Source: an uncultured Gammaproteobacteria bacterium (GTDB taxonomy: Bacteria; Patescibacteriota; Patescibacteriia; JAGPKW01). From it: a stretch of DNA of 57,927 nt. How positions within the stretch are numbered: the first letter of the stretch is position 1; the number at the start of each line of letters is the position of its first letter. Position numbers and translations under genes: made by a program. The stretch is taken from positions 1 through 57,927 of the forward strand of contig CAZHKK010000003.1 of the NCBI GenBank assembly GCA_964532735.1, read 5' to 3'. Below, piece by piece: positions 1 to 57,927 of this stretch. Below the pieces are notes generated by a model that saw only the letters and a program-made list of their open reading frames with translations, was not told the origin of the DNA and did no database searches.

Positions 1-1554
1 TTAATTTGATTTTTTCATCAATGGAAAGAATATACAATCTCTTAAATTATCTTGCTCTAAAACCATAGTCACAAATCTATCTATTCCTAGTCCTACTCCA
101 GATATTGGCGGCATTCCATATTTCATAGCTTCAATATAATCATCATCTCCCTGCATTGCTTCTTCGTCTCCCATTTTTGAAGCTTTTTCTTGTTCTATAA
201 ATCTTTGTTGTTGGTCTATAGGATCAACTAGTTCTGAATAACCCTTTACTAATTCCCATCCATTAATAACTAGCTGGAATTGATCAACCATATTTTTATC
301 ATTATCACTAACCCTTGCTAATGGTTGTAGTGCTTTTGGGTAATTATATAAAAACACTGGCCCGATTAATTTTGGTCTTGATATTTTTTTATATAAATAA
401 TCAACTAATGTAGCATAACTCATTTTATCAGCACCTTCTATAATAATATTTTTTTCTTTAATAAATTTTAATAATTCTTTTTCGTTTTTTGATTCTAGAA
501 TGTTTATCCCGGAATCTTTTTCAATTAGTTTTACAAAATCTACCTTTTCCCAAGTTTTCATGAAATCTATATCTTTAATATCTCCGTTTTTATCTTTTAC
601 CGGAATTATTGATTTTAAATTTAATTTTGTAAAAATATTTTTTATCATATTTTCTACAAAATCCATATTTTCTTTATAACTCCAATATGCTGTATACCAT
701 TCAAAATGTGTATGCTCTGGTAAATGAGATGGGTCAATACCTTCATTTCTAAAAGCTTTTCCTATTTCAAAAACTCTTTCATATCCACCAATAATTATTT
801 TCTTTAATGGTAATTCATGAGAAATTTTTAATACAACATCTAAATCTAATGCATTATTATGAGTATAATATGGCTTTGCTGCTGCACCTGTTGGGTTTAA
901 TTCTAATGTAGGAGTTTCAACTTCCATAAAATTATTCTCCCACATAAATTCTCTAATTGTTCTTATAATATTAGATCTTAATGTGAATCTTTTTTTAGCT
1001 TCCTCATCTGTTAAAGTTTCTAAATATCTTTGTCTTAAAATAACTTCTTCATCTGCAACGCCGTGAAATTTTTCTGGCATTGATTTTAAACATTTTCCTA
1101 AAAATGTTAATTCTTTAACCAATATAGTTATTTCTCCATGATGAGTTTTAAATATTTCTCCTTCTATTCCAACATAATCACCAATATCAATAAGTTTTTC
1201 TATGAATTTATAAGAATCTTGTTTTTCTTCGTTTAAATTATTTACCTTAACAATATTTTTTACAAAAGCTATTTGAATCCTTCCTTTTTCATCTTGAAGT
1301 TGAGCAAAAGCAATCTTACCATGACTTCTATAGGTCATTATTCTTCCGGCTACTTTTATCAATTCTTTAAATTTTACTTTTATTTCTTCAACATCTCTTA
1401 ATACTTTTTCATTTCCAATGTTTAAAACATTTTTTGTATTAATTTTACCTAAATAATTTTCAGGGTATACATCAATACCTAATTCTTTAATTTTATTTAA
1501 TTTTTCAAGTCTTACATTCTCTTCATTTATTAAATTTTGAGATTCTTCTGACAT
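1..1554 (-). CDS. lysS: Lysyl-tRNA synthetase, class II
   Basis: 517 aa. N-terminal OB-fold region followed by a class II core (FRNEGID, GVGLGIDR). Stop codon lies at 1-3, so the ORF is complete. Confidence 0.93.
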   Translation of the reverse strand: MSEESQNLINEENVRLEKLNKIKELGIDVYPENYLGKINTKNVLNIGNEKVLRDVEEIKVKFKELIKVAGRIMTYRSHGKIAFAQLQDEKGRIQIAFVKNIVKVNNLNEEKQDSYKFIEKLIDIGDYVGIEGEIFKTHHGEITILVKELTFLGKCLKSMPEKFHGVADEEVILRQRYLETLTDEEAKKRFTLRSNIIRTIREFMWENNFMEVETPTLELNPTGAAAKPYYTHNNALDLDVVLKISHELPLKKIIIGGYERVFEIGKAFRNEGIDPSHLPEHTHFEWYTAYWSYKENMDFVENMIKNIFTKLNLKSIIPVKDKNGDIKDIDFMKTWEKVDFVKLIEKDSGINILESKNEKELLKFIKEKNIIIEGADKMSYATLVDYLYKKISRPKLIGPVFLYNYPKALQPLARVSDNDKNMVDQFQLVINGWELVKGYSELVDPIDQQQRFIEQEKASKMGDEEAMQGDDDYIEAMKYGMPPISGVGLGIDRFVTMVLEQDNLRDCIFFPLMKKSN

Positions 1555-1635
1555 ATAACATTTATTAATTATATAAATATAGATTTATAATACCATAAAG
1601 TTAATAAAAATCAAAAACTAATTATTTATAAATAA

Positions 1636-1672
1636 TTTAAAAAACCCGTATAAATTATATACGGGTTTGTTT
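1636..1672 (-). terminator. Rho-independent terminator after the PhoH-like gene
   Basis: Perfect stem AAACCCGTATA/TATACGGGTTT (1642-1668), followed by a U-run on the minus strand. Confidence 0.6.
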
Positions 1673-1676
1673 TAAC

Positions 1677-3191
1677 TTAAAGCAATTCAGCAGATCTTTT
1701 TGCAATAAGAGATCTAACACTTTCTTTTGCTTTTATATAACAAAAATACTCTTCTGTTTCTATATATCTATCTATAAGATAAGATGCACCATTTGAAAAT
1801 TCATCTAAATATCTATTATCTAATTGATCTGGATCAAAAAGTATAACGACCTTACAGCCTTCTCCTATTCTAGTCATTATTGTCTTCATTATACTAGGTG
1901 TTATGTTTTGAGCCTCATCTATAACAACAAAACTATTAAAAATATTAATACCTCTCATATATGTTATTGGCTCTAAATCTACAACATTATTAAAAGATTC
2001 ATCTATTATTTTCATTCTTTTATCTTTCATAACACCATTATTTATAAAATATTTTTTTATTTCTTTAGATAAAAATTCGATATTAGAACTAACAAGTTTC
2101 ATCCAAGGACCAAATTTTTCTCCCATGTCTCCTGGTAGAAATCCAATATCTTCTCCAATTGGTATTATAGCCCTTGTAAAAATAATCTTATCATATTTTT
2201 TAATTTTTTTATCTGGGAGAATATCTAAATTTTCTTCTGTTATTTTATGCCAATCAACTGTTTGAAAAATACCAGCCATCAATGATAGCATTGTTTTTCC
2301 TGTTCCTGCTTGACCTGATATTGCAACAACTTTAATATTGTCATCCAATAAAGCATCTATAATGCAAATTTGTTCTTTATTTTTTGCTGATATTCCAAAC
2401 ATAGAAGTAGGCTTATAAAAATTTTCTTTTATGTCTTTAGATATCTTACAAAAACTCAAATCATTTTTTTCTAAAGATTGATAAAATACTGAATTTATAT
2501 TTTTTGGTATTTTTCCATTTGACTCCAATATGTCACCAAAAAGTTTAAAAGTTGTTGTTTTGTCATTTTCATAATCTTCTGTTTTTATACCCATTATAAT
2601 TGCCTTTATTTTTGCACATTTATCTCTTGTCACAAAAATAACTTCTTTATTGGGATTTAAAAATTTTATATTATGAACTGTGCTTATAATAATATTATCA
2701 TTTTTAGTAGGATCTAATCCTAATTTTTTACAATAATTTAAATCATCTTTAACAATAGAAAAAAATCCTAAATTATTCCCTATTTTTGCAACACAATCTA
2801 TTTCCTTATTTTCTATATTAAATATAAAATCTATATTTCTTAAAGTCTCTCTAGCTGAATATCCAACAACACCATTTTTACTTTTTAAATTATCTAATTC
2901 CTCTAAACATGTCATAGATATTACTATATCATTTTTTTCAAAGACAAACACACAAGAAGGATCATGTATGAAAACACAAGTATCTAAAACAAATATTTTA
3001 TTATTTTCGTTTATATTTTCTTCATATTCTAATTTTTTTGATTTATTTTTTTCTTTTTTATTTTGTTTTTTATAATAACCTTTATTTAAATTAATAGAAT
3101 CAATCTTTAATTTAACAGCCCTTTGCTCGTCTCTTTTTATTTTTTCTTTTGAAAAAAGATTTCCATTAGAATAAACCTTGCTCTTTGTCAT
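1677..3191 (-). CDS. PIN domain + PhoH-like ATPase (YlaK-type)
   Basis: N-terminal PIN-like acidic motif (VLDTCVFIHD), Walker A GQAGTGKT and a DEAQN Walker B-like motif. Confidence 0.85.
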   Translation of the reverse strand: MTKSKVYSNGNLFSKEKIKRDEQRAVKLKIDSINLNKGYYKKQNKKEKNKSKKLEYEENINENNKIFVLDTCVFIHDPSCVFVFEKNDIVISMTCLEELDNLKSKNGVVGYSARETLRNIDFIFNIENKEIDCVAKIGNNLGFFSIVKDDLNYCKKLGLDPTKNDNIIISTVHNIKFLNPNKEVIFVTRDKCAKIKAIIMGIKTEDYENDKTTTFKLFGDILESNGKIPKNINSVFYQSLEKNDLSFCKISKDIKENFYKPTSMFGISAKNKEQICIIDALLDDNIKVVAISGQAGTGKTMLSLMAGIFQTVDWHKITEENLDILPDKKIKKYDKIIFTRAIIPIGEDIGFLPGDMGEKFGPWMKLVSSNIEFLSKEIKKYFINNGVMKDKRMKIIDESFNNVVDLEPITYMRGINIFNSFVVIDEAQNITPSIMKTIMTRIGEGCKVVILFDPDQLDNRYLDEFSNGASYLIDRYIETEEYFCYIKAKESVRSLIAKRSAELL

Positions 3192-3319
3192 TTAATTCCT
3201 CCTAAATAAATTTTATAAAATACTACCCTTTAAAATATAAAAAGTCCAGTATCTTATTGATTTTTAATTATTTTGTGTTATAGTTACTTAAAATTAAAAC
3301 ATTTTTAAAGGAGGATTGT

Positions 3320-3652
3320 ATGAATATTGTTTTTTATATCAAAGATGATAAAGAAAAAGGCATTCAAGAGGTTAGTTTTTTTGATTTTAATGATAATAAA
3401 ATTGTTTTTACTGTGTTTATGAAAGAAATGGGTAGAATAACAATATCTAGAAACAATGAGATAAAAGAATACAACAACTTTCTTGATGAAAAAATTGAAA
3501 CAAAAAATATTCTTGAAAGATATGCAATTAATATATTTATTTGCAAAATGAAATATAATGAAAATTTTAATATTCATGCCAAAAAAGAAACCAGAGCAAA
3601 TAAAAAAGAAAAAGAAATATTAAACTCTATCATAATAAGAGATTTATTATGA
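3320..3652 (+). CDS. Hypothetical protein (110 aa)
   Basis: Strong SD AAAGGAGG at 3307-3314, TGA stop, terminator immediately downstream. No recognisable motif. Confidence 0.6.
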   Translation: MNIVFYIKDDKEKGIQEVSFFDFNDNKIVFTVFMKEMGRITISRNNEIKEYNNFLDEKIETKNILERYAINIFICKMKYNENFNIHAKKETRANKKEKEILNSIIIRDLL

Positions 3653-3660
3653 ATTAAAAA

Positions 3661-3679
3661 GCGGTCATTTTTTGACCGC
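3661..3679. terminator. Bidirectional terminator hairpin
   Basis: GCGGTCA-TTTTT-TGACCGC, flanked by A-run and T-run, between convergent genes. Confidence 0.6.
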
Positions 3680-3684
3680 TTATT

Positions 3685-4473
3685 TTAATCATTAGGATAA
3701 AAAACTTCTCTTCTTGGTTTTTCAAAATTTTCAATTTCTGTATTATGAATTTCATTATTATTTTTTACTGTTTCCTTTTTTTTATTTATAATTTTACTAC
3801 TTAATTTAACTTTTGTGTTTCTTTTTTTAGATTTTTCGGTGATTATTTTTTCTTTTTCTTCAACAAAAGTTTCTATTTTTTTAGCTATAGGATCTGGATT
3901 TTCTTTTTGTTCTATCTTAGCATTAGTCCTAAAAGTTTTAACATAACCATTATGTAATCTATTATACTCTAAATCAATTTCTAGTTCTGTAATAAAAGAA
4001 GGAACTTTTACTATTTTTATTATATTTTTTTCTGGTTCTGTTTTTATTTTTGTTTTTTTAAATATATTAAAAGTATAATTATAAAACATAATAAAATAAT
4101 TAACTACCTTATCAGAACCATTACATATAACATTAATAGATCTTCCTAGAGAATCTGGAATTAATTGAATTCTTATTTTTTCTATAATATTTTTATTGTA
4201 TTCTTTAAATATTTTACAATAAGAAATAATATCATACTCATTATTTGCGCCTTCTCTTATTGTCTCTTTTATAAAATAATATTTTTTTACAAGAACATCC
4301 TCACAAAAAGAAGAAATTTTCATAAATTCTTCTTTTGTTATTTGTTTATAACTGAAACCTACTCCGAAAAAATCAATCATAATTTCTAAATTTTTTCTTT
4401 TTTTTGTTTCAATTATATATTTAAACAAAAATATCAATAATACTAAAAACAAAAAAATATTAACAAATATCAT
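3685..4473 (-). CDS. Hypothetical membrane-anchored protein (262 aa)
   Basis: N-terminal hydrophobic helix (IFVNIFLFLVLLIFLF) and a Lys-rich C-terminus. No recognisable domain. Confidence 0.55.
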   Translation of the reverse strand: MIFVNIFLFLVLLIFLFKYIIETKKRKNLEIMIDFFGVGFSYKQITKEEFMKISSFCEDVLVKKYYFIKETIREGANNEYDIISYCKIFKEYNKNIIEKIRIQLIPDSLGRSINVICNGSDKVVNYFIMFYNYTFNIFKKTKIKTEPEKNIIKIVKVPSFITELEIDLEYNRLHNGYVKTFRTNAKIEQKENPDPIAKKIETFVEEKEKIITEKSKKRNTKVKLSSKIINKKKETVKNNNEIHNTEIENFEKPRREVFYPND

Positions 4474-4563
4474 AATTTTCTCCTTTTATTTTAGATTTGT
4501 TTTTTATCTTTACCATTTTTTTATCAAAAAAGCAATAGTAAATTAAAAGAGTAATATTAAATA

Positions 4564-4926
4564 TTACTCTTTTAATAAATCAAATAAAGACTCTTTTTTT
4601 ATAGGCTTATCTAAATAAAAACCATTCAATTCTTTTATCTTATTTATATATTTTTGAATATTAGATGAAATAAAAACTACATTTTTTATTTCTTTTTTTG
4701 CTTTTATTTTTCTTATCATATCAATACCATTCATATCTGGCATTTCTATATCAGTAATTATAAAACTATAATCATTTTTTAATATATCACAAAAAGCATC
4801 TTTTGATTTTTCTCTATAATCAGCCAATATATTTAATTTTTTAAACATAAACTTAAACGAATTTAACACAAGCATATCATCATCTATAACGATTATATGC
4901 TTAGTCGCGTTGGATTTTTTTATCAT
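4564..4926 (-). CDS. Stand-alone response-regulator receiver (CheY-like) protein
   Basis: 120 aa. Acidic pocket IDDD, phospho-acceptor context IITDIEMPDMNG, then VFISS and DKP (conserved Ser and Lys). No output domain. Confidence 0.85.
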   Translation of the reverse strand: MIKKSNATKHIIVIDDDMLVLNSFKFMFKKLNILADYREKSKDAFCDILKNDYSFIITDIEMPDMNGIDMIRKIKAKKEIKNVVFISSNIQKYINKIKELNGFYLDKPIKKESLFDLLKE

Positions 4927-4940
4927 ATTTTAGTTTTTTA

Positions 4941-5027
4941 GGCCAAAAATCCCCCTACCAAGAAGAGAATTGGCTTTTGGCCAACCAACGCGACATTGGT
5001 TCTCTCTTGATAGAGGGATTTTTGGCC
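4941..5027 (-). ncRNA. 87-nt GC-rich three-way-junction structured element (unassigned RNA or MITE-like palindrome)
   Basis: 4941-4969 pairs with 5000-5027. There are two apical hairpins. The mismatches are G.U only on the minus strand. The element is bracketed by the 11-bp direct repeat CGCGTTGGATT. Confidence 0.45.
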
Positions 5028-5063
5028 GCGTTGGATTATGTCAATTAAATTATATACTATATA

Positions 5064-5699
5064 TTAAATAATATCAAATCTTCCATGAAATATTTTATTT
5101 CTTTTTTTATTAATCATGTTTAATATACTTAAATTATCTTTTTTATCATTAAAAACAAAACTTAAATCGGTCCAATTATTTAAAATTAAACTTTTAATAT
5201 CTAAAAAATCTGAATAAAAAATATAATGAAATTTATTTTTGTCAAAATTTGATCTTTTTATGCAAATATTAGATATGTTTTTATCAACGCAATCTAACCA
5301 CCAACTATTACCTTTTGTTATAAACATCTTTTTTAAAATTACTCTTCTTAATTGATTTTCATATCTTATAAATTTTTTATAAAAATCTATATTATTATTT
5401 ATTAAAAAATCTGAATAAATAATTTTTATGTTTTCTATATTTTTTAAAAAAAATTCTCTTATTTTTTTAATATAATTATTATTGGTTTTTATTTTTATAA
5501 AAAATTGACAGAATTTTTTATATATAAAAATTTTTATAATATAATTTTTATTATAAGAATAAAATACTTTTATTGATTTATTTTCTTTGGTTTTTAGGTT
5601 TTTAATAAAATCTAATTTTAAAAATAAACTATATATAATAGAATTTAAAATATCTAAATCTTTATAAAAAGAAAAATATTCCTCTTTTTGTGTTTTCAT
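5064..5699 (-). CDS. Swt1-like HEPN domain protein
   Basis: C-terminal pattern NSWW...FLDIKSLILNNW...KKRNKIFHG (R-x4-H). The start overlaps the stop of the upstream gene (ATGA). Confidence 0.6.
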   Translation of the reverse strand: MKTQKEEYFSFYKDLDILNSIIYSLFLKLDFIKNLKTKENKSIKVFYSYNKNYIIKIFIYKKFCQFFIKIKTNNNYIKKIREFFLKNIENIKIIYSDFLINNNIDFYKKFIRYENQLRRVILKKMFITKGNSWWLDCVDKNISNICIKRSNFDKNKFHYIFYSDFLDIKSLILNNWTDLSFVFNDKKDNLSILNMINKKRNKIFHGRFDII

Positions 5700-6325
5700 A
5701 TAATTCCTTTATCTTTAAAACTTGTAAAATTATCAATGTTTATAAATACAAAATCAATAAAAATAATATCTAAAAAAATAGCTTTTTCTTTTATCTCTAA
5801 AGCAAACTTAATATACTCTTCTATAATATTATCTTCTTTTGATCCCCCAACTATAAAAAATTTTTTAAAATTATATTCAAACATATATTTAAATATAATA
5901 TTCATTTTTAAACTTGAAATATTATTACCTATAAATATTAATTTTTTACATATCAAATTATTAAAACTATCTAAAATACCAATATAAAATTCTGAATTTT
6001 TTAAATTTGATATAAATTTAAAATTTTCATATATTTTTTTTGAAGAATTTATAAAAATATCATTATTATCAAATATTCTTCTCCCTATTTCCACACAAGC
6101 ACAAACCTGAGAAGCTTTTGTTGTTGGTATTTTTAATTGTTTCACAATTTGTTCTACTGTTTTAAAAATAGATAGATCTTGCCCATAATCTTTTATTATT
6201 CTTCTAGACATATCAAAAACAGATTCTGTTTTAGAACCACTATTTAATATTACAGCTAAAAGTTCTTTTAGATCTAAATATTTTGGACCAAGCCTTATTA
6301 ATTTTTCTCGTGGAAGTTCATTCAT
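5696..6325 (-). CDS. radC: RadC-like (UPF0758) protein with degenerate JAB/JAMM site
   Basis: N-terminal HhH region (LKELLAVILNSGSKTES). The C-terminal JAB-like region lacks the HNHPSG motif (reads VGGSKED). Confidence 0.75.
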   Translation of the reverse strand: MNELPREKLIRLGPKYLDLKELLAVILNSGSKTESVFDMSRRIIKDYGQDLSIFKTVEQIVKQLKIPTTKASQVCACVEIGRRIFDNNDIFINSSKKIYENFKFISNLKNSEFYIGILDSFNNLICKKLIFIGNNISSLKMNIIFKYMFEYNFKKFFIVGGSKEDNIIEEYIKFALEIKEKAIFLDIIFIDFVFINIDNFTSFKDKGII

Positions 6326-6449
6326 ATTATTTTTTTAATATAATAAAAAAATAATATCATAAACTTAATTTTTTAAAATTAATAAATACATTAATTTTAT
6401 ATTAAAATATATATTTTTTTTAAAATATAAGCCAAAAAAAACACTGTGT

Positions 6450-6485
6450 ATAAAAAATACTAGACTATTTTAAAAAGTCTAGTAT
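6450..6485 (-). terminator. Terminator after corA
   Basis: Stem ATACTAGACT/AGTCTAGTAT (6457-6485), followed by a U-run on the minus strand. Confidence 0.6.
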
Positions 6486-6508
6486 TTGTTTCACAAAAAG
6501 TTTCACAA

Positions 6509-7444
6509 CTATCTCTTATCTCTTATTATAAATATTATTGGTATCACTATAGCTAATATAGACAAAACAATAACATATATATAAGTATCTGGGTTATCTT
6601 GAAATGGCGTTTTCATGTTCATTCCATAAAAACCTGTTATTATCGTAGGAATTGTCAAAGCTGCTGTTATTACAGTAAGCCCTGTAACTCTTTTATTTAA
6701 ATTGTTTGAAATTATTGAAAAGAAATAATTTTTCATATCGTCTAAAACCTTACTATATATATTAGCAAGCTCTATAGCTTGGGAATTTTCTATTAAAGCT
6801 TCATCTAATAAATCATCATTAATTTCATTTTTTTGAATTGTTTTATATCTTTTAAATTTATTCATTACAACTTCATTTGACTTTAAACCTGTTTTAAAAT
6901 ATATAAGACTTTTTTCAAGATTTAACAATTTTGTTAAACTCTTATTACTAGCATTCTTGTTAAACTCTTTTTCTACTTTTGATATTTCAAAATTAATCTC
7001 TTTAAGATACTTAAGATAAAGAACTGATGATTTATGAAATATTTTTAATAAAAATTTTATTCTATCATCTAATATATCTGCGTTTTTTATTTTTTTATTA
7101 AATAAATCTGATAAAATATTAAACCTAGAGTTTTTATAAACAGTCACGCAATGATCTTTTAATAAAATAATACCGAAAGATGAAGTATTAAAAGGAATTT
7201 CTATTTCATTTATATCTGGAGTTGGAATTCTTAATACAACTAAAAGGTTTCCATTTTCATAATCTACTCTAGATTTTTCATTTATATCTATAGAATCTGT
7301 TATAAAATCTTCTGGAATATTAAATTTATTTATAATATTTTCTATTTCATCTTTTGTAGGATTAGAAAGATTTATCCAAGTATTTTTTTCTATATTTTCT
7401 ATTTCTTTTAATTCGTTGTTGTTTTTTTTATAAATCGTAACCAT
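6509..7444 (-). CDS. corA: CorA-family magnesium/cobalt transporter
   Basis: 311 aa. YGMNM (GMN motif) between two C-terminal TM helices. Confidence 0.88.
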   Translation of the reverse strand: MVTIYKKNNNELKEIENIEKNTWINLSNPTKDEIENIINKFNIPEDFITDSIDINEKSRVDYENGNLLVVLRIPTPDINEIEIPFNTSSFGIILLKDHCVTVYKNSRFNILSDLFNKKIKNADILDDRIKFLLKIFHKSSVLYLKYLKEINFEISKVEKEFNKNASNKSLTKLLNLEKSLIYFKTGLKSNEVVMNKFKRYKTIQKNEINDDLLDEALIENSQAIELANIYSKVLDDMKNYFFSIISNNLNKRVTGLTVITAALTIPTIITGFYGMNMKTPFQDNPDTYIYVIVLSILAIVIPIIFIIRDKR

Positions 7445-7515
7445 ACAAATTTGATTAATCTTAATTATTATATTTTATACTATATTTTTTTATATAACAA
7501 TCTTTATTTTTCCTC

Positions 7516-7544
7516 TTGCATAAACAAAAAAAATCTGTTAAAAT
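7516..7544 (+). promoter_or_regulatory. Sigma70-like promoter for rpsT
   Basis: TTGCAT (7516-7521), 17-nt spacer, TAAAAT (7539-7544), about 35 nt upstream of the start codon. Confidence 0.45.
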
Positions 7545-7579
7545 GTTTTTAATATTTTAATAATTTTAATTGTTTAGAA

Positions 7580-7960
7580 ATGCCAAATAAAAAGAATGCA
7601 GAAAAAGCTTTAAGACAAAGTAAGAAAAGAAAAATAGCTAACGATAAAGTTAGACTTTCTATTCATGATATGAAAAGAAAAATTAGAAAAGCATTAGAAT
7701 CTAATGTTTCTATTGATGAACTACAAGGTCTTTACAAACAAGCTCAAGTTCTTTTAGATAAAGCTACAAAATCTAATATTATAAAAAGAAACTCTGCTGC
7801 TAGAAAAAAATCTTCTATTGCTAATATAATAAACAAAAAAGCTAAATCTCCTGCTGATGAAGTTGCAACTAAAAAAACTACAAAAAAAGTTGCAACTAAA
7901 AAAACTACAAAAAAAGTTGCAACTAAAAAAACTACAAAAAAAGTTGCAACTAAAAAATAG
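7580..7960 (+). CDS. rpsT: Ribosomal protein S20 with repetitive Lys-rich C-terminal tail
   Basis: N-terminus NAEKALRQSKKRK... is typical of S20. The C-terminus is VATKKTTKK repeated. Confidence 0.9.
   Translation: MPNKKNAEKALRQSKKRKIANDKVRLSIHDMKRKIRKALESNVSIDELQGLYKQAQVLLDKATKSNIIKRNSAARKKSSIANIINKKAKSPADEVATKKTTKKVATKKTTKKVATKKTTKKVATKK
7862..7957 (+). repeat. Perfect 27-bp tandem repeat (3.5 copies) inside rpsT
   Basis: GTTGCAACTAAAAAAACTACAAAAAAA at 7862, 7889 and 7916, with a partial copy at 7943. In frame. Confidence 0.9.
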
Positions 7961-7974
7961 TTTTCAAATTAAAA

Positions 7975-7999
7975 TAAAAGCGGTGAACCCGCTTTTATT
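7975..7999 (+). terminator. Terminator after rpsT
   Basis: AAAAGCGG-TGAAC-CCGCTTTT hairpin followed by a T-run. Confidence 0.6.
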
Positions 8000-8023
8000 T
8001 ATTTAAGATTTAATTTTTAAAAA

Positions 8024-9100
8024 ATGTCATTATCTGTTGGAATTGTAGGTTTACCAAATGTTGGAAAATCTACTTTATTTAAAGCTATAACAAAAAAACA
8101 AGTTGATATTGCTAATTATCCTTTTTGTACTATAGAGCCAAATATAGGAATAATAGAAGTACCAGATGAACGATTATCTAAACTAAAAGAAACATCTAAC
8201 TCTGAAAAAATAGTAAATGCCACTATTAAATTTTATGACATAGCAGGATTAGTTAAAGGTGCTAGTGCCGGAGAAGGTCTCGGTAATAAATTTTTATCGC
8301 ATATAAAAGAAGTTGATGCAATTGCTCATGTTGTAAGATTTTTTGAAAATGGTGATATTGCTCATGTTGATGGAAACATAGATCCAATTAGAGATATTAA
8401 AACTATAAATTTAGAATTAATCTTGTCTGATTTAGAAATTATAAGAAAAAGGATTGAAGCTGTTGAAAAAAAAGCTAAAATAGGAGATAAAGAATCTGTT
8501 TTTAAATTAAACATATATAAAAAAATAGAAGAAGTATTAATGTCAGAAAAAATGTTACATAATGAAATTTTTGACGAGGAAGAATTTGATTCTATAAAAG
8601 AATTAAATCTAATAACGATGAAACCAATGTTTTTCATAGCTAATGTTTTAGAATCTGATGTAAAAAAAGATATAAAAATAGAGGGGTATGAAAAATATGA
8701 AATTATACCTATTTCAGCAAAGATAGAATCTGAAATTTCTGAAATTGAAAACGAAGAAGATAAAAAAATGTTTTTAAGTGAACTTGGATTGGAACAATCC
8801 GGGCTAGATAGAGTTATAAAATTTTCTTATTCATTTTTAAATTTAATAACATATTTTACTTCCGGAAAAGAAGAATCAAAAGCTTGGACTATCAGGAAAG
8901 GAACAAATGCAAAAAAATCAGCAGGAGAAATTCATTCTGATATAGAATCTGGATTTATAAGAGCTGAAATTGTTTCTTTTAATGATTTTATAAATAACAA
9001 GGGTTGGAATGGAGTTAAAAATTCTGGGGTATGCAGAATAGAAGGAAAAGATTATTTAATGCAAGATGGTGATGTTGTTTATTTCTTATTTAATAAATAA
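8024..9100 (+). CDS. ychF: Ribosome-binding ATPase YchF (Obg-like)
   Basis: GIVGLPNVGKSTLF P-loop, and a C-terminal TGS-like domain ending DGDVVYF. Confidence 0.92.
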   Translation: MSLSVGIVGLPNVGKSTLFKAITKKQVDIANYPFCTIEPNIGIIEVPDERLSKLKETSNSEKIVNATIKFYDIAGLVKGASAGEGLGNKFLSHIKEVDAIAHVVRFFENGDIAHVDGNIDPIRDIKTINLELILSDLEIIRKRIEAVEKKAKIGDKESVFKLNIYKKIEEVLMSEKMLHNEIFDEEEFDSIKELNLITMKPMFFIANVLESDVKKDIKIEGYEKYEIIPISAKIESEISEIENEEDKKMFLSELGLEQSGLDRVIKFSYSFLNLITYFTSGKEESKAWTIRKGTNAKKSAGEIHSDIESGFIRAEIVSFNDFINNKGWNGVKNSGVCRIEGKDYLMQDGDVVYFLFNK

Positions 9101-9127
9101 AAAATATAAGCTTACGCTTATATTTTT
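9101..9127. terminator. Bidirectional terminator (ychF / dgkA)
   Basis: ATATAAGC-TTAC-GCTTATAT flanked by an A-run and a T-run. Confidence 0.55.
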
Positions 9128-9553
9128 TTATATTATTTCATGAAATTTAAGTAAAGCATATATTTTTGGAAAAAATATAATCACTCCCACTATTAAAGAA
9201 TAAAAAGAAGCTAATAAAACTGCTGCGGCGGCTGAATCTTTAGATATCATAGCACCTCTATGAAATTCATGAGTATATATATTTATACTCTCTTCTATTG
9301 CTGTATTTATTAATTCAGATATAAGAACAAAAAATATTGCTGAAAATACAAACATTAACTCTGTGGCACTAATCTTAAAAAATAAAGATAAAAAACAAAC
9401 TAAAAAACCTAAAGTCATATGAGTTATAAAACTTGTATGATTTGTTACTGCCAACTTTAATCCATTAAAAGCATAACTAAATTTTTTTAATAATCTAATA
9501 AATTTATTTTTTGATTGCTCTTTATCTATTTTGGATTCTAATTCTTTATTCAT
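9128..9553 (-). CDS. dgkA: Diacylglycerol/undecaprenol kinase family membrane protein
   Basis: 141 aa, three TM segments, N-terminal amphipathic FIRLLKKFSYAFNGL motif. Confidence 0.8.
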   Translation of the reverse strand: MNKELESKIDKEQSKNKFIRLLKKFSYAFNGLKLAVTNHTSFITHMTLGFLVCFLSLFFKISATELMFVFSAIFFVLISELINTAIEESINIYTHEFHRGAMISKDSAAAAVLLASFYSLIVGVIIFFPKIYALLKFHEII

Positions 9554-9563
9554 TTTTTTATTT

Positions 9564-10946
9564 TTAAATTTTTATAAATTTATGAATTTCTCTATATACT
9601 TTTTGATCAGATCTAAAATAAAGAATATTACTAAAATCATTTTTTTGCAAATCTTTATTTAAATTTTCTAATTTTATATTTAAATTTTCTTTTATATTTA
9701 TATACTCATTAAAATTTATTTTTTTAAATTTCATTTTTAAAATATCTTCCAATATATTTAATTTAAAAAAATAAATTTTTTTATTTATCTCAAATTTAAA
9801 AACTGGGAAAATAATAACCACTTCTCCTTTGGGTTTTAATATCTTATAAAAAGAATAAAATGCTTTCTTGTATAAATCCTCTAATTCTTTTATTACTGTT
9901 TTTATTTGATATTCATTTTTTATATTTATATTATTTGGTCCAAGATATGGTTCTGTCACTATTGCATCTATAGAATTATCCTCAAAAATTTCACTTAAAT
10001 ATCTTACATCATAATTAATTAAGTTTAGATTTTTATCCTCTATTTTTATTAAATTATCTATTTTAATTTTATTATCTGTTTTATTTTTTATGTTTTTAAA
10101 TTGTATATTTTTTTTATTTAATAACCAGCTAATATTTAAGACTGAATCTTCTATAGCTTTTACAGACAGATCTGTTCCAATTATATTTTTATATTCTAAC
10201 AATATTAGTTCTTGTAACATTGTTCCACTTCCACAGAAAGGATCTAATATTAAATTTTCTTTTTTTGAATTAATTAAATTTATCATCATCTTACAAAGTT
10301 TTGGTGGTAACATACCTGAATGAGAATCTCTATTTGGTCTTCCAAAATCTCTATCTCCATAATCTTCAAAATCTTGAACAGAATAAGTTCTTCCTATAAA
10401 ATAAACCGAGTCATATTTTACTAAAACAACCTCAAAACCATTACTGTTTAATAATTTATTTTTTTTAACAGAAACTGATGATAAATTATATTCATTTGAA
10501 ATAACAAACCTACTAGCTTTATTTAATATTTTTAATTCTGATTTTATTTCTAACCCGAATTTTTTTATATCAAAAAATTTTTGATTTTTATTAAAATTAT
10601 AAAAACTTAAACCAAAAACAATTTTGTCAAAATCTGTAAAATATGAAAATAAAAATTCTGATATATTTTTTGGTTTTAAATCAAATAAGTCTGCTATAAT
10701 TTCCCCTATTTTTATAACACCCCCTAAATCGTTTATTGTTTTATTATAATTTATTTCTGAGTTTGAATTTATTTTTATAATTAAAACTTCATCATTATAT
10801 TTAAAATCAACAATTTTTAAATTTTGATTTTTAAGATAATTTAAAATTTCCAATATAGACAATTTGCTATTTTTACCCAAAACAAAAAAATACTCTCTCA
10901 AAATATTATTATCTTCTTCTGTATTTATATATATTTTATTAGACAT
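9564..10946 (-). CDS. SAM-dependent methyltransferase (UPF0020/Trm11-like, probable RNA methylase)
   Basis: Motif I LDPFCGSGT and motif IV VTEPYLG. Long N-terminal non-catalytic domain. Confidence 0.7.
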   Translation of the reverse strand: MSNKIYINTEEDNNILREYFFVLGKNSKLSILEILNYLKNQNLKIVDFKYNDEVLIIKINSNSEINYNKTINDLGGVIKIGEIIADLFDLKPKNISEFLFSYFTDFDKIVFGLSFYNFNKNQKFFDIKKFGLEIKSELKILNKASRFVISNEYNLSSVSVKKNKLLNSNGFEVVLVKYDSVYFIGRTYSVQDFEDYGDRDFGRPNRDSHSGMLPPKLCKMMINLINSKKENLILDPFCGSGTMLQELILLEYKNIIGTDLSVKAIEDSVLNISWLLNKKNIQFKNIKNKTDNKIKIDNLIKIEDKNLNLINYDVRYLSEIFEDNSIDAIVTEPYLGPNNINIKNEYQIKTVIKELEDLYKKAFYSFYKILKPKGEVVIIFPVFKFEINKKIYFFKLNILEDILKMKFKKINFNEYINIKENLNIKLENLNKDLQKNDFSNILYFRSDQKVYREIHKFIKI

Positions 10947-11109
10947 TATATATTTTTATTTTTTACTTAATTAAGTATACCTTTTTATGTTTATACTTTC
11001 AATACATTTCAATGTTCTACAAAACGTTCTACAATATATAAAACGATTAAAATATAGAAAAATAAAGAAATTAGTGTATAATACATAAATAATTAATTTA
11101 ATATAAAAT

Positions 11110-11751
11110 ATGTTTTCAATTATAGCTTCATTTTTTATGAACATTTTCTCTAAAATGGGATATATAGGCATAATTATTTTAATGACCATAGAAAGTTCTT
11201 TTATTCCATTTCCTTCTGAAATAGTTATACCCCCAGCTGCTTATTTAGCACAAAAAGGAGAAATGAATATCATATTAATTGTTTTAAGTGGTATACTTGG
11301 AAGCTTAATTGGTGCGTTGATAAATTATTTTTTATCATTAACACTTGGAAGAACTTTTATTTATTCTTTTGCAAAAACAAAATTAGCAAAAATTCTATTA
11401 ATAAATGAAGTTAATATTAAAAAATCAGAGAATATTTTCAATAAAAATGGCTCCATATCAACTTTTTTTGGTAGGCTTATACCTGGTGTTAGACAATTAA
11501 TATCAATACCTGCTGGAATAGCAAAAATGAATATTTTTAAATTTATTTTATTTACAATATTAGGTTCTTCAATATGGAATATAGTTTTAGCTTTATTGGG
11601 TTATTTTTTTGGTGCTAACAAAAATTTATTACATCAATATTACGAAGAAATTAAATTTATACTTATAATACTAGGATTTTTTATTGTTTCTTTTTTTATA
11701 TTTAAATATACTATTAAAAAGTATGAAAGTATGAAAGCAAAAAAAGAATAG
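11110..11751 (+). CDS. DedA-family membrane protein
   Basis: IESSFIPFPSEIV...GRLIPGVRQLISIPAG motifs; multiple TM helices. Confidence 0.85.
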   Translation: MFSIIASFFMNIFSKMGYIGIIILMTIESSFIPFPSEIVIPPAAYLAQKGEMNIILIVLSGILGSLIGALINYFLSLTLGRTFIYSFAKTKLAKILLINEVNIKKSENIFNKNGSISTFFGRLIPGVRQLISIPAGIAKMNIFKFILFTILGSSIWNIVLALLGYFFGANKNLLHQYYEEIKFILIILGFFIVSFFIFKYTIKKYESMKAKKE

Positions 11752-11772
11752 ATTTTATCTATTCTTTTTTTT
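11745..11772 (+). terminator. Terminator after the DedA gene
   Basis: AGAATAGA-TTTTA-TCTATTCT followed by a T-run; overlaps the stop codon. Confidence 0.55.
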
Positions 11773-12464
11773 TATAATTCTTTTACTATATCTTCAAATC
11801 CTTTATCTATTTTTGGTTTTTTTATAACTTGTATTATTTTACCAGAAACATAATAATCATCATAATCATCATAATGAATACAAATAGGAGGATAATCTTT
11901 TGTTGATTCTGAATATAAAATTATTCTTTTGTTTTTATCATCCTTAAAAAATTTTTTAATATTAGCAAATTGATCAATTGTTGATAAAACATAATCATTA
12001 TTTTCCGGTTCATTAACACTTAAATCAACAACAACATAATCCCCCTCTTCTATGTTGTTTCCATTAATATTTGACATATTCATAGAATCACCAACAGCTC
12101 TAATTACAAAAAGCCTTTTAGCGTCTTTATTTCCTATAATGTTTTTAGATATTTTTAGATATCCTTCTATATTTTCATCTGCAAAAACTGTTGCAAAACC
12201 ACAACTGGCAGAACCAACTATTGGAATAGAAATTAAATTAGAATTTACATTTCTATTTAGTCCATTATTTACTTTTATTATTTTTTTATTTATTTTATCT
12301 ATATATATAAGACCTTTTTTCTCTAATTGTAAAAGATGATGTTTAACTTTTTGTGGATATTTTTCCTCATTAATCTTTTTACCAATATCTCTTAATGTTA
12401 AACCATTAAATTCTTTTTTTTCTAATAACTTTAATATTTTTAATTGTAATTCATGCATGATCAT
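11772..12464 (-). CDS. LexA-family repressor (wHTH + S24 peptidase domain)
   Basis: N-terminal winged-helix-like region; C-terminal VGDSM (catalytic Ser) and a downstream ANIKKF Lys. Confidence 0.75.
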   Translation of the reverse strand: MIMHELQLKILKLLEKKEFNGLTLRDIGKKINEEKYPQKVKHHLLQLEKKGLIYIDKINKKIIKVNNGLNRNVNSNLISIPIVGSASCGFATVFADENIEGYLKISKNIIGNKDAKRLFVIRAVGDSMNMSNINGNNIEEGDYVVVDLSVNEPENNDYVLSTIDQFANIKKFFKDDKNKRIILYSESTKDYPPICIHYDDYDDYYVSGKIIQVIKKPKIDKGFEDIVKEL

Positions 12465-12595
12465 TAAATAATTCTTAATTTAATTAATAATTTAAAAAAG
12501 TTAAACCCGTATAACAGAAAGCAAAGGCTTTAAAATAAATTTCTCTACAAAAATATTTTAAAGCCAAAGAATCCATAAAAAAGGCTACGTTTATA

Positions 12596-12624
12596 ATTAT
12601 ATTTTAAATAAAAAATCTTGTCAA
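12596..12624 (-). promoter_or_regulatory. Consensus sigma70 promoter for the LexA-like gene
   Basis: The minus strand reads TTGACA (12624-12619), 17-nt spacer, TATAAT (12601-12596). Confidence 0.6.
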
Positions 12625-12655
12625 CATTTTTTATAAATTTTATTGACAAGATTTT
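12612..12655. promoter_or_regulatory. 13-bp perfect inverted repeat (candidate operator)
   Basis: AAAATCTTGTCAA (12612-12624), 18-nt spacer, TTGACAAGATTTT (12643-12655). The left arm covers the -35 box. Confidence 0.45.
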
Positions 12656-12705
12656 AAAAGTTGACAAATTTTATAAATTTTAAGAACTATTAAAAATATT
12701 AATTT

Positions 12706-13812
12706 TTATTTAATACTTTTATTTAATTTTTCAGATATAATGCCTCCTCCAACAACCTCTTCATTGTTATAAAAAACAACAGATTGTCCTGGTTTTACAA
12801 ATAATTGAGGGTCTTTGAATATTACTTCAACACTACTATTGCTTGGACTAATAGAACAATCTATCGTCTCAGAAGAAGATCTAATTTTACATTGAAGATT
12901 TATTTTTCTATCTAGTTTTTCTATGGACATCCAATTTAAGTTTGTAGCAATAAGACCTCTGGAATATAAATATTTTTTTGGAGCAACAATTATTGTATTT
13001 GTTTCTGAAATTATATCTAAAACATACAATATTTCTTTTGATCCTCCTAGATTAAGCCCTTTTCTCTGCCCTATAGTATAATTCACAAAACCTTTATGTT
13101 CTCCTATTATATTTCCTGAAATATCTAATATGTTTCCTTTTTTAATATTTTTTGAATCAAATAATATTGAATATTTTTCTGATTCTATAAAATCTTGACT
13201 TTCCTTTTTTAAAATTAATTCATTAAATCCTAAACTTTTTGCTAATTTTTTAATATCAGATTTTAAATATTCTCCTATTGGAAAAATTAAATTAGATAAC
13301 TGATCTTGAGTTAAATTATACAAAAAATATGTTTGATCTTTTTTTGTGTCTAAAGATTTTATTAAATGCAATCTTCCTGTTTCTTTGTTTCTACCTATTC
13401 TTACATAATGTCCAGTAGAAAAATAATCAAAATTTATACCTAATTTTTTTATCTCATCAATTAATGCACCAAATTTTATTTTAGTATTACAAGCTATACA
13501 AGGATTTGGAGTTTTTCCACATAAATAAGTATTACAAAAGTAATTTATAACATTTTCTTTGTATTGTTTTTTTAAATCTACAACATAATGTTTTATATTC
13601 ATATAATCGCAAATCTTTTTTGCATCTCTTATTGTATTAATCTCTTTTGGTCCATAGCAACCGCCATTTCCCGTTGCTGGAATATTTGAATGTTTATCAT
13701 AAATACTCATAGTTACACCCACTACTTCGTAACCTTGTTTTTGTAGTAAATATATAGAAATAGAAGAGTCTATTCCTCCACTTAAACCTAAAACAACAAC
13801 TTTTTTATTCAT
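12706..13812 (-). CDS. mnmA: tRNA-specific 2-thiouridylase MnmA
   Basis: PP-loop VLGLSGGIDSS, conserved Cys residues, 368 aa. Confidence 0.93.
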   Translation of the reverse strand: MNKKVVVLGLSGGIDSSISIYLLQKQGYEVVGVTMSIYDKHSNIPATGNGGCYGPKEINTIRDAKKICDYMNIKHYVVDLKKQYKENVINYFCNTYLCGKTPNPCIACNTKIKFGALIDEIKKLGINFDYFSTGHYVRIGRNKETGRLHLIKSLDTKKDQTYFLYNLTQDQLSNLIFPIGEYLKSDIKKLAKSLGFNELILKKESQDFIESEKYSILFDSKNIKKGNILDISGNIIGEHKGFVNYTIGQRKGLNLGGSKEILYVLDIISETNTIIVAPKKYLYSRGLIATNLNWMSIEKLDRKINLQCKIRSSSETIDCSISPSNSSVEVIFKDPQLFVKPGQSVVFYNNEEVVGGGIISEKLNKSIK

Positions 13813-13831
13813 ACTTATATTTTAATTATAT

Positions 13832-13905
13832 TGGCTCCGGGACATGGATTCGAACCATGATGACAGGTTCCAGAGACCTGTGTCCTACCATTAGACGATC
13901 CCGGA
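13832..13905 (-). tRNA. tRNA-Gln (anticodon CUG), CCA encoded
   Basis: Manual fold: acceptor UCCGGGA/UCCCGGA, anticodon stem CAGGU/ACCUG, anticodon loop CUCUGGA, T-arm CAUGG-UUCGAAU-CCAUG, discriminator G, then CCA. Confidence 0.85.
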
Positions 13906-13970
13906 AGGAATATGAGAAATTATATATCAATAACAAAGACCAATCAATAGTTGGTCTTTGTTATGTGTTG

Positions 13971-14741
13971 TTATATATTTTTTTTTATTATTTCTAATAT
14001 TTTTAAATTATCCTCATCTTTCTCTATATTTTCTTTTATTAAATCAATTGCTTCATTTTTTGAAAAACTTTTTCTATAAGGTTTTTCTGAAATAAGAGCA
14101 AAATATTTATCTAAGATTAATATTATTCTAGAAGATTTACTAGCTTTACATTTTTTCATATTAGATAAATAACATTCATTAATATTATTATTTACATCAA
14201 TACAAATATCTATTATTTGTTTTCCAAATTTTAAATTTTCCAAAACATCTTTTGTATAAAAAACTTGTTTTTCAAGAATTAATTTATCACCATCTTCTAA
14301 TATTACATTTTTATCAAATAATATTTTTGGAATTAATAATTTTCCTATGTTATGAACCTTAAATGACATTTTAAATATTTTTTCTTGAGCCATTGGGTTT
14401 CCTATATTTATAAAAGGATAATCTAGCTCTTTTAATATTCTTTCTATTAAAATATCTATATGGGAATATAAATTTATTTTTATAGAAGAATCATATATAC
14501 ATAAATATTTAAGTAAAACATTAGTTTTAAATTCTATATTTAAAAATATTTCATCAAATTTTTTTAACAATCTAAAAGGTTCATCATCTGTTTTTAAACC
14601 TACGCTATTTATTCTTTTCTCTTCTTTTTTTATTAATTCTAAGAATATATTACACAATTTATTTGTTGCATCATTTTGCAACCATTCATATTTTATTTTT
14701 ACTTTTTCTACAAAGTAATTATTTTTATTTTCTTCAAACAT
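13971..14741 (-). CDS. Degenerate HD-GYP-like domain protein
   Basis: VHNIGKLLIPKILFDK in place of HDIGK..iP..iL.K. The C-terminus LDKYFALISEKPYRK resembles DvfDALts.R.Yr. The HHE..DG.GYP segment is absent. Confidence 0.5.
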   Translation of the reverse strand: MFEENKNNYFVEKVKIKYEWLQNDATNKLCNIFLELIKKEEKRINSVGLKTDDEPFRLLKKFDEIFLNIEFKTNVLLKYLCIYDSSIKINLYSHIDILIERILKELDYPFINIGNPMAQEKIFKMSFKVHNIGKLLIPKILFDKNVILEDGDKLILEKQVFYTKDVLENLKFGKQIIDICIDVNNNINECYLSNMKKCKASKSSRIILILDKYFALISEKPYRKSFSKNEAIDLIKENIEKDEDNLKILEIIKKNI

Positions 14742-14747
14742 ATTTTT

Positions 14748-15185
14748 TTATTTATGATAAGCTCTTTTATTTAAAATCATCATAGATCTATATATTTGTT
14801 CTGTCAAAAACATTCTAGCCATTTCGTGAGTAAATGTCATTTTTGATAAGCAAATAGTTCTATATTCTTCTTTTATTTTTTTTAATAATCCATCAGAACC
14901 TCCTATAATAAAGCAAACTTCATTTTCTGTATTTTTTATTAATTCTGAAAATTCTAAAGAATTTAAATCCTTTCCTTTTTCATCCATTATAAAAACATTT
15001 TGTATTTTTTCTTCTTTTATCTTTTGAATAATATTTTCCGTATCCATATTTATCCCTTTATCTTTTAATTCTATAATATTAAAATTACAAAATGATTTTA
15101 TTCTTTTTTCTATTTCATTACAAAAAATTTTTATATTATTTTCTTTAATTTTACCTATGCAAATTATTTTTATTTTTGATACCAT
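14748..15185 (-). CDS. rlmH: 23S rRNA (pseudouridine1915-N3)-methyltransferase RlmH
   Basis: SPOUT C-terminus: IIGGSDGL...LSKMTFTHEMARMFLTEQIYR. Confidence 0.88.
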   Translation of the reverse strand: MVSKIKIICIGKIKENNIKIFCNEIEKRIKSFCNFNIIELKDKGINMDTENIIQKIKEEKIQNVFIMDEKGKDLNSLEFSELIKNTENEVCFIIGGSDGLLKKIKEEYRTICLSKMTFTHEMARMFLTEQIYRSMMILNKRAYHK

Positions 15186-15637
15186 TTTATTTCTTTTAAA
15201 CTAAATATTATAAAACCTAACACTATTAAAATATCTGCCAAATTTAATATGTTTATATTTAATATGTTTATATAATCTACGACGTAGCCGAATTTTATTC
15301 TATCAATTATATTTGAAATTGTTCCAAAAAATAATAATAAAAAATAATACGGTATAATAAATTTTTCTTTTTTTATATTTTTTAAAATAAAAAATATTGA
15401 AAATAAAAACAATATAGAAATACTTATTATTAAAGCTATTAGATTTCCTGTTGGTATAGAAAATGCTATATTTTCATTTTTAAAAAAATCAAAAAAAATT
15501 ATATTATTTACTCCAATTATTTTGTTATTAAAAAAATTATTAATTGATAAAAATTTAAAAACCCTATCAATTATAAACAAAAAAAGTCCCATAAATATAA
15601 AAATAAAATTTTTAATTATAGAACTTTTTGTTTTCAT
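15170..15637 (-). CDS. lspA: Lipoprotein signal peptidase (signal peptidase II)
   Basis: Four TM helices; NENIAFS and SNIIDRIKFGYVVDY motifs. Confidence 0.85.
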   Translation of the reverse strand: MKTKSSIIKNFIFIFMGLFLFIIDRVFKFLSINNFFNNKIIGVNNIIFFDFFKNENIAFSIPTGNLIALIISISILFLFSIFFILKNIKKEKFIIPYYFLLLFFGTISNIIDRIKFGYVVDYINILNINILNLADILIVLGFIIFSLKEIKWYQK

Positions 15638-15641
15638 AAAC

Positions 15642-16010
15642 TTATATTAAATCTTTTTCTTTTTTTATTTGACAAGAAGAACAAAGTGTAGCCTCTGGAT
15701 TAAATTCCAATCTTTTTTCTTCTATTAATTCATGACAAGCTTCACATTTACCATAAGACCCATTCTCTACTCTTTCTAAAGCTTTTTCTATATTTTTTAA
15801 TTCTAAATTTAACGCACTTAATAAAGATTCATTTTGCATTCCATCTTCTATTTCATCAGAATTTTCTTCATCAGAATTTCCATATTCTTCATGTATAACT
15901 TCATATTCTCCTTCTTGATTTTTTTGTGCAAATTTAGATATATGAGAAGCTATTTGCCCCTTTCTATTTAACAAAATTTCTTTAAATTTTTGAATTAAAT
16001 CTTTTGTCAT
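15642..16010 (-). CDS. DksA/TraR-family C4 zinc-finger protein
   Basis: CEACHELIEEKRLEFNPEATLCSSC four-Cys finger after a coiled-coil region. Confidence 0.8.
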   Translation of the reverse strand: MTKDLIQKFKEILLNRKGQIASHISKFAQKNQEGEYEVIHEEYGNSDEENSDEIEDGMQNESLLSALNLELKNIEKALERVENGSYGKCEACHELIEEKRLEFNPEATLCSSCQIKKEKDLI

Positions 16011-16077
16011 TTTTTTGCTTTAGTTATTAAATTTTCAATATTTTACCAGTTTAAAAACATTAAGTAAATAGTTTTAT

Positions 16078-17466
16078 TTATTTAATAATTATATTTAATT
16101 TATTTTGTTTTATTTTAGCCAAAATATTTATTTTTAAATTTTTAATAATAAATGAATATTCAGTGAATTTATTATTCAAACTACTAATCATTTCTTTTTT
16201 ATTAGAAATTAACAATATCCCATCTTTATTTATTAGAGAATAATATAACTCAAAATCTTTATTTTTTAAAAATTTTATATCGTATTCTATGTTTTTATTA
16301 TTTGATTTTTCTGTTTTAAATTTTAAATTTTCATAATCTAAAAATTCTTCTTTTGCTAATGTTCCATCCGGTAAAAAAATATTTTCTGTCTTTATGTTGT
16401 CCAGTGAAAATTTTTTTAAAAAAATATTTTCCATTCTTTTAATGTCGTCTATATAGTTATTTAAATTATCCAATTTTATTAAAAATAAGAAGCTGCTTAT
16501 ATTGTTTAAATTAATATTTGAATCTTTTAGATTAATAAACAAACTACAATTATTAGAAAATATTCTTTCTATTGTTTTATTATCAAAACCATCTTCTGTT
16601 AAATTTTTTAATAAATAGTTTAGGTTTTCACTAGAATTTAAATTTTTATCTTTATAATTATTAAAAAAACTATTTAATAAATTAAAAATATTAAAATCAT
16701 TTATAATTACATGATTATCTTTTAAATAATCTACACTATAATTGTTAGAAAAATAATTATTATTATTTTTTAAGTTTGATAAAGATAAATCAAAATTTCC
16801 ATTTACAATTTTTAAATTTAATAAAGAATAATCCTTTGTAAAATAATCATAAAAAGATTTTTTTGTTAAAATTTGTATTTGATTATTTATATAACCTGAA
16901 TCAACAAATGTTTTTATTAAATTTTTGTTTATTATAAAATCAAACTCTTTTTCTAATATAATTTTTTTATAAACATTAAAAAAGAAAATATACTTTTTTT
17001 TAACTAAATCTTTTGGGTTTTTATTGTTTGTTAAAATAACAAAATTATCAAGATTGTAACTTTCTAATTCTATATTTAAATTTAAATAATTATTTATATC
17101 TTTTGATATTTTTTTATAATTTATAATGTATGGATTTTTTATAAAAAATTTCTTTTTCAAGATAATATAAAAATTATTATCATTTGTAACAAAAAAACTA
17201 ATTTTATTTATATAGTCTTTTTTGATATTTTTAAATTCTTTATTTTCTAATATTTTATTTACATTAATATTTCTTAAACTAAATATTTTATCTACATCCT
17301 GTTGCTTAAATTTTTGGTTTATATTTATTAAAGAATAAATTTTTGTATTTTCTGGAGCTAACTTTATAAATGGATCATTGTAAAAAACAAAAAACCAAAA
17401 ACAAACCATCAAAAATAAAGTGATTACTATAAATATAAAAATTTTTAAATTTTTAAATTTTTTCAT
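16078..17466 (-). CDS. Hypothetical membrane-anchored, Asn-rich protein (462 aa)
   Basis: N-terminal TM helix. No recognisable catalytic motif. Confidence 0.55.
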   Translation of the reverse strand: MKKFKNLKIFIFIVITLFLMVCFWFFVFYNDPFIKLAPENTKIYSLININQKFKQQDVDKIFSLRNINVNKILENKEFKNIKKDYINKISFFVTNDNNFYIILKKKFFIKNPYIINYKKISKDINNYLNLNIELESYNLDNFVILTNNKNPKDLVKKKYIFFFNVYKKIILEKEFDFIINKNLIKTFVDSGYINNQIQILTKKSFYDYFTKDYSLLNLKIVNGNFDLSLSNLKNNNNYFSNNYSVDYLKDNHVIINDFNIFNLLNSFFNNYKDKNLNSSENLNYLLKNLTEDGFDNKTIERIFSNNCSLFINLKDSNINLNNISSFLFLIKLDNLNNYIDDIKRMENIFLKKFSLDNIKTENIFLPDGTLAKEEFLDYENLKFKTEKSNNKNIEYDIKFLKNKDFELYYSLINKDGILLISNKKEMISSLNNKFTEYSFIIKNLKINILAKIKQNKLNIIIK

Positions 17467-17521
17467 TTTTTGTATTAATTTATATTAACTTATTATATAT
17501 TATTTTTTAATATTTTTAAAC

Positions 17522-17554
17522 ATAAAACACATCAATATACTTGATGTGTTTTAT
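17522..17554 (-). terminator. Terminator after pnp
   Basis: AAAACACATCAA-TATAC-TTGATGTGTTTT perfect 12-bp stem. Confidence 0.6.
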
Positions 17555-17568
17555 TTATAATATGGTCT

Positions 17569-19767
17569 TTATTTTTTAGAATCTACAACAACTGGTTGTT
17601 CTTTATTTACTGTATCTACTTTTTTGTCTTCCATCTTTGGTCTTTCTTTAAGTGCTTTTATTGAAAGACTAAGTTTTCCAGAAGGATCTTTTTCTATAAT
17701 TTTTACTTTAACCAAATCTCCAATTTTAACAATATCCTCAACTCTTCCAACTCTTTTCCAGTCTAGTTCAGAAATATGAACCATACCATCTTGGGTTGGA
17801 GAAATTTGAACTATTGCACCAAAAGCCATTATTCTAGAAACTTTTCCTTCTAATATTTCTCCTACTTCAAAATCTCTAGTAATATCTTTTATCCACTTTA
17901 TAGCATTTTTCATTCCCTCAGATTCTTTTGATGTTACAAAAACAGTGCCATCATCTTCTATGTCTATAGAAACACCTGTAACTTCTATTATTTCTTTAAT
18001 CATTTTTCCGCCTGGACCAATAACATCTTTTATTTTTTCTGTATTAATTTTAAAAGTTTCTATTCTTGGAGCGTATTTAGAAAGTTCTTTGTTTGGTTCT
18101 TTAATAATTGATTCTAATAAATCCAATATTTTAAACCTTGCTCTTTGAGCTTTTTCTAAAGCATCTTTTATTATATTTATATCAATACCATTTGTCTTTG
18201 TATCCATCTGTATTGCGGTCACACCATCTCTAGTTCCTCCAACCTTAAAATCCATACCACCCAATCCATCTTCCATATCTTGAAGATCTGTAAAAGTTTT
18301 CCAATTTCCTTCTTTATCTTGTGCCATACCAATAGCTATTCCTGCTACTTGTTTTTTTATAGGAACACCTGCATTCATTAATGATAAAGTTGACCCACAA
18401 ATAGAAGCCATAGAAGATGATCCATTTGATCCCATAACTTCTGAAACTACCCTTATTGTATATGGAAATTCATCTTCTTTTGGTAAAACAGGTTCTAATG
18501 CTTTTTCTGCAAGAGCCCCATGTCCTATAGCTCTTCTTCCTATTCCTCTTAATGGAGCAGCTTCCCCATAAGAAAATGGGGCATCATTATAATGATGCAT
18601 ATATTTTTTTGTAAACTCCTCTTCCATACCATCTACGGTTTGTTCATCACCAGGTGCTCCTAATGTTACAATTGATAATATTTGAGTTTCTCCTCTTTGA
18701 AATATTGCAGAACCATGAGTTCTTGGCAATATAGAAACTTCACCACTTAAAGACCTTATGTCTTCTATACCTCTTCCATCAACTCTTTTGTTTTTATTTA
18801 GTATAGCAAGAGAAACTTGTTCTTCAATAAAATCTTCAAAAATACTGTTTAATATCTTTTCTGAAGAAAAATTATTATTTTCACCTATTTCATTATTTAA
18901 GAAATTTATTGTTTCCTTTTTTAAATTAGAAAGAACTTCTTTTCTTTGTTTTTTTGTTCCTACTGGAATATTAAATAAATATTTTTCCAATAAAGGAATC
19001 ATAAAAATTTTTGATTTTTCCGCTAAAATATTTTCTTCATCTGATAAATTTTCATAACAAAGTAAATTTTCATTTATTTTTTCCTGTCCTATTTCTTTTC
19101 TTATAGAATTTATAAAATCAACTATAGGCTTCATTTCTAACATTGCTTTTTGAAAAGCTTCATTTAATAAATTTTCTGGAATCTCTTTTCCTTCCATTTC
19201 TATCATTAATATTTTTTCACTACTTCCTGAAACTGTAAAATCTAAAGATGAAGTTTTTCTTTGTTCATATGTAGGATTGATTATAAATTCTCCATTTTCG
19301 TAACCCAATCTAATACCTGCTATAGGTCCATTAAATGGAATATTTGATATATGTAAAGCTGCTGAAGAAGCTATTATACCAAGAACATCAGGATCATTAT
19401 CTTCGTCTAAAGATAACACCGTAACAATAACTTGAACATCATGTCTTATTTTTTGATTAAATAAAGGTCTTAATCCTCTATCTATAAGTCTTCCAGCCAA
19501 AATAGCTTCATCTCCTGCTCTACCCTCTCTTTTTATAAATCTTGATCCTTTTATTTTTCCAGCCGCATACATTTTTTCTTCAAATTCAACCATTAGTGGA
19601 AAAAAATCTGTATCTCTCTTTTCTTTTCCTAAAACAACAGTTGCCAAAACGACAGTATCACCATATCTTACCGTACAACTTGAATTTGTTTGATGTGCAA
19701 ATTTTCCAAATTGTATTTCTAATTCTCTTCCCGCATATTGTGTTTTAAATGTTTTTAGTTCGTTCAT
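17569..19767 (-). CDS. pnp: Polyribonucleotide nucleotidyltransferase (PNPase)
   Basis: Two RNase PH domains followed by KH and S1. 732 aa. Confidence 0.95.
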   Translation of the reverse strand: MNELKTFKTQYAGRELEIQFGKFAHQTNSSCTVRYGDTVVLATVVLGKEKRDTDFFPLMVEFEEKMYAAGKIKGSRFIKREGRAGDEAILAGRLIDRGLRPLFNQKIRHDVQVIVTVLSLDEDNDPDVLGIIASSAALHISNIPFNGPIAGIRLGYENGEFIINPTYEQRKTSSLDFTVSGSSEKILMIEMEGKEIPENLLNEAFQKAMLEMKPIVDFINSIRKEIGQEKINENLLCYENLSDEENILAEKSKIFMIPLLEKYLFNIPVGTKKQRKEVLSNLKKETINFLNNEIGENNNFSSEKILNSIFEDFIEEQVSLAILNKNKRVDGRGIEDIRSLSGEVSILPRTHGSAIFQRGETQILSIVTLGAPGDEQTVDGMEEEFTKKYMHHYNDAPFSYGEAAPLRGIGRRAIGHGALAEKALEPVLPKEDEFPYTIRVVSEVMGSNGSSSMASICGSTLSLMNAGVPIKKQVAGIAIGMAQDKEGNWKTFTDLQDMEDGLGGMDFKVGGTRDGVTAIQMDTKTNGIDINIIKDALEKAQRARFKILDLLESIIKEPNKELSKYAPRIETFKINTEKIKDVIGPGGKMIKEIIEVTGVSIDIEDDGTVFVTSKESEGMKNAIKWIKDITRDFEVGEILEGKVSRIMAFGAIVQISPTQDGMVHISELDWKRVGRVEDIVKIGDLVKVKIIEKDPSGKLSLSIKALKERPKMEDKKVDTVNKEQPVVVDSKK

Positions 19768-19781
19768 TTTTTTACCTTCCT

Positions 19782-19836
19782 TAATAAACAGATTTTAGAC
19801 TAGAAATTTATTTTACAGTCTATGATCTGTTTATTA
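19782..19836 (-). promoter_or_regulatory. Long hairpin in the pnp 5' leader
   Basis: TAATAAACAGAT/ATCTGTTTATTA (12 bp) plus inner TAGACT/AGTCTA. It lies directly upstream of the SD AAGGAAGG of pnp. Confidence 0.5.
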
Positions 19837-19857
19837 AATTAATTAAATAATTATTTA

Positions 19858-19897
19858 AAATAAAGGAACGTGCTAATAAGATAGGCACGTTCCTTAT
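19858..19897 (-). terminator. Terminator after rpsO
   Basis: AAGGAACGTGC/GCACGTTCCTT 11-bp GC-containing stem (19863-19895), followed by a U-rich tract. Confidence 0.65.
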
Positions 19898-19900
19898 TAT

Positions 19901-20206
19901 TTAAGCCTTTGGCAATTCTTCTATTTCTGTTTTTCCTAATGCTTTATCTTTATTAATTTTTTCCATTAATACATCAAATCTTTCTTGTGATTCTTTTTGT
20001 AGTTCTTTTAAAAATCTTCTTCTTTGAGCAACTTTTCTAATAAGACCTCTTTTTGAGGAAAAATCCTTTTTATGTTGCTTTAAATGTTCAGCTATATCAT
20101 TTATTTCTGCTATTAAAATCGCAATTTGAACCTCTAAAGAACCTGTATCATTTGTATGAATAGCATACTTTTTAATTATTTGAGCTTTTAATTCTGGGTT
20201 TAACAT
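19901..20206 (-). CDS. rpsO: Ribosomal protein S15 (with short C-terminal extension)
   Basis: TGS.EVQIA...HLK.HKKD..S.RGL...V..RR..L motif series. Confidence 0.93.
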   Translation of the reverse strand: MLNPELKAQIIKKYAIHTNDTGSLEVQIAILIAEINDIAEHLKQHKKDFSSKRGLIRKVAQRRRFLKELQKESQERFDVLMEKINKDKALGKTEIEELPKA

Positions 20207-20381
20207 ATTTTTATCCTTTCTTATATCTAAGCATTGGTTGCTCGATCCTAAAGCCGAGATATGGATTATTTATTAATTAAATACTTCAATCATCATACCA
20301 TTCTTTTAATATTAAGTCAATTTGACAAAAATTAATTAATGTATTATTATATTAAAAATTTATTTTATAGACGGAGGTTTT

Positions 20382-20672
20382 ATGAAAGATTTTTTGTTAT
20401 CAGAAATTGAAATAAGTGAAGATATAAAAAATATTATAAACAATGATAAAGAAAAATATAGAGAACTAATTAATGATATAAATATTTTTTTAGGAGAATG
20501 TTTTCAAGCAAGTGCAATAGCAATACTTGATATAAAAAATGAAAATTCTTTTAATTTAGAAGAAGAAATGAAATTACTAAAATTAAAATTAAAAAAAGAA
20601 TTTAATTATATTAATTTTGATAATATAGAAAAAAGAAAACTGTTTGACATTTTGTATAATGTTTTAAAATAA
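20382..20672 (+). CDS. Hypothetical protein (96 aa)
   Basis: SD GGAGG at about 20372. No recognisable motif. Confidence 0.55.
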   Translation: MKDFLLSEIEISEDIKNIINNDKEKYRELINDINIFLGECFQASAIAILDIKNENSFNLEEEMKLLKLKLKKEFNYINFDNIEKRKLFDILYNVLK

Positions 20673-20704
20673 AATCTAATTCAATAAAGAATTAGATTTT
20701 TTAA
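20671..20704. terminator. Bidirectional terminator between convergent hypothetical genes
   Basis: AAATCTAATTC-AATAAA-GAATTAGATTT 11-bp stem. Confidence 0.55.
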
Positions 20705-20706
20705 TT

Positions 20707-21510
20707 TTAATAACTTTTAAAAATTTTATTAATTTCTTCCATGCCTATTTTTTTAATAATTTTATTTACTGAATTATAAAATTCTAAAGACCAATCCGTT
20801 ATTATTGTTCTAACTCCATTTTCTTTTAATGTTTTTACTGTTGGGACTATTACGTTATTAGGAAATATTACATCCGGGAAAAATAAGCTTTTTTTAAATT
20901 TTATTTTTTCAACTTCATAAGATGAAAGATAATCTGGTCTATCTTGATCTGAATTTAATTTTTTTAAATAAGAATTTTTTATTTCTTCTGCGCTAATATC
21001 AAAATTAAACTTAATATCTCTTATTATTCTTACTATACAACATATTAGAGCATCATGTTGTATTGTTCTATTTCTATCAAATATCGCAAAATCTTCTGCA
21101 GAATTTTTATTCTTAATATCTTTACTTAAATCAAAATTTTTAATTGATAAAATATATTCTTTTGTTGATTTTATAACATTAATAAAATCTTCTTCAATTA
21201 TTTTTAACCAATCATTTAATTTTTTTTCTATATTAATATATTCTTCAGAATTTTTATCTAAAATTTTTATATTTCTTATTGTTTTTAAAATAGAAATCAT
21301 TTCTGATAAATAAATGTTATTTTTTAATATATCTTTCAAAATTAAATCTTTATCTTTATCACATTCTTGATATTCTTCAAATTCTTCAAATTCATTATCA
21401 TTATGATATTTAATTTGACCCGAAAAATTATTCGTTATTCTTTTTAACATGTCTTCTTTTATGTCATCTTCTATTGAAGTTGAATTTAAAATATTAAAAT
21501 TATTTTTCAT
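20707..21510 (-). CDS. Hypothetical protein (267 aa)
   Basis: Long ORF with a single notable motif, FDRNRTIQHDAL. No confident family. Confidence 0.55.
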   Translation of the reverse strand: MKNNFNILNSTSIEDDIKEDMLKRITNNFSGQIKYHNDNEFEEFEEYQECDKDKDLILKDILKNNIYLSEMISILKTIRNIKILDKNSEEYINIEKKLNDWLKIIEEDFINVIKSTKEYILSIKNFDLSKDIKNKNSAEDFAIFDRNRTIQHDALICCIVRIIRDIKFNFDISAEEIKNSYLKKLNSDQDRPDYLSSYEVEKIKFKKSLFFPDVIFPNNVIVPTVKTLKENGVRTIITDWSLEFYNSVNKIIKKIGMEEINKIFKSY

Positions 21511-21773
21511 TTTTTATAATAATTATTAAAACATTATCTATTCTATCAGATTTTTTTACCTGTGTATAACTTTGTAGCGTAAAATCAATGTTATAATATT
21601 TTTTGTCTAAAAAAAGCCATTTTTTATAAAAATCCTTAAACCCTTTATAGTATTGGATTTTATATTGTTGATGTTTTTAAAAAGTGATATATTATTAATA
21701 TCTGAAGATATGAAAAGGTCGTATTTATACAATAAATAAAGTCTAATTTAGACAGAAAGGTAAGGTGATATTT

Positions 21774-22046
21774 ATGAACAAAGCTGATTTAATAAATGCT
21801 ATAGCTAAAGAAGCTGAAATTTCAAAAAAAGCTTCTGAAGTTGCTTTGAATACATTCATGGCTTCTGTTACTAAAGCATTAAAGAAAGGTGACTCTGTTG
21901 TTTTAACAGGTTTTGGTACTTTCTCTACAATGAAGAGAAAAGCTAGAACAGGTAGAAACCCACAAACTGGTGCTGAAATTAAGATCCCAGCTAAAACTGC
22001 TCCTAAATTCAAACCAGGTAAAGCTTTAAAAGATTCAGTTAAATAA
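21774..22046 (+). CDS. hup: DNA-binding protein HU
   Basis: MNKADLINAIA...GFGTF..R.ARTGRNPQTG..I.I. I prefer the ATG at 21774 (SD AAGGTG 6 nt upstream) over the GTG at 21765 in the ORF track. Confidence 0.92.
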   Translation: MNKADLINAIAKEAEISKKASEVALNTFMASVTKALKKGDSVVLTGFGTFSTMKRKARTGRNPQTGAEIKIPAKTAPKFKPGKALKDSVK

Positions 22047-22078
22047 TTAACTGACTTATGTCGAGTACGACAAAATCA

Positions 22079-22109
22079 AAAAGCCCACAATTAATTTGTG
22101 GGTTTTTTG
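22079..22109 (+). terminator. Terminator after hup
   Basis: AAAGCCCACAA-TTAAT-TTGTGGGTTTTTT. Confidence 0.65.
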
Positions 22110-22189
22110 ATTGTAAAAATATTATAAATAATGTAAATTTATATTAATTTAAAACTAAATGAAAATTAAAAAAATTAAATTTATTTATT

Positions 22190-23692
22190 ATGTATTTACA
22201 ACTATACAATACAAAATCTAGAAAAAAAGAAGAATTTAAAACTGTTGATGATTCAAATACTGTTCGTATTTATAGTTGTGGTCCTACTGTTTACGATTAT
22301 GCTCATATAGGTAATTTTTCTATGTATATTTTTACTGATTTACTTAGAAGATATTTAGAAAATGGTCCTCAAAAATTTTTAGTTAAACATGTTATGAATA
22401 TTACTGACGTTGGACATCTTAAAGTTGATGACGACGAAAATTATGACCTTGCTGCTGGTGAAGACAAATTTGAAATTGCATCTCGTAAAGCAAATCTTGA
22501 CCCTTGGGAAATTTCTAAAAAATATACTGCTGTTTTTTTAGAAGACATGAAAAAATTAAATATTTTAAACCCTTCTGAAAATAATGGTTTTATGCCTCTT
22601 GCTACTGATAATATAAGACAAATGCAAGATATTATTAAAAAATTAATTGATAATGGTTACGCCTATATTAGTGACCAAGAAAATGTTTATTTTGATGTTT
22701 CTAAGTTTCCAAATTATGGTAAATTTTCTGGAAAAACATTAGAAGATCTTGAAGCCGGAAAAGGTGGAAGAATAGATGTTGAAGAATTATTAAAAGATAA
22801 GAAAAATATTTTTGATTTTTCTTTATGGATTACTGATGAATCTCATATTATGAAATGGGATTTCCCTTCTGTTATTAAATCTGGAAAAATGGGTTATCCT
22901 GGTTGGCATATTGAATGCTCTGCTATGTCAATGAGATATTTAACGGACATTTTTAATTCTAATAATCCTGATTTTTCTAAATTTAAAACACTAGATATTC
23001 ATACCGGTGGAGAAGATCATATATTTCCTCATCATGAAGATGAAATAGCTCAATCAGAAGGTGCTACAGGTATTGAATTTTCTAATTTTTGGCTTCATAG
23101 AAAACATATTCTTGTAAATGGACAAAAAATGAGTAAATCCAAAGGTAATTTTTATACAATTTCTGATTTAGAAAATGGAAAACTTGGTGGAATTAAATTT
23201 AATGCATTAGATTTTAGAATGTGGGTTTTGCTTGGACATTACAGAACACAAAGAGACTTTACTTTAGAAACAATGCAAGAAGCTAAAACAATTAGAGAAA
23301 AAATAGAAAAAATATTAAATAATAAAAAACCTTACACTTCAACACTTTTAGACACGAATAAAAGTTATAATAATTATAGAGATGAATTTTATAATGCTTT
23401 AAATGATGACTTAAATACTTCAAAAGCTATATCAATATTATTTGAAATGGAAAACAATTTAGATTGTATTGATAAAAATTTCTTAAATGAATTTAATTCT
23501 ATTTTTGCAATTATAGATACAAATAAAAAAAATGAACAAATATCAGAAGAAATAAAAAATATTGCAAAAGAAAGATGGCAAGCTAAAATCAATAAAGACT
23601 TTGCTAAATCTGACGAATTAAGAAATAAATTATCAGAGTTAGGCTATGAAATGAAAGATGGGAAAGATAATTATGAAATTATGAAAAGATAA
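22190..23692 (+). CDS. cysS: Cysteinyl-tRNA synthetase
   Basis: HIGN and KMSKS motifs and a WHIEC zinc site. 500 aa. Confidence 0.95.
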   Translation: MYLQLYNTKSRKKEEFKTVDDSNTVRIYSCGPTVYDYAHIGNFSMYIFTDLLRRYLENGPQKFLVKHVMNITDVGHLKVDDDENYDLAAGEDKFEIASRKANLDPWEISKKYTAVFLEDMKKLNILNPSENNGFMPLATDNIRQMQDIIKKLIDNGYAYISDQENVYFDVSKFPNYGKFSGKTLEDLEAGKGGRIDVEELLKDKKNIFDFSLWITDESHIMKWDFPSVIKSGKMGYPGWHIECSAMSMRYLTDIFNSNNPDFSKFKTLDIHTGGEDHIFPHHEDEIAQSEGATGIEFSNFWLHRKHILVNGQKMSKSKGNFYTISDLENGKLGGIKFNALDFRMWVLLGHYRTQRDFTLETMQEAKTIREKIEKILNNKKPYTSTLLDTNKSYNNYRDEFYNALNDDLNTSKAISILFEMENNLDCIDKNFLNEFNSIFAIIDTNKKNEQISEEIKNIAKERWQAKINKDFAKSDELRNKLSELGYEMKDGKDNYEIMKR

Positions 23693-23693
23693 A

Positions 23694-23722
23694 AAATACG
23701 GTAATAATTTACCGTATTTTTT
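23694..23722 (+). terminator. Terminator after cysS
   Basis: AAATACGGTAA-TAAT-TTACCGTATTT followed by a T-run. Confidence 0.65.
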
Positions 23723-23781
23723 ATTGACATATTTTTTTTATAAGGATAATCTATTATCATCACAACTTAATGGAGGCATAT

Positions 23782-24216
23782 ATGAGTTTTTCTGCTACAA
23801 AATACCAAAAGGTAAAATATGGCCAAGAAAGAAGTGTTATTAATCATAAAGATTATTTTAATAATTCTTATGATTTAATTAAAATTAAAAAAAGAAAAAA
23901 CAAAATCACTTCTGCTTATTTAAAAAAAGACATAGAAATATATATTAACGATTTTAAGTTTAATTTAAGATCTAACCAAATTATAACTTTTCATCCTAAT
24001 AATATGTTAAAAAATTTTTATGCTGAAAATTTAAACATACATTCTTTAGTTTTTAAAAAAGCAAAAATATATATTGGCAGCAATGGAAAGATACAGGTTA
24101 TAGTATCAAAAAATACAAAAATAAAACTTTTTAAAAGCAATAAAAAAGAGTATATGTTAGTTGAACAATCAAATTGTAATATTCCAGAATTAAAACGAAA
24201 CTTATTGATCGTATAA
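23782..24216 (+). CDS. Hypothetical protein (about 144 aa)
   Basis: I prefer the ATG at 23782 (GGAGG at 23772-23776) over 23770. TTGACA-17-TAATCT lies at 23724-23752. No motif recognised. Confidence 0.55.
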   Translation: MSFSATKYQKVKYGQERSVINHKDYFNNSYDLIKIKKRKNKITSAYLKKDIEIYINDFKFNLRSNQIITFHPNNMLKNFYAENLNIHSLVFKKAKIYIGSNGKIQVIVSKNTKIKLFKSNKKEYMLVEQSNCNIPELKRNLLIV

Positions 24217-24218
24217 AA

Positions 24219-24256
24219 TAAAAACGTAAATATTTAATTTAAATATTTACGTTTAT
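24219..24256. terminator. Bidirectional terminator
   Basis: Perfect 15-bp stem AAACGTAAATATTTA/TAAATATTTACGTTT (24222-24254). Confidence 0.6.
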
Positions 24257-24877
24257 TTATTTTAAAACTATTATTTTTAAAACTTTTGCACCAAAATTTT
24301 TTGAATCTACTTTATTTTTCATCCAAACATCTAATCTATCCATGCCTGTAAATCTTTTATTCATTCTATCTTCAACATAAAATATTCTATCTCCAAAATA
24401 TTCTGGAATTAATATTTTTGTATGAAAAGGTAAATCGTTGGTAGCTACTATATCTTCCACATCTCTCTTGCAAACATCCATTCCAGAAGCTGTTATACAA
24501 GGAGTATCATCGGTTTGTCCAGGCTCACTATTATACGATGTTACTGTAGCTATATAAGAATCCTTAACTTGATCTTTATATTTTTCCATAACCTTTTTTA
24601 CTTCTTCATTTGTCTTCTTAATAAGAATTGAAGGTTTTTTAATTTCTTCTTTTATTTCTTCTTTTATTTCTTCTTTTATTTCTTCTTTTATTTCTTTAAC
24701 TAAAACAACATTTGAAACTTTTGGTTCCAATTTTAAAGGCTCCTCGGCTATTGCTTCGTGTATTATATGACTTTTTAAATCTTTAAAAATTCCCATTTTA
24801 TAAGACAAAATACCCCCAATAAATATTATTGATAAAACTTGTATAGTAAATACAATTTTCCATTTAAAATCCTTCAT
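24257..24877 (-). CDS. 3D-domain (MltA/YabE-like) cell-wall protein with N-terminal anchor
   Basis: C-terminus ATVTSYN..PGQTDDTPCITASG...VATN.LPF.T...IP matches the 3D domain. N-terminal TM helix and an EIKE repeat linker. Confidence 0.8.
   Translation of the reverse strand: MKDFKWKIVFTIQVLSIIFIGGILSYKMGIFKDLKSHIIHEAIAEEPLKLEPKVSNVVLVKEIKEEIKEEIKEEIKEEIKKPSILIKKTNEEVKKVMEKYKDQVKDSYIATVTSYNSEPGQTDDTPCITASGMDVCKRDVEDIVATNDLPFHTKILIPEYFGDRIFYVEDRMNKRFTGMDRLDVWMKNKVDSKNFGAKVLKIIVLK
24643..24696 (-). repeat. 12-bp in-frame tandem repeat (EEIK)n
   Basis: TTTCTTCTTTTA repeated about 4.5 times within the 3D-domain gene. Confidence 0.85.
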
Positions 24878-24995
24878 TTATTATTATCTTATTTATTATT
24901 TAAAAGACATTAGCAAAAAAAAATATTTTTGTCAATAAAGTTTTATATTTTTTTATCTAAAATAAGCAAAATAAATAAGAACACTCATGGTGTTC

Positions 24996-26003
24996 TTATT
25001 TATGTCCTAAATGTTTATATGCTAATTCCGTAACAACCCTACCTCTTGGCGTTCTTTGTAAAAAACCTGTCTGAATCAAAAATGGTTCATAAACATCTTC
25101 TATAGTTGCCATTTCTTCTCCAGTAGCTGCTGATAAAGTATTTAACCCAACAGGACCCCCATTAAATTTACTTATTATAGTTTCTATTATAAACCTATCT
25201 GCATGATCCAATCCTAATTCATCTACCTCTAAAGAATTTAATGATTGTTTTGCTTCTTCTTTTGTAATTTTTTCTTTGTTTTTTACGCAAACATAATCCC
25301 TAACTCTTTTTAATAATCTATTTGCTATTCTTGGTGTTTTTCTTGATCTTTTAGCTATTTCCATAGCTCCTTCATCGTCTATTTCTATATTTAATATATT
25401 TGCAGATCTTTTTATTATCTCTTTTATTTCTTTGTCTTCATAAAAACTAAGCCTAAAAACATTACCAAATCTATCTCTTAAAGGAGAGGATATCAAACTT
25501 ATTCTTGTGGTTGCTCCTATTATTGTTATTTTTGGGAGATCTATTCTTATTGTTTTAGCAGAAGGTCCTTTTCCAACTATTATATCTAATGCATAATCTT
25601 CCATTGCTGGATATAATATTTCTTCAACAACTTTATTTAATCTATGAATTTCATCTATAAACAATATATCTCCTTCTTCTAGGTTTGTTAATATAGCAGC
25701 TAAATCTCCTGCTTTTTCCAATACCGGACCAGCAGTTATTTTTATATTAACCCCCATTTCATTAGCTATTATATTAGCAAGAGTTGTTTTTCCTAGTCCT
25801 GGAGAACCATAAAGCAATATGTGTTCAATAACATCTTTTCTTTTTTTTGCTGCTTCTATTGATATAGAAAGATTTTTTTTTATATTGTTTTGACCTATAT
25901 AAGAATTTAGGTCTTTTGGTCTCAAAGAATAATCTACTACCTTATCCTCTTCTAATTCTTCTGATTTTATTATTCTATCTTCTATTTCTTGTTCTAATTC
26001 CAT
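24996..26003 (-). CDS. ruvB: Holliday junction helicase RuvB
   Basis: LRPKDL..YIGQ, GPPGLGKTT-type Walker A (GSPGLGKTT) and DEIHRL. I place the start at Met54 of the tracked ORF (ATG at 26003-26001). The 53 aa upstream look like translated AT-rich spacer and overlap a structured element. Confidence 0.93.
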
Positions 26004-26080
26004 TTTTACTATTGACAAAATATTAAATATGTGATAATGTATGTATACCTTGAAAATTATATCATACAAAAAAAATAAAT

Positions 26081-26240
26081 AAAATAATGTTTTTAAATCT
26101 GTGGGCACGACAAGCGGGAGATTAAATCTTCGGGGAAAAGGGATTAGTCTTTTTTCTTCCATTGGGTAATCTTTTTGCTCACAGTTTTAAGGACGTTATT
26201 TTTTTATAAAAACACCATTTATTTATGGTGTTTTTATTTT
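26081..26240 (+). ncRNA. Candidate plus-strand structured sRNA (family unassigned)
   Basis: 26081-26107 pairs with 26176-26202 (26 bp, 4 G.U pairs, only on the plus strand). GC-rich internal hairpins. Upstream TTGACA at 26012-26017 and TGtGATAAT at 26030-26038. Terminator hairpin at 26208-26235. Confidence 0.4.
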
Positions 26241-28127
26241 TATAGAATCAGCATCTATTGAATTAATTGATTGTTCTTCACTATTTTGTTCGTCTGTAGA
26301 TAATTTTTCAACACCCTTCATGCAAACAGCTTGCCATGGGATATAACGACTTTTAAATACTTTATCAAACCTAGTTCCATCTTCATATTCTACATTATAT
26401 TCAAACTCTGCATCTGCACCGTTATGAGAAGTTTCTGTACATTTAATTTGACCCACTGGCAAATCTAATGTTTCTATCCATTTAGTTCCTGGTGCTATAA
26501 CTATATTTGTAATGATAGGATTGCCTACTTTTATTTTTCTATTATCTTTTGTTCCCCAAATAGAATAAGTTAATTCATATGTTTTTAAATCAATATTTGT
26601 TGTTATTAAAATATAATTTTTACTATTATTTAAAAACCTAAAATCTGGTTTTGGAAAATAAATAGTAGCATCTGTTCCTGCTGGCTCGTAGTAAGGAACC
26701 CTATAAGAATGATTTTTTCTTTCAAGTATTGGAAATCCACCATTTATAGCAGTTCTGAACATAGTTGTTCCAACTTGGCATAAACCTCCACCGTATTCTT
26801 CCTGGGTTTTATTACCTTTTATAACCAACTCGGTAACATACCCCATTGCTGCATTAACTGCCTTTAAAGTTTTGATCATGGAAAACTCTTCTCCTGGTTT
26901 TATTAATGTTCCATTTACATAACTAGTTCCAACTTTGATATTATGAATTCTATTTGTAGATGATCCTTTAAAATTAGAAGATCCTTCTGCTATTTTTTCT
27001 AATAACCCATATTTCACAACTTCACTATCAATTTCGGTTGGCATTGATTCTTCTATTGTTAAAAAAACATCTTTTTTTAAAGACAAAATAGCGTCTTGTA
27101 ATTTATTATAAGAATCTTCTTGATTCAACTCTGTTCCTTTTGTAACTGGTGTGAATTTTTTAGCTTTTTCGTTTTCTATTATTAATTCTCCAGCACCTGG
27201 TTTTGTATCATTTTTATCAGAAATTTCTTGTAAATATTTTTTTATATTTTCTTCATTTAAATTTATACCTGCTTCTATAAATTTATTTTTATCATCTAAT
27301 GCATATTCAAAACTTAACATATTTATTAAATCTTTTTTTTCTAGTATATTTTTTTTATCTTTATAAAATAAATATATTGGAGAATTATCTAATATTTTAT
27401 TTGATTGGATTAAAGTATTTGATAATTTATCTTCAGTTATACTTGGGTTGTTTATTGTTTTGTTTATGTTAATATTTAAAATTTCTTTTCTATTTTTTGA
27501 ATTTATATATTTTAAAATTTCTATATTAACAATATCTAAATCATAATTAAAACCTTCTTCTTCTTTTTTTATTATAAAATTATCAGATTCTTCACTTTTT
27601 ATTATATTTGCATTAATAGTTGATTTTTCATATTTTTTTATTTCTTTTAATATTTCAGCTAATTTGAAATGATCTATAGAATAATTAAAATTAAATTTTT
27701 TTAAGACAAATAAATTTGATAAAAACAATTCTGGACTTATTTTTGTTTTTAAAAATTTTGAAAAAATTTGATCTATTATTTTATCCTTTGAATTTACTTC
27801 TAATAAATTTGATAAATTTATACTTTGTAATACTTTATTATTATTAGAGTCTTCAATTATAAAAACTACTTTTGTTGATAAAAGTTTATTCTCTTCTTCT
27901 GTAATAATATTTTTTATTTCATTTTTATTTTTAAAAGAAATGTCCCTGTCTAAAAAATAAGTTTTAACTGGAGCTATTTTAGTAAAAACATAATTTGTTC
28001 CATGAATTAATAAAATTAAAAAAATTATTGGTAATAAAATAAATAAAAAAACATCCATAGAAAAAATTGTTTTTTTATTTTCTCTTCTTATTTTTAATTT
28101 TTCAAAAAATAATTTAACTTTATTCAT
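26223..28127 (-). CDS. VanW/YoaR-family protein with N-terminal membrane anchor
   Basis: GGGLCQVGTTMFRTAINGG...ERKNHSYRVPYY VanW core. 634 aa. Confidence 0.85.
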   Translation of the reverse strand: MNKVKLFFEKLKIRRENKKTIFSMDVFLFILLPIIFLILLIHGTNYVFTKIAPVKTYFLDRDISFKNKNEIKNIITEEENKLLSTKVVFIIEDSNNNKVLQSINLSNLLEVNSKDKIIDQIFSKFLKTKISPELFLSNLFVLKKFNFNYSIDHFKLAEILKEIKKYEKSTINANIIKSEESDNFIIKKEEEGFNYDLDIVNIEILKYINSKNRKEILNININKTINNPSITEDKLSNTLIQSNKILDNSPIYLFYKDKKNILEKKDLINMLSFEYALDDKNKFIEAGINLNEENIKKYLQEISDKNDTKPGAGELIIENEKAKKFTPVTKGTELNQEDSYNKLQDAILSLKKDVFLTIEESMPTEIDSEVVKYGLLEKIAEGSSNFKGSSTNRIHNIKVGTSYVNGTLIKPGEEFSMIKTLKAVNAAMGYVTELVIKGNKTQEEYGGGLCQVGTTMFRTAINGGFPILERKNHSYRVPYYEPAGTDATIYFPKPDFRFLNNSKNYILITTNIDLKTYELTYSIWGTKDNRKIKVGNPIITNIVIAPGTKWIETLDLPVGQIKCTETSHNGADAEFEYNVEYEDGTRFDKVFKSRYIPWQAVCMKGVEKLSTDEQNSEEQSINSIDADSIKIKTP

Positions 28128-28133
28128 TATGCT

Positions 28134-28562
28134 TTATTTTTTTATTTTTAATAAAACTATTTTTAATATTCCATTTTCTATTTTTGCAGATGTTTTTTCT
28201 GGAACTATTTCTGATGGTAATATTATAGACCTAGAAAAACTTCCATAAAAACATTCCCTATGAATATATTTTTTTGATTTTTCTATTTTTTCTCTTTTTC
28301 TTATTCCTTCAATTTTAATTTTTTCTGGTTCTACATCTATATTTATATTATCAACATCAACACCAGCAACTGGAGATTCTATAAAAATATTTTTATTGTC
28401 TTCTAAAATATCTAAAGACAACTCTCCTTTTTCTATTTTATATTCTTCTTCTGAAAAATCATTAATTAATATAGTATTTAAATCTAAAGTTTTTGAATTA
28501 ACATCCTGTTTGGCTGTTTTGTTTGTTTTTCTTTCTTTTGGTGTTATAATTTTTTTTGACAT
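28134..28562 (-). CDS. Hsp20/alpha-crystallin small heat-shock protein
   Basis: Alpha-crystallin domain ending GSFSRSIILP....A.IENGILKI. Confidence 0.88.
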   Translation of the reverse strand: MSKKIITPKERKTNKTAKQDVNSKTLDLNTILINDFSEEEYKIEKGELSLDILEDNKNIFIESPVAGVDVDNINIDVEPEKIKIEGIRKREKIEKSKKYIHRECFYGSFSRSIILPSEIVPEKTSAKIENGILKIVLLKIKK

Positions 28563-28597
28563 AGATTTTAAATTAAAAATATTACTATCAGTATACC

Positions 28598-29650
28598 TTA
28601 TTTTTGAATCATATCCAATATTAATAAATTTAATTTATATAAAGATATTTCTTGATCAGTTTTTGATAAAATATCTATTTCCTCAAATTGTTTATAATAT
28701 TTTTTTAATAATTCCTTATTAAAGTTTTTTAATTTTATTTTTATTGGAAATATTTTTTTTGGATTTTTCCAATTCATTTCTTTTGATATTTCTAAATCTG
28801 GATATTTCATAAAAATCAAATCAGATACAGAAATCATTTCTTCCAAATTATTTATCATAATTGTATTAAAAAAAACAAGTTCATCTAATTTGAGTTTTTC
28901 ATTTGTATCATTATAAAAATTTTTTTCAAATAAAATTAAAGCTTTTTTGTTTTTTTCAAATATTAAATTTACCAATTCAAATATATCATCATCGTTTGGA
29001 TTTGAATAATTAACATCTGATAATTTTATATCGTCTTCTTTTATAAGATTATCATTTTTAGAATTGAACAATTTTAATAATTGAGTTTTTATTTTTATTG
29101 TATCTATTTTTCCAATATATTCGTTTTTATAATCTTTCCTTAAATTAAATTTTTCCATTAATTTATTTAATGCTTTTTCCGATATTTGATAACCATTATC
29201 TAATATTTTTTTTATAATCCATTTTTTAATATCATAATCTTTTGTAAACTTTATTTCTTGTATTCTTAATTTAGGATCTATGTCGTCTGATAATATAGAC
29301 ATTTTTTCTATTTCTTTCCAAAATTTTGTTCTTTTATCAATTTTATTATCTTGAATTATTGTAATAAAATTATTATCAGATTTTTTTAAATATTCTAAAA
29401 TTTCTAGTTGAAAATCATCTTCTACTTGAAACAAATTTTTTAAAAAAATTAATTTTTTTTCTGCAAATAAAGAAATATTTTTATAAGAATCTTTTAATAT
29501 TTTTTGTAATTCTAAAATATTATCGTTTTCTAAAAAATCGATATTAATTATGTTTGATTCACTATATTTAGCTTTAAAATTATTTTTTTGTTTTAAAATA
29601 ATTTCTTCTATATCTGATTCTATATCACCTATATAAATAAATATATTCAT
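28598..29650 (-). CDS. holA: DNA polymerase III delta subunit-like (HolA-like)
   Basis: Size, N-terminal IYIG...SLFAEKKLIFLKN pattern and position upstream of polA. Weak similarity only. Confidence 0.5.
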   Translation of the reverse strand: MNIFIYIGDIESDIEEIILKQKNNFKAKYSESNIINIDFLENDNILELQKILKDSYKNISLFAEKKLIFLKNLFQVEDDFQLEILEYLKKSDNNFITIIQDNKIDKRTKFWKEIEKMSILSDDIDPKLRIQEIKFTKDYDIKKWIIKKILDNGYQISEKALNKLMEKFNLRKDYKNEYIGKIDTIKIKTQLLKLFNSKNDNLIKEDDIKLSDVNYSNPNDDDIFELVNLIFEKNKKALILFEKNFYNDTNEKLKLDELVFFNTIMINNLEEMISVSDLIFMKYPDLEISKEMNWKNPKKIFPIKIKLKNFNKELLKKYYKQFEEIDILSKTDQEISLYKLNLLILDMIQK

Positions 29651-29669
29651 TTTGATAAACCTACTTTAA

Positions 29670-32489
29670 TTAAATTAATTCTCCCCAATTATTTCCTATT
29701 TCAATATCAGCTATTAATGGAACATTATTTGGTAATAAATAAGATTTTTCCATCTCTTCTTTTAGTATAGGAATATAAAAGTCTATCTTGTCTTCTTTTA
29801 TTTCAAAAACTAATTCATCATGTACTTGTATTAACATTTTTATATCATCTCTATTTTTTATTTTTTCATAAATATTTATCATAGCTAATTTCATTATATC
29901 TGCCGCTAACCCTTGTATTGTCATATTAACAGCCATTCTTTCTGCTGCACTCACAATAAATTTCTGGCTAGAATTTATTTCTTTGAAATATCTTTTTCTT
30001 CCAAATAAATTTTCAATAAATTCGTCTCTATGAGAAATTTTAATAATTTCTGATATGTATTTTTCTATTTTATCATTAATTTTAAAATATTTTTCTATAT
30101 ATTCTTTTGCTTCATTAAATGTTATTCCTGTTTCTCTAGATAATTTTCTTGCCCCCATTCCATACAATATACCAAAATTTATAGCCTTTGCTGCATATCT
30201 TTGAGGTTTTGTAACTTCTTCTATTTTTATATTATTTATTAAAGATGCTGTTTGCGTATGAATATCTATATTTTTAATAAAAGCATCTATCATAGATTCT
30301 TGCCCAGATAAACTTGCTATTATTCTAAGTTCAACTTGAGAATAATCTATTGAAAATATTTTATATCCTTCGTTTGCTATAAAAGCTTTTCTGATTTTTT
30401 TACCATCTTCTGTCCTTACTGGTATGTTTTGTAAATTTGGCTCTGTTGATGACAATCTTCCTGTTACAGCTATAGTTTGATTAAAACTTGTATGTATTCT
30501 GTTTGTATTTTTATTTATCAATTTTGGCAAAACATCTATATATGTAGTTTTTAATTTTTCATATTCTCTATATTCTATTAATTTATTAATTATTTCTATT
30601 TGATCTTTTAAAGAAACTTCGTCAATATTTAATGAGTCTATAAAATTAAAAGTATTAGATTTTTTTTCTAATTCTTCCTCTAATAAATCTTTTATTTTTT
30701 CTAATTGATCTGATGCTGTAGATATTCCTGTTTTTATTTTTTTAATACCTTTTGTTTTTATTTTTAATTTATCAAATAAAATATCTTGTAATTGTTTTGG
30801 TGAATTTAAATTAAATTCTAATTTTATTTTTGAAAAAATAAAATTTTTTATTTTCTCTATTTTTTCTTTATACTCTTTTGATAATTTTTCTAAATATTCA
30901 ACATTTATTAATACACCATTTTCTTCTATGTTTTTTAAAACGGGTATTAATTTCATATCAATATTAAAAAATAAATTTGATAATTTTTCATTTTTTGATA
31001 TTTCTAAATTATATTTTTTATAAAGCTTAAATGTATAATTAGAATCATCACAACAATAATTAGATACTTTTTCTGAATCTACAAAATCCATTGTAATTTG
31101 TTTTTTACCTTCACCAATAAGTTCTTTTATGCTTTGCATTTTATATCCAAATTCAGAGAAAGATAAAACATCTAGCCCATATCTTCTTTCACCTGGATTT
31201 AATATAAAAGCCGCTAGCATTGTATCAAAATAAATATTTCTAACATTTATATTATGTTTACTTAAAACTTCTACATCATATTTTATATTATGACCTATTT
31301 TTTTAATATCCAAATTCTCTAATATTTGTTTTAAAAATTCAAAATTATTATTTAAATTTTTCCATTCTATATATGAAGCTTCATTTTCTTTAAAACAAAA
31401 AGATATCCCAACAATTTTGGCTAAATGTGGATTATCGCTCGTTGTTTCTATATCAAAAGCAAATTCTGTTTGTTGTTTTAATAAATTTAAAAATTTAAAA
31501 ATTTCTTGTTCTGTTTTTAAAATTTTATAATTATAATTATTTTTATTATTATTAGATGAATGAACGCCGTTTATCCCTATGATATTATTATTGTTTTTAT
31601 TTTGTAATTGTAATACACGGTCTAACAATGTTTTAAATTCTAATTTTATAAACAATTCATGTATTTTATTTAAATCGAAATCTCCCAATTTGCAATTATC
31701 TAGATTAAAATCTATTTCAACATCTAATTTTATTGTGGCGAGTTTATAACTTAAAAAAGTATTTTCTTTTTGCCTTTTTAATAAATTTAAAATTCTAGGA
31801 GTAATTTTTCCATTATTTCCATTTTCAATTTCTTTATATAAATTTTCTATTGAATTAAATTCTTTTAATATTTCTACGGCTGTTTTTTCTCCTATACCTT
31901 TTACTCCTGGAATATTATCAGAAGGATCACCTCTTAGTGCTTTATAATCTATTATTTGACTTGGTCTTACTCCTATTAGTTCTTCTACTATATTTGAATT
32001 ATATTCTAACGTTTCTGATAATCCTTTTTTGAAAGTTAAAACGTGAACTTGATCATCTACAAGCTGAAGAGTGTCTTTATCTCCTGTTAATATTACAACT
32101 TCTGTATTTTTTTCAATTATTTTTGATATTGTTCCTATTAAATCATCAGCTTCATAGCCTTCTTTTTCAAAAATTTTAATATTAAAAGCGTTTACAATTT
32201 TTTTTATTATTGGAAATTGAACATATAATTCGTCAGCTTGCTTTACTCTAGTTGCTTTATATTCTGGATAGATATCATTTCTAAATGTTTTTTTTGCAAC
32301 GTCAAAACAAACAGCTATATGAGTTGGTTTTATTTCTTTTAATACTTTTATTAAAACTGACGTAAATCCATATACAGCATTAGTAGGAGTTCCATCTTTT
32401 GCCATCATTGTTGGTGGTAAAGCATGGAATGCTCTGTGAACCAAAGCATTTGCATCTAGTATTAATAATTTTTGTTTTGATTCTGACAT
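29670..32489 (-). CDS. polA: DNA polymerase I
   Basis: 5' nuclease domain (LLILDANALVHRAFHA), 3'-5' exo-like middle region, pol A motifs (DYSQVELRI, QVHDELVFE). Confidence 0.95.
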   Translation of the reverse strand: MSESKQKLLILDANALVHRAFHALPPTMMAKDGTPTNAVYGFTSVLIKVLKEIKPTHIAVCFDVAKKTFRNDIYPEYKATRVKQADELYVQFPIIKKIVNAFNIKIFEKEGYEADDLIGTISKIIEKNTEVVILTGDKDTLQLVDDQVHVLTFKKGLSETLEYNSNIVEELIGVRPSQIIDYKALRGDPSDNIPGVKGIGEKTAVEILKEFNSIENLYKEIENGNNGKITPRILNLLKRQKENTFLSYKLATIKLDVEIDFNLDNCKLGDFDLNKIHELFIKLEFKTLLDRVLQLQNKNNNNIIGINGVHSSNNNKNNYNYKILKTEQEIFKFLNLLKQQTEFAFDIETTSDNPHLAKIVGISFCFKENEASYIEWKNLNNNFEFLKQILENLDIKKIGHNIKYDVEVLSKHNINVRNIYFDTMLAAFILNPGERRYGLDVLSFSEFGYKMQSIKELIGEGKKQITMDFVDSEKVSNYCCDDSNYTFKLYKKYNLEISKNEKLSNLFFNIDMKLIPVLKNIEENGVLINVEYLEKLSKEYKEKIEKIKNFIFSKIKLEFNLNSPKQLQDILFDKLKIKTKGIKKIKTGISTASDQLEKIKDLLEEELEKKSNTFNFIDSLNIDEVSLKDQIEIINKLIEYREYEKLKTTYIDVLPKLINKNTNRIHTSFNQTIAVTGRLSSTEPNLQNIPVRTEDGKKIRKAFIANEGYKIFSIDYSQVELRIIASLSGQESMIDAFIKNIDIHTQTASLINNIKIEEVTKPQRYAAKAINFGILYGMGARKLSRETGITFNEAKEYIEKYFKINDKIEKYISEIIKISHRDEFIENLFGRKRYFKEINSSQKFIVSAAERMAVNMTIQGLAADIMKLAMINIYEKIKNRDDIKMLIQVHDELVFEIKEDKIDFYIPILKEEMEKSYLLPNNVPLIADIEIGNNWGELI

Positions 32490-32580
32490 TTTGCTTATGA
32501 TTAGTTTTTACAATATTATTTTACATATTACACAATTTCTAATAAATAAAAAAGAGTTAAAAAATAAAAACACAATAATA

Positions 32581-33219
32581 TTATGTGTTTTTATTAAACA
32601 TTTCTTTATAAATAATGTTTGATATAATTTTGTATTTATCTTTTTTTAAATGAAGCTTATCTATTGAAATAAATTCATCTTCATCAAATCCACATAAATT
32701 TATAACTTCCTGCATAACCTTTCTTATATCAATAAAACATATGTTTTTTGTTTTAGATAATTTAAAAATTGCTTTATAATAAAAATCCACTTTATCATTA
32801 ATCTTTTTGTTTATTTTTGTTGGAGAAAGAACAATAACATCAGAACCAATTTTTTTTATTTTATTAATAATATTTTTCATATTATTTAAATATTCCTGCA
32901 ATGATATATGTTTTCTTACGTCATTAATCCCAAACATAATAATTACTAAATTTGGCTTTAGGTTTAATATATTATCAATATAATTTAAAGCATTTAAAGA
33001 TGTCCAGCCACTATGACCTTCATTTATAATTGATAATTTAGAATTTGGATACTTTTTTAAAATTTTTTCTTTCAAACGCCTTGGATAGTTTAATCTAGTT
33101 TGTATACCAAAATTATAACCCCAAGTTATACTATCTCCAAAACAAACTATTTTAACATCATTACCAAGCTTTATATTTTTTATTGTTTTTAAATTGTATA
33201 CTTTTTTATTAAAAAACAT
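32581..33219 (-). CDS. SGNH/GDSL hydrolase
   Basis: FGDSITWG block I, GINDV block III, D..H at the C-terminus. Confidence 0.8.
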   Translation of the reverse strand: MFFNKKVYNLKTIKNIKLGNDVKIVCFGDSITWGYNFGIQTRLNYPRRLKEKILKKYPNSKLSIINEGHSGWTSLNALNYIDNILNLKPNLVIIMFGINDVRKHISLQEYLNNMKNIINKIKKIGSDVIVLSPTKINKKINDKVDFYYKAIFKLSKTKNICFIDIRKVMQEVINLCGFDEDEFISIDKLHLKKDKYKIISNIIYKEMFNKNT

Positions 33220-33236
33220 GAATATTTTTAAATATT

Positions 33237-34934
33237 TTAGGAAGCTATTCTAAACACTTCTTCTACTGTTGTTATTCCAGATACTGCTTTTAGTAATCCA
33301 TCTTGAACCATTTTTATCATACCATCTTCCATCGCTAGTTTTTCTAATTCAAATTCTGAAACCTTACCTGACAATATAACTTCCTCTATCTTTGGAGTCA
33401 TTGTCATAACTTCATATAAACCTACTCTACCTTTATATCCTAAACCATGACATTTTTCACAACCTTTCCCTTTGTAAAAATGTAAATCGTTTAAATCAAC
33501 TTTAAAATTAGATTTTTCTGGAATTTCTGATAATATTTTTTTTACCTTTTCTAATTGTTCTTCTGATATTTCTACTTCTTCTTTACAATTAGAACATATT
33601 CTTCTAGCTAGTCTTTGAGCCATAACAGCATTAAGCGCTGGAGCTAATAAAAAAGGTTTAACACCCATAACCATAAATCTAGGAATAGCTGCTGGAGCAC
33701 TATTTGCATGAATTGTTGATATTACTTTATGACCAGTAAGAGCAGCTTCTACTGCGACTTCTGCTGTTTCTCCGTCTCTAATTTCTCCAACCATTACAAC
33801 ATTAGGATCTTGACGCAATATAGCCCTAAGACCTTTTGCAAAATCATAATCCCTACTATGATCTATCTGAGATTGATTTAACCCAGGTAATTTATATTCT
33901 ATAGGATCTTCTAATGTTATTATATTAACATCTGGTTTATTTAATTTGTTTAAAATAGCATATAAAGTTGTTGTTTTACCAGAACCAGTAGGACCAGTTG
34001 TAATAATCATACCTATTGGCTTATCTACTGCTGCTGTTAATCTTTCATTTGTACTACCTATCAAACCTAAATCTTCAAATTGTAAACTAGCTGCTGATGA
34101 TTTTAATAAACGCATAACAACTGATTCTCCAAAAGCTGTAGGTAAAGTAGAAACACGGATATCAACCTTGTCATCATCTAAAACAACAGTGATTCTTCCG
34201 TCTTGTGGAATATCTGAAATATTCATTTTAAGTTTAGCCATTAATTTTATTCTCGTAATTATTTTTGGCCATATTTCTTTTTTCACTGAAGCTATTTCAC
34301 TAAGCATTCCATCAACTCTAATACGAACTATTACTTTTGTTTCTGCTGCTTCTATATGAATATCTGAAGATCCAAACTGTATTGCTGCGGCTAAAATAAG
34401 CGTTATCATCTCTGATAATTCAACACCTTGCATTTTTTTGTTTACATCCTCAAAAGTTTTTAAATCTTCTTTAAATTTATCAAATACAGCTTGGTCTATT
34501 TTAAAACCATTAATAAATGTTTTAATTTTGGGCAATTTATCATAAAGAGCCATAGCTACTTCATGACTACCTTTTGATATAAAATATATCTTTTTTTTAG
34601 TATCTAATTCCCCTGTATCTAAAGCATTTATATAATCTATTACGTTATCGTTAAAGGTAGAAATACCTATTCTAATTTCCTGAAAAGCTCTATAAAAACA
34701 AACTATTCCGTATTTAGAACAATCTAATTGTGATATAGATTTTAAAGCTTCAGGACCTATAGGAAATTGATGAAGATCCATATAATCTAAACCAAAAATA
34801 GAAGCAGTAGCTGCAGCAGCTGCTTCTTCTTGTTTAATTTGTATTTTTTTATATGTTTCACTAAATTTGTCAGATATATTATCACTAGAAATTTGAAGTC
34901 CAGATTGGAGATTTTGATTTTCTTCTTGTTCCAT
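33237..34934 (-). CDS. Type II/IV secretion / type IV pilus assembly ATPase (GspE/PilB family)
   Basis: GPTGSGKTTT Walker A, the VGEIRD Asp box-type motif, and a CxxC...CxxC tetracysteine motif. Confidence 0.9.
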   Translation of the reverse strand: MEQEENQNLQSGLQISSDNISDKFSETYKKIQIKQEEAAAAATASIFGLDYMDLHQFPIGPEALKSISQLDCSKYGIVCFYRAFQEIRIGISTFNDNVIDYINALDTGELDTKKKIYFISKGSHEVAMALYDKLPKIKTFINGFKIDQAVFDKFKEDLKTFEDVNKKMQGVELSEMITLILAAAIQFGSSDIHIEAAETKVIVRIRVDGMLSEIASVKKEIWPKIITRIKLMAKLKMNISDIPQDGRITVVLDDDKVDIRVSTLPTAFGESVVMRLLKSSAASLQFEDLGLIGSTNERLTAAVDKPIGMIITTGPTGSGKTTTLYAILNKLNKPDVNIITLEDPIEYKLPGLNQSQIDHSRDYDFAKGLRAILRQDPNVVMVGEIRDGETAEVAVEAALTGHKVISTIHANSAPAAIPRFMVMGVKPFLLAPALNAVMAQRLARRICSNCKEEVEISEEQLEKVKKILSEIPEKSNFKVDLNDLHFYKGKGCEKCHGLGYKGRVGLYEVMTMTPKIEEVILSGKVSEFELEKLAMEDGMIKMVQDGLLKAVSGITTVEEVFRIAS

Positions 34935-34999
34935 ATTTTATTTTACCTTTTATTTACTACTACAGTATAACATAAACAAGAAACTGAGAGAAGATATAA

Positions 35000-36202
35000 T
35001 TAATTGCTATTTATTATATTTATCATCTCATCAACTTTTTTTTCCCAACCATAATCAATAACAGAATTTATTCTATCACTTTTATTTTTTTCACTAAAAT
35101 AATTTTCATCTTGCACTATATCTTTAATAAAACTAGAAAATTCTTCTTTGCTATTTGCTATTTTTATATAATTTCTAAATTTTTCTACCCCTGAAACATT
35201 TGTTGTAACAACAGGCTTTCCTGATGCTAAATATTCATATAATTTTTTTGGGTCCATTGAATTTATAAAATCATTAACTAAATGTGGAATTATGCAAACA
35301 TCAAAATTATTATAAATAAAAGGCATTTCTTTATATTTTATTTCTCCTATAAAACTTATATTTTTGTATTTTTTAAATCTTTGTATGTCAAAATTACCAT
35401 GAATAGGTCCAGCTATTAAAAAAAATAGCTCTTTATTATTATCTACAATAAAATCTAATAAATTTATATCTACTCTATCATTTTTTATAACTCCAACATA
35501 TCCTATTATTTTGTTGTAATCTTTTTTTATGTTTACTATATAATCATTTATTCTTTCTGAGTTTATTGGATTTTTATAATGTTCTAAATCAACTCCGTTT
35601 GATATAAATTTTATATTATTTTTCACATTAACACATGCCATAGCGGTTTCTGTAATTTGTTTACAATAAGCAATTTTTTCTAAATCATCTTTTAATTTTT
35701 CTGATACTGTAAATACAAAATTTGAATTTAAAACTATATCTTTATAGTTTTTTTCTAGTTTTTTTCTATATTTACTAAATATAGAATTATTGATCCAATT
35801 ATCAACAGTATCAAAATATTTTTTGTTATTTCTAAACAATCTTAGATATTTAGCATTTAAAGGGTTGTAATTTATTATTATAGCATCTTGAAAGTTTAAT
35901 TTAAAAATAGCTTTTTTAGCTCTTCTTAAACTTGTTGCAGATAAAGATATTAATTTATTATTTAATCTTCTTGCTACATAATGATGCCCCATGGCAATTA
36001 CATTTTTTCCAATTTTTTTGTAAACTTTTGATTTTAAATATAATCTTAAATAACTTCTTATATTAAACGGAAAAAAATCAATAGATAGAATTTCTTCTAC
36101 ATCATTTCTTTTTAATAATTCATCTAAAACATGCTTATTTCTATTGTATACACCTTTATCCCATTCAAATTGAGATGACATATTTAACAATATAAATTTC
36201 AT
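35000..36202 (-). CDS. Glycosyltransferase, GT-B fold (family 1/4-like)
   Basis: C-terminal motif P.K..EYLASGKPVV typical of GT1/GT4. Confidence 0.75.
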   Translation of the reverse strand: MKFILLNMSSQFEWDKGVYNRNKHVLDELLKRNDVEEILSIDFFPFNIRSYLRLYLKSKVYKKIGKNVIAMGHHYVARRLNNKLISLSATSLRRAKKAIFKLNFQDAIIINYNPLNAKYLRLFRNNKKYFDTVDNWINNSIFSKYRKKLEKNYKDIVLNSNFVFTVSEKLKDDLEKIAYCKQITETAMACVNVKNNIKFISNGVDLEHYKNPINSERINDYIVNIKKDYNKIIGYVGVIKNDRVDINLLDFIVDNNKELFFLIAGPIHGNFDIQRFKKYKNISFIGEIKYKEMPFIYNNFDVCIIPHLVNDFINSMDPKKLYEYLASGKPVVTTNVSGVEKFRNYIKIANSKEEFSSFIKDIVQDENYFSEKNKSDRINSVIDYGWEKKVDEMINIINSN

Positions 36203-36254
36203 ATTTATTTATTAATTACTTATTTATATCAAATTACATCATTTTTTTTAGAAA

Positions 36255-36287
36255 TGCAAAAAAAATCGTGAACCAAATCACGATTTT
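36255..36287 (-). terminator. Terminator after dnaA
   Basis: AAAATCGTGA/TCACGATTTT stem overlapping the stop codon, followed by a U-run on the minus strand. Confidence 0.6.
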
Positions 36288-37692
36288 ATTCATAACTACC
36301 ATTGTAAAGTCTTTCTCTAATCATTTCTATATCTTTTTTTGTTCTATTATTAGCAGCTACTTCTGTTTTTATTTTTTGATAAGAATGCATTGCTGTTGTA
36401 TGATCTCTATTTCCCAATTCTGACCCTATGTTTGGAAAAGATGCATCTAATTCTTCTCTTAATAAATACATAGCTATTTGTCTTGGAGTAACTAATTCTT
36501 TTTTTCTACTAACGCCTTTTATACTCTCTACGGTTACATCAAAAAAACTAGCTACCGTTTCTATAAGTTGTTGGGGGGAAAACTTTACATTCTTTTTATT
36601 TTGTTCATTATAAACCGTTATTAAGTCTCTTACGTTTTCTATAGTTGGGTCTATTCTTCTTAATTCATACTGAACAATAATCTTATTTAATATACCTTCT
36701 ATTTCTCTTACGCTTTTTTGAACTTCTGTTGCTATATATCTTATAACATTATCATCAAAATTATATTTTTTTTCTGATAATTTAGCTTTTATTATAGCCA
36801 TTCTTGTTTCTAAGTCTGGTTCTGAAATATCAGCTATCATACCAGAAGAGAATCTTGATTTTAATCTTTCTTGAAAGGCAGACAAAGCTTGAGGTGGTCT
36901 ATCTGACGTTAATACTATTTGACAATTTTTTTGATGATATTCATTAAATGTATTAAATAATTCCTCTTGTGTTCCTTCTTTTCCAGCTAAAAACTGAATA
37001 TCATCTATTATTATAACATCATATGATCTATATTTTAACCTAAAATCTTTCATTCTTCCACCTTTTATTGCATCAACATAATCATTAGTAAATCTTTCAG
37101 ATGTTATATAAAGAATTTTTTTATCTGCTGAATTTTTTATTATTTCATTACCTATACCTTGTGCTAAATGAGTTTTTCCTATTCCAACTCCACCATAAAT
37201 AAATAAAGGATTAAATTTTTCACCAGGAAATTCTGCAACACCTCTTGCAGCAGCATAAGCTAATTCATTATTTTTACCCACAATAAAAGTATCAAATGTA
37301 TATTTTGGATTTAGATTAAAAACACCCAAAGAACTTTCTTTTTTTTCTATTTTATTTTGAGAAGAAAAATTTTCTTGTTGAATTTGAGTAGAAGATCTAT
37401 TTTGTTGCTCATATTTTGCAACAGTTTTTTCATCTCCTACTAAAGAAACTTCATATGTAATCTTTTTAATTTTACCATCACTAACTTCTTGTAAAGAATT
37501 TAGTATATCTTTATGATATTTTTTAGATAACCAAGCTTGAGCAAAAGCGTGAGGTGTAGCCAAAATAACATGTTCTTCATTATCTACAATCTCAATAATG
37601 AATGTATTTTTAAACCAAGTAGCAAAATTTGCCTTACTTAAAGTTAGCTCCAACCTACCTAAAGCAGCTTGCCAAATTTGTTTTTTGTCCAT
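36286..37692 (-). CDS. dnaA: Chromosomal replication initiator DnaA
   Basis: GGVGIGKTHL Walker A, IIIDDIQFL, C-terminal DNA-binding domain with RDHTT. Confidence 0.95.
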   Translation of the reverse strand: MDKKQIWQAALGRLELTLSKANFATWFKNTFIIEIVDNEEHVILATPHAFAQAWLSKKYHKDILNSLQEVSDGKIKKITYEVSLVGDEKTVAKYEQQNRSSTQIQQENFSSQNKIEKKESSLGVFNLNPKYTFDTFIVGKNNELAYAAARGVAEFPGEKFNPLFIYGGVGIGKTHLAQGIGNEIIKNSADKKILYITSERFTNDYVDAIKGGRMKDFRLKYRSYDVIIIDDIQFLAGKEGTQEELFNTFNEYHQKNCQIVLTSDRPPQALSAFQERLKSRFSSGMIADISEPDLETRMAIIKAKLSEKKYNFDDNVIRYIATEVQKSVREIEGILNKIIVQYELRRIDPTIENVRDLITVYNEQNKKNVKFSPQQLIETVASFFDVTVESIKGVSRKKELVTPRQIAMYLLREELDASFPNIGSELGNRDHTTAMHSYQKIKTEVAANNRTKKDIEMIRERLYNGSYE

Positions 37693-37989
37693 CGTGCCTT
37701 CTTAATTTTACTTAAATTGCAATACTTATAGAGATTTGTCCTTCTCTATAAATCAATTTGAAAACATTCTATCACTTAATTCTCCTGTGGAAAACTATGT
37801 CACTAGTTTATATTTTGTGGAGAAAATGTCAATATCTATCAAATTTGTGTAACTTTACATATAAAGTTATTGACAATTTTTTATACATACATATAAAAAT
37901 TAGTTTTTATTATATACATGTTGATTTTTTTTAAAATATAGTATAAAATATATATTATCTTAGTAATTTTAAATTTTAATTTTTAGAAC
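37693..37989. promoter_or_regulatory. Candidate oriC / dnaA control region
   Basis: DnaA-box-like 9-mers TGTGGAAAA (37786-37794) and TGTGGAGAA (37816-37824), weaker TTATACATA and TTATATACA, then a near-pure AT tract at 37920-37985. Confidence 0.4.
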
Positions 37990-38172
37990 ATGGGTTTACC
38001 ATCAAAGAGAACACCAAAGAATAAGACAAGAACTAGAAATAATCCTGCTAACCATGGAAAGAGTTTAGTGTTAAAATCTACAAATACTTGTCCAAAATGC
38101 GGAAATACAAAACTCTCTCATAGAGCTTGTAAGTTTTGTGGAGCTTATAAAGTAGAGAAAGCTACAAAATAA
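37990..38172 (+). CDS. rpmF: Ribosomal protein L32 (zinc-ribbon type)
   Basis: PKRRTSK-like N-terminus (PSKRTPKNK) and CPKCG...CKFCG. Confidence 0.9.
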   Translation: MGLPSKRTPKNKTRTRNNPANHGKSLVLKSTNTCPKCGNTKLSHRACKFCGAYKVEKATK

Positions 38173-38240
38173 TATCCCTCAAAAACATAAAGTAATATTT
38201 ATGTTTTTGTTTATTTTTAAAAGGTTTTAAGTTTATAATT

Positions 38241-39260
38241 ATGTCTAATAGACACTTAGTTCGTTCAATAGTATTACAAAGTCTTTTTGAATGGGACTTT
38301 AAAGATGGAAATATAAAAATTGATGATGTATTGGAATACAACATTGGTTCTTTCGCTTCTATGTTATCTTTTAAAGATGACTTTCTTCAATTTTTAAGTA
38401 AAGGCGTTACAAGAAATATAAAAAAAATTGATAAAATAATAAAAAACTTTGCTCCAGAATGGCCAATAAATCAAATTTCCACAGTTGATAGAAATATTTT
38501 AAGAATAGCTATTTTTGAATTAATTTATAGCAGTTATACACCATACAAAGTTGTTATAAATGAAGCTATAGAATTAGCTAAAAACTTTAGTGGAGAAAAA
38601 TCTTCAAAATTTATAAATGGTGTATTAGGATCTGTTATAAATGAAATCAATAATCATATTGATAAAATTTATAACATTGATTTTATAATAAAAAACAATG
38701 AGAATAATACTTATCTCTCTATAAAACAAGATAATTGTTTTAAGTTTTTTAGAATTAATAATAAATTTAAAGAAGAAATAGAAAAAGAAAAAGATAATAA
38801 ATTTAAAGAAGAAATAGAAAAAGAAAAAGATAATAAAGATAATAAAGATAATAAATCTTCTGAAATATTAGATAAAAATGAAATAAAAGCAGAAGAAATA
38901 AAGGAAGATATAATAGAATCTGACGAGATACAACCTAAAGAAGAAATAATTATAAATGATAAAGATAATTTCTCTGAATATTTAAATTTTGCATCAAAAG
39001 AATTTTCTAAATATTTTAATATAAATAATTTAAATATAAAATCTATAGATGATGTTAATTACTCTATTATAAAAGAAAACGATAAAAAAGCATTATTCCC
39101 AAAAATAACACTAAAGAATATATTTTTTGTTCTTGTAGAAATAAATAACATTAAAGACATTAAACTTCCAAATGAGACGTTTGAATGGAAAAAAAAAGAA
39201 GATATGCTATCTTCAATAAATTATAAAAATATAAAAAATATCTTAAGTAAAATAATTTAA
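38241..39260 (+). CDS. nusB: NusB antitermination factor with about 200-aa C-terminal extension
   Basis: First ~135 aa are NusB (R..VLQ.LF.....[11 protein letters not shown]...[13 protein letters not shown]......FINGVLG). The rest is low-complexity and Lys/Glu/Asn-rich. Confidence 0.8.
38761..38856 (+). repeat. In-frame tandem repeats in the nusB extension
   Basis: A 36-bp unit twice (38761-38796, 38797-38832), followed by GATAATAAA about three times. Confidence 0.85.
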
Positions 39261-39277
39261 AAAATAATTTTTCTAAT

Positions 39278-39991
39278 ATGGATGAACGCTTAAAAGAACT
39301 AGAAAAGAAAATAAAAATACCTTTTAAAAATAAAAATACCTTAAAAAATGCTCTTGTTCATAGATCCTTTTTGAATGAAAAAACAGATTTTGAACTTTCA
39401 AGCAATGAAAGACTTGAATTCCTTGGAGATGCAGTTTTGGAACTTGTTGTAACTGAATTTTTATTTAAACATCAAAAAGAAGAAGAAGGAGTTTTAACAA
39501 GCTTTAGAGCTAGTTTAGTTAATACAGATATGTTAAGTAGAGTGGCAAATGAATTAAATATAACAGAATATCTTTATTTAAGTAAAGGAGAAAAAAGTGA
39601 TATAAATTCAAAATCAAAAAAAAGTATATTAGCTGATGCTTGTGAAGCTATAATTGGAGCAATTTATTTAGATCAAGGATTTTCAAAAGCTAAAAAATTT
39701 ATACAAGAAAACTTATTAATTCATTTTAATGAAATTTTAGAAAGTAAATCTTATATAGATTTTAAAACATTTTTCCAAGAAGTTGCTCAAGAAAAAATAG
39801 GAATAACACCAACATATAAAGTACTTGAAGAATCTGGTCCCGATCATGATAAAATATTTAAAATAGGACTTTATATAGGTGAAGAAGAAATATCTACGGG
39901 AATTGGAAAAAATAAACAAAAAGCCCAAGAAGATGCTGCTAAAAATGGTATAGAAAAAAAAGATTGGTGGAATGAAATAAAAGACAAATAA
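39278..39991 (+). CDS. rnc: Ribonuclease III
   Basis: ERLEFLGDAVL signature and a C-terminal dsRBD (KD.KT.LQE....). Confidence 0.92.
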   Translation: MDERLKELEKKIKIPFKNKNTLKNALVHRSFLNEKTDFELSSNERLEFLGDAVLELVVTEFLFKHQKEEEGVLTSFRASLVNTDMLSRVANELNITEYLYLSKGEKSDINSKSKKSILADACEAIIGAIYLDQGFSKAKKFIQENLLIHFNEILESKSYIDFKTFFQEVAQEKIGITPTYKVLEESGPDHDKIFKIGLYIGEEEISTGIGKNKQKAQEDAAKNGIEKKDWWNEIKDK

Positions 39992-40022
39992 AAAAATAGC
40001 AATAAACTTGCTATTTTTTTTA
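39991..40022 (+). terminator. Terminator after rnc
   Basis: AATAGCAA-TAAAC-TTGCTATT followed by a T-run. Confidence 0.6.
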
Positions 40023-40077
40023 TTACAATAAAATAGATATACTAGACTTTTTAGACAAATAAAAAAGAAGAACATTG

Positions 40078-40197
<120 letters not shown>

Positions 40198-40295
40198 TTA
40201 GTTTCCAGCTATTGAAGACTTGTAAACTTAAAATTAAATAGAGATTTAGAATAGTTTAATGTAGCATTTATTAACCAAAGAATTTCATCATTATT

Positions 40296-43264
<2,969 letters not shown>

Positions 43265-43661
43265 ACAAGAATAACGAAATTCTTGTTTATTCTCTCGAAT
43301 GTTATTTTAAAACATATTTAAGTAACAATATATGAGAAATTACATATATTAATTAATACTTTTTACTCGCTTTCTTATAGGTAGACTTAGACCTATAAGA
43401 AATATTCTAAATTCACTCTCTATTTAATTTTTAATCTACAAATCTTTAACAACTGAATTTAGGCTAAAACATTTTTTAGACTATGTCAAATGTTAAATTT
43501 AGACAACAAAAAATAACCAATAGCATTTATTATTATAAAAATTGTGATAATAGCAAATGCTTAGAGGTTATTAATAATTTATTATAACTTAAGCGTTCTG
43601 GTTTTCCTACTTTTGTTTTCTTATTTTTTGGATGTTAAGTATTATAGTCTAAAAAATTTTT

Positions 43662-44885
43662 TTAGTCAATACCCCATTTTTTTATGATGTTATCAACATC
43701 AATTTCTGGCTTTTTTTTGCATAAATTTTTAATAGATTGAGATAAAACTATTTCGTATAAAACTTTCTCTCTTGGGTCTTTTTTTTCTGAAAAAATTATT
43801 TTATTTGTTTTTATCATAGACCTTTCTATTTCTTCTGAAATTTTTTTAAATTGTTCATTTTCGTCTTCAGAATAATCCAAAACCTTTGATATCATAAGCT
43901 TAACATTGTTTATTTTTTTTGTAAAAGAAGCATACCCATCAAAAATATTTTTGATCTTATCATTATCTTGAGACATTTTATATAATTTTGTTAAAAAATA
44001 TATTTTTGAAGTTTTCTTTTGATAATCAGATCTTATATCCGCCAATTCTACAATTATTTCTCTTTTTTCTTCTACAGATAATTTATAATCCAAGTTTATT
44101 CTTCTTATTTCTAATTCTTTTTTTAATTTTTCTTCTATTTCTTTTAATTCTCCATCGTTAGCGTATCCTGTATCTATATGAAAAAATATTTTATTTAAAA
44201 TATCAAAACTCTTATCAAATTTAAAATTGTTAAAATTTAATTCAATTTTATCTATTATATCTTTCGTTTTTATTGATTTACCTTTAAAAGATTCTAGTGT
44301 TTTTTCTATTATTCTAGATGAAGCATATATAGCTTGATCTCCTCCTTTGTGCCCGTATAATTCATTAAAATAATTTAAATACATAAGATCAATAAAAACA
44401 ACTTCTACTCCTATATCTCTACTGATAACAATTACAAATTCATCTCCACCATATCTGTAAATTTCAATATCATTAATGTTTGAACTATTTAATTTTTCTG
44501 TTTTTTCTCTTTTTATTATCAAATTTGTAAGGTGATGATAGCAAAGTTTTTTAATTTTAAGACCACTAACTTCATCTAATGAAAGTTTTTGTATTATATT
44601 ATTAATTTCTCCTAAAAAAACTCTTAATTTAAAAGAACACCTACTATTTTCTTCTAAAAAATTTTTTATTAAAATTATATTTTCTTTATTTTCTTTGTTT
44701 TTTTTAATATCTCTTTCTATTTCATTAAAAGCTTCAAAAGCTTCCATTGTTAATTCGTGTATACTATTTGATTTATTATAAAAATCCAACAAATCTAATT
44801 CTGTTTGTTTTATGTTTATTCTTTTATTACTATCTAAATCAATACCTTCTTTTTTGTTATTTTTTTTGAAATCAAAAAAAGCCAT
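43662..44885 (-). CDS. GGDEF-like protein with reversed motif order plus coiled-coil C-terminal region
   Basis: DEVSGLKIKK (D.LTGL.NR-like), RYGGDEF at aa 144-150, then FIDL..FNELYGHKGGD at aa 164-183. The order is opposite to canonical GGDEF domains. Confidence 0.6.
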   Translation of the reverse strand: MAFFDFKKNNKKEGIDLDSNKRINIKQTELDLLDFYNKSNSIHELTMEAFEAFNEIERDIKKNKENKENIILIKNFLEENSRCSFKLRVFLGEINNIIQKLSLDEVSGLKIKKLCYHHLTNLIIKREKTEKLNSSNINDIEIYRYGGDEFVIVISRDIGVEVVFIDLMYLNYFNELYGHKGGDQAIYASSRIIEKTLESFKGKSIKTKDIIDKIELNFNNFKFDKSFDILNKIFFHIDTGYANDGELKEIEEKLKKELEIRRINLDYKLSVEEKREIIVELADIRSDYQKKTSKIYFLTKLYKMSQDNDKIKNIFDGYASFTKKINNVKLMISKVLDYSEDENEQFKKISEEIERSMIKTNKIIFSEKKDPREKVLYEIVLSQSIKNLCKKKPEIDVDNIIKKWGID

Positions 44886-44953
44886 TATTTTAAACCTTTA
44901 TTTTTAATATTTTAAATTATATCATAATATATAAAAAAGAAAAAAGAAAATAA

Positions 44954-45820
44954 TTACAAATTATTTTCTTTTAATGTTAAGCTTGCTAATTTAATTGCTG
45001 AATTTTTTGTTATCGTACTAGCAATAAAACCATTAGCATGACAAAAAATAAAATCATCTATTCCAGTCATTTCAAACAATTTTTCTTTTGTTTCTCCTCT
45101 CCATTGTTCTTTTAATCCTATCCTATTTTCAAAAGAATTAAGTTCTTTTGGGATCATTCTAACCATCCATTTTTCTTTATTTTTTTCTGGATATATAACT
45201 ATTAAATTATCTGTTTTTATTATTTCTTCTTGCCAATTACAATATTCATCCAAAACAACTATTTTATTTTTTGCATTTAAAATTGCATCATTTACTATTT
45301 CCTTTGATAATAATATTGATTTTTCTTTTTCTATTTTTCTTAAAATTATTTTTTGAGCCACCTTTACTATTTTTAAAAATTCTTTATCATAATCCATTTT
45401 CTCATTCCAATTTGGATTAAATAAACCAATAGTTTCCGATATTGATATACTAAAATCATTTTTGTTTGGATTATAACCACTATCTATTGCATCTATATAT
45501 TTAACAAAATTTTCATCAATTCTATTAACTATTTCTTTGTTACCACATAAATTAATTCCAAATTTTTTCCATATTAAGCCAAAAGAAGCATAAGGATAAC
45601 CATCTAATCTTTCCCCTGCTCTTCCAAATTGATGATGATCAAAATATTTTTTACCATCATATTCCCCCCCAACATCAAAAACAATATCACCTTTTTTAAA
45701 ATATTTTTCTTCTCTTGTTCTTATTATTTTTGAGTTTTTAAAAATTAATTTTAAAATAGCTGCTGAAAAAACATCGTCTGCATGAAAAGTATTATTGTGT
45801 GTAACTAATAACATAATCAA
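44954..45820 (-). CDS. MYG1/UPF0160-family metal-dependent phosphoesterase
   Basis: N-terminus THNNTFHADDVFSAAIL and an internal DHH motif (YFDHHQ), typical of MYG1. Confidence 0.8.
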   Translation of the reverse strand: MIMLLVTHNNTFHADDVFSAAILKLIFKNSKIIRTREEKYFKKGDIVFDVGGEYDGKKYFDHHQFGRAGERLDGYPYASFGLIWKKFGINLCGNKEIVNRIDENFVKYIDAIDSGYNPNKNDFSISISETIGLFNPNWNEKMDYDKEFLKIVKVAQKIILRKIEKEKSILLSKEIVNDAILNAKNKIVVLDEYCNWQEEIIKTDNLIVIYPEKNKEKWMVRMIPKELNSFENRIGLKEQWRGETKEKLFEMTGIDDFIFCHANGFIASTITKNSAIKLASLTLKENNL

Positions 45821-45832
45821 CTAAATTACTAA

Positions 45833-47170
45833 TTAGATTGCGTTTTTTATTGTATCATATTTCGGATATTTTTCTAAACCTAAAAACAAAAAAAACATAA
45901 TTAAGCCAAAATATTCTGTCCAAATAAAATGATCAAAAATACTAAATAACAAAATAAAAATAAAAGAAATAATAATTTTAAAATCTTTATTAAAAATAAA
46001 CTTATTTAATATTAATGCTAGATATAATACAAAGGAAAATAATCCTAATTCTAAAAATACTAACAGATAAACATTGTGTATTGGTTTTAAGTCCCAAACA
46101 TTTAATTGTTTATTTTCGTTTAATTTGTTTATTGCATAATTTCTTCCTCCAATTCCTACTAAATATTTTGTTTTTATATTTTTAATAAAATCTTTAATTT
46201 GGTAGATTCTTTCATTTGTTGATTGTAAAACTAATCTATTATTATTATCAACTCTAGAAGCTAAAATATCTATTGAAGGAAAAGATATTGATAATAGAGT
46301 AAAAATTAATATTAAAAAAATATTAAAACCAGTTTTATATTCTTTAATATTTTTATTTTTAATATATTCATAAAATTTATAAAATAAACAGCAAATAAAT
46401 AAAATTAAAAATAAAAATATTGAGATTCTTGAAAAAGTAAATAATAGTCCTAAAAAATTTATACCAAATATATATATATAATATATAATTTTAAAATCTA
46501 TTTTTTTAGTTTCTAATAACTCTTTATTCTTTTTATGGTCCATTATTTTTATCAATATAAACAATAAACCTATCAGTAAAAATAAACCAAGCATATTTGG
46601 ATGAGGGAACAAACCATAACTTTTTAATATCCTTCCAAAATTACCTTCTATTACATAAGTTCCTAAATTATAAGATAATTGCTCAGAAACTCCTAAAAAT
46701 TTATTTGAATAGATAGATTGTATTATAAATTGATATATAGAAAAAAAAGCTTGAATACTAGAGCTTATTATAAAACAATTCATAAACCAATTCATATTAA
46801 TCTTGTTTATAAAAATAATAAAAGAAAAAGTAGATAATATTAATATATTTATATTGTTATATATAGAAACCGATTTATCTGTTGAAAAAAATGTTGACAA
46901 CAATAAAGATAAATTAAATAGAATTAATAATATTAAAAATATTTTTGCCTTTTTTTCTAAATAAATTTTATTTTTAAATGAAAAAATTATTCCATACACA
47001 ACAAATAAAACAACCAATAAATTTAATAAGTATATCGATATTGTCCCATACTCAAAAAAATTATTATTTATTTTTTCTGTTATTAAAAAATATCTTGTCT
47101 GTAAAGGAAGCAAGATTATTATTATCAAAAACAATATATTAAAAAATTTTTTTGTAAAAATACTATTCAT
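45833..47170 (-). CDS. O-antigen ligase/polymerase-like (Wzy_C) polytopic membrane protein
   Basis: More than 10 TM helices and a central loop ...PHPNMLG...FSRIS... pattern. Confidence 0.6.
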   Translation of the reverse strand: MNSIFTKKFFNILFLIIIILLPLQTRYFLITEKINNNFFEYGTISIYLLNLLVVLFVVYGIIFSFKNKIYLEKKAKIFLILLILFNLSLLLSTFFSTDKSVSIYNNINILILSTFSFIIFINKINMNWFMNCFIISSSIQAFFSIYQFIIQSIYSNKFLGVSEQLSYNLGTYVIEGNFGRILKSYGLFPHPNMLGLFLLIGLLFILIKIMDHKKNKELLETKKIDFKIIYYIYIFGINFLGLLFTFSRISIFLFLILFICCLFYKFYEYIKNKNIKEYKTGFNIFLILIFTLLSISFPSIDILASRVDNNNRLVLQSTNERIYQIKDFIKNIKTKYLVGIGGRNYAINKLNENKQLNVWDLKPIHNVYLLVFLELGLFSFVLYLALILNKFIFNKDFKIIISFIFILLFSIFDHFIWTEYFGLIMFFLFLGLEKYPKYDTIKNAI

Positions 47171-47172
47171 AA

Positions 47173-48105
47173 CTACTCTTTTATTTTTTCTAAAAATAAA
47201 TTTTGGAAATATTTTCTATTATTATTGTTATGCAACTTTATCATTGTGTCATCAACATAAACGTCTTCTGTATTTCCTTCTTGTATTATTTTTTTAATAC
47301 TTAATGGAAACATTTTCATTTCTATTTTTTTTGAAATTTTATTAAATAAATTTATTGAAAATACTTTTGTTATTTTTCTAATTATTTTTTTATAAAACTT
47401 ATTCTCTATAGATCTTTTATACCCAGTTTTATATTCAAATATATTTGATATTTTTTCTCTTGACCAAGAATTTTCAAAAATAAATCTTGAATATATACTG
47501 CATGGATCAAATATTGGAACTACTTGATTTATCCAATAAATATAATATATATCGTCCTGAGAACAAACTTTTTTTAGATTCAAATTTTTTTCATCTAAAA
47601 ATATCGTTAAACATATTTTATCTTTTTTAGATTTTTCTGTAGGCCTCAAGTTTAAAAACTGAGCAACTAAAACTAAAATCATTCTTGCTAACCAAATTCT
47701 ATTTTTTTTAGTTATCACAAATAAATCTATATCACTATCGTTTCTTGCATTGTCTATAGACATACTATTTGCTATAAAAACAGCTTTTATAAAATTAAAA
47801 TTAGATATAAAATTTATAAATTTTATTCCATTTTTATATTTTTTATAACTATGAAAATAATTATTTTTTCTTTTTTCAACAATAAAATCTCTATTTTGTA
47901 AAAAATAAAATGAGTCTTTTTGACTTATTTTTGTTTTTAAAAAATTACTATTATCAAGACAATACAAAACATCTTTTAATTCTATTTTATATTTAGAATA
48001 TAAATTTTTCCATATTTCGAAACTTGTTAATGGAAAATTAAAAATATCAAAATAAATAATAGTATTAAATATATTTTTTTCTAAATCAATACACATATTA
48101 GACAA
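47173..48105 (-). CDS. Hypothetical protein with Pol-beta-type nucleotidyltransferase motif
   Basis: ANSMS....NDSDIDLFVIT resembles the GS...DxD minimal NTase signature. The remainder is unassigned. Confidence 0.45.
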   Translation of the reverse strand: MSNMCIDLEKNIFNTIIYFDIFNFPLTSFEIWKNLYSKYKIELKDVLYCLDNSNFLKTKISQKDSFYFLQNRDFIVEKRKNNYFHSYKKYKNGIKFINFISNFNFIKAVFIANSMSIDNARNDSDIDLFVITKKNRIWLARMILVLVAQFLNLRPTEKSKKDKICLTIFLDEKNLNLKKVCSQDDIYYIYWINQVVPIFDPCSIYSRFIFENSWSREKISNIFEYKTGYKRSIENKFYKKIIRKITKVFSINLFNKISKKIEMKMFPLSIKKIIQEGNTEDVYVDDTMIKLHNNNNRKYFQNLFLEKIKE

Positions 48106-48160
48106 TTTGGTTTGTTTAATTTTTTTATTTCAAACCTTCTTTTGGCGTTATTTTATCATA

Positions 48161-48198
48161 AAAAAAAGAAGACTGCTCTGTGTATAACTTAGCAGTCT
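48161..48198 (-). terminator. Terminator after the secreted-protein gene
   Basis: AGACTGCT/AGCAGTCT stem followed by a U-run on the minus strand. Confidence 0.55.
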
Positions 48199-48232
48199 CC
48201 CAAAAAATATAAATTCTCCAAAAAATTTATAT

Positions 48233-49300
48233 TTATTTATTATCTAAATCGTTTTCATTATCTTCTTCGAAAAGATTGTCTATAAACTTCTTAACTTTAT
48301 CTCTATTTTCTGATATTAGCCAAAAAATAATTAACAATATTGCTACAATAAACAGTATTATTCCTATTGTAATTGAATTATCTTTTTTTTCTTTTATAAC
48401 ACCAGTGTTTTTATCAGCGTCTTTTGAATTATTATTTTTGTTTTCCCCTGTATTTTTGTCTGTTTGATTAATTACTTCCTTATTATTTTCTATTTTTTCA
48501 TTTTTTACTTCTGTAGGACTAGAGTTCAAAATTATTTTTTCATTAGTAGTAGGATATTTAACATCAAAATAAATTAGTTTTGATTTTGAAACTTTATTAT
48601 CATTTTTATCATAACTTAAAATAAAAGCTTTATGTGTTCCTTCTTTTATGTTTTTAACAGCAAGAGCAAAATAAACATCAGAAGTGTTTCCTTGTAAAGA
48701 ATTTATAAATCTAACTTTAATATCATCAACATAAACTTCTATTCTATCTCCAAGACTTCCATAACCTCTTATGACATAAGTTGACGGATTATCAGCATAA
48801 TAATAAGGAGTTAATATTTCTGGAGTCTTATAACCTTCAACAACTTCAAATTGAACTTTATTACTAGAACCATAATCTATTCCATTTTTTGTAGAAACAA
48901 AATTAACATTATGTTTTCCTAAAGATAATTTTTGTATTGGTTGATAAAAAAATCCGGAAATACCTGTTTTACTAGGCCAAACTTCTAATGTTGCTCTATA
49001 AACACCATCTATATAAACCTTAATATTATAACCACTTTTAACTTCTCCCTTTATAATTTGTGCTCCATCTAATTTTCCATTTTGCTTTAGGTTTGTTACC
49101 AATGGAATAATATTTTCTTTTTCTATATCTATAATTTTTTCAGAAGAATTAATAGATAAATCTAAAACAACATCTTCTTTTATTATTTCATTAGAAAAAG
49201 GAGCCACATCGTCTACATTTGCTAAAACTTCATTTAAATTAAATAAAGAAAAAATAAAAGTAAAAATAAGAAAAGTAATAATTTTATTTATATTATTCAT
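48233..49300 (-). CDS. Secreted/surface protein with C-terminal membrane anchor
   Basis: N-terminal signal peptide, two similar beta-rich modules (IKVYIDGVY / IEVYVDDIK), and a C-terminal TM helix. Confidence 0.55.
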   Translation of the reverse strand: MNNINKIITFLIFTFIFSLFNLNEVLANVDDVAPFSNEIIKEDVVLDLSINSSEKIIDIEKENIIPLVTNLKQNGKLDGAQIIKGEVKSGYNIKVYIDGVYRATLEVWPSKTGISGFFYQPIQKLSLGKHNVNFVSTKNGIDYGSSNKVQFEVVEGYKTPEILTPYYYADNPSTYVIRGYGSLGDRIEVYVDDIKVRFINSLQGNTSDVYFALAVKNIKEGTHKAFILSYDKNDNKVSKSKLIYFDVKYPTTNEKIILNSSPTEVKNEKIENNKEVINQTDKNTGENKNNNSKDADKNTGVIKEKKDNSITIGIILFIVAILLIIFWLISENRDKVKKFIDNLFEEDNENDLDNK

Positions 49301-49460
49301 AATAATAAATATTATACTTTATTTAATAACGACCTTTCTCCTATTTTGTATGAATCATACTTTTTAATGTTCGTAGTCAGTTTTACCATATAATCTAACA
49401 CTGACAATAATTTTAATATCAGCAATACATTACAATATTTGTGTTTGTTGTGCAACAAGG

Positions 49461-49483
49461 TTATACACAATTAGTTTTCCACA
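49461..49483 (+). promoter_or_regulatory. Two tandem DnaA-box matches upstream of recQ
   Basis: TTATACACA (49461-49469) and TTTTCCACA (49475-49483). Both fit TTWTNCACA in the same orientation. Confidence 0.45.
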
Positions 49484-49520
49484 AAAAAATTAATTAGAAA
49501 TTAATCAGTATTCTGATAGA

Positions 49521-51311
49521 ATGTATAAACTTAGAAATATAATTATATTCATGTTAAAAAAAGCTTTAGAAACTCTTCAAAAATATTTTGGTTACTCTAG
49601 TTTTAGACCTGGTCAAACTGAGGTTGTGCTTAGTATTCTTGAAAATAAAAATACTGTTGCTATTATGCCTACTGGTGCTGGTAAGTCTATTTGTTATCAA
49701 ATTCCAGCACTTGCTTTTGATGGTGCTTCTATTGTTATTTCTCCTCTTATTGCTCTTATGAAAGATCAAGTTGATGCTTTGGTTTCAAAAAATATTCCTG
49801 CCACTTTTATTAACAGTTCTCTATCTATAGAAGAATCTGTTAATAGAATAGAAGGTATTAAAAATGGTTTTTATAAAATTATTTATGTTGCTCCGGAAAG
49901 GTTTACAAATCCTTATTTTATAAATGATTTAAAATCTTGCAATATCAACATGGTTGCTATTGATGAAGCTCATTGTATTTCTGAATGGGGCCATGATTTT
50001 CGTCCTGCTTATACCAAGATTAGACAATCTATTGATAAACTTGCTGAGGGTGGAAAAATGCCTGTTATAGCCGCTCTTACAGCTACTGCTACCCCAGAAG
50101 TTAAAGAAGATATTATAAAACAGTTACAAATTGAGAGCCCTAGTGTTTTTGTTTCTGGTTTTAAAAGAGATAATCTTGAAATTATATGCATTAATACCAA
50201 GAATGAAACTGATAGAATGAATAAAATCATTAATGTTTGTAGAAAAATACCTGGTGCTAAACTTATTTATGCTGCCACTAGAAAAGGAGTTGAGGACGTT
50301 TTTGAAAATTTGATTGCTAACGGTGTTCAAACATTACAATATCATGCTGGTATGAGTCCCGAAGAAAGAAAAAATTCTCAAGATTTATTTATTTCTGGTA
50401 GATGTAATTGCATGGTTTCTACAAATGCTTTTGGCATGGGTGTAGATAAATCAGATATAAGACTTGTTGTTCATTGTAATATGCCTGGTTCTATTGAGGC
50501 TTATTATCAAGAAATTGGTCGTGCTGGACGTGATGGTAAAAAAAGTTCTTGCATAATGTTTTTTGGGGCTCAAGATAGATTTGTCCATGAATTTTTTATT
50601 GATAACGAAAATCCTTCTAAACAAAGTATTGAGGAAGTTTATTTTGCTTTATTGAATAAATCTATGCAAGATAATAAGGATGAAATATCTATAACCACTT
50701 CTGAAATAATGTATGGTGTTTCTGAAAATATTAGCGATATGGCTTTATCTTCTTGTCTTAAAGAATTAGAAAAACATGAACTTATAAAAAGACTTGGTGA
50801 TTCTGCTTCTGAAATTAAAATAAAACTATTTGATTCTTTTGATAATCAAATACAAAAAATAAGTCCGAGAGCTAAAACTCAACAAGAATTATTAATAACA
50901 TTAAGAAGAGAATTTGAACTTGAAAATAAAGATCAAGAAATAGAATTTGATTTAGATGCTTTTATAGAAAAGACAAATGGAAACAGAGATAGTGTTTTAA
51001 GAACTATTAACACATTAAATAAATCTGAAATTTTAGAATATACTCCAGCCAAAAAAGGAAGACTTATTAAAATACTTAAAAAAGAAATTATTTTAGGACT
51101 TGATGGTGTTGAGCTTGAAGATAAAAAAGAAAGATCGTTAAGTAAATTAAATGCCATGGAAGAATATTGTCTTTCTTATGTTTGTCGCCATAAATTTATT
51201 CTTGGATATTTTGGTGATAATTTAGATATAATAGAAAATGATTGTAAGATGTGTGATAATTGTTTTAAAAAAAGAAAAAATAAAAATGAAAATAGTAAAT
51301 CTCCATTTTAA
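49521..51311 (+). CDS. recQ: ATP-dependent DNA helicase RecQ
   Basis: FGYSSFRPGQ, MPTGAGKS, DEAHCISEWGHDFR, RQC and zinc-binding Cys cluster. Alternative start at 49551 (MLKKALE...). Confidence 0.93.
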   Translation: MYKLRNIIIFMLKKALETLQKYFGYSSFRPGQTEVVLSILENKNTVAIMPTGAGKSICYQIPALAFDGASIVISPLIALMKDQVDALVSKNIPATFINSSLSIEESVNRIEGIKNGFYKIIYVAPERFTNPYFINDLKSCNINMVAIDEAHCISEWGHDFRPAYTKIRQSIDKLAEGGKMPVIAALTATATPEVKEDIIKQLQIESPSVFVSGFKRDNLEIICINTKNETDRMNKIINVCRKIPGAKLIYAATRKGVEDVFENLIANGVQTLQYHAGMSPEERKNSQDLFISGRCNCMVSTNAFGMGVDKSDIRLVVHCNMPGSIEAYYQEIGRAGRDGKKSSCIMFFGAQDRFVHEFFIDNENPSKQSIEEVYFALLNKSMQDNKDEISITTSEIMYGVSENISDMALSSCLKELEKHELIKRLGDSASEIKIKLFDSFDNQIQKISPRAKTQQELLITLRREFELENKDQEIEFDLDAFIEKTNGNRDSVLRTINTLNKSEILEYTPAKKGRLIKILKKEIILGLDGVELEDKKERSLSKLNAMEEYCLSYVCRHKFILGYFGDNLDIIENDCKMCDNCFKKRKNKNENSKSPF

Positions 51312-51327
51312 TAAATAAATACTAAAG

Positions 51328-51882
51328 ATGACTAAACTATTTTTAGAAAAATTAAATAAACTTAAACAACATGGTTTAAAAAACCAAATTCCAAATATTT
51401 CTTATGAAGTTGGAATGTTTTTAAATATGTTGATTAAAAATAAAAAAATAAAAAATGTTTTAGAAATTGGAACAGCTAATGGTTATTCTACTATTTGGAT
51501 GGCAGAGGCATTAAAAGAAAATAATGGGCTAATCACAACATTTGAAGTTTCTACTCCATCTTACAAAGAAGCCAAAGAAAACTTTAGAAATTTCAAATTA
51601 ACTAAAAACATTAATAGCATTTTTGAAGATTTTTTAAATTCTAAAATAAACAAAAAGTTTGATTTGATTTTTATTGATGGACAAAAAAATAAAACTTTAG
51701 ATTTTTTTAATAAAGCTAAAAAATTATTAAAAACTGATGGAATTATCATCGTAGATGATGTTATAAAATTTAAAGAAAAGATGTCTGAATTTTATAAATA
51801 TATAGAAAAACAAAAAGAATTTTATTATGTTGTATTACCTATAGATATAAATGATGGAATTATGATGATAACTAAAAAATAA
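51328..51882 (+). CDS. Class I SAM-dependent O-methyltransferase (YrrM/caffeoyl-CoA OMT-like)
   Basis: VLEIGTANGYST motif I and FIDGQK acidic loop. Confidence 0.8.
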   Translation: MTKLFLEKLNKLKQHGLKNQIPNISYEVGMFLNMLIKNKKIKNVLEIGTANGYSTIWMAEALKENNGLITTFEVSTPSYKEAKENFRNFKLTKNINSIFEDFLNSKINKKFDLIFIDGQKNKTLDFFNKAKKLLKTDGIIIVDDVIKFKEKMSEFYKYIEKQKEFYYVVLPIDINDGIMMITKK

Positions 51883-51916
51883 AAAATACAGAATTAAATT
51901 TCTGTATTTTTTATTT
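51881..51916. terminator. Bidirectional terminator (methyltransferase / leuS)
   Basis: ATACAGAA-TTAAAT-TTCTGTAT flanked by an A-run and a T-run. Confidence 0.6.
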
Positions 51917-51917
51917 T

Positions 51918-54467
51918 TTATATAACAAAATTTATCATTTTATTTTTTACAAATATTATCTTTTTAATATTTTGTCCATCTAAATATTTCTGTATTTTTT
52001 CATTTGATTTTAAAATTTCTTCTATATTTTCTTGGTCTATATCTCTAGAAACATTTACAATATCTCTCATTTTACCATTTATAGAAACTACAAATTTAAT
52101 TTCATTATCTTGTAATAATTCTTCTTTATATTCTGGCCAAGATTGTAAATGTATAGATTTTTCGTTTGGATTTAATTCTTTCCAGATTTCTTCAGTTACA
52201 TGAGGAGCAAAAGGAGCTAATAATTTAAGGTATATATTGTATAAATTTTTACTAATTTTATCTTTTGAATAAATATGATTTAGCAAAATCATTAATTGAG
52301 ACAAGGCTGTATGATAAGAAATATTTTCTATATCTTCTCCTACTTTTTTAATAGTTTTATGAAGTAATGAAATTGTTTCTTTGTCATCGCAGAACGAATC
52401 GCAATTCACTCCTACATCTACCTTTTCTTGAAGAGACCAAACTCTATTTATAAATCTATTTACACCATTAATTGCCGTTGTAGACCAAACACCACCTTCT
52501 CCGTATGGCCCCATAAACATTATATAAGTTCTCATTGTATCTGCTCCATATTGTTCTATTACATCATCTGGATTAATAACATTACCCCATCTTTTACTCA
52601 TTTTTCTTCCATCTTCTCCCATTATAAGACCATGCTGAACTCTTCTTTTGTATGGTTCTGATAATGGAACAACCCCTGCATCATAAAGAGCTTTGTTCCA
52701 AAATCTTGAATACAATAAATGAACTGTTGTATGTTCTGCTCCACCAAAATATATATCAACTGGCATAAAATGTTCTAACTTATCCCTAGAAGCTAAGGTA
52801 CTACTATTGTTTGGGTCTATATATCTCAAGAAATACCAAGAAGATCCAGCCCATTGAGGCATTGTATTTGTTTCACGTTTTGCATCTGCACCACATTTTG
52901 GACAAGTAGTATTAACCCATGAATCTATAATTGCAAGAGGAGATTCTCCTGTTCCTGTTGGTTCATAGTTTTCAACATCTGGAAGTAATAATGGCAATTC
53001 TTTTTCTGGAACTGGAACATTACCACATATAGGACATTTTATTATTGGAATTGGTTCACCCCAATATCTTTGTCTTGAAAATAACCAATCTCTAAATTTA
53101 TAATTTATTTTTCTTTTACCAAAATTATTTTCTTCAGCAAATTGAATCATTTTTTCTCTTGCTGTTTTAGAATCTAATCCACGATATTCAGAATCACAAT
53201 TAAATAAATACCCTTCATTTAATAAAGCTATTTTGTCTTTAATACTTTCTGCTAAAAGTAACGATAAAAATTTATCATCCCTACCTTTTATATTTTCAAA
53301 AGTTAATTCAAACGTTCTCCATTCTTCAGAATTATCTTCATTGATTTTATATAAATAAGAATAACTAGGACTATTTAATATAGTATATTTTATTGTTAAA
53401 TTATATTTTTTTGCAAATTCCATATCTCTCTCATCATTTGCTGGCACTGCCATTACAGCTCCTGTTCCATAAGAACCAAGAACATAATCCGCAATCCATA
53501 CTTCTACTTTTTCTCCATTAAATGGATTTATTGCATAGACTCCTTCAAGTTTTACTCCTGATTTATCTTTATTTAAATCTGTTCTTTCAAGATCTTTTTT
53601 ATTTTTTGCTGTTTCTATATATTTTTCAACATCAGAAATATTTTTTATTGATGATTTTAAATTATCAATAATTTTATTTTCTGGGGCTAATACTACATAT
53701 GTGCAACCAAAAATCGTATCTACACGTGTTGTAAATACTTTTATTTTTTCGTTTGAATTTTCAATTTTAAATTCTATTTCAGCGCCCTCAGATTTTCCTA
53801 TCCAATTCTTTTGACTAGTTTTTATATATTCTGGCCAATTTACATCATCAAGATCTTTAATAAGTTTTTCTGCATAATCAGTGATTTTAAGAAACCATTG
53901 CTTCATATTTCTTTGTTCTACATCACTATCACATCTTTCGCATTTTCCATTTATTACCTCTTCGTTTGCAAGACCAGTTTTACATGATGGACACCAGTTA
54001 ATTGGAGCTTCTTTTTCATAAGCTAACCCCATTTCAAACAATTTTAAAAATATCCATTGAGTCCATTTATAATATTTTGGATCTGTTGTATCTATTTCAC
54101 GAGACCAATCAAAAGAACAACCAAATTTTTTGATTTGTTTTCTAAAATTGTTTATATTTTCTTGTGTAAATAATCCTGGATGTTTCTTATTCTTAATAGC
54201 AAAATTCTCTGCTGGTAAACCAAAAGCGTCCCAACCCATTGGAATTAAAACATTATAACCATTCATTCTTTTATATCTAGCAAAAACATCTACTGCATTA
54301 TGTCCTTTGGCATGACCAACATGAACCCCTGCCCCAGATGGATAAGGAAACTCTACTAATGTATAAAACTTTTTCTTTGTTAAGTTGTCACTAGTTTTAT
54401 AAACTTCTTGCTTTTCCCATTCATCTTGCCATTTTTTTTCTATTTTTTTATGATCATATTTTTTCAT
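51918..54467 (-). CDS. leuS: Leucyl-tRNA synthetase
   Basis: HVGH (HIGH) and KMSKR (KMSKS) motifs and a CP1 insertion. 849 aa. Confidence 0.95.
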   Translation of the reverse strand: MKKYDHKKIEKKWQDEWEKQEVYKTSDNLTKKKFYTLVEFPYPSGAGVHVGHAKGHNAVDVFARYKRMNGYNVLIPMGWDAFGLPAENFAIKNKKHPGLFTQENINNFRKQIKKFGCSFDWSREIDTTDPKYYKWTQWIFLKLFEMGLAYEKEAPINWCPSCKTGLANEEVINGKCERCDSDVEQRNMKQWFLKITDYAEKLIKDLDDVNWPEYIKTSQKNWIGKSEGAEIEFKIENSNEKIKVFTTRVDTIFGCTYVVLAPENKIIDNLKSSIKNISDVEKYIETAKNKKDLERTDLNKDKSGVKLEGVYAINPFNGEKVEVWIADYVLGSYGTGAVMAVPANDERDMEFAKKYNLTIKYTILNSPSYSYLYKINEDNSEEWRTFELTFENIKGRDDKFLSLLLAESIKDKIALLNEGYLFNCDSEYRGLDSKTAREKMIQFAEENNFGKRKINYKFRDWLFSRQRYWGEPIPIIKCPICGNVPVPEKELPLLLPDVENYEPTGTGESPLAIIDSWVNTTCPKCGADAKRETNTMPQWAGSSWYFLRYIDPNNSSTLASRDKLEHFMPVDIYFGGAEHTTVHLLYSRFWNKALYDAGVVPLSEPYKRRVQHGLIMGEDGRKMSKRWGNVINPDDVIEQYGADTMRTYIMFMGPYGEGGVWSTTAINGVNRFINRVWSLQEKVDVGVNCDSFCDDKETISLLHKTIKKVGEDIENISYHTALSQLMILLNHIYSKDKISKNLYNIYLKLLAPFAPHVTEEIWKELNPNEKSIHLQSWPEYKEELLQDNEIKFVVSINGKMRDIVNVSRDIDQENIEEILKSNEKIQKYLDGQNIKKIIFVKNKMINFVI

Positions 54468-54523
54468 ATTTTTTAATAAATATTCATATATTTAGATTAC
54501 CAGTATTTATGCATTTTTTCAAT

Positions 54524-54552
54524 ATAAAAAAGACTCTTTAAAAGAGTCTTTT
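54524..54552 (-). terminator. Terminator after the oxidoreductase operon
   Basis: AGACTC/GAGTCT stem followed by a U-run on the minus strand. Confidence 0.5.
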
Positions 54553-54553
54553 A

Positions 54554-55519
54554 TTATCTATTTGTAAATTCTACTAAATCGTTTAGTTTTTGCCATTCTT
54601 GATTAACTGTCTTTTGTATTTCCTCTATAATTTTTTTAGAATTTTGATCTTTAAATAAATGTTTAAATCTATTTTGCTTATTTAAAAATTCTTCTATTGG
54701 CTTAGGTGATGATGGTTTGTAGTTTAATTTATATTTTCCATCTTCAACTTCATATAATGGCCAAAAATTGGTTTCTGTAGCTAATTTAGCTATTTCCGGA
54801 CCGCCCCCCTCTGAAAATTGCCAATTACTAACACAAGGAGAATATACTACCATCAACTTAGGACCTTTTATAGAAAAAGCTTTTTCTGCTTTATTATATA
54901 AATCCAATAAATTAGAAACTGAGGCTTGAGCAACATATTTTATATTATGAGCTAATGCTATTTTAATAATATCTTTTCTTTTTTCTTCTTTTCCAAGATG
55001 AATTTTTCCTGCTGGTGATGTAGAAGCCGCAGCACCAAAAGGTGTTGCGGAAGATCTTTGATTTCCTGTATTCATGTAAGCGCCATTATCATAGCACACA
55101 TATAAAAAATCATGACCTCTTTCTAGTGCTCCTGATAAAGATTGTAAACCTATATCATATGTTCCGCCATCCCCACCAAATGCAACAAATTTTATATCTT
55201 TTTCTTTTATTTTATTTTTAAGATCGGATTTTATTGAATCTTTTTGTAAATATTTATAAGCACTTTCTATGCCTGCTAATGTTGATGCAGAATTTTCAAA
55301 TGCATTATGCATAAAAGGAATACCCCATGATGAATATGGATATATAGTGGAAGTGACTTCTAAACATCCTGTTGCGGACGTAACTACAACATCTTTTCCA
55401 GCGGCAGCCAAAACGGTTCTTATAATGGAAGGGAAGGAACATCCTGCACACCATCTTCCGCCCTCTACAAGAGATTCTTGTTCTTGTATTTTTAATGCTA
55501 AATCTTTTGGAGTTATCAT
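54554..55519 (-). CDS. porB: 2-oxoacid:ferredoxin oxidoreductase beta subunit (TPP-binding)
   Basis: CAGC...GGDGGTYDIG TPP motif. 321 aa. Confidence 0.9.
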   Translation of the reverse strand: MITPKDLALKIQEQESLVEGGRWCAGCSFPSIIRTVLAAAGKDVVVTSATGCLEVTSTIYPYSSWGIPFMHNAFENSASTLAGIESAYKYLQKDSIKSDLKNKIKEKDIKFVAFGGDGGTYDIGLQSLSGALERGHDFLYVCYDNGAYMNTGNQRSSATPFGAAASTSPAGKIHLGKEEKRKDIIKIALAHNIKYVAQASVSNLLDLYNKAEKAFSIKGPKLMVVYSPCVSNWQFSEGGGPEIAKLATETNFWPLYEVEDGKYKLNYKPSSPKPIEEFLNKQNRFKHLFKDQNSKKIIEEIQKTVNQEWQKLNDLVEFTNR

Positions 55520-55529
55520 AATATTAATA

Positions 55530-56702
55530 TTATTTTCTTAAACCTATATATTCTACTGTATTTTCTGTGACCTTTCCTTTAAGAAGTTTTTCAAATACTT
55601 CCTCTATATCTTTTTGTATTATATCTCTTCCACCAAGTCCAAATACATAAGATTGAATTTTTGGAATTTTATTTAATGAAGATAAGGATAACTTAATATC
55701 GGTATATAATGGTGGCATAGCACCTCTACTTAGAGCTCTATCTAATACTGCTATATTGTTTAAATGTAAATGATTTAAAGATTTTGCTATTTCTTTATAT
55801 GGAAATGGTCTATATAATTTTATATTTAACAAACCAACCCTTTTTCCGTTTTCTCTCATTTTATCAATAACCTCTTTTGTTGTTCCTGCTGTAGAGCTAG
55901 AAACAACTATAATAGCCTCAGCATCGTTTATTTTATATTCTTCAAATAATTCATATTTTGTTCCTGTTATTTTTTCTAACTCTTTACCTACTTTTAAATA
56001 TTCATCAATTGCTGAATTTATAGCTTCTGCTCCTTGATATTGAGTTTCAAAATAATAATCTTGCAATTGAATAGGACCTACCGTGACTGGTTTGTCTATA
56101 TTTAATAATGGAAATTTTGGTTTATATTCACCAATAAAATTTTTAACACTTTCATTATCAACTATATCTACTCTTTCTACAGAATGAGAAGTTATAAAAC
56201 CATCTTGTAAAACCATAACCGGAAGACTAACTCTTTCGGCAAGTTTTAAAGCTAAAATAGTATTATCATAAGCTTCTTGGGCATTTTCTGAAAATATTTG
56301 AATCCAACCCAAATCTCTACAATACATAGAATCTGCATGATCACAATGTATATTAATAGGAGCACCAAGTGCTCTATTTGTAACAGGCATTACTATCGGA
56401 AGTCTTAATCCTGCTGCTACACCAACTACTTCCCACATATAAGCTAACCCTTGTGAAGAAGTTGCAGTCATAGATCTTACTCCAGCTGCTTGAGATCCTA
56501 CAACTACAGATAAAGCAGAATGTTCTGATTCTACTCTAACTAATTCTGTGTCAACAACTCCGTCTGCATAATATTCTGAATATTTTTCTACTATTGGAGT
56601 TTGTGGCGTTATAGGAAATAATGCCACAACACCTGGATTTATTTGACGCATAGCTTCCGCAACAGCATGAGCACCAGTTAAAGCTAAAGTTATCTTAGAC
56701 AT
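55530..56702 (-). CDS. porA: 2-oxoacid:ferredoxin oxidoreductase alpha subunit
   Basis: LTGAHAVAEAM...YPITPQT N-terminus typical of PorA/KorA. Confidence 0.9.
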   Translation of the reverse strand: MSKITLALTGAHAVAEAMRQINPGVVALFPITPQTPIVEKYSEYYADGVVDTELVRVESEHSALSVVVGSQAAGVRSMTATSSQGLAYMWEVVGVAAGLRLPIVMPVTNRALGAPINIHCDHADSMYCRDLGWIQIFSENAQEAYDNTILALKLAERVSLPVMVLQDGFITSHSVERVDIVDNESVKNFIGEYKPKFPLLNIDKPVTVGPIQLQDYYFETQYQGAEAINSAIDEYLKVGKELEKITGTKYELFEEYKINDAEAIIVVSSSTAGTTKEVIDKMRENGKRVGLLNIKLYRPFPYKEIAKSLNHLHLNNIAVLDRALSRGAMPPLYTDIKLSLSSLNKIPKIQSYVFGLGGRDIIQKDIEEVFEKLLKGKVTENTVEYIGLRK

Positions 56703-56715
56703 AATTTATTTATAA

Positions 56716-57015
56716 TTAATTGTTATCTTCTTTTGTATCCAAAACCATTGTTATTGCACCAACAGGACAAACTTTTGCACAAACAGAACAACCCTTACAG
56801 AAATCCATATTTATTTCACTTCTCTTTTTTTCTTTTGTAATGTTTATACAATTTTCTGGACAATTTAAAACACAATGCATACAGTGAATACATTTACTTT
56901 CATCTATAACTGGCTTAAAAGTTCTCCAAGATCCAGTTTTAAAATTTTTAGAAGATTTTGCTTTATCTATAATACCACCTTCTTCTATTTCATTTGCTTT
57001 TTTTAGGTTTGACAT
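56716..57015 (-). CDS. porD: Oxidoreductase delta subunit (2x[4Fe-4S] ferredoxin)
   Basis: CIHCMHCVLNCP and CKGCSVCAKVCP cluster motifs. Confidence 0.88.
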   Translation of the reverse strand: MSNLKKANEIEEGGIIDKAKSSKNFKTGSWRTFKPVIDESKCIHCMHCVLNCPENCINITKEKKRSEINMDFCKGCSVCAKVCPVGAITMVLDTKEDNN

Positions 57016-57032
57016 AATAAATAATTATTTTT

Positions 57033-57587
57033 TTAAATAAGAGATCTAAACCCCATTTCAATAGCTTTTTGATTTGCTTCTACAATTTCTTCCCCTTTTC
57101 TAGAAAATTTATGAACAACATCTTCTTTTAAAGCTTCTAAAGTGACAAGCTTTGTAAATCTACATAAACCACCCGCGATAGGAGATCCAGGTTTATTTGA
57201 TCCTATAGTTTCTAATGCTATTTTTGTTGCTGGAACTATATACAATTCTCCTTTATAATCTTTTAATATTGACAATATTTCATCTTTTGTTTTTTCTGTA
57301 TTTACTATTAATATAGAATTATTAGACATACCTTCTATTACATTTCCTGACACCAATAAAGTCTCGTCTAAAACAATAGATATATCTGGATTTAACACTG
57401 GTTCATGTAATCTTATTTGTTTATTATCTATTCTAACAAAAGTTCTGAGTGGTGCACCCGCTCTTTCTGGCCCATATTCTGGAAAAGCTTGAATATAATT
57501 TCCTAATTCTAAAGACGTTTCAGCAATTATTTGAGCAAGAGATTTTCCACCCAAACCGCCTCTTGCATGTATTCTAATTTGTAACAT
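57033..57587 (-). CDS. porG: Oxidoreductase gamma subunit
   Basis: RIHARGGLGGKS...YGPERAGAP N-terminal signature. Confidence 0.88.
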   Translation of the reverse strand: MLQIRIHARGGLGGKSLAQIIAETSLELGNYIQAFPEYGPERAGAPLRTFVRIDNKQIRLHEPVLNPDISIVLDETLLVSGNVIEGMSNNSILIVNTEKTKDEILSILKDYKGELYIVPATKIALETIGSNKPGSPIAGGLCRFTKLVTLEALKEDVVHKFSRKGEEIVEANQKAIEMGFRSLI

Positions 57588-57651
57588 TTTAATTTAATTA
57601 ATATTTATAGATCAAAAATGTCGCTTAATAGCGACATCTATAACAGTAAAT

Positions 57652-57873
57652 TTATTTTTCTATGTGTATGCATGCAACAGGACAAACATCAACTGATCCT
57701 TGTGCTATAGATATTTGATCTTCTTGTATCTCTAAAATACCCCTATCATCTGTATCATATGTTCCATTGTTTAAAACTATATTGCCATCTTGTTCGCTAA
57801 AGAATTCTGAGCAAACAGAGACACATGCTCCACAATGAATACATTGGTTTCTATCGTGTATAATTTTAGACAT
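57652..57873 (-). CDS. Small ferredoxin (single-cluster type)
   Basis: CIHCGAC...C...CPVACI. 73 aa. Immediately upstream of the por operon. Confidence 0.8.
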   Translation of the reverse strand: MSKIIHDRNQCIHCGACVSVCSEFFSEQDGNIVLNNGTYDTDDRGILEIQEDQISIAQGSVDVCPVACIHIEK

Positions 57874-57927
57874 TTTATATTTTTACTTTATTAATTTATA
57901 AGTCACTTATAAATTTTATCATAATTT

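Follow-up and report, generated by a model that had tools for sequence, protein, structure and literature searches.

Within the window analysed here (i.e. the whole stretch of 57,927 nt), a GC-rich element is situated between a gene encoding a HEPN-like protein and a gene encoding a CheY-like response-regulator receiver. The features of this locus are given below in the direction of transcription.

5064-5699, minus strand: upstream HEPN-like gene (211 aa), overlapping the RadC gene by 4 nt
5072-5077, minus strand: -35 box TTGATA, the best promoter match in the region (11/12, spacer 17)
5049-5054, minus strand: -10 box, TATAAT in eight of nine variants and TACAAT in one
5041, minus strand: predicted transcription start, an invariant A located 8 nt past the -10 box, from promoter geometry
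5025-5034, minus strand: copy A, the 10-mer CCAACGCGGC of the 5' tail; relatives have CCAACGCGAC or CCAACGCGAU
5000-5027, minus strand: 5' arm of the long stem (T fold), starting GGCC-AAAAA-UCCCUCU, from fold and alignment
4984-5000, minus strand: apical hairpin P2 (ACCAAUG / UCG / CGUUGGU), which houses the antisense 10-mer
4970-4984, minus strand: apical hairpin P3 (UUGGC / CAAAA / GCCAA), from fold and alignment
4941-4969, minus strand: 3' arm of the long stem, with the end GGGGG-A-UUUUU then GGCC, from fold and alignment
4927-4940, minus strand: AU-rich spacer, 7% GC, without a Shine-Dalgarno sequence
4924-4926, minus strand: receiver start codon, an ATG one to three codons upstream of copy A' in all nine variants
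4904-4913, minus strand: copy A', CCAACGCGAC, within receiver codons 5-8 (Ser-Asn-Ala-Thr)
4564-4926, minus strand: single-domain CheY-like response-regulator receiver gene (120 aa; Pfam Response_reg, 3e-15)
4541-4575, minus strand: AT-rich hairpin with a U-run, overlapping the receiver stop codon, read from the sequence

The receiver protein was shown to consist of a Response_reg domain only, without an output domain, and its orthologues are 46-55% identical. The HEPN-like protein, the stop codon of which lies 10 nt before the -10 box, was matched by PADLOC (PDC-M34B, 8e-12) and lacks a Pfam match; it carries an invariant KRNxxFHGRF motif and RNxxxH at its C-terminus, and its AlphaFold model (pLDDT 75) yielded no HEPN match in a PDB fold search. 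The neighbouring ORFs covered by the Pfam scan comprise RadC, the HEPN-like gene, the receiver, PIN-PhoH, CorA and two unknowns. In most relatives, the PIN-PhoH gene is located 60-75 nt downstream of the receiver gene, with which it is possibly co-transcribed; in the species of the window, the hairpin and U-run at 4541-4575 would make the receiver monocistronic. As already recorded in a first-pass annotation of this DNA, no Shine-Dalgarno sequence precedes the ATG at 4926-4924, which is normal here, since an SD-like motif was observed for just 6 of the 23 large genes of the window. The host lineage comprises uncultured, SD-poor and very AT-rich bacteria.

The element (4941-5027) exhibits a GC content of 48.3%, compared with 24.5% for the whole window and 12% for the spacer at 5038-5063, in agreement with the GC-rich island described by the first-pass annotation, and a GC-island scan of the window identified it as the sole island of its type outside rRNA, tRNA and coding sequence. 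The minus-strand RNA (5040-4935) was predicted to form a 27-bp stem with one bulge (5027-5000 paired with 4969-4941) and two apical hairpins, with a fold energy of -54.4 kcal/mol (z = -9.2) that none of 200 shuffled sequences equalled, thereby reproducing the long stem and apical hairpins that had been drawn by inspection. The plus-strand fold (-44.0 kcal/mol) is 10 kcal/mol worse and contains unpaired positions within the stem. This strand asymmetry was observed in all eight aligned variants, with the sense strand being favoured by 6-18 kcal/mol in each, and ~45 G-U cells of the alignment become C-A mismatches if read on the opposite strand; the earlier suggestion that the fold is clean only for a minus-strand transcript is upheld. 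At the apex, the P2 loop comprises 3 (or 7) nt and AUGUCGCGUUGGUUGGCC of P2 is unchanged across the nine variants, while the P3 loop is variable (4-6 nt) and differs among relatives (CAAAAG, CUAAAAG); in L021, an extra G lengthens the P3 stem, with a GAAA loop remaining.

The -35 box sits within the final codons of the HEPN-like gene, and its TTGAT is unchanged in the nine variants, a conservation that is confounded by coding constraint. The non-coding bases around the -10 box vary, while the hexamer itself is kept. Judging from the sequence, transcripts from the conserved TTGAT-N17-TATAAT promoter would carry the upstream repeat copy at their 5' end. At the other end of the element, a stable GC-containing stem is followed by a U-run, as is characteristic of intrinsic (Rho-independent) terminators. 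The U-tract is located inside the 3' arm (4945-4949, minus strand), the counterpart of which in relatives is GGGUUUUUUGG; an A-tract, a GC stem and U6 are kept in the relatives, with CCC...GGG then U6 being invariant in eight of them and the window species having U5. In the latter, the stem runs on through the U-tract (GGCC/GGCC), with U5 after an A, and the terminator is therefore less canonical than those of the relatives. The apex is a three-way junction rather than a simple hairpin with a short loop, and a simple terminator scanner, which cannot see branched hairpins, consequently made no call on the element on the minus strand. The ordinary terminators of this genome are short, simple hairpins, which the stem base and U-run of the element appear to resemble; a covariance model built from the element also finds one such ordinary terminator (AAAAAGCCCAC..GUGGGUUUUUUG) at 22062-22115. 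In L025, a plain terminator alone follows the HEPN-like gene, and no receiver gene is present in the ~200 nt of contig beyond it.

Nine distinct variants of the element were identified, all in the same syntenic slot between the HEPN-like gene and the receiver gene, in related uncultured AT-rich bacteria whose flanking proteins are just 46-62% identical. A homologue search with the single receiver sequence found almost nothing, and a profile search was required. A three-part pattern applied to metagenomes returned nine loci, five of which were chance matches in GC-rich contigs, and a scan of 185,579 species-representative genomes with the apex 18-mer returned 31 loci, comprising one true match and 30 chance matches in GC-rich genomes; no match was found in viral contigs. 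The element represents the best-conserved stretch of the locus, with a mean nucleotide identity of 91% compared with 71-75% for the flanking coding sequences, while the spacer at 4927-4940 is the least conserved (65%). RNAalifold recovered the long stem and P2 unaided, and 95.8% of the alignment cells are paired, compared with 40-55% in slid controls. Compensatory changes were observed in four pairs, and none of 500 shuffles attained the observed covariation score, although the nine variants represent one narrow lineage, so that these shuffle statistics overstate the support. The scenario in which the element would be absent from orthologous loci and devoid of covariation, which the first-pass annotation had considered fatal to its proposals, was thus not borne out.

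The octamer CGCGTTGG was found at 4906-4913 and 5027-5034 on the plus strand and at 4985-4992 on the minus strand, i.e. three matches in the window as against 0.03 expected, a number reached by none of 100 shuffles. The segments at 4985-4994 and 4904-4913 are exact reverse complements of each other, and no further near-match to the 10-mer was found in the 58-kb window. The three copies and the inversion of the third had thus been correctly identified by the first-pass annotation, and its reservation that the octamer might be common genome-wide finds no support in the window. The antisense loop 10-mer GUCGCGUUGG (4985-4994, minus strand) is contained in P2. Its pairing with copy A is complete (10/10) in all nine variants, and the two variable positions of copy A change solely to wobble-compatible bases. 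The final 3 nt of copy A are also the opening 3 nt of the long stem, and its variable positions (AC, GC, AU) are compensated at the stem base (GACU/GGUU, GGCC/GGCC, GAUU/GAUC) by changes that remain wobble-compatible with the invariant loop. Copy A' shows no change in its core in the nine variants; its codons UCC/ACC-AAC-GCG are invariant in all orthologues, even though UCC, AAC and GCG represent only 2.8%, 13.9% and 2.5% of the Ser, Asn and Ala codons of the window, respectively. In L062 and L066, the same flanking position is changed from U to A in both A and A', by which both duplexes lengthen to 12 bp. Since the core 8-mer is constant in all three copies, the triple complementarity is without true covariation and is accompanied by wobble-compatible and flanking changes alone.

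Folding predictions for RNAs of increasing length showed that, in each nascent RNA up to P3, the energy minimum (-21 to -30 kcal/mol) is reached by the helix between copy A and the apex (A:apex), which thus forms before the terminator in the predicted nascent folds, as is expected of an attenuator or riboswitch-type switch. In finished leaders, A:apex is 2.6-9.5 kcal/mol less stable than the T fold, except for L062, in which it is the minimum-energy fold. The A:apex helix is 100% paired and has 3 nt in common with the long stem at the stem base; from this overlap and the geometry, it would be expected to exclude the long stem, in part sterically. It leaves the terminator's own 5' arm unsequestered, unlike classical antiterminators. 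P2 on its own amounts to only -6.5 kcal/mol, compared with -16 to -20 kcal/mol for the 10-mer duplexes and -17 to -20 kcal/mol for that between the apex and copy A'. Nearly every invariant base of the element is explained by pairing, the junction and P3-loop bases vary, and conserved unpaired nucleotides are few.

Comparison with known RNA families, as had been advised in the first-pass annotation, returned no Rfam 15 family at or above gathering threshold other than rRNA and tRNA, for the window as well as for five orthologous loci, and a permissive Rfam scan of 4700-5300 yielded chance hairpin matches only (microRNA models at 26-30 bits, compared with thresholds of 70-90). The sole tRNA detected in the window by ARAGORN, which searches for tRNA and tmRNA, is tRNA-Gln at 13832-13905, and the element was not recognised. 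An integron attC site was considered, as GTTGGAT in the direct repeat fits GTTRRRY by eye, and was rejected in view of the single site, the fixed synteny and the lack of an integrase among the neighbours in the Pfam scan. An ANTAR target RNA was likewise rejected, because the P2 and P3 loops are not hexaloops and the receiver is without an ANTAR domain.

We estimate a probability of roughly 0.55 that the element constitutes a 5' leader of the receiver mRNA acting as an RNA conformational switch. It is best read as an attenuator-type leader RNA that belongs to a new family not represented in Rfam and that would couple read-through into the receiver gene with translation initiation by a mechanism that we infer to be as follows. 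Transcription would proceed from the conserved sigma-70-type promoter, starting ~8 nt past the -10 box, and the RNA would open with a short tail bearing copy A (CCAACGCGRY). Pairing of copy A with the antisense 10-mer, designated here as the AT fold, would be the first to form during RNA synthesis, while the T fold, i.e. the long stem with P2 and P3, then the U-tract, would become the more stable structure once the 3' arm has been transcribed and would resemble an intrinsic terminator. Copy A would be unable to reach the apex of an intact stem, because it is joined directly to the stem base. The balance between the AT and T folds would then set the number of polymerases reading into the receiver gene, and an alteration of copy A from CCAACGCG to GGUUGCGC is predicted to increase termination. 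In the read-through mRNA, the ribosome footprint would cover the identical copy A', positioned 4-10 nt past the AUG. Once the long stem has formed, with copy A tied up or free, the loop 10-mer could open the weak P2 and pair with A', which would block initiation in a genome mostly without Shine-Dalgarno sequences; when copy A holds the loop, A' would be free. Copy A would in this manner represent a built-in decoy of the first codons, with the two control layers acting in the same direction. A protein, temperature, the speed of transcription or an RNase might act as the trigger.

Among the options of the first-pass annotation, a cis-regulatory RNA in which pairing of the loop with the coding sequence controls translation came closest and is supported, as the element is conserved in the nine variants together with the loop 10-mer and with the coding-sequence copy, the rare GC-ending codons of which never change. 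It was incomplete in that the promoter, the U-tract after the stem and the complementarity of the upstream copy to the loop, in a helix that would exclude the long stem, had been missed. As a tentative extension, the leader may be a self-contained RNA switch of a new, 'codon-mimic' class, in which a 5' decoy of the first codons is pitted against the real codons for one antisense loop at the tip of an intrinsic terminator, such that a single refolding sets both read-through and initiation of the CheY-like receiver; if so, the PIN-PhoH gene could share the same control in most relatives.

A passive structure is considered unlikely. Such a structure would terminate the RadC/HEPN-like operon, serve as a processing site of the RNase III type or stabilise the 5' end as a hairpin, and the repeats would date from an ancient duplication affecting the gene's 5' end. 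The stem base and U-run are like those of ordinary terminators, the HEPN-like gene has no other terminator after it and a helix of 25-27 bp is a plausible RNase III substrate; however, ordinary terminators here are short and simple, and L025, without an adjacent receiver, uses such a one. A passive role also leaves unexplained the invariant loop 10-mer, the part of copy A outside the stem and the rare codons of A', alongside which the neutral spacer decays to 65% identity. The terminator or processing structure listed as an option in the first-pass annotation was partly right, in that the stem base and U-run are terminator-like, although the three complementary copies are not accounted for by a plain terminator. 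The conserved promoter and terminator-like end would also suit a stand-alone small RNA gene with a ~95-nt transcript, whose apical 10-mer would pair with the first receiver codons, either in cis or in trans, or whose 5' tail would act as the seed. Its loop is complementary to coding sequence, and in Listeria terminated riboswitch leaders (SreA/SreB) are known to act in trans. This explanation is nevertheless quite unlikely, as only 14-21 nt, without a promoter, separate the U-tract from the receiver ATG, implying that the receiver is transcribed through the element, which is then a leader in any case; moreover, a search of the 58-kb window for sequences that the loop 10-mer might target in trans gave nothing beyond chance, and no second target was found there.

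The three copies could alternatively operate at the DNA level, as 10-bp GC-rich sites (two direct, one inverted) for a DNA-binding regulator, with the hairpin being incidental. They are positioned at ~+8, +48 and +128 relative to the promoter, the motif is otherwise absent from the window and its core never varies. Yet the middle site coincides with the very tip of a structure that shows compensatory changes and a strong strand asymmetry, copy A varies by transitions that preserve its pairing as RNA in two alternative helices, the conserved cluster encodes no DNA-binding protein and the receiver has no output domain, rendering such operators improbable. A leader-peptide attenuator, in which the invariant apical AUG at 4996-4994 opens a short reading frame (MSRWLA...) with many rare codons, the translation of which governs the terminator, is suggested by the invariance of AUG UCG CGU UGG UUG GCC, and is highly improbable: the ORF is unconserved past six codons, L062 has a stop after six codons, and a frame-shifting indel in L021 leads to an unrelated 30-residue tail (translated by eye). 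The AUG is, in addition, buried in P2 without a preceding Shine-Dalgarno sequence, and pairing fully accounts for the same bases. Finally, the direct repeat on both sides of a palindromic GC-rich insert had suggested a MITE-like insertion with an 11-bp target-site duplication. The chance of this is practically negligible, since the position is fixed in the nine variants and each of the nine with the receiver gene also has the element, relatives in which neutral DNA has diverged retain longer repeats (21 nt) that are still perfect, both 'duplication' copies being under purifying selection beside a spacer at 65% identity, and the Pfam scan revealed no transposase nearby. The dispersed copies with flanking duplications that the first-pass annotation had associated with a MITE were not encountered, as a repeat finder, the GC-island scan and the covariance model (applied to 126 kb of related loci) detected a single element in the window of 58 kb and likewise one for each related locus.

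The proposed leader switch shares several properties with terminator/antiterminator leaders (attenuators, riboswitch platforms), i.e. a promoter-proximal 5' location, a stable hairpin and U-tract just before the regulated gene, and an earlier helix that is incompatible with the hairpin, with the two folds being close in energy. In contrast to such leaders, its alternative helix joins the 5' tail to the apical loop of the terminator and not to the 5' arm, it lacks an aptamer-like set of conserved unpaired nucleotides, and a third switching copy is present inside the coding region. Leaders regulated by ANTAR proteins (EutV, AmiR or NasR targets) contain two tandem small hairpins that overlap a terminator; the element likewise combines two adjacent small hairpins with a terminator, next to a response-regulator gene, although its hairpins form the tip of the terminator instead of competing with it. 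Activation of rpoS by DsrA is anti-antisense in nature, as an inhibitory leader segment is titrated off the translation start by a second RNA. The decoy segment in both cases has the same sequence as the start region, that of rpoS being a trans-acting sRNA that needs Hfq, whereas that of the leader is part of the same transcript. In hok mRNA of the hok/Sok type I toxin-antitoxin system, an extreme 5' element has alternative partners along the mRNA (tac, ucb, dcb, fbi), a metastable co-transcriptional helix is formed first and the winning partner decides on the openness of the translation start (PMC9841398). The proposed leader resembles hok in its 5' element, alternative partners, early metastable helix and start-site control. 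It differs from hok, which serves toxin control and depends on the antisense RNA Sok as well as on processing at the 3' end, in that no toxin ORF, antisense gene or 3' element was seen at the leader locus, in that the competitors are two identical sense copies for one antisense loop, and in that the structure is also terminator-like.

To our knowledge, hardly any regulatory RNAs have been described from uncultured bacteria with reduced, AT-rich genomes, in which such regulators are difficult to detect. If the passive-terminator explanation were right, the interest of the element would be local only. As a conformational switch, the leader would be small (about 95 nt) and clean, with a three-way complementarity, and it represents a candidate new RNA family for which an alignment and a covariance model are in hand. 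It would provide a compact natural case in which an in-cis decoy couples the control of transcription with that of translation, and would mark the CheY-like receiver, possibly together with the PIN-PhoH gene that follows it in most relatives, as tightly regulated in this lineage.

The GC-rich element at 4941-5027 (GC content 48 %, compared with 24.5 % for the window and 7-12 % for the flanking spacers) separates a HEPN-like gene from a CheY-like receiver gene, and all sequence features described in the first-pass annotation (the GC island, the minus-strand fold, an octamer in triplicate and an inverted 10-mer) were present. On the minus strand, the coding strand of both flanking genes, 5040-4935 folds at -54.4 kcal/mol (z=-9.2), a value equalled by none of 200 shuffles, while the plus-strand fold of the element is 10 kcal/mol worse, with unpaired positions inside the stem. 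The octamer, CGCGTTGG, occurs three times (0.03 expected), and the 10-mer at 4985-4994 is the exact reverse complement of 4904-4913.

Structural features (fold of 5040-4935) and adjacent genes
5696-6325, minus strand: RadC gene, first in gene order
5064-5699, minus strand: 211-aa HEPN-like protein, invariant C-terminal RNxxxH, PADLOC candidate-defence match only
5027-5000 with 4969-4941, minus strand: long stem, 27 bp and one bulge
5000-4984, minus strand: hairpin P2
4984-4970, minus strand: hairpin P3
4564-4926, minus strand: single-domain receiver, 120 aa, directly after the element

The minus-strand order is RadC, 211-aa protein, element, receiver, two unknown genes and a PIN-PhoH gene. In the 211-aa protein, an alpha/beta domain at the N-terminus precedes a helical domain at the C-terminus, in which the ENxLR and KRNxxFHGRF motifs are invariant; Pfam holds no match for the protein, a PDB fold search gave no informative match, its PADLOC match is PDC-M34B, and only six related clusters occur among 5.8 billion proteins. 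The two unknown genes (3305-4473; 262 aa, minus, and 110 aa, plus), neither with a Pfam match, were observed in the window's species only; in related loci L018 and L021 the PIN-PhoH gene directly follows the receiver gene, with no obvious terminator in the single spacer inspected (L018). Loci L010-L013 and L001-L009 have identical DNA (100 % across the element) in which the receiver was called as 94 aa in some assemblies and as 120 aa in others, reflecting gene callers choosing different start codons; ortholog comparison supports the conserved ATG at 4926-4924. The remainder of the window has ordinary chromosomal content (PNPase, PolA, PilB, LeuRS, RecQ, CysRS, DnaA and 23S-5S rRNA). The 23S and 5S genes (40078-43265) have protein genes directly upstream of 23S and no 16S gene was found in the 58-kb window, so the rRNA genes appear unlinked. 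Ribosomal protein S20 (gene at 7580-7960) carries a C-terminal extension of VATKKTTKK repeats, encoded by a perfect 27-nt tandem repeat inside the gene's 3' end (7860-7957, ~3.6 copies), and a 12-nt tandem repeat, TTCTTCTTTTAT (24623-24713, ~5 copies), which may lie inside a minus-strand coding region, has low-complexity relatives at 38750-38840.

Searches of the window and five related loci against Rfam 15 returned rRNA and tRNA only, a permissive scan of the element region produced only chance hairpin matches, and ARAGORN reported nothing at the element; the cmsearch check suggested in the first-pass annotation thus yielded no family for the element. The element is single-copy in the window, and a covariance model built from it found one strong copy, and no more, in each related locus (94-113 bits). 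Among 185,579 species-representative genomes, a single one (MAG 'bacterium isolate BP6.bin87') truly matched the element's invariant 18-nt apex, and no viral contig did. These counts rule out a MITE, and the MITE-like insertion raised earlier as an option is left with a negligible probability.

Related loci were collected from contigs encoding proteins homologous to the 211-aa one (identity 52-62 %, and 51 % for a sixth cluster, P0006, which comes from locus L025), from contigs with receiver orthologs (46-55 % identical to the window's protein) and by matching a three-part DNA pattern against metagenomes. The receiver ortholog family is tiny, with E-values leaping from 1e-44 to 1e-17 past ten clusters. 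Nine distinct variants, window included, were obtained, all with the order HEPN-like gene, ~138 nt, receiver gene. Judged by mean pairwise nucleotide identity, the element (0.91) is the most constrained sequence of the locus, followed by the HEPN-like gene end (0.75), the receiver gene (0.71) and the spacer from U-tract to ATG (0.65). The more distant L025 has only a plain hairpin-plus-U terminator after its HEPN-like gene and no receiver gene in the ~200 nt of contig 3' of it, which ties the element to the receiver rather than to the upstream gene. Past that terminator, a long inverted repeat (L025 3150-3318; arms CATAAACACAATT..CGCAATGG and CCATTGCG..AATTGTGTTTATG, enclosing a GC-richer stretch of ~130 nt) may be another structured RNA; Rfam has no match for it, and the contig stops at this point.

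RNAalifold independently recovered the long stem and P2 from the alignment, and in each variant the sense strand folded 6-18 kcal/mol more stably. Alignment of the orthologous intergenic regions, proposed initially as a check, supports the structure: 95.8 % of cells pair, compared with 40-55 % with slid partners, four pairs showed compensatory double changes and no shuffle reached the observed covariation score, statistics drawn from few, closely related variants of one narrow lineage.

The best promoter match of the region is TTGATA-N17-TATAAT (5077-5049), whose -10 hexamer, although non-coding, is retained by every variant (as TACAAT in one). From this geometry, transcription is predicted to start near 5041, at an invariant A, which would place the upstream repeat copy (copy A, 5034-5025) ~7 nt from the RNA 5' end. 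The 5' arm of the long stem opens with an A-tract, and the 3' arm ends in GGG-UUUUUU-GG in relatives and GGGGGA-UUUUU-GGCC in the window, where the U5 is buried within a longer helix. The covariance model cross-hits an ordinary intrinsic terminator of the same genome (AAAAAGCCCAC..GUGGGUUUUUUG, 22062-22115), owing to the similarity of their stem bases, so the element has at its base the architecture of a normal intrinsic terminator. That terminator (AAAAAGCCCACAATTAATTTGTGGGTTTTTTG) sits after a short ORF.

Complementarity between copy A (CCAACGCG plus AC, GC or AU) and the loop 10-mer GUCGCGUUGG is perfect in every one of the nine variants, and only wobble-compatible substitutions occur at the two positions where copy A varies. 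The same positions belong to the long-stem base, where the other arm compensates (GACU/GGUU, GGCC/GGCC, GAUU/GAUC), indicating that these bases are kept pairable in two helices; the core 8-mer is invariant in every copy, and the triple pairing is thus without true covariation. In RNAs truncated after the apex or P3, copy A paired with the apex was the minimum-energy structure in every variant (-21 to -30 kcal/mol). With the 3' arm and U-tract added, the long stem led by only 2.6-9.5 kcal/mol, and in L062 the copy A:apex fold remained the minimum. Since 3 nt of copy A are also part of the stem, to whose base copy A is joined without a linker, we infer from geometry that copy A cannot reach the apex, ~25 bp away, while the stem stands. 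The arm of the terminator itself is left uncovered by the copy A:apex helix.

The copy within the receiver coding sequence, A' (4904-4913), begins 4-10 nt past the AUG. Its codons UCC (ACC in two variants), AAC and GCG are invariant, yet account for 2.8 % of Ser, 13.9 % of Asn and 2.5 % of Ala codons in the window's genes, whereas elsewhere in the receiver one codon is kept at only 9/28 invariant residues, indicating that A' is constrained as nucleic acid. A U-to-A change immediately ahead of the core is shared by both copies in L062 and L066 and lengthens both duplexes to 12 bp. The loop:A' duplex (-17 to -20 kcal/mol, versus -6.5 for P2) makes opening of P2 to capture A' energetically reasonable. 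As only 6/23 genes of the window have a Shine-Dalgarno-like motif, initiation probably requires a start region free of structure, and loop:A' pairing would then be an effective block.

The element is best read as an attenuator-type leader of the receiver gene (probability roughly 0.55). An early copy A:apex helix would delay or prevent the terminator-like long stem, permitting read-through, and in the read-through RNA copy A would hold the loop, leaving A' and the start region open. Once the long stem formed, transcription would tend to stop at the U-tract, and in any mRNA escaping termination A' could be captured by the loop. With few conserved bases left unpaired, there is no evident small-molecule pocket; possible triggers are a protein, temperature, transcription speed or an RNase, with the PIN-PhoH and HEPN-like proteins encoded nearby as possible cases of the last. 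The closest mechanistic precedent is the hok mRNA pathway, with its alternative partners for a 5' element and a metastable co-transcriptional helix (PMC9841398).

Other readings are less probable. The terminator-like base would suit a passive terminator, processing site or stabiliser with the repeats as relics, an unlikely reading as it leaves selection on the loop, A and A' unexplained. Slightly less likely still is a stand-alone sRNA; this is hard to tell from an attenuator leader because the receiver gene has no room for its own promoter. The repeats acting as DNA operators is improbable, given the strand asymmetry and the RNA-compatible substitutions, and a leader peptide is very improbable, as ORF conservation ends at six codons. 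The attenuator-type leader is thus preferred: the element is a genuine structured leader RNA, conserved, present in single copy and outside any described family, that probably switches the receiver gene through its conformation; as a regulator it is of a known kind but an unusual variant.

Follow-up and report, generated by a model that had tools for sequence, protein, structure and literature searches.

A conserved rod-shaped RNA, very probably encoded by a non-coding gene outside Rfam, in a class of Patescibacteria

Several described bacterial RNAs approach in size or outline the element reported here. 6S RNA, some 150-200 nt long, is a stand-alone sRNA in which a long interrupted helix opens on both strands into a large central bubble, often accompanied by a small hairpin on the 3' side and bordered by conserved segments; it binds the sigma-70 holoenzyme and serves as template for a short product RNA. 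Small bacterial SRP (4.5S) RNA is a single hairpin of a size similar to that of our element, and SRP helix 8 carries a GNRA-type tetraloop together with symmetric and asymmetric loops, and binds the M domain of Ffh. Y RNAs, which in bacteria are rod-like partners of Ro (Rsr), occur in phages too. Additionally, Weinberg and colleagues are said to have described, in 2010, lineage-specific structured RNA motifs from comparative genomics. A large part of bacterial diversity belongs to the Patescibacteria, the genomes of which are very small and no longer encode some parts held to be universal, SRP among them; one published account (PMC4508563) already states that SRP is absent from Parcubacteria.

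We find that positions 26081-26202 of the window (the whole stretch of 57,927 nucleotides that was analysed) fold on the plus strand into a rod of 122 nt (Table 1), and we consider it very probable that they belong to a gene with its own transcription, the product of which is a structured non-coding RNA from a family that Rfam does not yet include. The plus-strand fold has a minimum free energy of -59.9 kcal/mol (z = -7.47; 0/200 shuffles as good), whereas the minus strand reaches -37.1 kcal/mol (z = -3.44; 1/200). GC content is 44% in 26099-26184, compared with 24.5% over the window. Within this island CTGTGGGCA (26099-26107) pairs with TGCTCACAG (26176-26184), and beyond a T/T mismatch (26098/26185) a further 17 pairs join 26081-26097 to 26186-26202; the resulting helix of 26 pairs includes exactly four wobbles, every one of which is G/T on the plus strand. 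The pairing, the mismatch, the wobbles and the GC-richer island had all been pointed out in a first-pass annotation made from the sequence letters, and each is confirmed. Of the inner hairpins proposed at the same time, GGGAGAUUA/UAAUCUUUU (P3) and the apical GGGGAAAAGGGA/UCUUUUUUCUUC (P4) are supported by the comparative data, whereas GGAGA-UUAAA-UCUUC is not. Overall, the interrupted hairpin amounts to ~55 bp.

Table 1 Positions of the rod RNA, its structural parts and the neighbouring features, counted along the window
Feature	Positions	Strand	Basis or remarks
ruvB	24996-26003	-	335 aa; Pfam RuvB_N/AAA_lid_4/RuvB_C; divergent from the RNA gene
Putative sigma-70-type promoter	26012-26038	+	-35 TTGACA 26012-26017; extended -10 TGtGATAAT 26030-26038
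Predicted A-rich 5' leader	26045-26080	+	Inferred from promoter position
Rod RNA	26081-26202	+	Covariance-model match: R1 135.6, R2 107.4, R3 105 bits
P1 5' arm	26081-26097	+	Pairs with 26186-26202; sequence free, pairing alone kept
P2 5' arm CUGUGGGCA	26099-26107	+	Pairs with 26176-26184
One-sided central bulge CGACAAGC	26108-26115	+	Opposite 0-1 nt of the 3' strand
P3 5' arm GGGAGAUUA	26116-26124	+	Pairs with UAAUCUUUU at 26167-26175
P4 apical hairpin	26132-26159	+	26132-26143 with 26148-26159; loop UUAG 26144-26147
P2 and P1 3' arms	26176-26184 and 26186-26202	+	U-rich tract after
Terminator-like 13-bp hairpin between A-run and T-run	26206-26237	Either	Sequence
VanW-like membrane protein gene	26223-28127	-	634 aa; Pfam VanW and PG_binding_4

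Comparison with relatives bears this structure out. Paired cells amount to 91.7%, and both partners have changed at 39 of 44 pairs (24 of 25 in helix 1, comprising P1 and P2, and 7 of 9 in P3), a result that none of 500 shuffles matched and that may be set against slid controls with 45-52% pairing; a second set, consisting of metagenome loci kept out of model building, gives 88.6% pairing and both-side changes at 35 of 44 pairs (again 0/500 shuffles), with the qualification that the alignments were fitted to covariance models, so that pair counts lean towards the structure. Conservation and covariation upstream of ruvB, which the first-pass annotation had proposed looking for among related genomes, are thus both present. 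The RNA lies on the plus strand: G.U/U.G pairs outnumber A.C/C.A by 197 to 24 in a 33-sequence alignment, and G.U by 308 to 49 in a 52-sequence set, and G.U pairs kept on the plus strand would become A.C mismatches if the RNA were read from the minus strand. Moreover, the models score 31-38 bits in reverse against 88-108 bits. Together with the sense-direction promoter described below and the better plus-strand fold, these counts uphold the plus-strand reading that had been drawn from the wobble pairs of this one sequence.

The constrained elements sit in the middle of the rod and at its tip, and consist of P2, the bulge of 8-10 nt (CGACAAGC[AU]), P3 with its tandem G.U pairs, a GG/CC clamp and the GGC-UNCG-GCU apex, while the P1 stem need only pair. 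P2 has the class consensus CUGnnnnCA / UGnnnnCAG, and its C-G and A-U pairs beside the loop are invariant in 58/58 metagenome rows. P3 opens with the conserved tandem G.U pairs, and three successive P3 pairs keep G.U in 55, 52 and 31 of the same 58 rows. At the apex, where the class consensus GGC-UNCG-GCU is accompanied by a conserved G.U, this P4 pair recurs in 30/33 rows and the neighbouring G-C in 32/33. In most class members the bulge has 10 nt (CGACAAGCAU); each position of CACGACAAGC reaches at least 90% identity in the 33-sequence alignment, with single substitutions in two loci (L062 and L069), and the bulge sequence is not conserved across classes, being, for example, UCACCAGUG elsewhere. 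One locus (L049) has two tandem copies with one shared core, the P1 arms of which are very different yet complementary. Across 52 homologues the rod measures 114-141 nt (median 123), and in 37 of them UUU occurs within the final 10 nt of the model match.

Upstream of the rod, the promoter-like TTGACA and TGtGATAAT noted at the first pass are present at the positions given in Table 1, with a spacer of 15 nt, and the same layout is found in four genomes of family f1. A scan of the upstream 120 nt by consensus matching only (TTGACA-N15-19-TAnnnT, at least 10 of 12 matched) gave a promoter match in the sense direction at 34 of 43 loci, compared with 5/43 in antisense and 37 of 1030 control windows (3.6%). 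The RNA gene would be driven by this consensus sigma-70 promoter, which lies on the plus strand and predicts a start near 26045, and we infer both transcription and the transcript ends from signals of this kind. In relatives the rod begins 8-67 nt after the end of the -10 element; the leader is longer in this genome (G000) than in most of them, can in part lengthen P1 through A-U pairs, and with it the G000 transcript could reach ~160-200 nt. When positions 25400-26900 were compared with the contigs (not reads) of four metatranscriptome runs, from two of the studies in which this DNA occurs, zero contigs aligned, which counts neither for nor against transcription.

It had been suggested that the RNA ends at a hairpin and U-run downstream of the rod. 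The hairpin exists (26206-26237), takes in the VanW-like stop codon at 26223-26225, and from its symmetry would be expected to work in both directions; in most relatives, however, the transcript probably ends at the rod's own basal stem and U-tract, and hence the downstream hairpin may mainly serve the VanW-like gene. Because its flanks are A-rich and U-rich, the basal stem is symmetrical in part of the family, where transcription of the converging VanW-like gene may likewise end at it.

The VanW-like gene, which converges on the RNA gene, adjoins the rod at most loci, both among those of the class (29 of 32) and in a further set (12 of 17); the distance between its stop codon and the rod is 0-50 nt at 16 of the 29 class loci, and the link persists despite flipped relative orientation (L075, L076). 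On the other side, ruvB lies upstream of the rod in 19/32 loci. The longer ruvB frame, which runs to 26162 and adds 53 aa, is on sequence grounds spurious, as had been suspected of this N-terminal extension: in the 335-aa form starting at 26003, RuvB_N begins at residue 27, the stop-to-stop ruvB frames found in relatives stop a short way upstream of the corresponding start, and RuvB orthologues do not carry the 53-aa extension. We also rejected a coding peptide, the short frame in the G000 rod having no start codon in relatives, as read from alignments.

Within this class of Patescibacteria, the R2 model finds the rod in 136/151 genomes (~90%; 126/135 of those of high quality), usually as one full-length match each, the genomes being kin and their counts not independent events. 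In a sample of the phylum, the R3 model finds it in 7/7 genomes of the class and 10/144 genomes of other classes; five families besides the class carry the RNA (f113, f124, f127, f136 and f148). The rod is single-copy in G000, and tandem duplicates in three genomes are the exceptions within the class, the other positive genomes usually having one copy; a dispersed repeat was rejected on these grounds. A 16-letter motif occurs in 80 metagenome loci, of which 55 match the model on the plus strand. The stretch itself is present in twenty DNA sequencing runs from 8 studies, no RNA run being listed among those that contain it. Rod homologues are also found on two phage contigs (L185 and L231), complete rather than as 3' fragments, with neither VanW nor ruvB nearby; one contig carries terminase, DnaB, ERF, HNH and lysozyme-like genes, the other ERF, YqaJ and ParB_N. 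Pfam detected no integrase among 17 scanned ORFs (a subset of those on the two contigs) and, given this and the completeness of the rods, a phage attachment site was set aside as unlikely. The rod RNA is independent of its neighbouring genes, and the original suggestion of an independent sRNA gene, antisense to the genes on both sides, has gained from its conservation, its covariation, its strand bias, its promoter and these phage homologues.

No relevant match was found in Rfam 15 for 25950-26300 (E up to 10) or for 16 diverse homologue loci (E up to 5), in keeping with the earlier failure to recognise any Rfam family by eye. The weak matches are terminator- or microRNA-like and well under gathering scores, the best being MIR2670 (18.2 vs 117 bits). 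A literature search, conducted mostly outside subscription journals, found the rod RNA and the bulge motif undescribed, and either could be listed in a supplement. A tmRNA at the locus was rejected for want of a model match; a separate full-length tmRNA candidate, with a sub-threshold 25.2 bits, lies at G000:C14:2359-2704. Fragmented rRNA was likewise rejected, since the 23S match spans the whole model, and RNase P RNA is complete.

As to its working, the transcript would fold into a single long interrupted hairpin, which in most relatives would be terminated by the basal stem and U-tract, and the bulge with its adjoining G.U helix would form a recognition site. We infer that the rod acts in trans, with a protein as its partner. 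Taken jointly, the identity proposed above and this trans-acting, protein-binding mode of action seem to us likely.

An alternative is that the rod is a base-pairing sRNA with the bulge as its seed, or a cis-antisense RNA acting on the facing VanW-like or ruvB transcript. In favour of such a regulatory RNA are the tight and long-lived association with the VanW-like 3' end (29/32 loci), which survives flips of orientation, an unpaired stretch almost invariant in the class, and tandem duplicates, which are common among regulatory sRNAs. However, the phage copies lack both neighbour genes, the conserved sequence lies mostly inside helices, and sites complementary to the bulge are not in excess in the genome (one 9-letter match against ~0.8 expected by our own estimate), nor does any complementary site recur in ~157 kb of flanks of the 52 copies. 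If transcription reads through from the VanW-like gene to ruvB, the whole RNA is antisense to the spacer, and the conserved bulge and apex are left unexplained. We consequently regard this alternative as unlikely.

Compatibility with 6S RNA, proposed in the first-pass annotation, holds for the general shape and fails for the defining features. RF00013 does not match at the locus (E up to 10), in the whole genome or at 16 homologue loci (E up to 5), and the canonical model detects 6S in 0/151 genomes of the class, compared with 22/144 genomes of other classes. Patescibacteria 6S RNAs are ~144-197 nt long and have in common a 3'-side hairpin and segments resembling GGGAGCC and GCACCCACCUGG; nine of their folds mostly combine a long unpaired 5' strand, the 3' hairpin and the shared segments, and none of these segments occurs in the rod. 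The rod could conceivably be the true 6S RNA of the class, a homologue shrunken and diverged past recognition rather than an analogue, since it is the sole conserved sRNA-type gene found in a class with no 6S match, and a strong predicted promoter and a rod whose central strand is unpaired would fit. Yet, besides the missing shared features, the R2 model does not match any of 11 6S loci, neither VanW nor ruvB lies beside the 10 examined 6S loci, so that synteny is not shared, and one genome (G248) holds a rod and a sub-threshold 6S-like match (31 bits) together; we hold true homology to be quite improbable. Our single best guess at the partner is nevertheless the RNA polymerase holoenzyme, which would make the rod a minimal 6S-like decoy; we consider this possible but doubtful, the partner otherwise being another protein. 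This guess stems from the two ~26-28 bp arms around a central unpaired, template-like strand, from a class without detectable canonical 6S, and from the gain that phages would have in carrying such an RNA. Against it count the near-closed 3' side of the central loop (0-1 nt) beside a covarying P3, the short length, the missing shared segments and Rfam match, the co-occurrence in G248 and a bulge sequence that differs between classes; moreover, the absence of 6S and the presence of the rod in the class may each reflect one ancestral event.

It is very unlikely that the rod is a leftover or repurposed SRP RNA of 4.5S type that manages without Ffh or relies on a non-homologous partner. Small bacterial SRP RNA has the same size and single-hairpin shape, and recognisable SRP RNA is missing from the lineage, with no match in the genome or in relatives (0/61 and 0/41 genomes); the search for 6S and SRP RNAs elsewhere in the genome, which had been recommended along with the initial description, recovered neither. 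Nevertheless, RF00169 and RF01854 at permissive thresholds match neither the locus nor 16 homologue loci, and the apex is UNCG-like, not GNRA-like, with the helix-8 pattern missing, such that SRP hallmarks are absent, as first noted. The proteins were not found either. The Ffh domain PF02978 was detected neither in the genome nor in relatives (0/41) nor in the phylum sample (0/121 genomes); PF00448 picked up a Mur ligase and a PilT-type ATPase, as judged by their sequence motifs; a six-frame search for the SRP-GTPase G3 motif gave nothing convincing, its single regex match being unlike an SRP GTPase; E. coli Ffh reached a best E of 0.31 by tblastn; and FtsY, like SRP RNA, went undetected both here and across the phylum sample. 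Furthermore, most Patescibacteria classes are likewise without SRP and yet do not have the rod RNA. A Y RNA was rejected, given that TROVE/Ro (PF05731) was not found in the genome and no Rfam Y-RNA model matched.

The rod might instead be a cis element only, whether a two-way terminator or insulator or a structure in the minus-strand VanW-like or ruvB mRNA. Its position 0-50 nt from the VanW-like stop in 16/29 loci, the 14/52 copies that begin A-rich and end U-rich, and a minus strand that also folds beyond chance (z = -3.44) are consistent with such a role, which is nonetheless highly improbable in light of the plus-strand G.U bias (197 vs 24), the sense-direction promoter (34/43 loci), copies in tandem pairs and on phage contigs, and a near-invariant bulge and conserved apex that terminators do not need. 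Finally, a DNA element (a miniature inverted-repeat transposon, single-strand origin or phage attachment site) is scarcely credible, for although the rod is a long imperfect inverted repeat that has ruvB as its neighbour in cells and genes for replication and recombination near it in phages, it is usually single-copy at a syntenic site, has a promoter upstream, shows compensatory changes and a G.U bias typical of RNA, and is whole in its phage copies, with no integrase among the 17 scanned ORFs.

Returning to a protein-binding RNA that acts in trans, retention by ~90% of the class, usually in one copy, makes an important role likely, and the strong structural constraint is a further sign of importance. 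We advance, as a serious but tentative proposal, that the rod is the core of an undescribed ribonucleoprotein in a major, SRP-less class of ultra-small bacteria, of which phages have captured trimmed copies as a means of acting on its target in the host. The RNA might serve as a minimal decoy for RNA polymerase, having replaced canonical 6S, or be the RNA subunit of a machine foreign to model bacteria, and the copies on phage contigs hint at a host function worth hijacking. Being small (~120 nt) and of well-supported structure, the rod is ready for binding tests with RNA polymerase and other proteins. Annotation also gains, through removal of the false 53-aa ruvB extension, and the covariance model can mark the rod gene in thousands of metagenome-assembled genomes.

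In comparison with known systems, the rod resembles 6S RNA in that its gene stands alone, has a strong predicted sigma-70 promoter, is usually single-copy and is near-universal in the lineage, and in that its long helix is interrupted, two arms enclosing a central strand that is unpaired. Unlike 6S, it is only 114-141 nt long, its bulge is one-sided (8-10 nt vs 0-1 nt) rather than open on both strands, it is without a 3'-side hairpin, and P3 beside the bulge covaries. With 4.5S RNA it shares a single hairpin (~110-125 nt) that contains internal loops and ends in a tetraloop, and a usually single-copy, housekeeping-type gene, and it differs from SRP RNA in its UNCG-like apex, in the missing helix-8 loop pattern and in matching no SRP model. 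By analogy with bacterial Y RNA bound to Ro (Rsr), its conserved helix and bulge, set in a rod-like form, could be a protein-binding site, although the tRNA-like module of Y RNA is missing. Lastly, like the orphan structured sRNAs of single lineages, the rod is conserved and covarying, with transcription that is predicted from its promoter; it is set apart from them by standing outside Rfam 15, by its 90% prevalence in the class, by its one gene neighbourhood and by its occurrence on phage contigs as well.

The 122-nt element on the plus strand between ruvB and a VanW-like gene (26081-26202, hereafter the rod RNA) emerges from our analyses as a conserved, usually single-copy, structured RNA gene equipped with a promoter motif, its transcription being predicted from sequence. 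The independent plus-strand sRNA gene proposed in the first-pass annotation is upheld by the conserved fold, by the promoter motif and by phage copies that lie apart from the usual neighbours. A script check reproduces the by-eye description of the basal helix, which comprises 26 pairs (P1 and P2, numbered from the base), a single T/T mismatch (26098/26185) and exactly four wobbles, each G/T on the plus strand, and the GC-richer island at 26099-26184 has a G+C content of 44% against 24.5% for the window. For 26040-26245 the predicted folding energies are -59.9 kcal/mol (plus strand; z = -7.47; 0/200 shuffles as good) and -37.1 kcal/mol (minus strand; z = -3.44; 1/200 shuffles as good). The element occurs once in the genome to which the window belongs (G000).

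Coordinates of RNA features in the window and of rod homologues on viral contigs
Feature	Position	Strand	Remarks
P1	26081-26097 with 26186-26202	+	17 bp, plus-strand fold
P2	26099-26107 with 26176-26184	+	9 bp, plus-strand fold
One-sided bulge CGACAAGC	26108-26115	+	8 nt
P3	26116-26124 with 26167-26175	+	9 bp
Internal loop between P3 and apical hairpin		+	7x7, plus-strand fold
Apical hairpin (P4)	26132-26159	+	12 bp
Separate hairpin and T-run	26206-26237		13 bp
tRNA	13835-13905	-	
23S rRNA and adjoining 5S rRNA	40078-43265	-	23S 2971 nt, full model
Rod homologue	L185:4138-4241	-	viral contig
Rod homologue	L231:4198-4318	+	viral contig
Rod homologue	L203:2453-2577	-	2.9-kb viral-collection contig, 52.5 bits

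The conservation and covariation expected of such a gene were found in two alignments, both of them model-fitted and so biased towards the structure: among 33 sequences 91.7% of cells are standard pairs and 39 of 44 pairs vary at both partners, none of five measures being reached by shuffles (0/500) and pairing falling to 45-52% when the 3' partners are slid by 1-3 columns, and in a metagenome alignment (used in no model, yet picked by a bulge word, and including two rows on the reverse strand and a few that are partial) the corresponding values are 88.6% paired, 35/44 pairs, 0/500 and 37-51%. RNAalifold predicts essentially the same helices from the same columns. G.U/U.G cells outnumber A.C/C.A cells by 197 to 24 (164 to 24 once the four training sequences are removed), and by 308 to 49 in 52 rod copies. 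Of 58 metagenome rows, 55, 52 and 31 respectively retain the three successive G.U pairs at the start of P3, and 52 the G.U adjacent to the apex; read on the minus strand, these conserved pairs become conserved mismatches. Reverse-strand model scores, moreover, reach 31-38 bits versus 88-108 bits. The plus strand is therefore the RNA strand, as the wobbles had first suggested.

A DNA search of 60 relatives recovered the rod at 89% identity in a same-genus genome and at 77-79% in two same-family genomes, and three successive covariance models, whose E-values are rough, extended the family: R1 (built from 4 sequences), R2 (from 33 R1 matches) and R3 (more distant members added). Full-length R1 matches are present in 69 of 151 genomes sampled from the Patescibacteria class of G000, and R2 matches in 136 (126/135 among those of high quality), counts that come from related genomes. 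R2 usually matches once per class genome, the exceptions being tandem pairs (G067, G049, G109), echoes on the reverse strand and two matches that are weak and partial. Across a phylum-wide sample of 151 genomes, the rod occurs in all 7 of its own class and in 8/144 (R2) or 10/144 (R3) of other classes, in five families; most Patescibacteria classes are therefore without a detectable copy, under searches whose strict filters, used for more than 40 genomes, may miss weak matches. An exact 16-letter bulge-region word retrieved 120 metagenome loci, 80 of which were scored, with a plus-strand model match in 55.

Over 52 copies the rod measures 114-141 nt (median 123), and constraint bears mainly on P2, the bulge, the G.U-rich beginning of P3 and the apex. 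P1 is free in sequence: two tandem copies at one locus of G067 (L049:1501-1623 and 1626-1748) are identical in their core, with P1 arms that are unrelated yet self-complementary. P2 follows the consensus CUGnnnnCA/UGnnnnCAG. Within the class, conservation reaches at least 90% at each position of the bulge CACGACAAGC, which faces 0-1 nt and usually has AU after it; bulges in other classes have different sequences and lengths of 3-10 nt. P3 starts with GGGG facing CUUC, and is followed by a mostly paired segment, a GG/CC clamp, a 2x2 loop and a GGC-UNCG-GCU tip.

Promoter matches (TTGACA-N15-19-TAnnnT, at least 10/12 positions, no more than 120 nt upstream) accompany the RNA strand in 34/43 loci, versus 5/43 on the opposite strand and 37/1030 control windows from the same loci, a count that leaves out nine copies (those too close to a contig end and the second tandem copy of L049). 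From the end of the -10 element to the rod the distance is 8-67 nt, and the 42 nt in G000 would give a 36-nt leader. UUU falls within the last 10 nt of the model match in 37/52 copies, and in most genomes transcription probably terminates at the rod itself, these ends being predicted. In G000 the terminator-like hairpin downstream overlaps the last codons and stop (26223-26225) of the VanW-like gene, and its flanking A-run and T-run mean that it could serve the two transcripts that converge here.

The VanW-like gene (VanW and PG_binding_4 domains) converges on the RNA 3' end in 29/32 class loci, at 50 nt or less in 16 of these, and ruvB lies upstream and divergent in 19/32. In the window, an Hsp20-family gene (28134-28562, minus strand) sits immediately upstream of the VanW-like gene. 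The link with VanW reaches other classes and is retained in family f37 (12/17 further loci), where the gene is on the same strand and upstream, ending about 200 nt before the RNA, whereas elsewhere it is convergent; because promoter matches are weaker there (8-9/12 in L075 and L076), the f37 RNA may derive from the VanW transcript. The N-terminal extension of ruvB (a 388-aa frame passing through the RNA gene, 26003-26162, minus strand), already doubted in the first-pass annotation, is not real; the start is the ATG at 26003, giving 335 aa, and automatic annotation may over-extend ruvB here. Also on the minus strand, 24257-24877 encodes a protein of 206 aa that has no Pfam match and carries KEEI repeats and, at its N-terminal end, a hydrophobic segment.

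Model matches were found in 3 of 120 viral-contig loci carrying a 14-letter bulge word (L185, L231 and L203). L185 encodes a terminase large subunit, DnaB-like helicase, ERF recombinase, HNH endonucleases and a lysozyme-like protein, and L231 encodes ERF, YqaJ, ParB_N and a PAPS-reductase-like protein; VanW and ruvB are absent from both contigs. Folding returns the same bulged rod for the copies on L231 and L203; the L185 copy, whose unconstrained fold did not give the rod, by eye still has P2, the bulge sequence and P3, with a shortened tip. The L203 homologue, itself 67% G+C, lies on a 63% G+C fragment (only Pfam match, DUF7695) and is preceded at 12 nt by a promoter-like site, so the family extends beyond A+T-rich genomes. 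In phages the rod is thus independent of its neighbouring genes, and such copies argue against a purely cis role.

The rod would instead act in trans, as a protein-binding RNA whose basal stem would stabilise it and act as a terminator, possibly a two-way one; complementary target sites for the bulge showed no excess in G000 or in the flanks of the 52 copies. A Y RNA is rejected, as no Ro/TROVE protein was found in G000. Stable RNAs recovered in the window at gathering thresholds comprise only 23S, 5S and one tRNA. Elsewhere in G000 (739,553 bp, 24.5% G+C, 95.9% completeness, gaps being scaffold Ns) RNase P RNA scores 161 bits, and the only tmRNA candidate (G000:C14:2359-2704, minus strand) spans the whole Rfam model yet scores 25.2 bits against a cut-off of 47, ARAGORN finding no tmRNA in the genome.

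G000 has no match to SRP RNA; the small form is found in 0/61 relatives and the large form in 0/41. Searches for the Ffh M domain found none in G000, 41 relatives or 121 phylum-sample genomes, and FtsY was likewise not found in the 96%-complete G000. Two weak SRP54-domain matches in G000 are a Mur ligase and a PilT-type ATPase by sequence motifs, the six-frame translation contains no convincing SRP-GTPase G3 motif (the single regex match is unlike SRP GTPase), and E. coli Ffh (from NC_000913) reaches at best E = 0.31 by tblastn. Four further genomes, two of them single-contig, lack the SRP54 domain, and a fifth has only a weak match resembling the Mur ligase one of G000. Nelson and Stegen (2015; PMC4508563) report detecting neither ffh nor ffs in any Parcubacteria genome, an absence that extends here over the sampled phylum, and Moreira et al. 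(2021; PMC8080830) describe both SRP subunits as absent in many CPR bacteria. With no SRP proteins found, the rod is therefore not the partner of an Ffh.

That no Rfam family could be recognised by eye agrees with the absence of any Rfam 15 match at E <=10 for the locus or E <=5 for the RNA in 16 diverse homologue loci, and the RNA is undescribed in the literature consulted, including a preprint on prokaryotic non-coding families (10.64898/2026.10.21.760802), supplements aside. We rate it a new family that is not placeable in a known kind. It may be a functional analogue of 6S, and a minimal 6S-like decoy for RNA polymerase holoenzyme is the likeliest single mechanism, albeit a tentative one that we consider less likely than not; the remaining probability goes mostly to another protein partner. 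Arms of about 26-28 bp flanking an unpaired, template-like strand would fit such a decoy, as would the strong promoter, and a phage could profit from one. The class-wide lack of canonical 6S would also fit: the model matches nothing in G000 or in any of the 151 class genomes, versus 22/144 genomes of other classes (7 above gathering score), a complementary distribution that may reflect a single ancestral event. Against a 6S-like role count the one-sided loop and the short length, and one genome of another class (G248), the only one sampled with both, carries the rod and a sub-threshold 31-bit RNA that folds like 6S (L097:1501-1644, G248:C33), which could be bin contamination because it was not found in two same-family relatives.

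The compatibility with 6S noted in the first-pass annotation consequently stands for the rod shape and central unpaired strand, and falls for length, model match and shared segments. R2 does not match the Patescibacteria 6S RNAs, neither VanW nor ruvB lies near the 10 6S loci examined, and segments common to those RNAs, such as GGGAGCC and GCACCCACCUGG, do not occur in the rod. Patescibacteria 6S RNAs are about 144-197 nt long, and in most of them a long stretch of the 5' strand is unpaired and a hairpin forms on the 3' side, features that the rod lacks, whereas the rod is shorter and opens its loop on one side only.

What the first reader, a model, noticed from the sequence alone, without database searches (positions are those of the whole stretch)
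43662..45820. GGDEF-like protein with reversed motif order, paired with a MYG1-type phosphoesterase
Seen in sequence:
- The 407-aa ORF carries an unmistakable RYGGDEF (aa 144-150, nt about 44436-44456).
- It also has a D.LTGL-like lead-in (DEVSGLKIKK, aa 104-113).
- The segment that normally comes before GGDEF sits after it here: FIDLMYLNYFNELYGHKGGDQAIY at aa 164-187. That segment comprises the beta-1 strand with the metal-binding acidic residue, plus FK.iND.yGH..GD.
- A SiGva-like strand (FHIDTGYA) follows.

The palm-domain elements are therefore all present but in the order GGDEF hairpin, then DxD/alpha1-alpha2. I do not know this order from canonical diguanylate cyclases (for example PleD) or from Cas10/mCpol palms. 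The C-terminal ~200 aa are coiled-coil-like with no sensor domain.

The next gene downstream on the same strand is a MYG1-family phosphoesterase, a DHH-motif family. By analogy with DHH/DHHA1 enzymes that degrade linear dinucleotides, the two could form a synthesis/turnover pair for a nucleotide signal.

Elsewhere in the window there is an orphan receiver protein (4564-4926) and a degenerate HD-GYP-like protein (13971-14741). Inference: this may be a rearranged nucleotide cyclase/polymerase of unknown product in a reduced genome.
Basis: partly seen in the sequence, partly recalled or inferred. Interest (0 to 1): 0.75.

Follow-up and report, generated by a model that had tools for sequence, protein, structure and literature searches.

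The report
GGDEF cyclase with a transposed active-site hairpin
A small, rare protein family from ultra-small (Patescibacteria/CPR) bacteria is a diguanylate-cyclase-type enzyme whose catalytic GGDEF hairpin has moved in front of the strand it normally follows, the same rewiring known from birnavirus-type RNA polymerases, whereas its proposed pairing with the neighbouring MYG1 gene is not conserved.

Summary
The 407-aa ORF (43662-44885, minus strand) has RYGGDEF at aa 144-150, followed by the beta1/alpha1/alpha2 segment (aa 160-199) that normally precedes it.

- **Profile evidence:** both pieces match GGDEF profiles independently and out of order. Moving the 25-residue hairpin in silico to just after alpha2 raises the best single-stretch score from 22.9 to about 61 bits, with a sharp optimum. 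It also turns two profile-profile alignments (70.0 and 64.6) into one (136.2).
- **Conservation:** about 30 orthologues, down to 39% identity, keep the order and the catalytic and guanine-binding residues. Three distant relatives have the canonical order.
- **Structure:** AlphaFold (pLDDT 86.5) predicts a beta2-beta3-beta1 meander. The top 19 PDB fold matches are all diguanylate cyclases.
- **Best reading:** a probably active, coiled-coil-dimerised diguanylate cyclase with an internally permuted palm. This parallels the C-A-B palm of birnavirus and permutotetravirus RNA polymerases.
- **MYG1:** the gene lies upstream, not downstream. It is present only in the sub-clade with at least 55% identity and absent in the other, so the synthesis/turnover pair is unsupported.

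No paper describing a permuted GGDEF domain was found. I rate it a new variant of a known kind, of moderate interest.

The parts
43662..44885 (-). Gene for the 407-aa permuted GGDEF protein
   Evidence: ORF. About 30 full-length orthologues of 402-408 aa, 39-100% identical. Pfam GGDEF at 32 bits.
44580..44813 (-). N-terminal antiparallel helical hairpin (aa 25-102), the presumed dimerisation stalk
   Evidence: AF2 helices H25-57 and H64-102. Top fold matches are coiled-coil-plus-GGDEF cyclases SiaD and DgcB. No Pfam match. The dimerisation role is inferred.
44502..44576 (-). alpha0 lead-in (aa 104-128), DEVSGL = D-x-LTGL equivalent
   Evidence: Aligns to GGDEF profile column 3 onward once the hairpin is relocated. 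hhalign pairs D.VS.Lk.rr with D.LTgLyNRr. D104, S107 and L109 are invariant.
44418..44477 (-). Transposed beta2-beta3 active-site hairpin (aa 137-156) carrying RYGGDEF (aa 144-150)
   Evidence: AF2 strands E137-144 and E149-156. Matches canonical HMM columns 76-100, i-E 7.8e-6. R144, G146, G147, D148, E149 and F150 are invariant. The relocation scan places its canonical home after aa 193-201.
44289..44408 (-). beta1-alpha1-alpha2 segment (aa 160-199) with metal-binding D166 and guanine-binding N174 and D183
   Evidence: AF2 E160-167, H170-177, H179-197. Pfam profile columns 33-72. D166, N174, G181, G182 and D183 are invariant. Residue roles are assigned by alignment to canonical cyclases plus established PleD knowledge, recalled from memory.
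44157..44267 (-). alpha3 region and beta4 (aa 207-243; FHIDTGYA = SiGva strand)
   Evidence: AF2 H207-219, H225-232, E237-243. hhalign pairs vd.GyA with SiGia. G240 and Y241 are invariant.
43971..44075 (-). Long helix aa 271-305 with LADIRSDYQKK, equivalent to the canonical C-terminal AD-x-ALY-x-AK helix
   Evidence: Global hhalign aligns lAD.Rs...K with AD.amY.aK after a 24-residue insertion. R285 and K290 are invariant.
43677..43961 (-). Family-specific C-terminal helical bundle (aa 309-403), function unknown
   Evidence: AF2 helices at pLDDT about 90. No Pfam match. Shared with the canonical-order relatives P0044, P0049 and P0053.
43641..43669 (-). Promoter-like TTGACT-17-TATAAT overlapping the gene's last codons and stop. 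Probably the 23S-5S rRNA promoter (context, not part of the enzyme).
   Evidence: 11/12 consensus match. Conserved in 9 orthologous loci, including one where the reading frame differs.
44954..45820 (-). MYG1/UPF0160 (DHH-type) gene immediately upstream. Neighbour only; not a conserved partner.
   Evidence: PF03690, E 1.1e-71, full length. Present at this position only in the sub-clade with at least 55% identity.

Best explanation
The 407-aa protein is a true member of the GGDEF nucleotide-cyclase superfamily. Its active-site beta2-beta3 hairpin (RYGGDEF) has been transposed from its usual place after helix alpha2 to a place just before strand beta1. This is an internal, non-cyclic permutation: [beta1-alpha1-alpha2][beta2-beta3] has become [beta2-beta3][beta1-alpha1-alpha2].

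In an RRM-like palm the sheet order is 4-1-3-2 and beta3 pairs antiparallel with beta1. A three-residue turn from beta3 into beta1 therefore rebuilds the same sheet as a beta2-beta3-beta1 meander. All new junctions lie on the sheet edge away from the active site. The GGDEF turn, the metal-binding Asp at the end of beta1 (D166), the guanine-binding Asn and Asp (N174, D183) and the C-terminal Lys helix (K290) can then occupy canonical positions.

The most likely function is diguanylate cyclase. Two palms would be brought together by the N-terminal helical hairpin, each binding GTP and Mg2+, to make c-di-GMP. There would be no product-inhibition I-site, because no RxxD lies upstream of GGDEF.

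Shown here: the motif order, its conservation, the homology, and the predicted fold and strand order.
Inferred: the three-dimensional equivalence of the active site, dimerisation, the substrate, the product and activity.

The MYG1 gene is a lineage-specific neighbour within a strongly syntenic housekeeping region, not a functional partner required by the family.
For: **Non-collinear homology**
- Pfam, NCBIfam and PDB-sequence alignments map the two pieces in swapped order.
- My HMM of 55 canonical domains gives two significant out-of-order hits in all 15 permuted CPR sequences aligned and in the distant permuted P0038. It gives one collinear hit in the canonical-order relatives P0044, P0049 and P0053.

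**In-silico repair**
- Moving aa 133-157 to after aa 203 raises the Pfam score from 32.0 to 43.1 bits and the profile coverage from columns 33-72 to 3-113. For P0011 the score rises from 14.5 to 29.7, and for P0019 from 25.2 to 41.4.
- A scan of every insertion site peaks sharply after aa 193-201, at 59-61.6 bits. The native protein scores 22.9 and the hairpin-deleted protein 30.6.
- In hhalign the native family gives two alignments (scores 70.0 and 64.6). The repaired family gives one (136.2, E 3.5e-20).
- The repaired broader alignment aligns globally over 199 columns, with probability 99.9% and E 4e-32.

**Selection**
- R144, G146-F150, D166, N174 and G181-D183 are invariant down to 39% identity.
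- Invariant columns are enriched in aa 137-199: 25 of 63 versus 37 of 344 elsewhere, p 1.4e-7.
- Across the set at about 20% identity, the few invariant residues include the beta1 Asp, the Asn and the G-D-E of GGDEF.

**Structure**
- The AF2 model has pLDDT 86.5 and pTM 0.77, with pLDDT above 90 in the palm. It shows consecutive strands 137-144, 149-156 and 160-167, then two helices, and beta4 at 237-243.
- The distant homologue P0038 gives the same order of elements.
- The top 19 PDB fold hits are all diguanylate cyclases, led by the coiled-coil cyclases SiaD and DgcB.

**Precedent**
- The permutotetravirus and birnavirus RdRp palm places the GDD hairpin (residues 350-352) before the motif-A Asp (D369). 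[quoted passage not shown]
- The Asp-to-Asp spacing there is 18 residues (D351 to D369). Here it is also 18 (D148 to D166).
Against: - No biochemical data exist for any member.
- The three-dimensional claim rests on AlphaFold secondary-structure order and topology reasoning. I could not obtain coordinates for a non-sequential superposition.
- Several canonical positions differ. The second Asp of DxD is Met168, the Lys of the FK motif is Asn171, and the His of GH is Tyr in part of the family.
- A 24-residue insertion precedes the AD...K helix.
- No c-di-GMP effector or phosphodiesterase was recognised in the 58-kb window. The HD-GYP-like protein looks catalytically dead, the PilB-like ATPase shows no MshEN motif by eye, and there is no c-di-GMP riboswitch.
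- Only about 10% of a roughly 0.6-Mb genome was visible.
Confidence: 0.6

Rival explanations
1. The protein is a permuted GGDEF fold that is catalytically silent. It would act as a nucleotide-binding receptor or scaffold, as degenerate GGDEF domains do in other proteins, with the helical N- and C-terminal parts providing the real function.
For: - It departs from consensus at the P-loop-like DxDxFK segment (D-L-M-Y-L-N).
- There is a large insertion before the Lys helix.
- No partner c-di-GMP components were seen in the window.
- The genomes are extremely reduced, and a full c-di-GMP circuit has not been shown in them.
Against: - Degenerate receptor-type GGDEF domains normally lose the GGDEF signature and the metal-binding Asp. 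Here these are the most strictly conserved residues of the whole protein, over orthologues only 39% identical and in relatives about 20% identical.
- The I-site RxxD, the usual c-di-GMP binding site of receptor-type domains, is absent (sequence).
Confidence: 0.2
2. The rewired palm makes a nucleotide product other than c-di-GMP, such as a linear or different cyclic oligonucleotide. The adjacent MYG1 DHH-type phosphoesterase degrades that product, so the two form a synthesis/turnover pair.
For: - The two genes are co-directional and 68 bp apart.
- The adjacency is kept in the window, L006/L007/L013, L012, L015 and L017.
- MYG1 carries an intact DHH-type signature (FDHHQ by eye) and matches PF03690 over its full length.
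- DHH/DHHA1 enzymes are known to degrade pGpG (established knowledge, not tested here).
Against: - MYG1 is missing from the same position in every locus of the 39-44% identity sub-clade. There Wzy_C abuts the GGDEF-like gene with a 45-64 bp gap.
- MYG1 is also missing next to P0038.
- The whole region from LeuRS to DnaA is syntenic in this lineage, so adjacency carries little functional information.
- The characterised MYG1 activity is 3'-5' RNA exonuclease (PMC6582341).
- The guanine-specifying Asn and Asp are conserved, which argues for the ordinary substrate.
Confidence: 0.1
3. The reversed order is an artefact: a chance heptapeptide, an assembly chimera, or two decayed tandem GGDEF domains with no intact palm.
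For: - Pfam aligns only 40 of 161 profile columns in the native sequence.
- Several orthologues fall below the Pfam cut-off (P0011 at 14.5 bits).
Against: - The same order occurs in about 30 independently assembled sequences from NCBI, JGI, ENA and Logan.
- Both pieces are individually significant.
- Together they sum to a single full-domain alignment when re-ordered.
- AF2 predicts one compact palm with pLDDT above 90.
Confidence: 0.02

Closest known systems
Canonical GGDEF diguanylate cyclases, especially coiled-coil-regulated ones (DgcB 6ttr, SiaD 7e6g, DgcZ 4h54, PleD)
   Same: - Homologous palm: hhalign probability 99.9% after re-ordering.
- Same signature residues: GGDEF, the beta1 Asp, the guanine-binding Asn and Asp, and the AD...K helix.
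- A helical stalk lies N-terminal to a D-x-LTGL-like lead-in.
- These are the best PDB fold matches.
   Different: - The beta2-beta3 hairpin precedes beta1 instead of following alpha2.
- There is no RxxD I-site.
- Met replaces the second Asp of DxD, and Asn replaces the Lys of FK.
- A 24-residue insertion lies before the Lys helix.
- There is an extra C-terminal helical bundle of about 100 residues with no known family.
Internally permuted (C-A-B) palm of Birnaviridae and Permutotetraviridae RNA-dependent RNA polymerases
   Same: - The same kind of rewiring of an RRM-like palm. The acidic catalytic hairpin (GDD there, GGDEF here) sits immediately upstream of the strand carrying the other metal-binding Asp.
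- The Asp-to-Asp spacing is 18 residues in both.
- It co-exists with canonical-order relatives.
- The polymerases remain active (PMC4666646).
   Different: - It is a different enzyme class, with no detectable sequence homology and no fingers, thumb or template.
- This is an analogy of topology and probably an independent event, not family membership.
Canonical-order relatives P0044, P0049 and P0053 (unnamed metagenomic proteins of 323-339 aa)
   Same: - They share the family-specific F-D-L-A-Y-L-x-Y-F-N beta1/alpha1 signature, the GH-x-GGD motif, the LAD-x-R-S...K helix and the helical C-terminal region.
- They align collinearly with the re-ordered window protein over their full length.
   Different: - The GGDEF hairpin is in the normal place, after alpha2.
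- They are shorter at the N-terminus.
- Their genomic context and taxonomy could not be retrieved.
MYG1 / UPF0160 DHH-type 3'-5' RNA exonuclease (for the neighbouring gene)
   Same: Full-length PF03690 match, E 1.1e-71.
   Different: - It is a bacterial (CPR) homologue whose substrate has not been tested.
- There is no evidence that it acts on cyclic or linear dinucleotides.

Membership tests
GGDEF domain (PF00990) diguanylate cyclase | Significant match to the family profile | tested here: met
   - 32.0 bits against a cut-off of 23.8, E 1.3e-7.
- hhalign against 55 canonical domains: native E 7.4e-10 and 5e-9 in two pieces; re-ordered E 3.5e-20.
GGDEF domain (PF00990) diguanylate cyclase | GG(D/E)EF active-site motif on a beta-hairpin | tested here: met
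   - G146, G147, D148, E149 and F150 are invariant in 15 sequences.
- They lie at the turn between AF2 strands 137-144 and 149-156.
GGDEF domain (PF00990) diguanylate cyclase | Metal-binding Asp at the end of beta1, and guanine-binding Asn and Asp in alpha1/alpha2 (PleD D327, N335, D344; numbering from memory) | tested here: met
   D166, N174 and D183 align to these columns and are invariant.
GGDEF domain (PF00990) diguanylate cyclase | Canonical element order alpha0-beta1-alpha1-alpha2-beta2-beta3-alpha3-beta4 | tested here: not met
   The order here is alpha0-beta2-beta3-beta1-alpha1-alpha2-alpha3-beta4. It belongs to the superfamily but is a topological variant.
GGDEF domain (PF00990) diguanylate cyclase | Palm (RRM-like) three-dimensional fold with the hairpin next to beta1 | tested here: inconclusive
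   - The confident AF2 model has the expected elements, and its top 19 fold hits are cyclases.
- Strand pairing was inferred from the 3-4-residue turns. No coordinates were available for a non-sequential superposition.
GGDEF domain (PF00990) diguanylate cyclase | Synthesis of c-di-GMP from two GTP by a dimer | not testable with these tools
   This needs an enzyme assay.
GGDEF domain (PF00990) diguanylate cyclase | Allosteric I-site RxxD five residues before GGDEF (optional feature) | tested here: not met
   The sequence upstream of GGDEF is NINDIEIYRY, with no RxxD.
Permuted-palm RdRp (Birnaviridae/Permutotetraviridae) | Catalytic hairpin (motif C) located upstream of the motif-A strand | tested here: met
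   The equivalent arrangement is present, compared with PMC4666646. This is analogy only.
Permuted-palm RdRp (Birnaviridae/Permutotetraviridae) | RdRp motifs B and D-G, and fingers and thumb subdomains | tested here: not met
   - The only Pfam family found is GGDEF.
- All fold matches with E below 0.05 (the top 19) are diguanylate cyclases; the weaker matches are ABC-transporter and other non-polymerase folds.
- It is not a member.
Cas10 / mCpol / defence-system cyclases | Match to Cas10, mCpol or defence-system profiles | tested here: not met
   - No PADLOC hit.
- No Pfam hit other than PF00990.
- The family signature is absent from viral contigs.
MYG1/UPF0160 (neighbouring gene) | Full-length profile match with the DHH-type motif | tested here: met
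   PF03690, E 1.1e-71, residues 5-283 against profile 2-318. FDHHQ is present by eye.
Cyclase / phosphoesterase signalling gene pair | Adjacency conserved across the family beyond background synteny | tested here: not met
   - MYG1 is present in distinct loci of the sub-clade with at least 55% identity.
- It is absent in loci of the 39-44% identity sub-clade and next to P0038.

The most novel reading that the evidence does not exclude
The transposed hairpin, the altered phosphate-loop residues (D-L-M-Y-L-N) and the family-specific C-terminal bundle change the geometry of the dimeric active site. The enzyme would then make a signal other than c-di-GMP, for example a linear pppGpG-type or a different cyclic oligonucleotide. 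In the sub-clade that carries it, the MYG1 DHH-type esterase would turn that product over. This would be a minimal, previously unseen nucleotide-signalling module in ultra-small CPR bacteria.
Probability: 0.1. Interest if true: 0.8.

Novelty: new variant of a known kind. Interest (0 to 1): 0.55.

Why it matters
- **Evolution of the palm fold.** This would be a natural, conserved example of an internally permuted nucleotide-cyclase palm. It would show that the beta-hairpin/beta1 rewiring known from birnavirus-type RNA polymerases has arisen independently in a cellular signalling enzyme. Canonical-order relatives are still present, so the evolutionary path (duplication and loss of an internal segment) can be studied.
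- **Annotation.** Standard profiles see only 40 of 161 columns, and several orthologues fall below the Pfam threshold. Such enzymes are therefore under-annotated, and c-di-GMP capacity in Patescibacteria may be underestimated.
- **Engineering.** The result suggests that the GGDEF domain tolerates this re-connection, which is useful for designing split or permuted cyclase sensors.

Tried and rejected
- **Reference-genome scan.** The scan with the family alignment was swamped by the ordinary RYGGDEF pattern.
- **Second large protein search.** Searching with the re-ordered alignment recovered only the same family plus P0038. It did not recover P0041, P0044, P0049 or P0053, so their genomic contexts could not be looked up.
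- **Flanking domains.** The N-terminal (aa 1-103) and C-terminal (aa 245-407) parts have no Pfam family.
- **Defence and phage links.** There is no PADLOC defence-system match for the cyclase, MYG1 or the two upstream genes. The family signature is absent from viral contigs. A defence or phage origin is rejected.
- **Candidate effectors in the window.**
  - The PilB-like ATPase N-terminus shows no MshEN-type c-di-GMP motif by eye.
  - The HD_5 protein lacks the HD and GYP residues by eye.
  - No c-di-GMP riboswitch was found.
  - Ten further ORFs are housekeeping genes or have no Pfam match.
- **Metagenome pattern hits.** Three of the ten hits were chance matches in non-coding frames.
- **Literature.** Searches for a permuted GGDEF domain found nothing relevant.
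- **P0038 model.** The AF2 model is only moderately confident (pLDDT 58.7 overall, 74-89 in the palm). It is used only as supporting evidence for the order of elements.
Full report
**What is there**

The interval holds two co-directional genes on the minus strand. One is a 288-aa MYG1/UPF0160 homologue at 44954-45820 (PF03690, E 1.1e-71). The other, 68 bp further along the direction of transcription, is a 407-aa ORF at 43662-44885.

Further upstream lie a Wzy_C-type gene (45833-47170) and a Pol-beta-like nucleotidyltransferase gene (47173-48105). Directly downstream lie the 23S and 5S rRNA genes (40295-43265 and 40078-40185).

The window has about 22% G+C. Its LeuRS is most similar to proteins named Patescibacteria group, Candidatus Falkowbacteria and Candidatus Gracilibacteria, at 64-68% identity. 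The organism is therefore a CPR/Patescibacteria bacterium. A 77%-identical orthologue lies on a 581,814-bp contig, which fits a very small genome.

**Check of the observation**

Every motif is at the stated residue. RYGGDEF is at aa 144-150 (nt 44436-44456). DEVSGLKIKK is at aa 104-113. FIDLMYLNYFNELYGHKGGDQAIY is at aa 164-187. FHIDTGYA is at aa 235-242.

Several independent results show that the order is reversed:
- Pfam's GGDEF profile matches only aa 160-199, to profile columns 33-72 (32 bits, cut-off 23.8).
- NCBIfam cyclase models hit the hairpin separately, at aa 127-156.
- A profile of the family aligns to solved cyclases in swapped order. Family positions 158-196 match chain residues about 31-67, and positions 140-153 match chain residues about 74-87. 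This holds for DosC 4zve, 4urg and 8c05.
- An HMM I built from 55 canonical GGDEF domains gives two individually significant, non-collinear hits in every member. In the window protein these are aa 131-155 = columns 76-100 (i-E 7.8e-6) and aa 160-198 = columns 44-82 (i-E 7.3e-8).

**In-silico repair tests**

I moved the hairpin (aa 133-157) to after aa 203 and re-scored against Pfam GGDEF.

| Protein | Native score | Re-ordered score | Re-ordered profile coverage |
|---|---|---|---|
| Window | 32.0 bits | 43.1 bits | columns 3-113, one stretch |
| P0011 | 14.5 bits | 29.7 bits | columns 3-104 |
| P0019 | 25.2 bits | 41.4 bits | columns 3-131 |

After the move, DEVSGL aligns to the D-x-LTGL lead-in.

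I then deleted the hairpin and re-inserted it at every second position between aa 100 and 323. The best single-stretch score was 22.9 bits for the native protein and 30.6 bits with the hairpin deleted. It peaked sharply at 59-61.6 bits, covering columns 7-140, for insertion after aa 193-201. That is the canonical site after alpha2.

Profile-profile comparison agrees. The native family gives two separate alignments, with score 70.0 (E 7.4e-10) and score 64.6 (E 5e-9). The re-ordered family gives one alignment with score 136.2 (E 3.5e-20).

A broader re-ordered alignment aligns globally with canonical domains over 199 columns, with probability 99.9% and E 4e-32. That alignment includes the C-terminal helix. 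There, LAD-I-R-S-D-Y-Q-K-K pairs with the canonical AD-x-ALY-x-AK after a 24-residue insertion.

**Conservation and distribution**

About 30 full-length proteins of 402-408 aa, 39-100% identical, come from NCBI, JGI, ENA and Logan assemblies. An exhaustive HMMER search of 1.84 billion cluster representatives found only 28 hits at E below 1e-3. A DNA-pattern scan of 241 million metagenome records found seven true loci. None was found in viral contigs. The family is rare.

The order and the key residues are invariant. These residues are R144, G146-F150, R156, G159, E161, D166, M168-N171, N174, G178, G181-D183, G240, Y241, R285 and K290. Invariant columns are concentrated in aa 137-199: 25 of 63 there, against 37 of 344 elsewhere (p 1.4e-7).

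Two distant proteins share the permuted order. They are P0038, from a contig with 49% G+C, and P0041. Three others, P0044, P0049 and P0053, share the family-specific F-D-L-A-Y-L-x-Y-F-N signature and the LAD-x-R helical C-terminus but have the canonical order. The transposition therefore happened inside one small GGDEF subfamily.

**Structure**

AlphaFold2 with the 15-sequence alignment gives pLDDT 86.5 and pTM 0.77, with pLDDT above 90 through the palm. The elements, in order, are:
- helices 25-57 and 64-102, forming a helical hairpin;
- helix 112-128 (alpha0);
- strands 137-144 and 149-156, with YGGD in the turn between them;
- strand 160-167 (beta1);
- helices 170-177 and 179-197 (alpha1 and alpha2);
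- helices 207-219 and 225-232;
- strand 237-243 (beta4);
- helix 245-260 and a long helix 271-305;
- a helical bundle extending to aa 403.

Three consecutive strands joined by 3-4-residue turns imply a beta2-beta3-beta1 meander.

In an RRM-like palm the sheet order is 4-1-3-2 and beta3 is antiparallel to beta1 (established fold knowledge). The meander therefore reproduces the canonical sheet, with only the connections changed.

Foldseek against the PDB returns only diguanylate cyclases in the top 19 hits. They are led by the coiled-coil cyclases SiaD and DgcB (E 4e-5 to 3e-2; TM normalised to the target up to 0.60). A second model, for the distant P0038, is weaker overall (pLDDT 58.7, but 74-89 in the palm) and shows the same order of elements.

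**Mechanism proposed**

The most likely function is a diguanylate cyclase. The following residues are conserved:
- the metal ligands D166 and D148/E149;
- the guanine-recognising N174 and D183;
- the arginine before GGDEF (R144);
- a lysine (K290) on the AD...K helix.

The residue roles are assigned by alignment to PleD-type enzymes, recalled from memory. The N-terminal helical hairpin plausibly forms the dimer stalk, as in the best fold matches. There is no RxxD I-site.

The following are shown: homology, motif order, conservation and the predicted fold. The following are inferred: active-site geometry, dimerisation, substrate, product and activity.

My confidence that this is a permuted GGDEF palm is about 0.9. 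My confidence that it is also an active c-di-GMP synthase is about 0.55-0.6.

Some caveats apply. Met168 replaces the second Asp of DxD, Asn171 replaces the Lys of FK, and His179 is Tyr in part of the family. In addition, no effector or phosphodiesterase was recognised in the visible 58 kb.

**MYG1 pairing**

The region is strongly syntenic in the lineage. The gene order is LeuRS, methyltransferase, RecQ, an unknown gene, a Pol-beta-like gene, Wzy_C, [MYG1], the GGDEF-like gene, 23S, 5S, RNase III, NusB, L32 and DnaA.

MYG1 occupies the bracketed position in the following loci:
- the window;
- L006, L007 and L013 (69% identity);
- L012 and L015 (77% identity);
- L017 (55% identity).

MYG1 is absent from that position in the following loci, where Wzy_C abuts the GGDEF-like gene with a 45-64 bp gap:
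- L001 and L019 (44% identity);
- L004, L005 and L018 (39% identity);
- L008 (40% identity);
- L011 (41% identity).

The distant permuted homologue P0038 has unrelated neighbours. Whether this pattern reflects gain or loss of MYG1 cannot be decided.

Characterised MYG1 is a 3'-5' RNA exonuclease (PMC6582341). The synthesis/turnover pair is thus unsupported, although a sub-clade-specific link is not excluded.

**Comparison with known systems and novelty**

The protein belongs to the GGDEF superfamily but fails one defining feature of the domain as described, the element order.

The closest functional analogy for the rewiring is the C-A-B palm of birnavirus and permutotetravirus RdRps. There the GDD hairpin (residues 350-352) precedes the motif-A Asp (D369), and the active site stays canonical (PMC4666646). 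The Asp-to-Asp spacing is 18 residues in both cases. This is convergence of topology, not homology.

Full-text searches combining GGDEF with 'circular permutation' or 'permuted' found no description of such a domain.

I classify it as a new variant of a known kind, with interest about 0.55. It is a neat and probably unreported structural-evolution case, with consequences for annotation in CPR genomes. It is not a new type of system.

**Seen in passing**

The gene's last codons and stop, (A/C)TT GAC TAA, form a TTGACT -35 box. This is followed by a 17-nt spacer and TATAAT (43669 to 43641 on the minus strand; 11/12 match).

The arrangement is conserved in all nine orthologous loci examined. That includes L008, where an extra G changes the reading frame so that the protein ends in WGY. 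This indicates constraint at the DNA level. It is probably the promoter of the unlinked 23S-5S rRNA unit, and it may partly explain the invariant C-terminal WG(I/L)D.

Noticed in passing
window 43641-43669 (minus strand); also L001, L004, L006, L008, L011, L015, L017, L019 at the gene's stop codon: The last codons and stop of the GGDEF-like gene, (A/C)TT GAC TAA, form a TTGACT -35 box, followed by a 17-nt AT-rich spacer and TATAAT. This is conserved in all nine loci examined, down to 39% protein identity. In L008 a frame change ends the protein in WGY, yet the DNA motif is intact. It is probably the 23S-5S rRNA promoter overlapping the gene end.
   Followed up: partly
window 40078-43265 (minus strand): The 23S and 5S rRNA genes have no 16S gene upstream; the GGDEF-like gene sits there instead. 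The same arrangement occurs in L001, L004 and L006. The short ORFs listed at 41782-42021 and 42996-43217 lie inside the 23S gene and are spurious.
   Followed up: partly
window 13971-14741 (minus strand): This 256-aa protein matches Pfam HD_5 (HD-GYP-related; E 1.7e-7). By eye it has HNIGK where HDxGK is expected and has no GYP motif. It is likely non-catalytic, and a role as a nucleotide sensor is untested.
   Followed up: partly
window 4564-4926 (minus strand): A stand-alone 120-aa response-regulator receiver domain (PF00072, E 3e-15) with no output domain. Its neighbours are a RadC-like gene, a CorA gene and two ORFs with no Pfam match.
   Followed up: partly
alignment A2 columns about 135-155 (proteins P0044, P0049): Two canonical-order relatives carry an insertion of about 20 residues between alpha0 and beta1. 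This is the place where permuted members carry the GGDEF hairpin. It may be a decayed relic of a duplicated hairpin, which would fit a duplication-and-loss route to the permutation. No sequence similarity is visible by eye.
   Followed up: no
proteins P0030 and P0031 (eukprot TRINITY_DN12447): A P0011-like copy of the family occurs in a eukaryote transcriptome assembly. P0030 ends in LLYTSPSPRDQA, which looks like a translated sequencing adapter (from memory). This suggests a CPR contaminant or associate of a protist culture and a chimeric contig.
   Followed up: no
window 51918-54467 (minus strand) and homologues P0120, P0122, P0134 and others: Many close LeuRS homologues are 940-960 aa long and carry an extra NUDIX domain (PF00293). 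The window's LeuRS is 849 aa without it, so this is a lineage-variable LeuRS-NUDIX fusion.
   Followed up: no
window 45833-48105 (minus strand): A Wzy_C-type gene (O-antigen ligase/polymerase-like) and a Pol-beta-like nucleotidyltransferase gene sit immediately upstream in every CPR locus of the family examined that extends far enough upstream, separated from each other and from the next gene by only 2-12 bp in the window. This could hint at a link to surface polysaccharide, but it cannot be distinguished from the general synteny of the region.
   Followed up: partly
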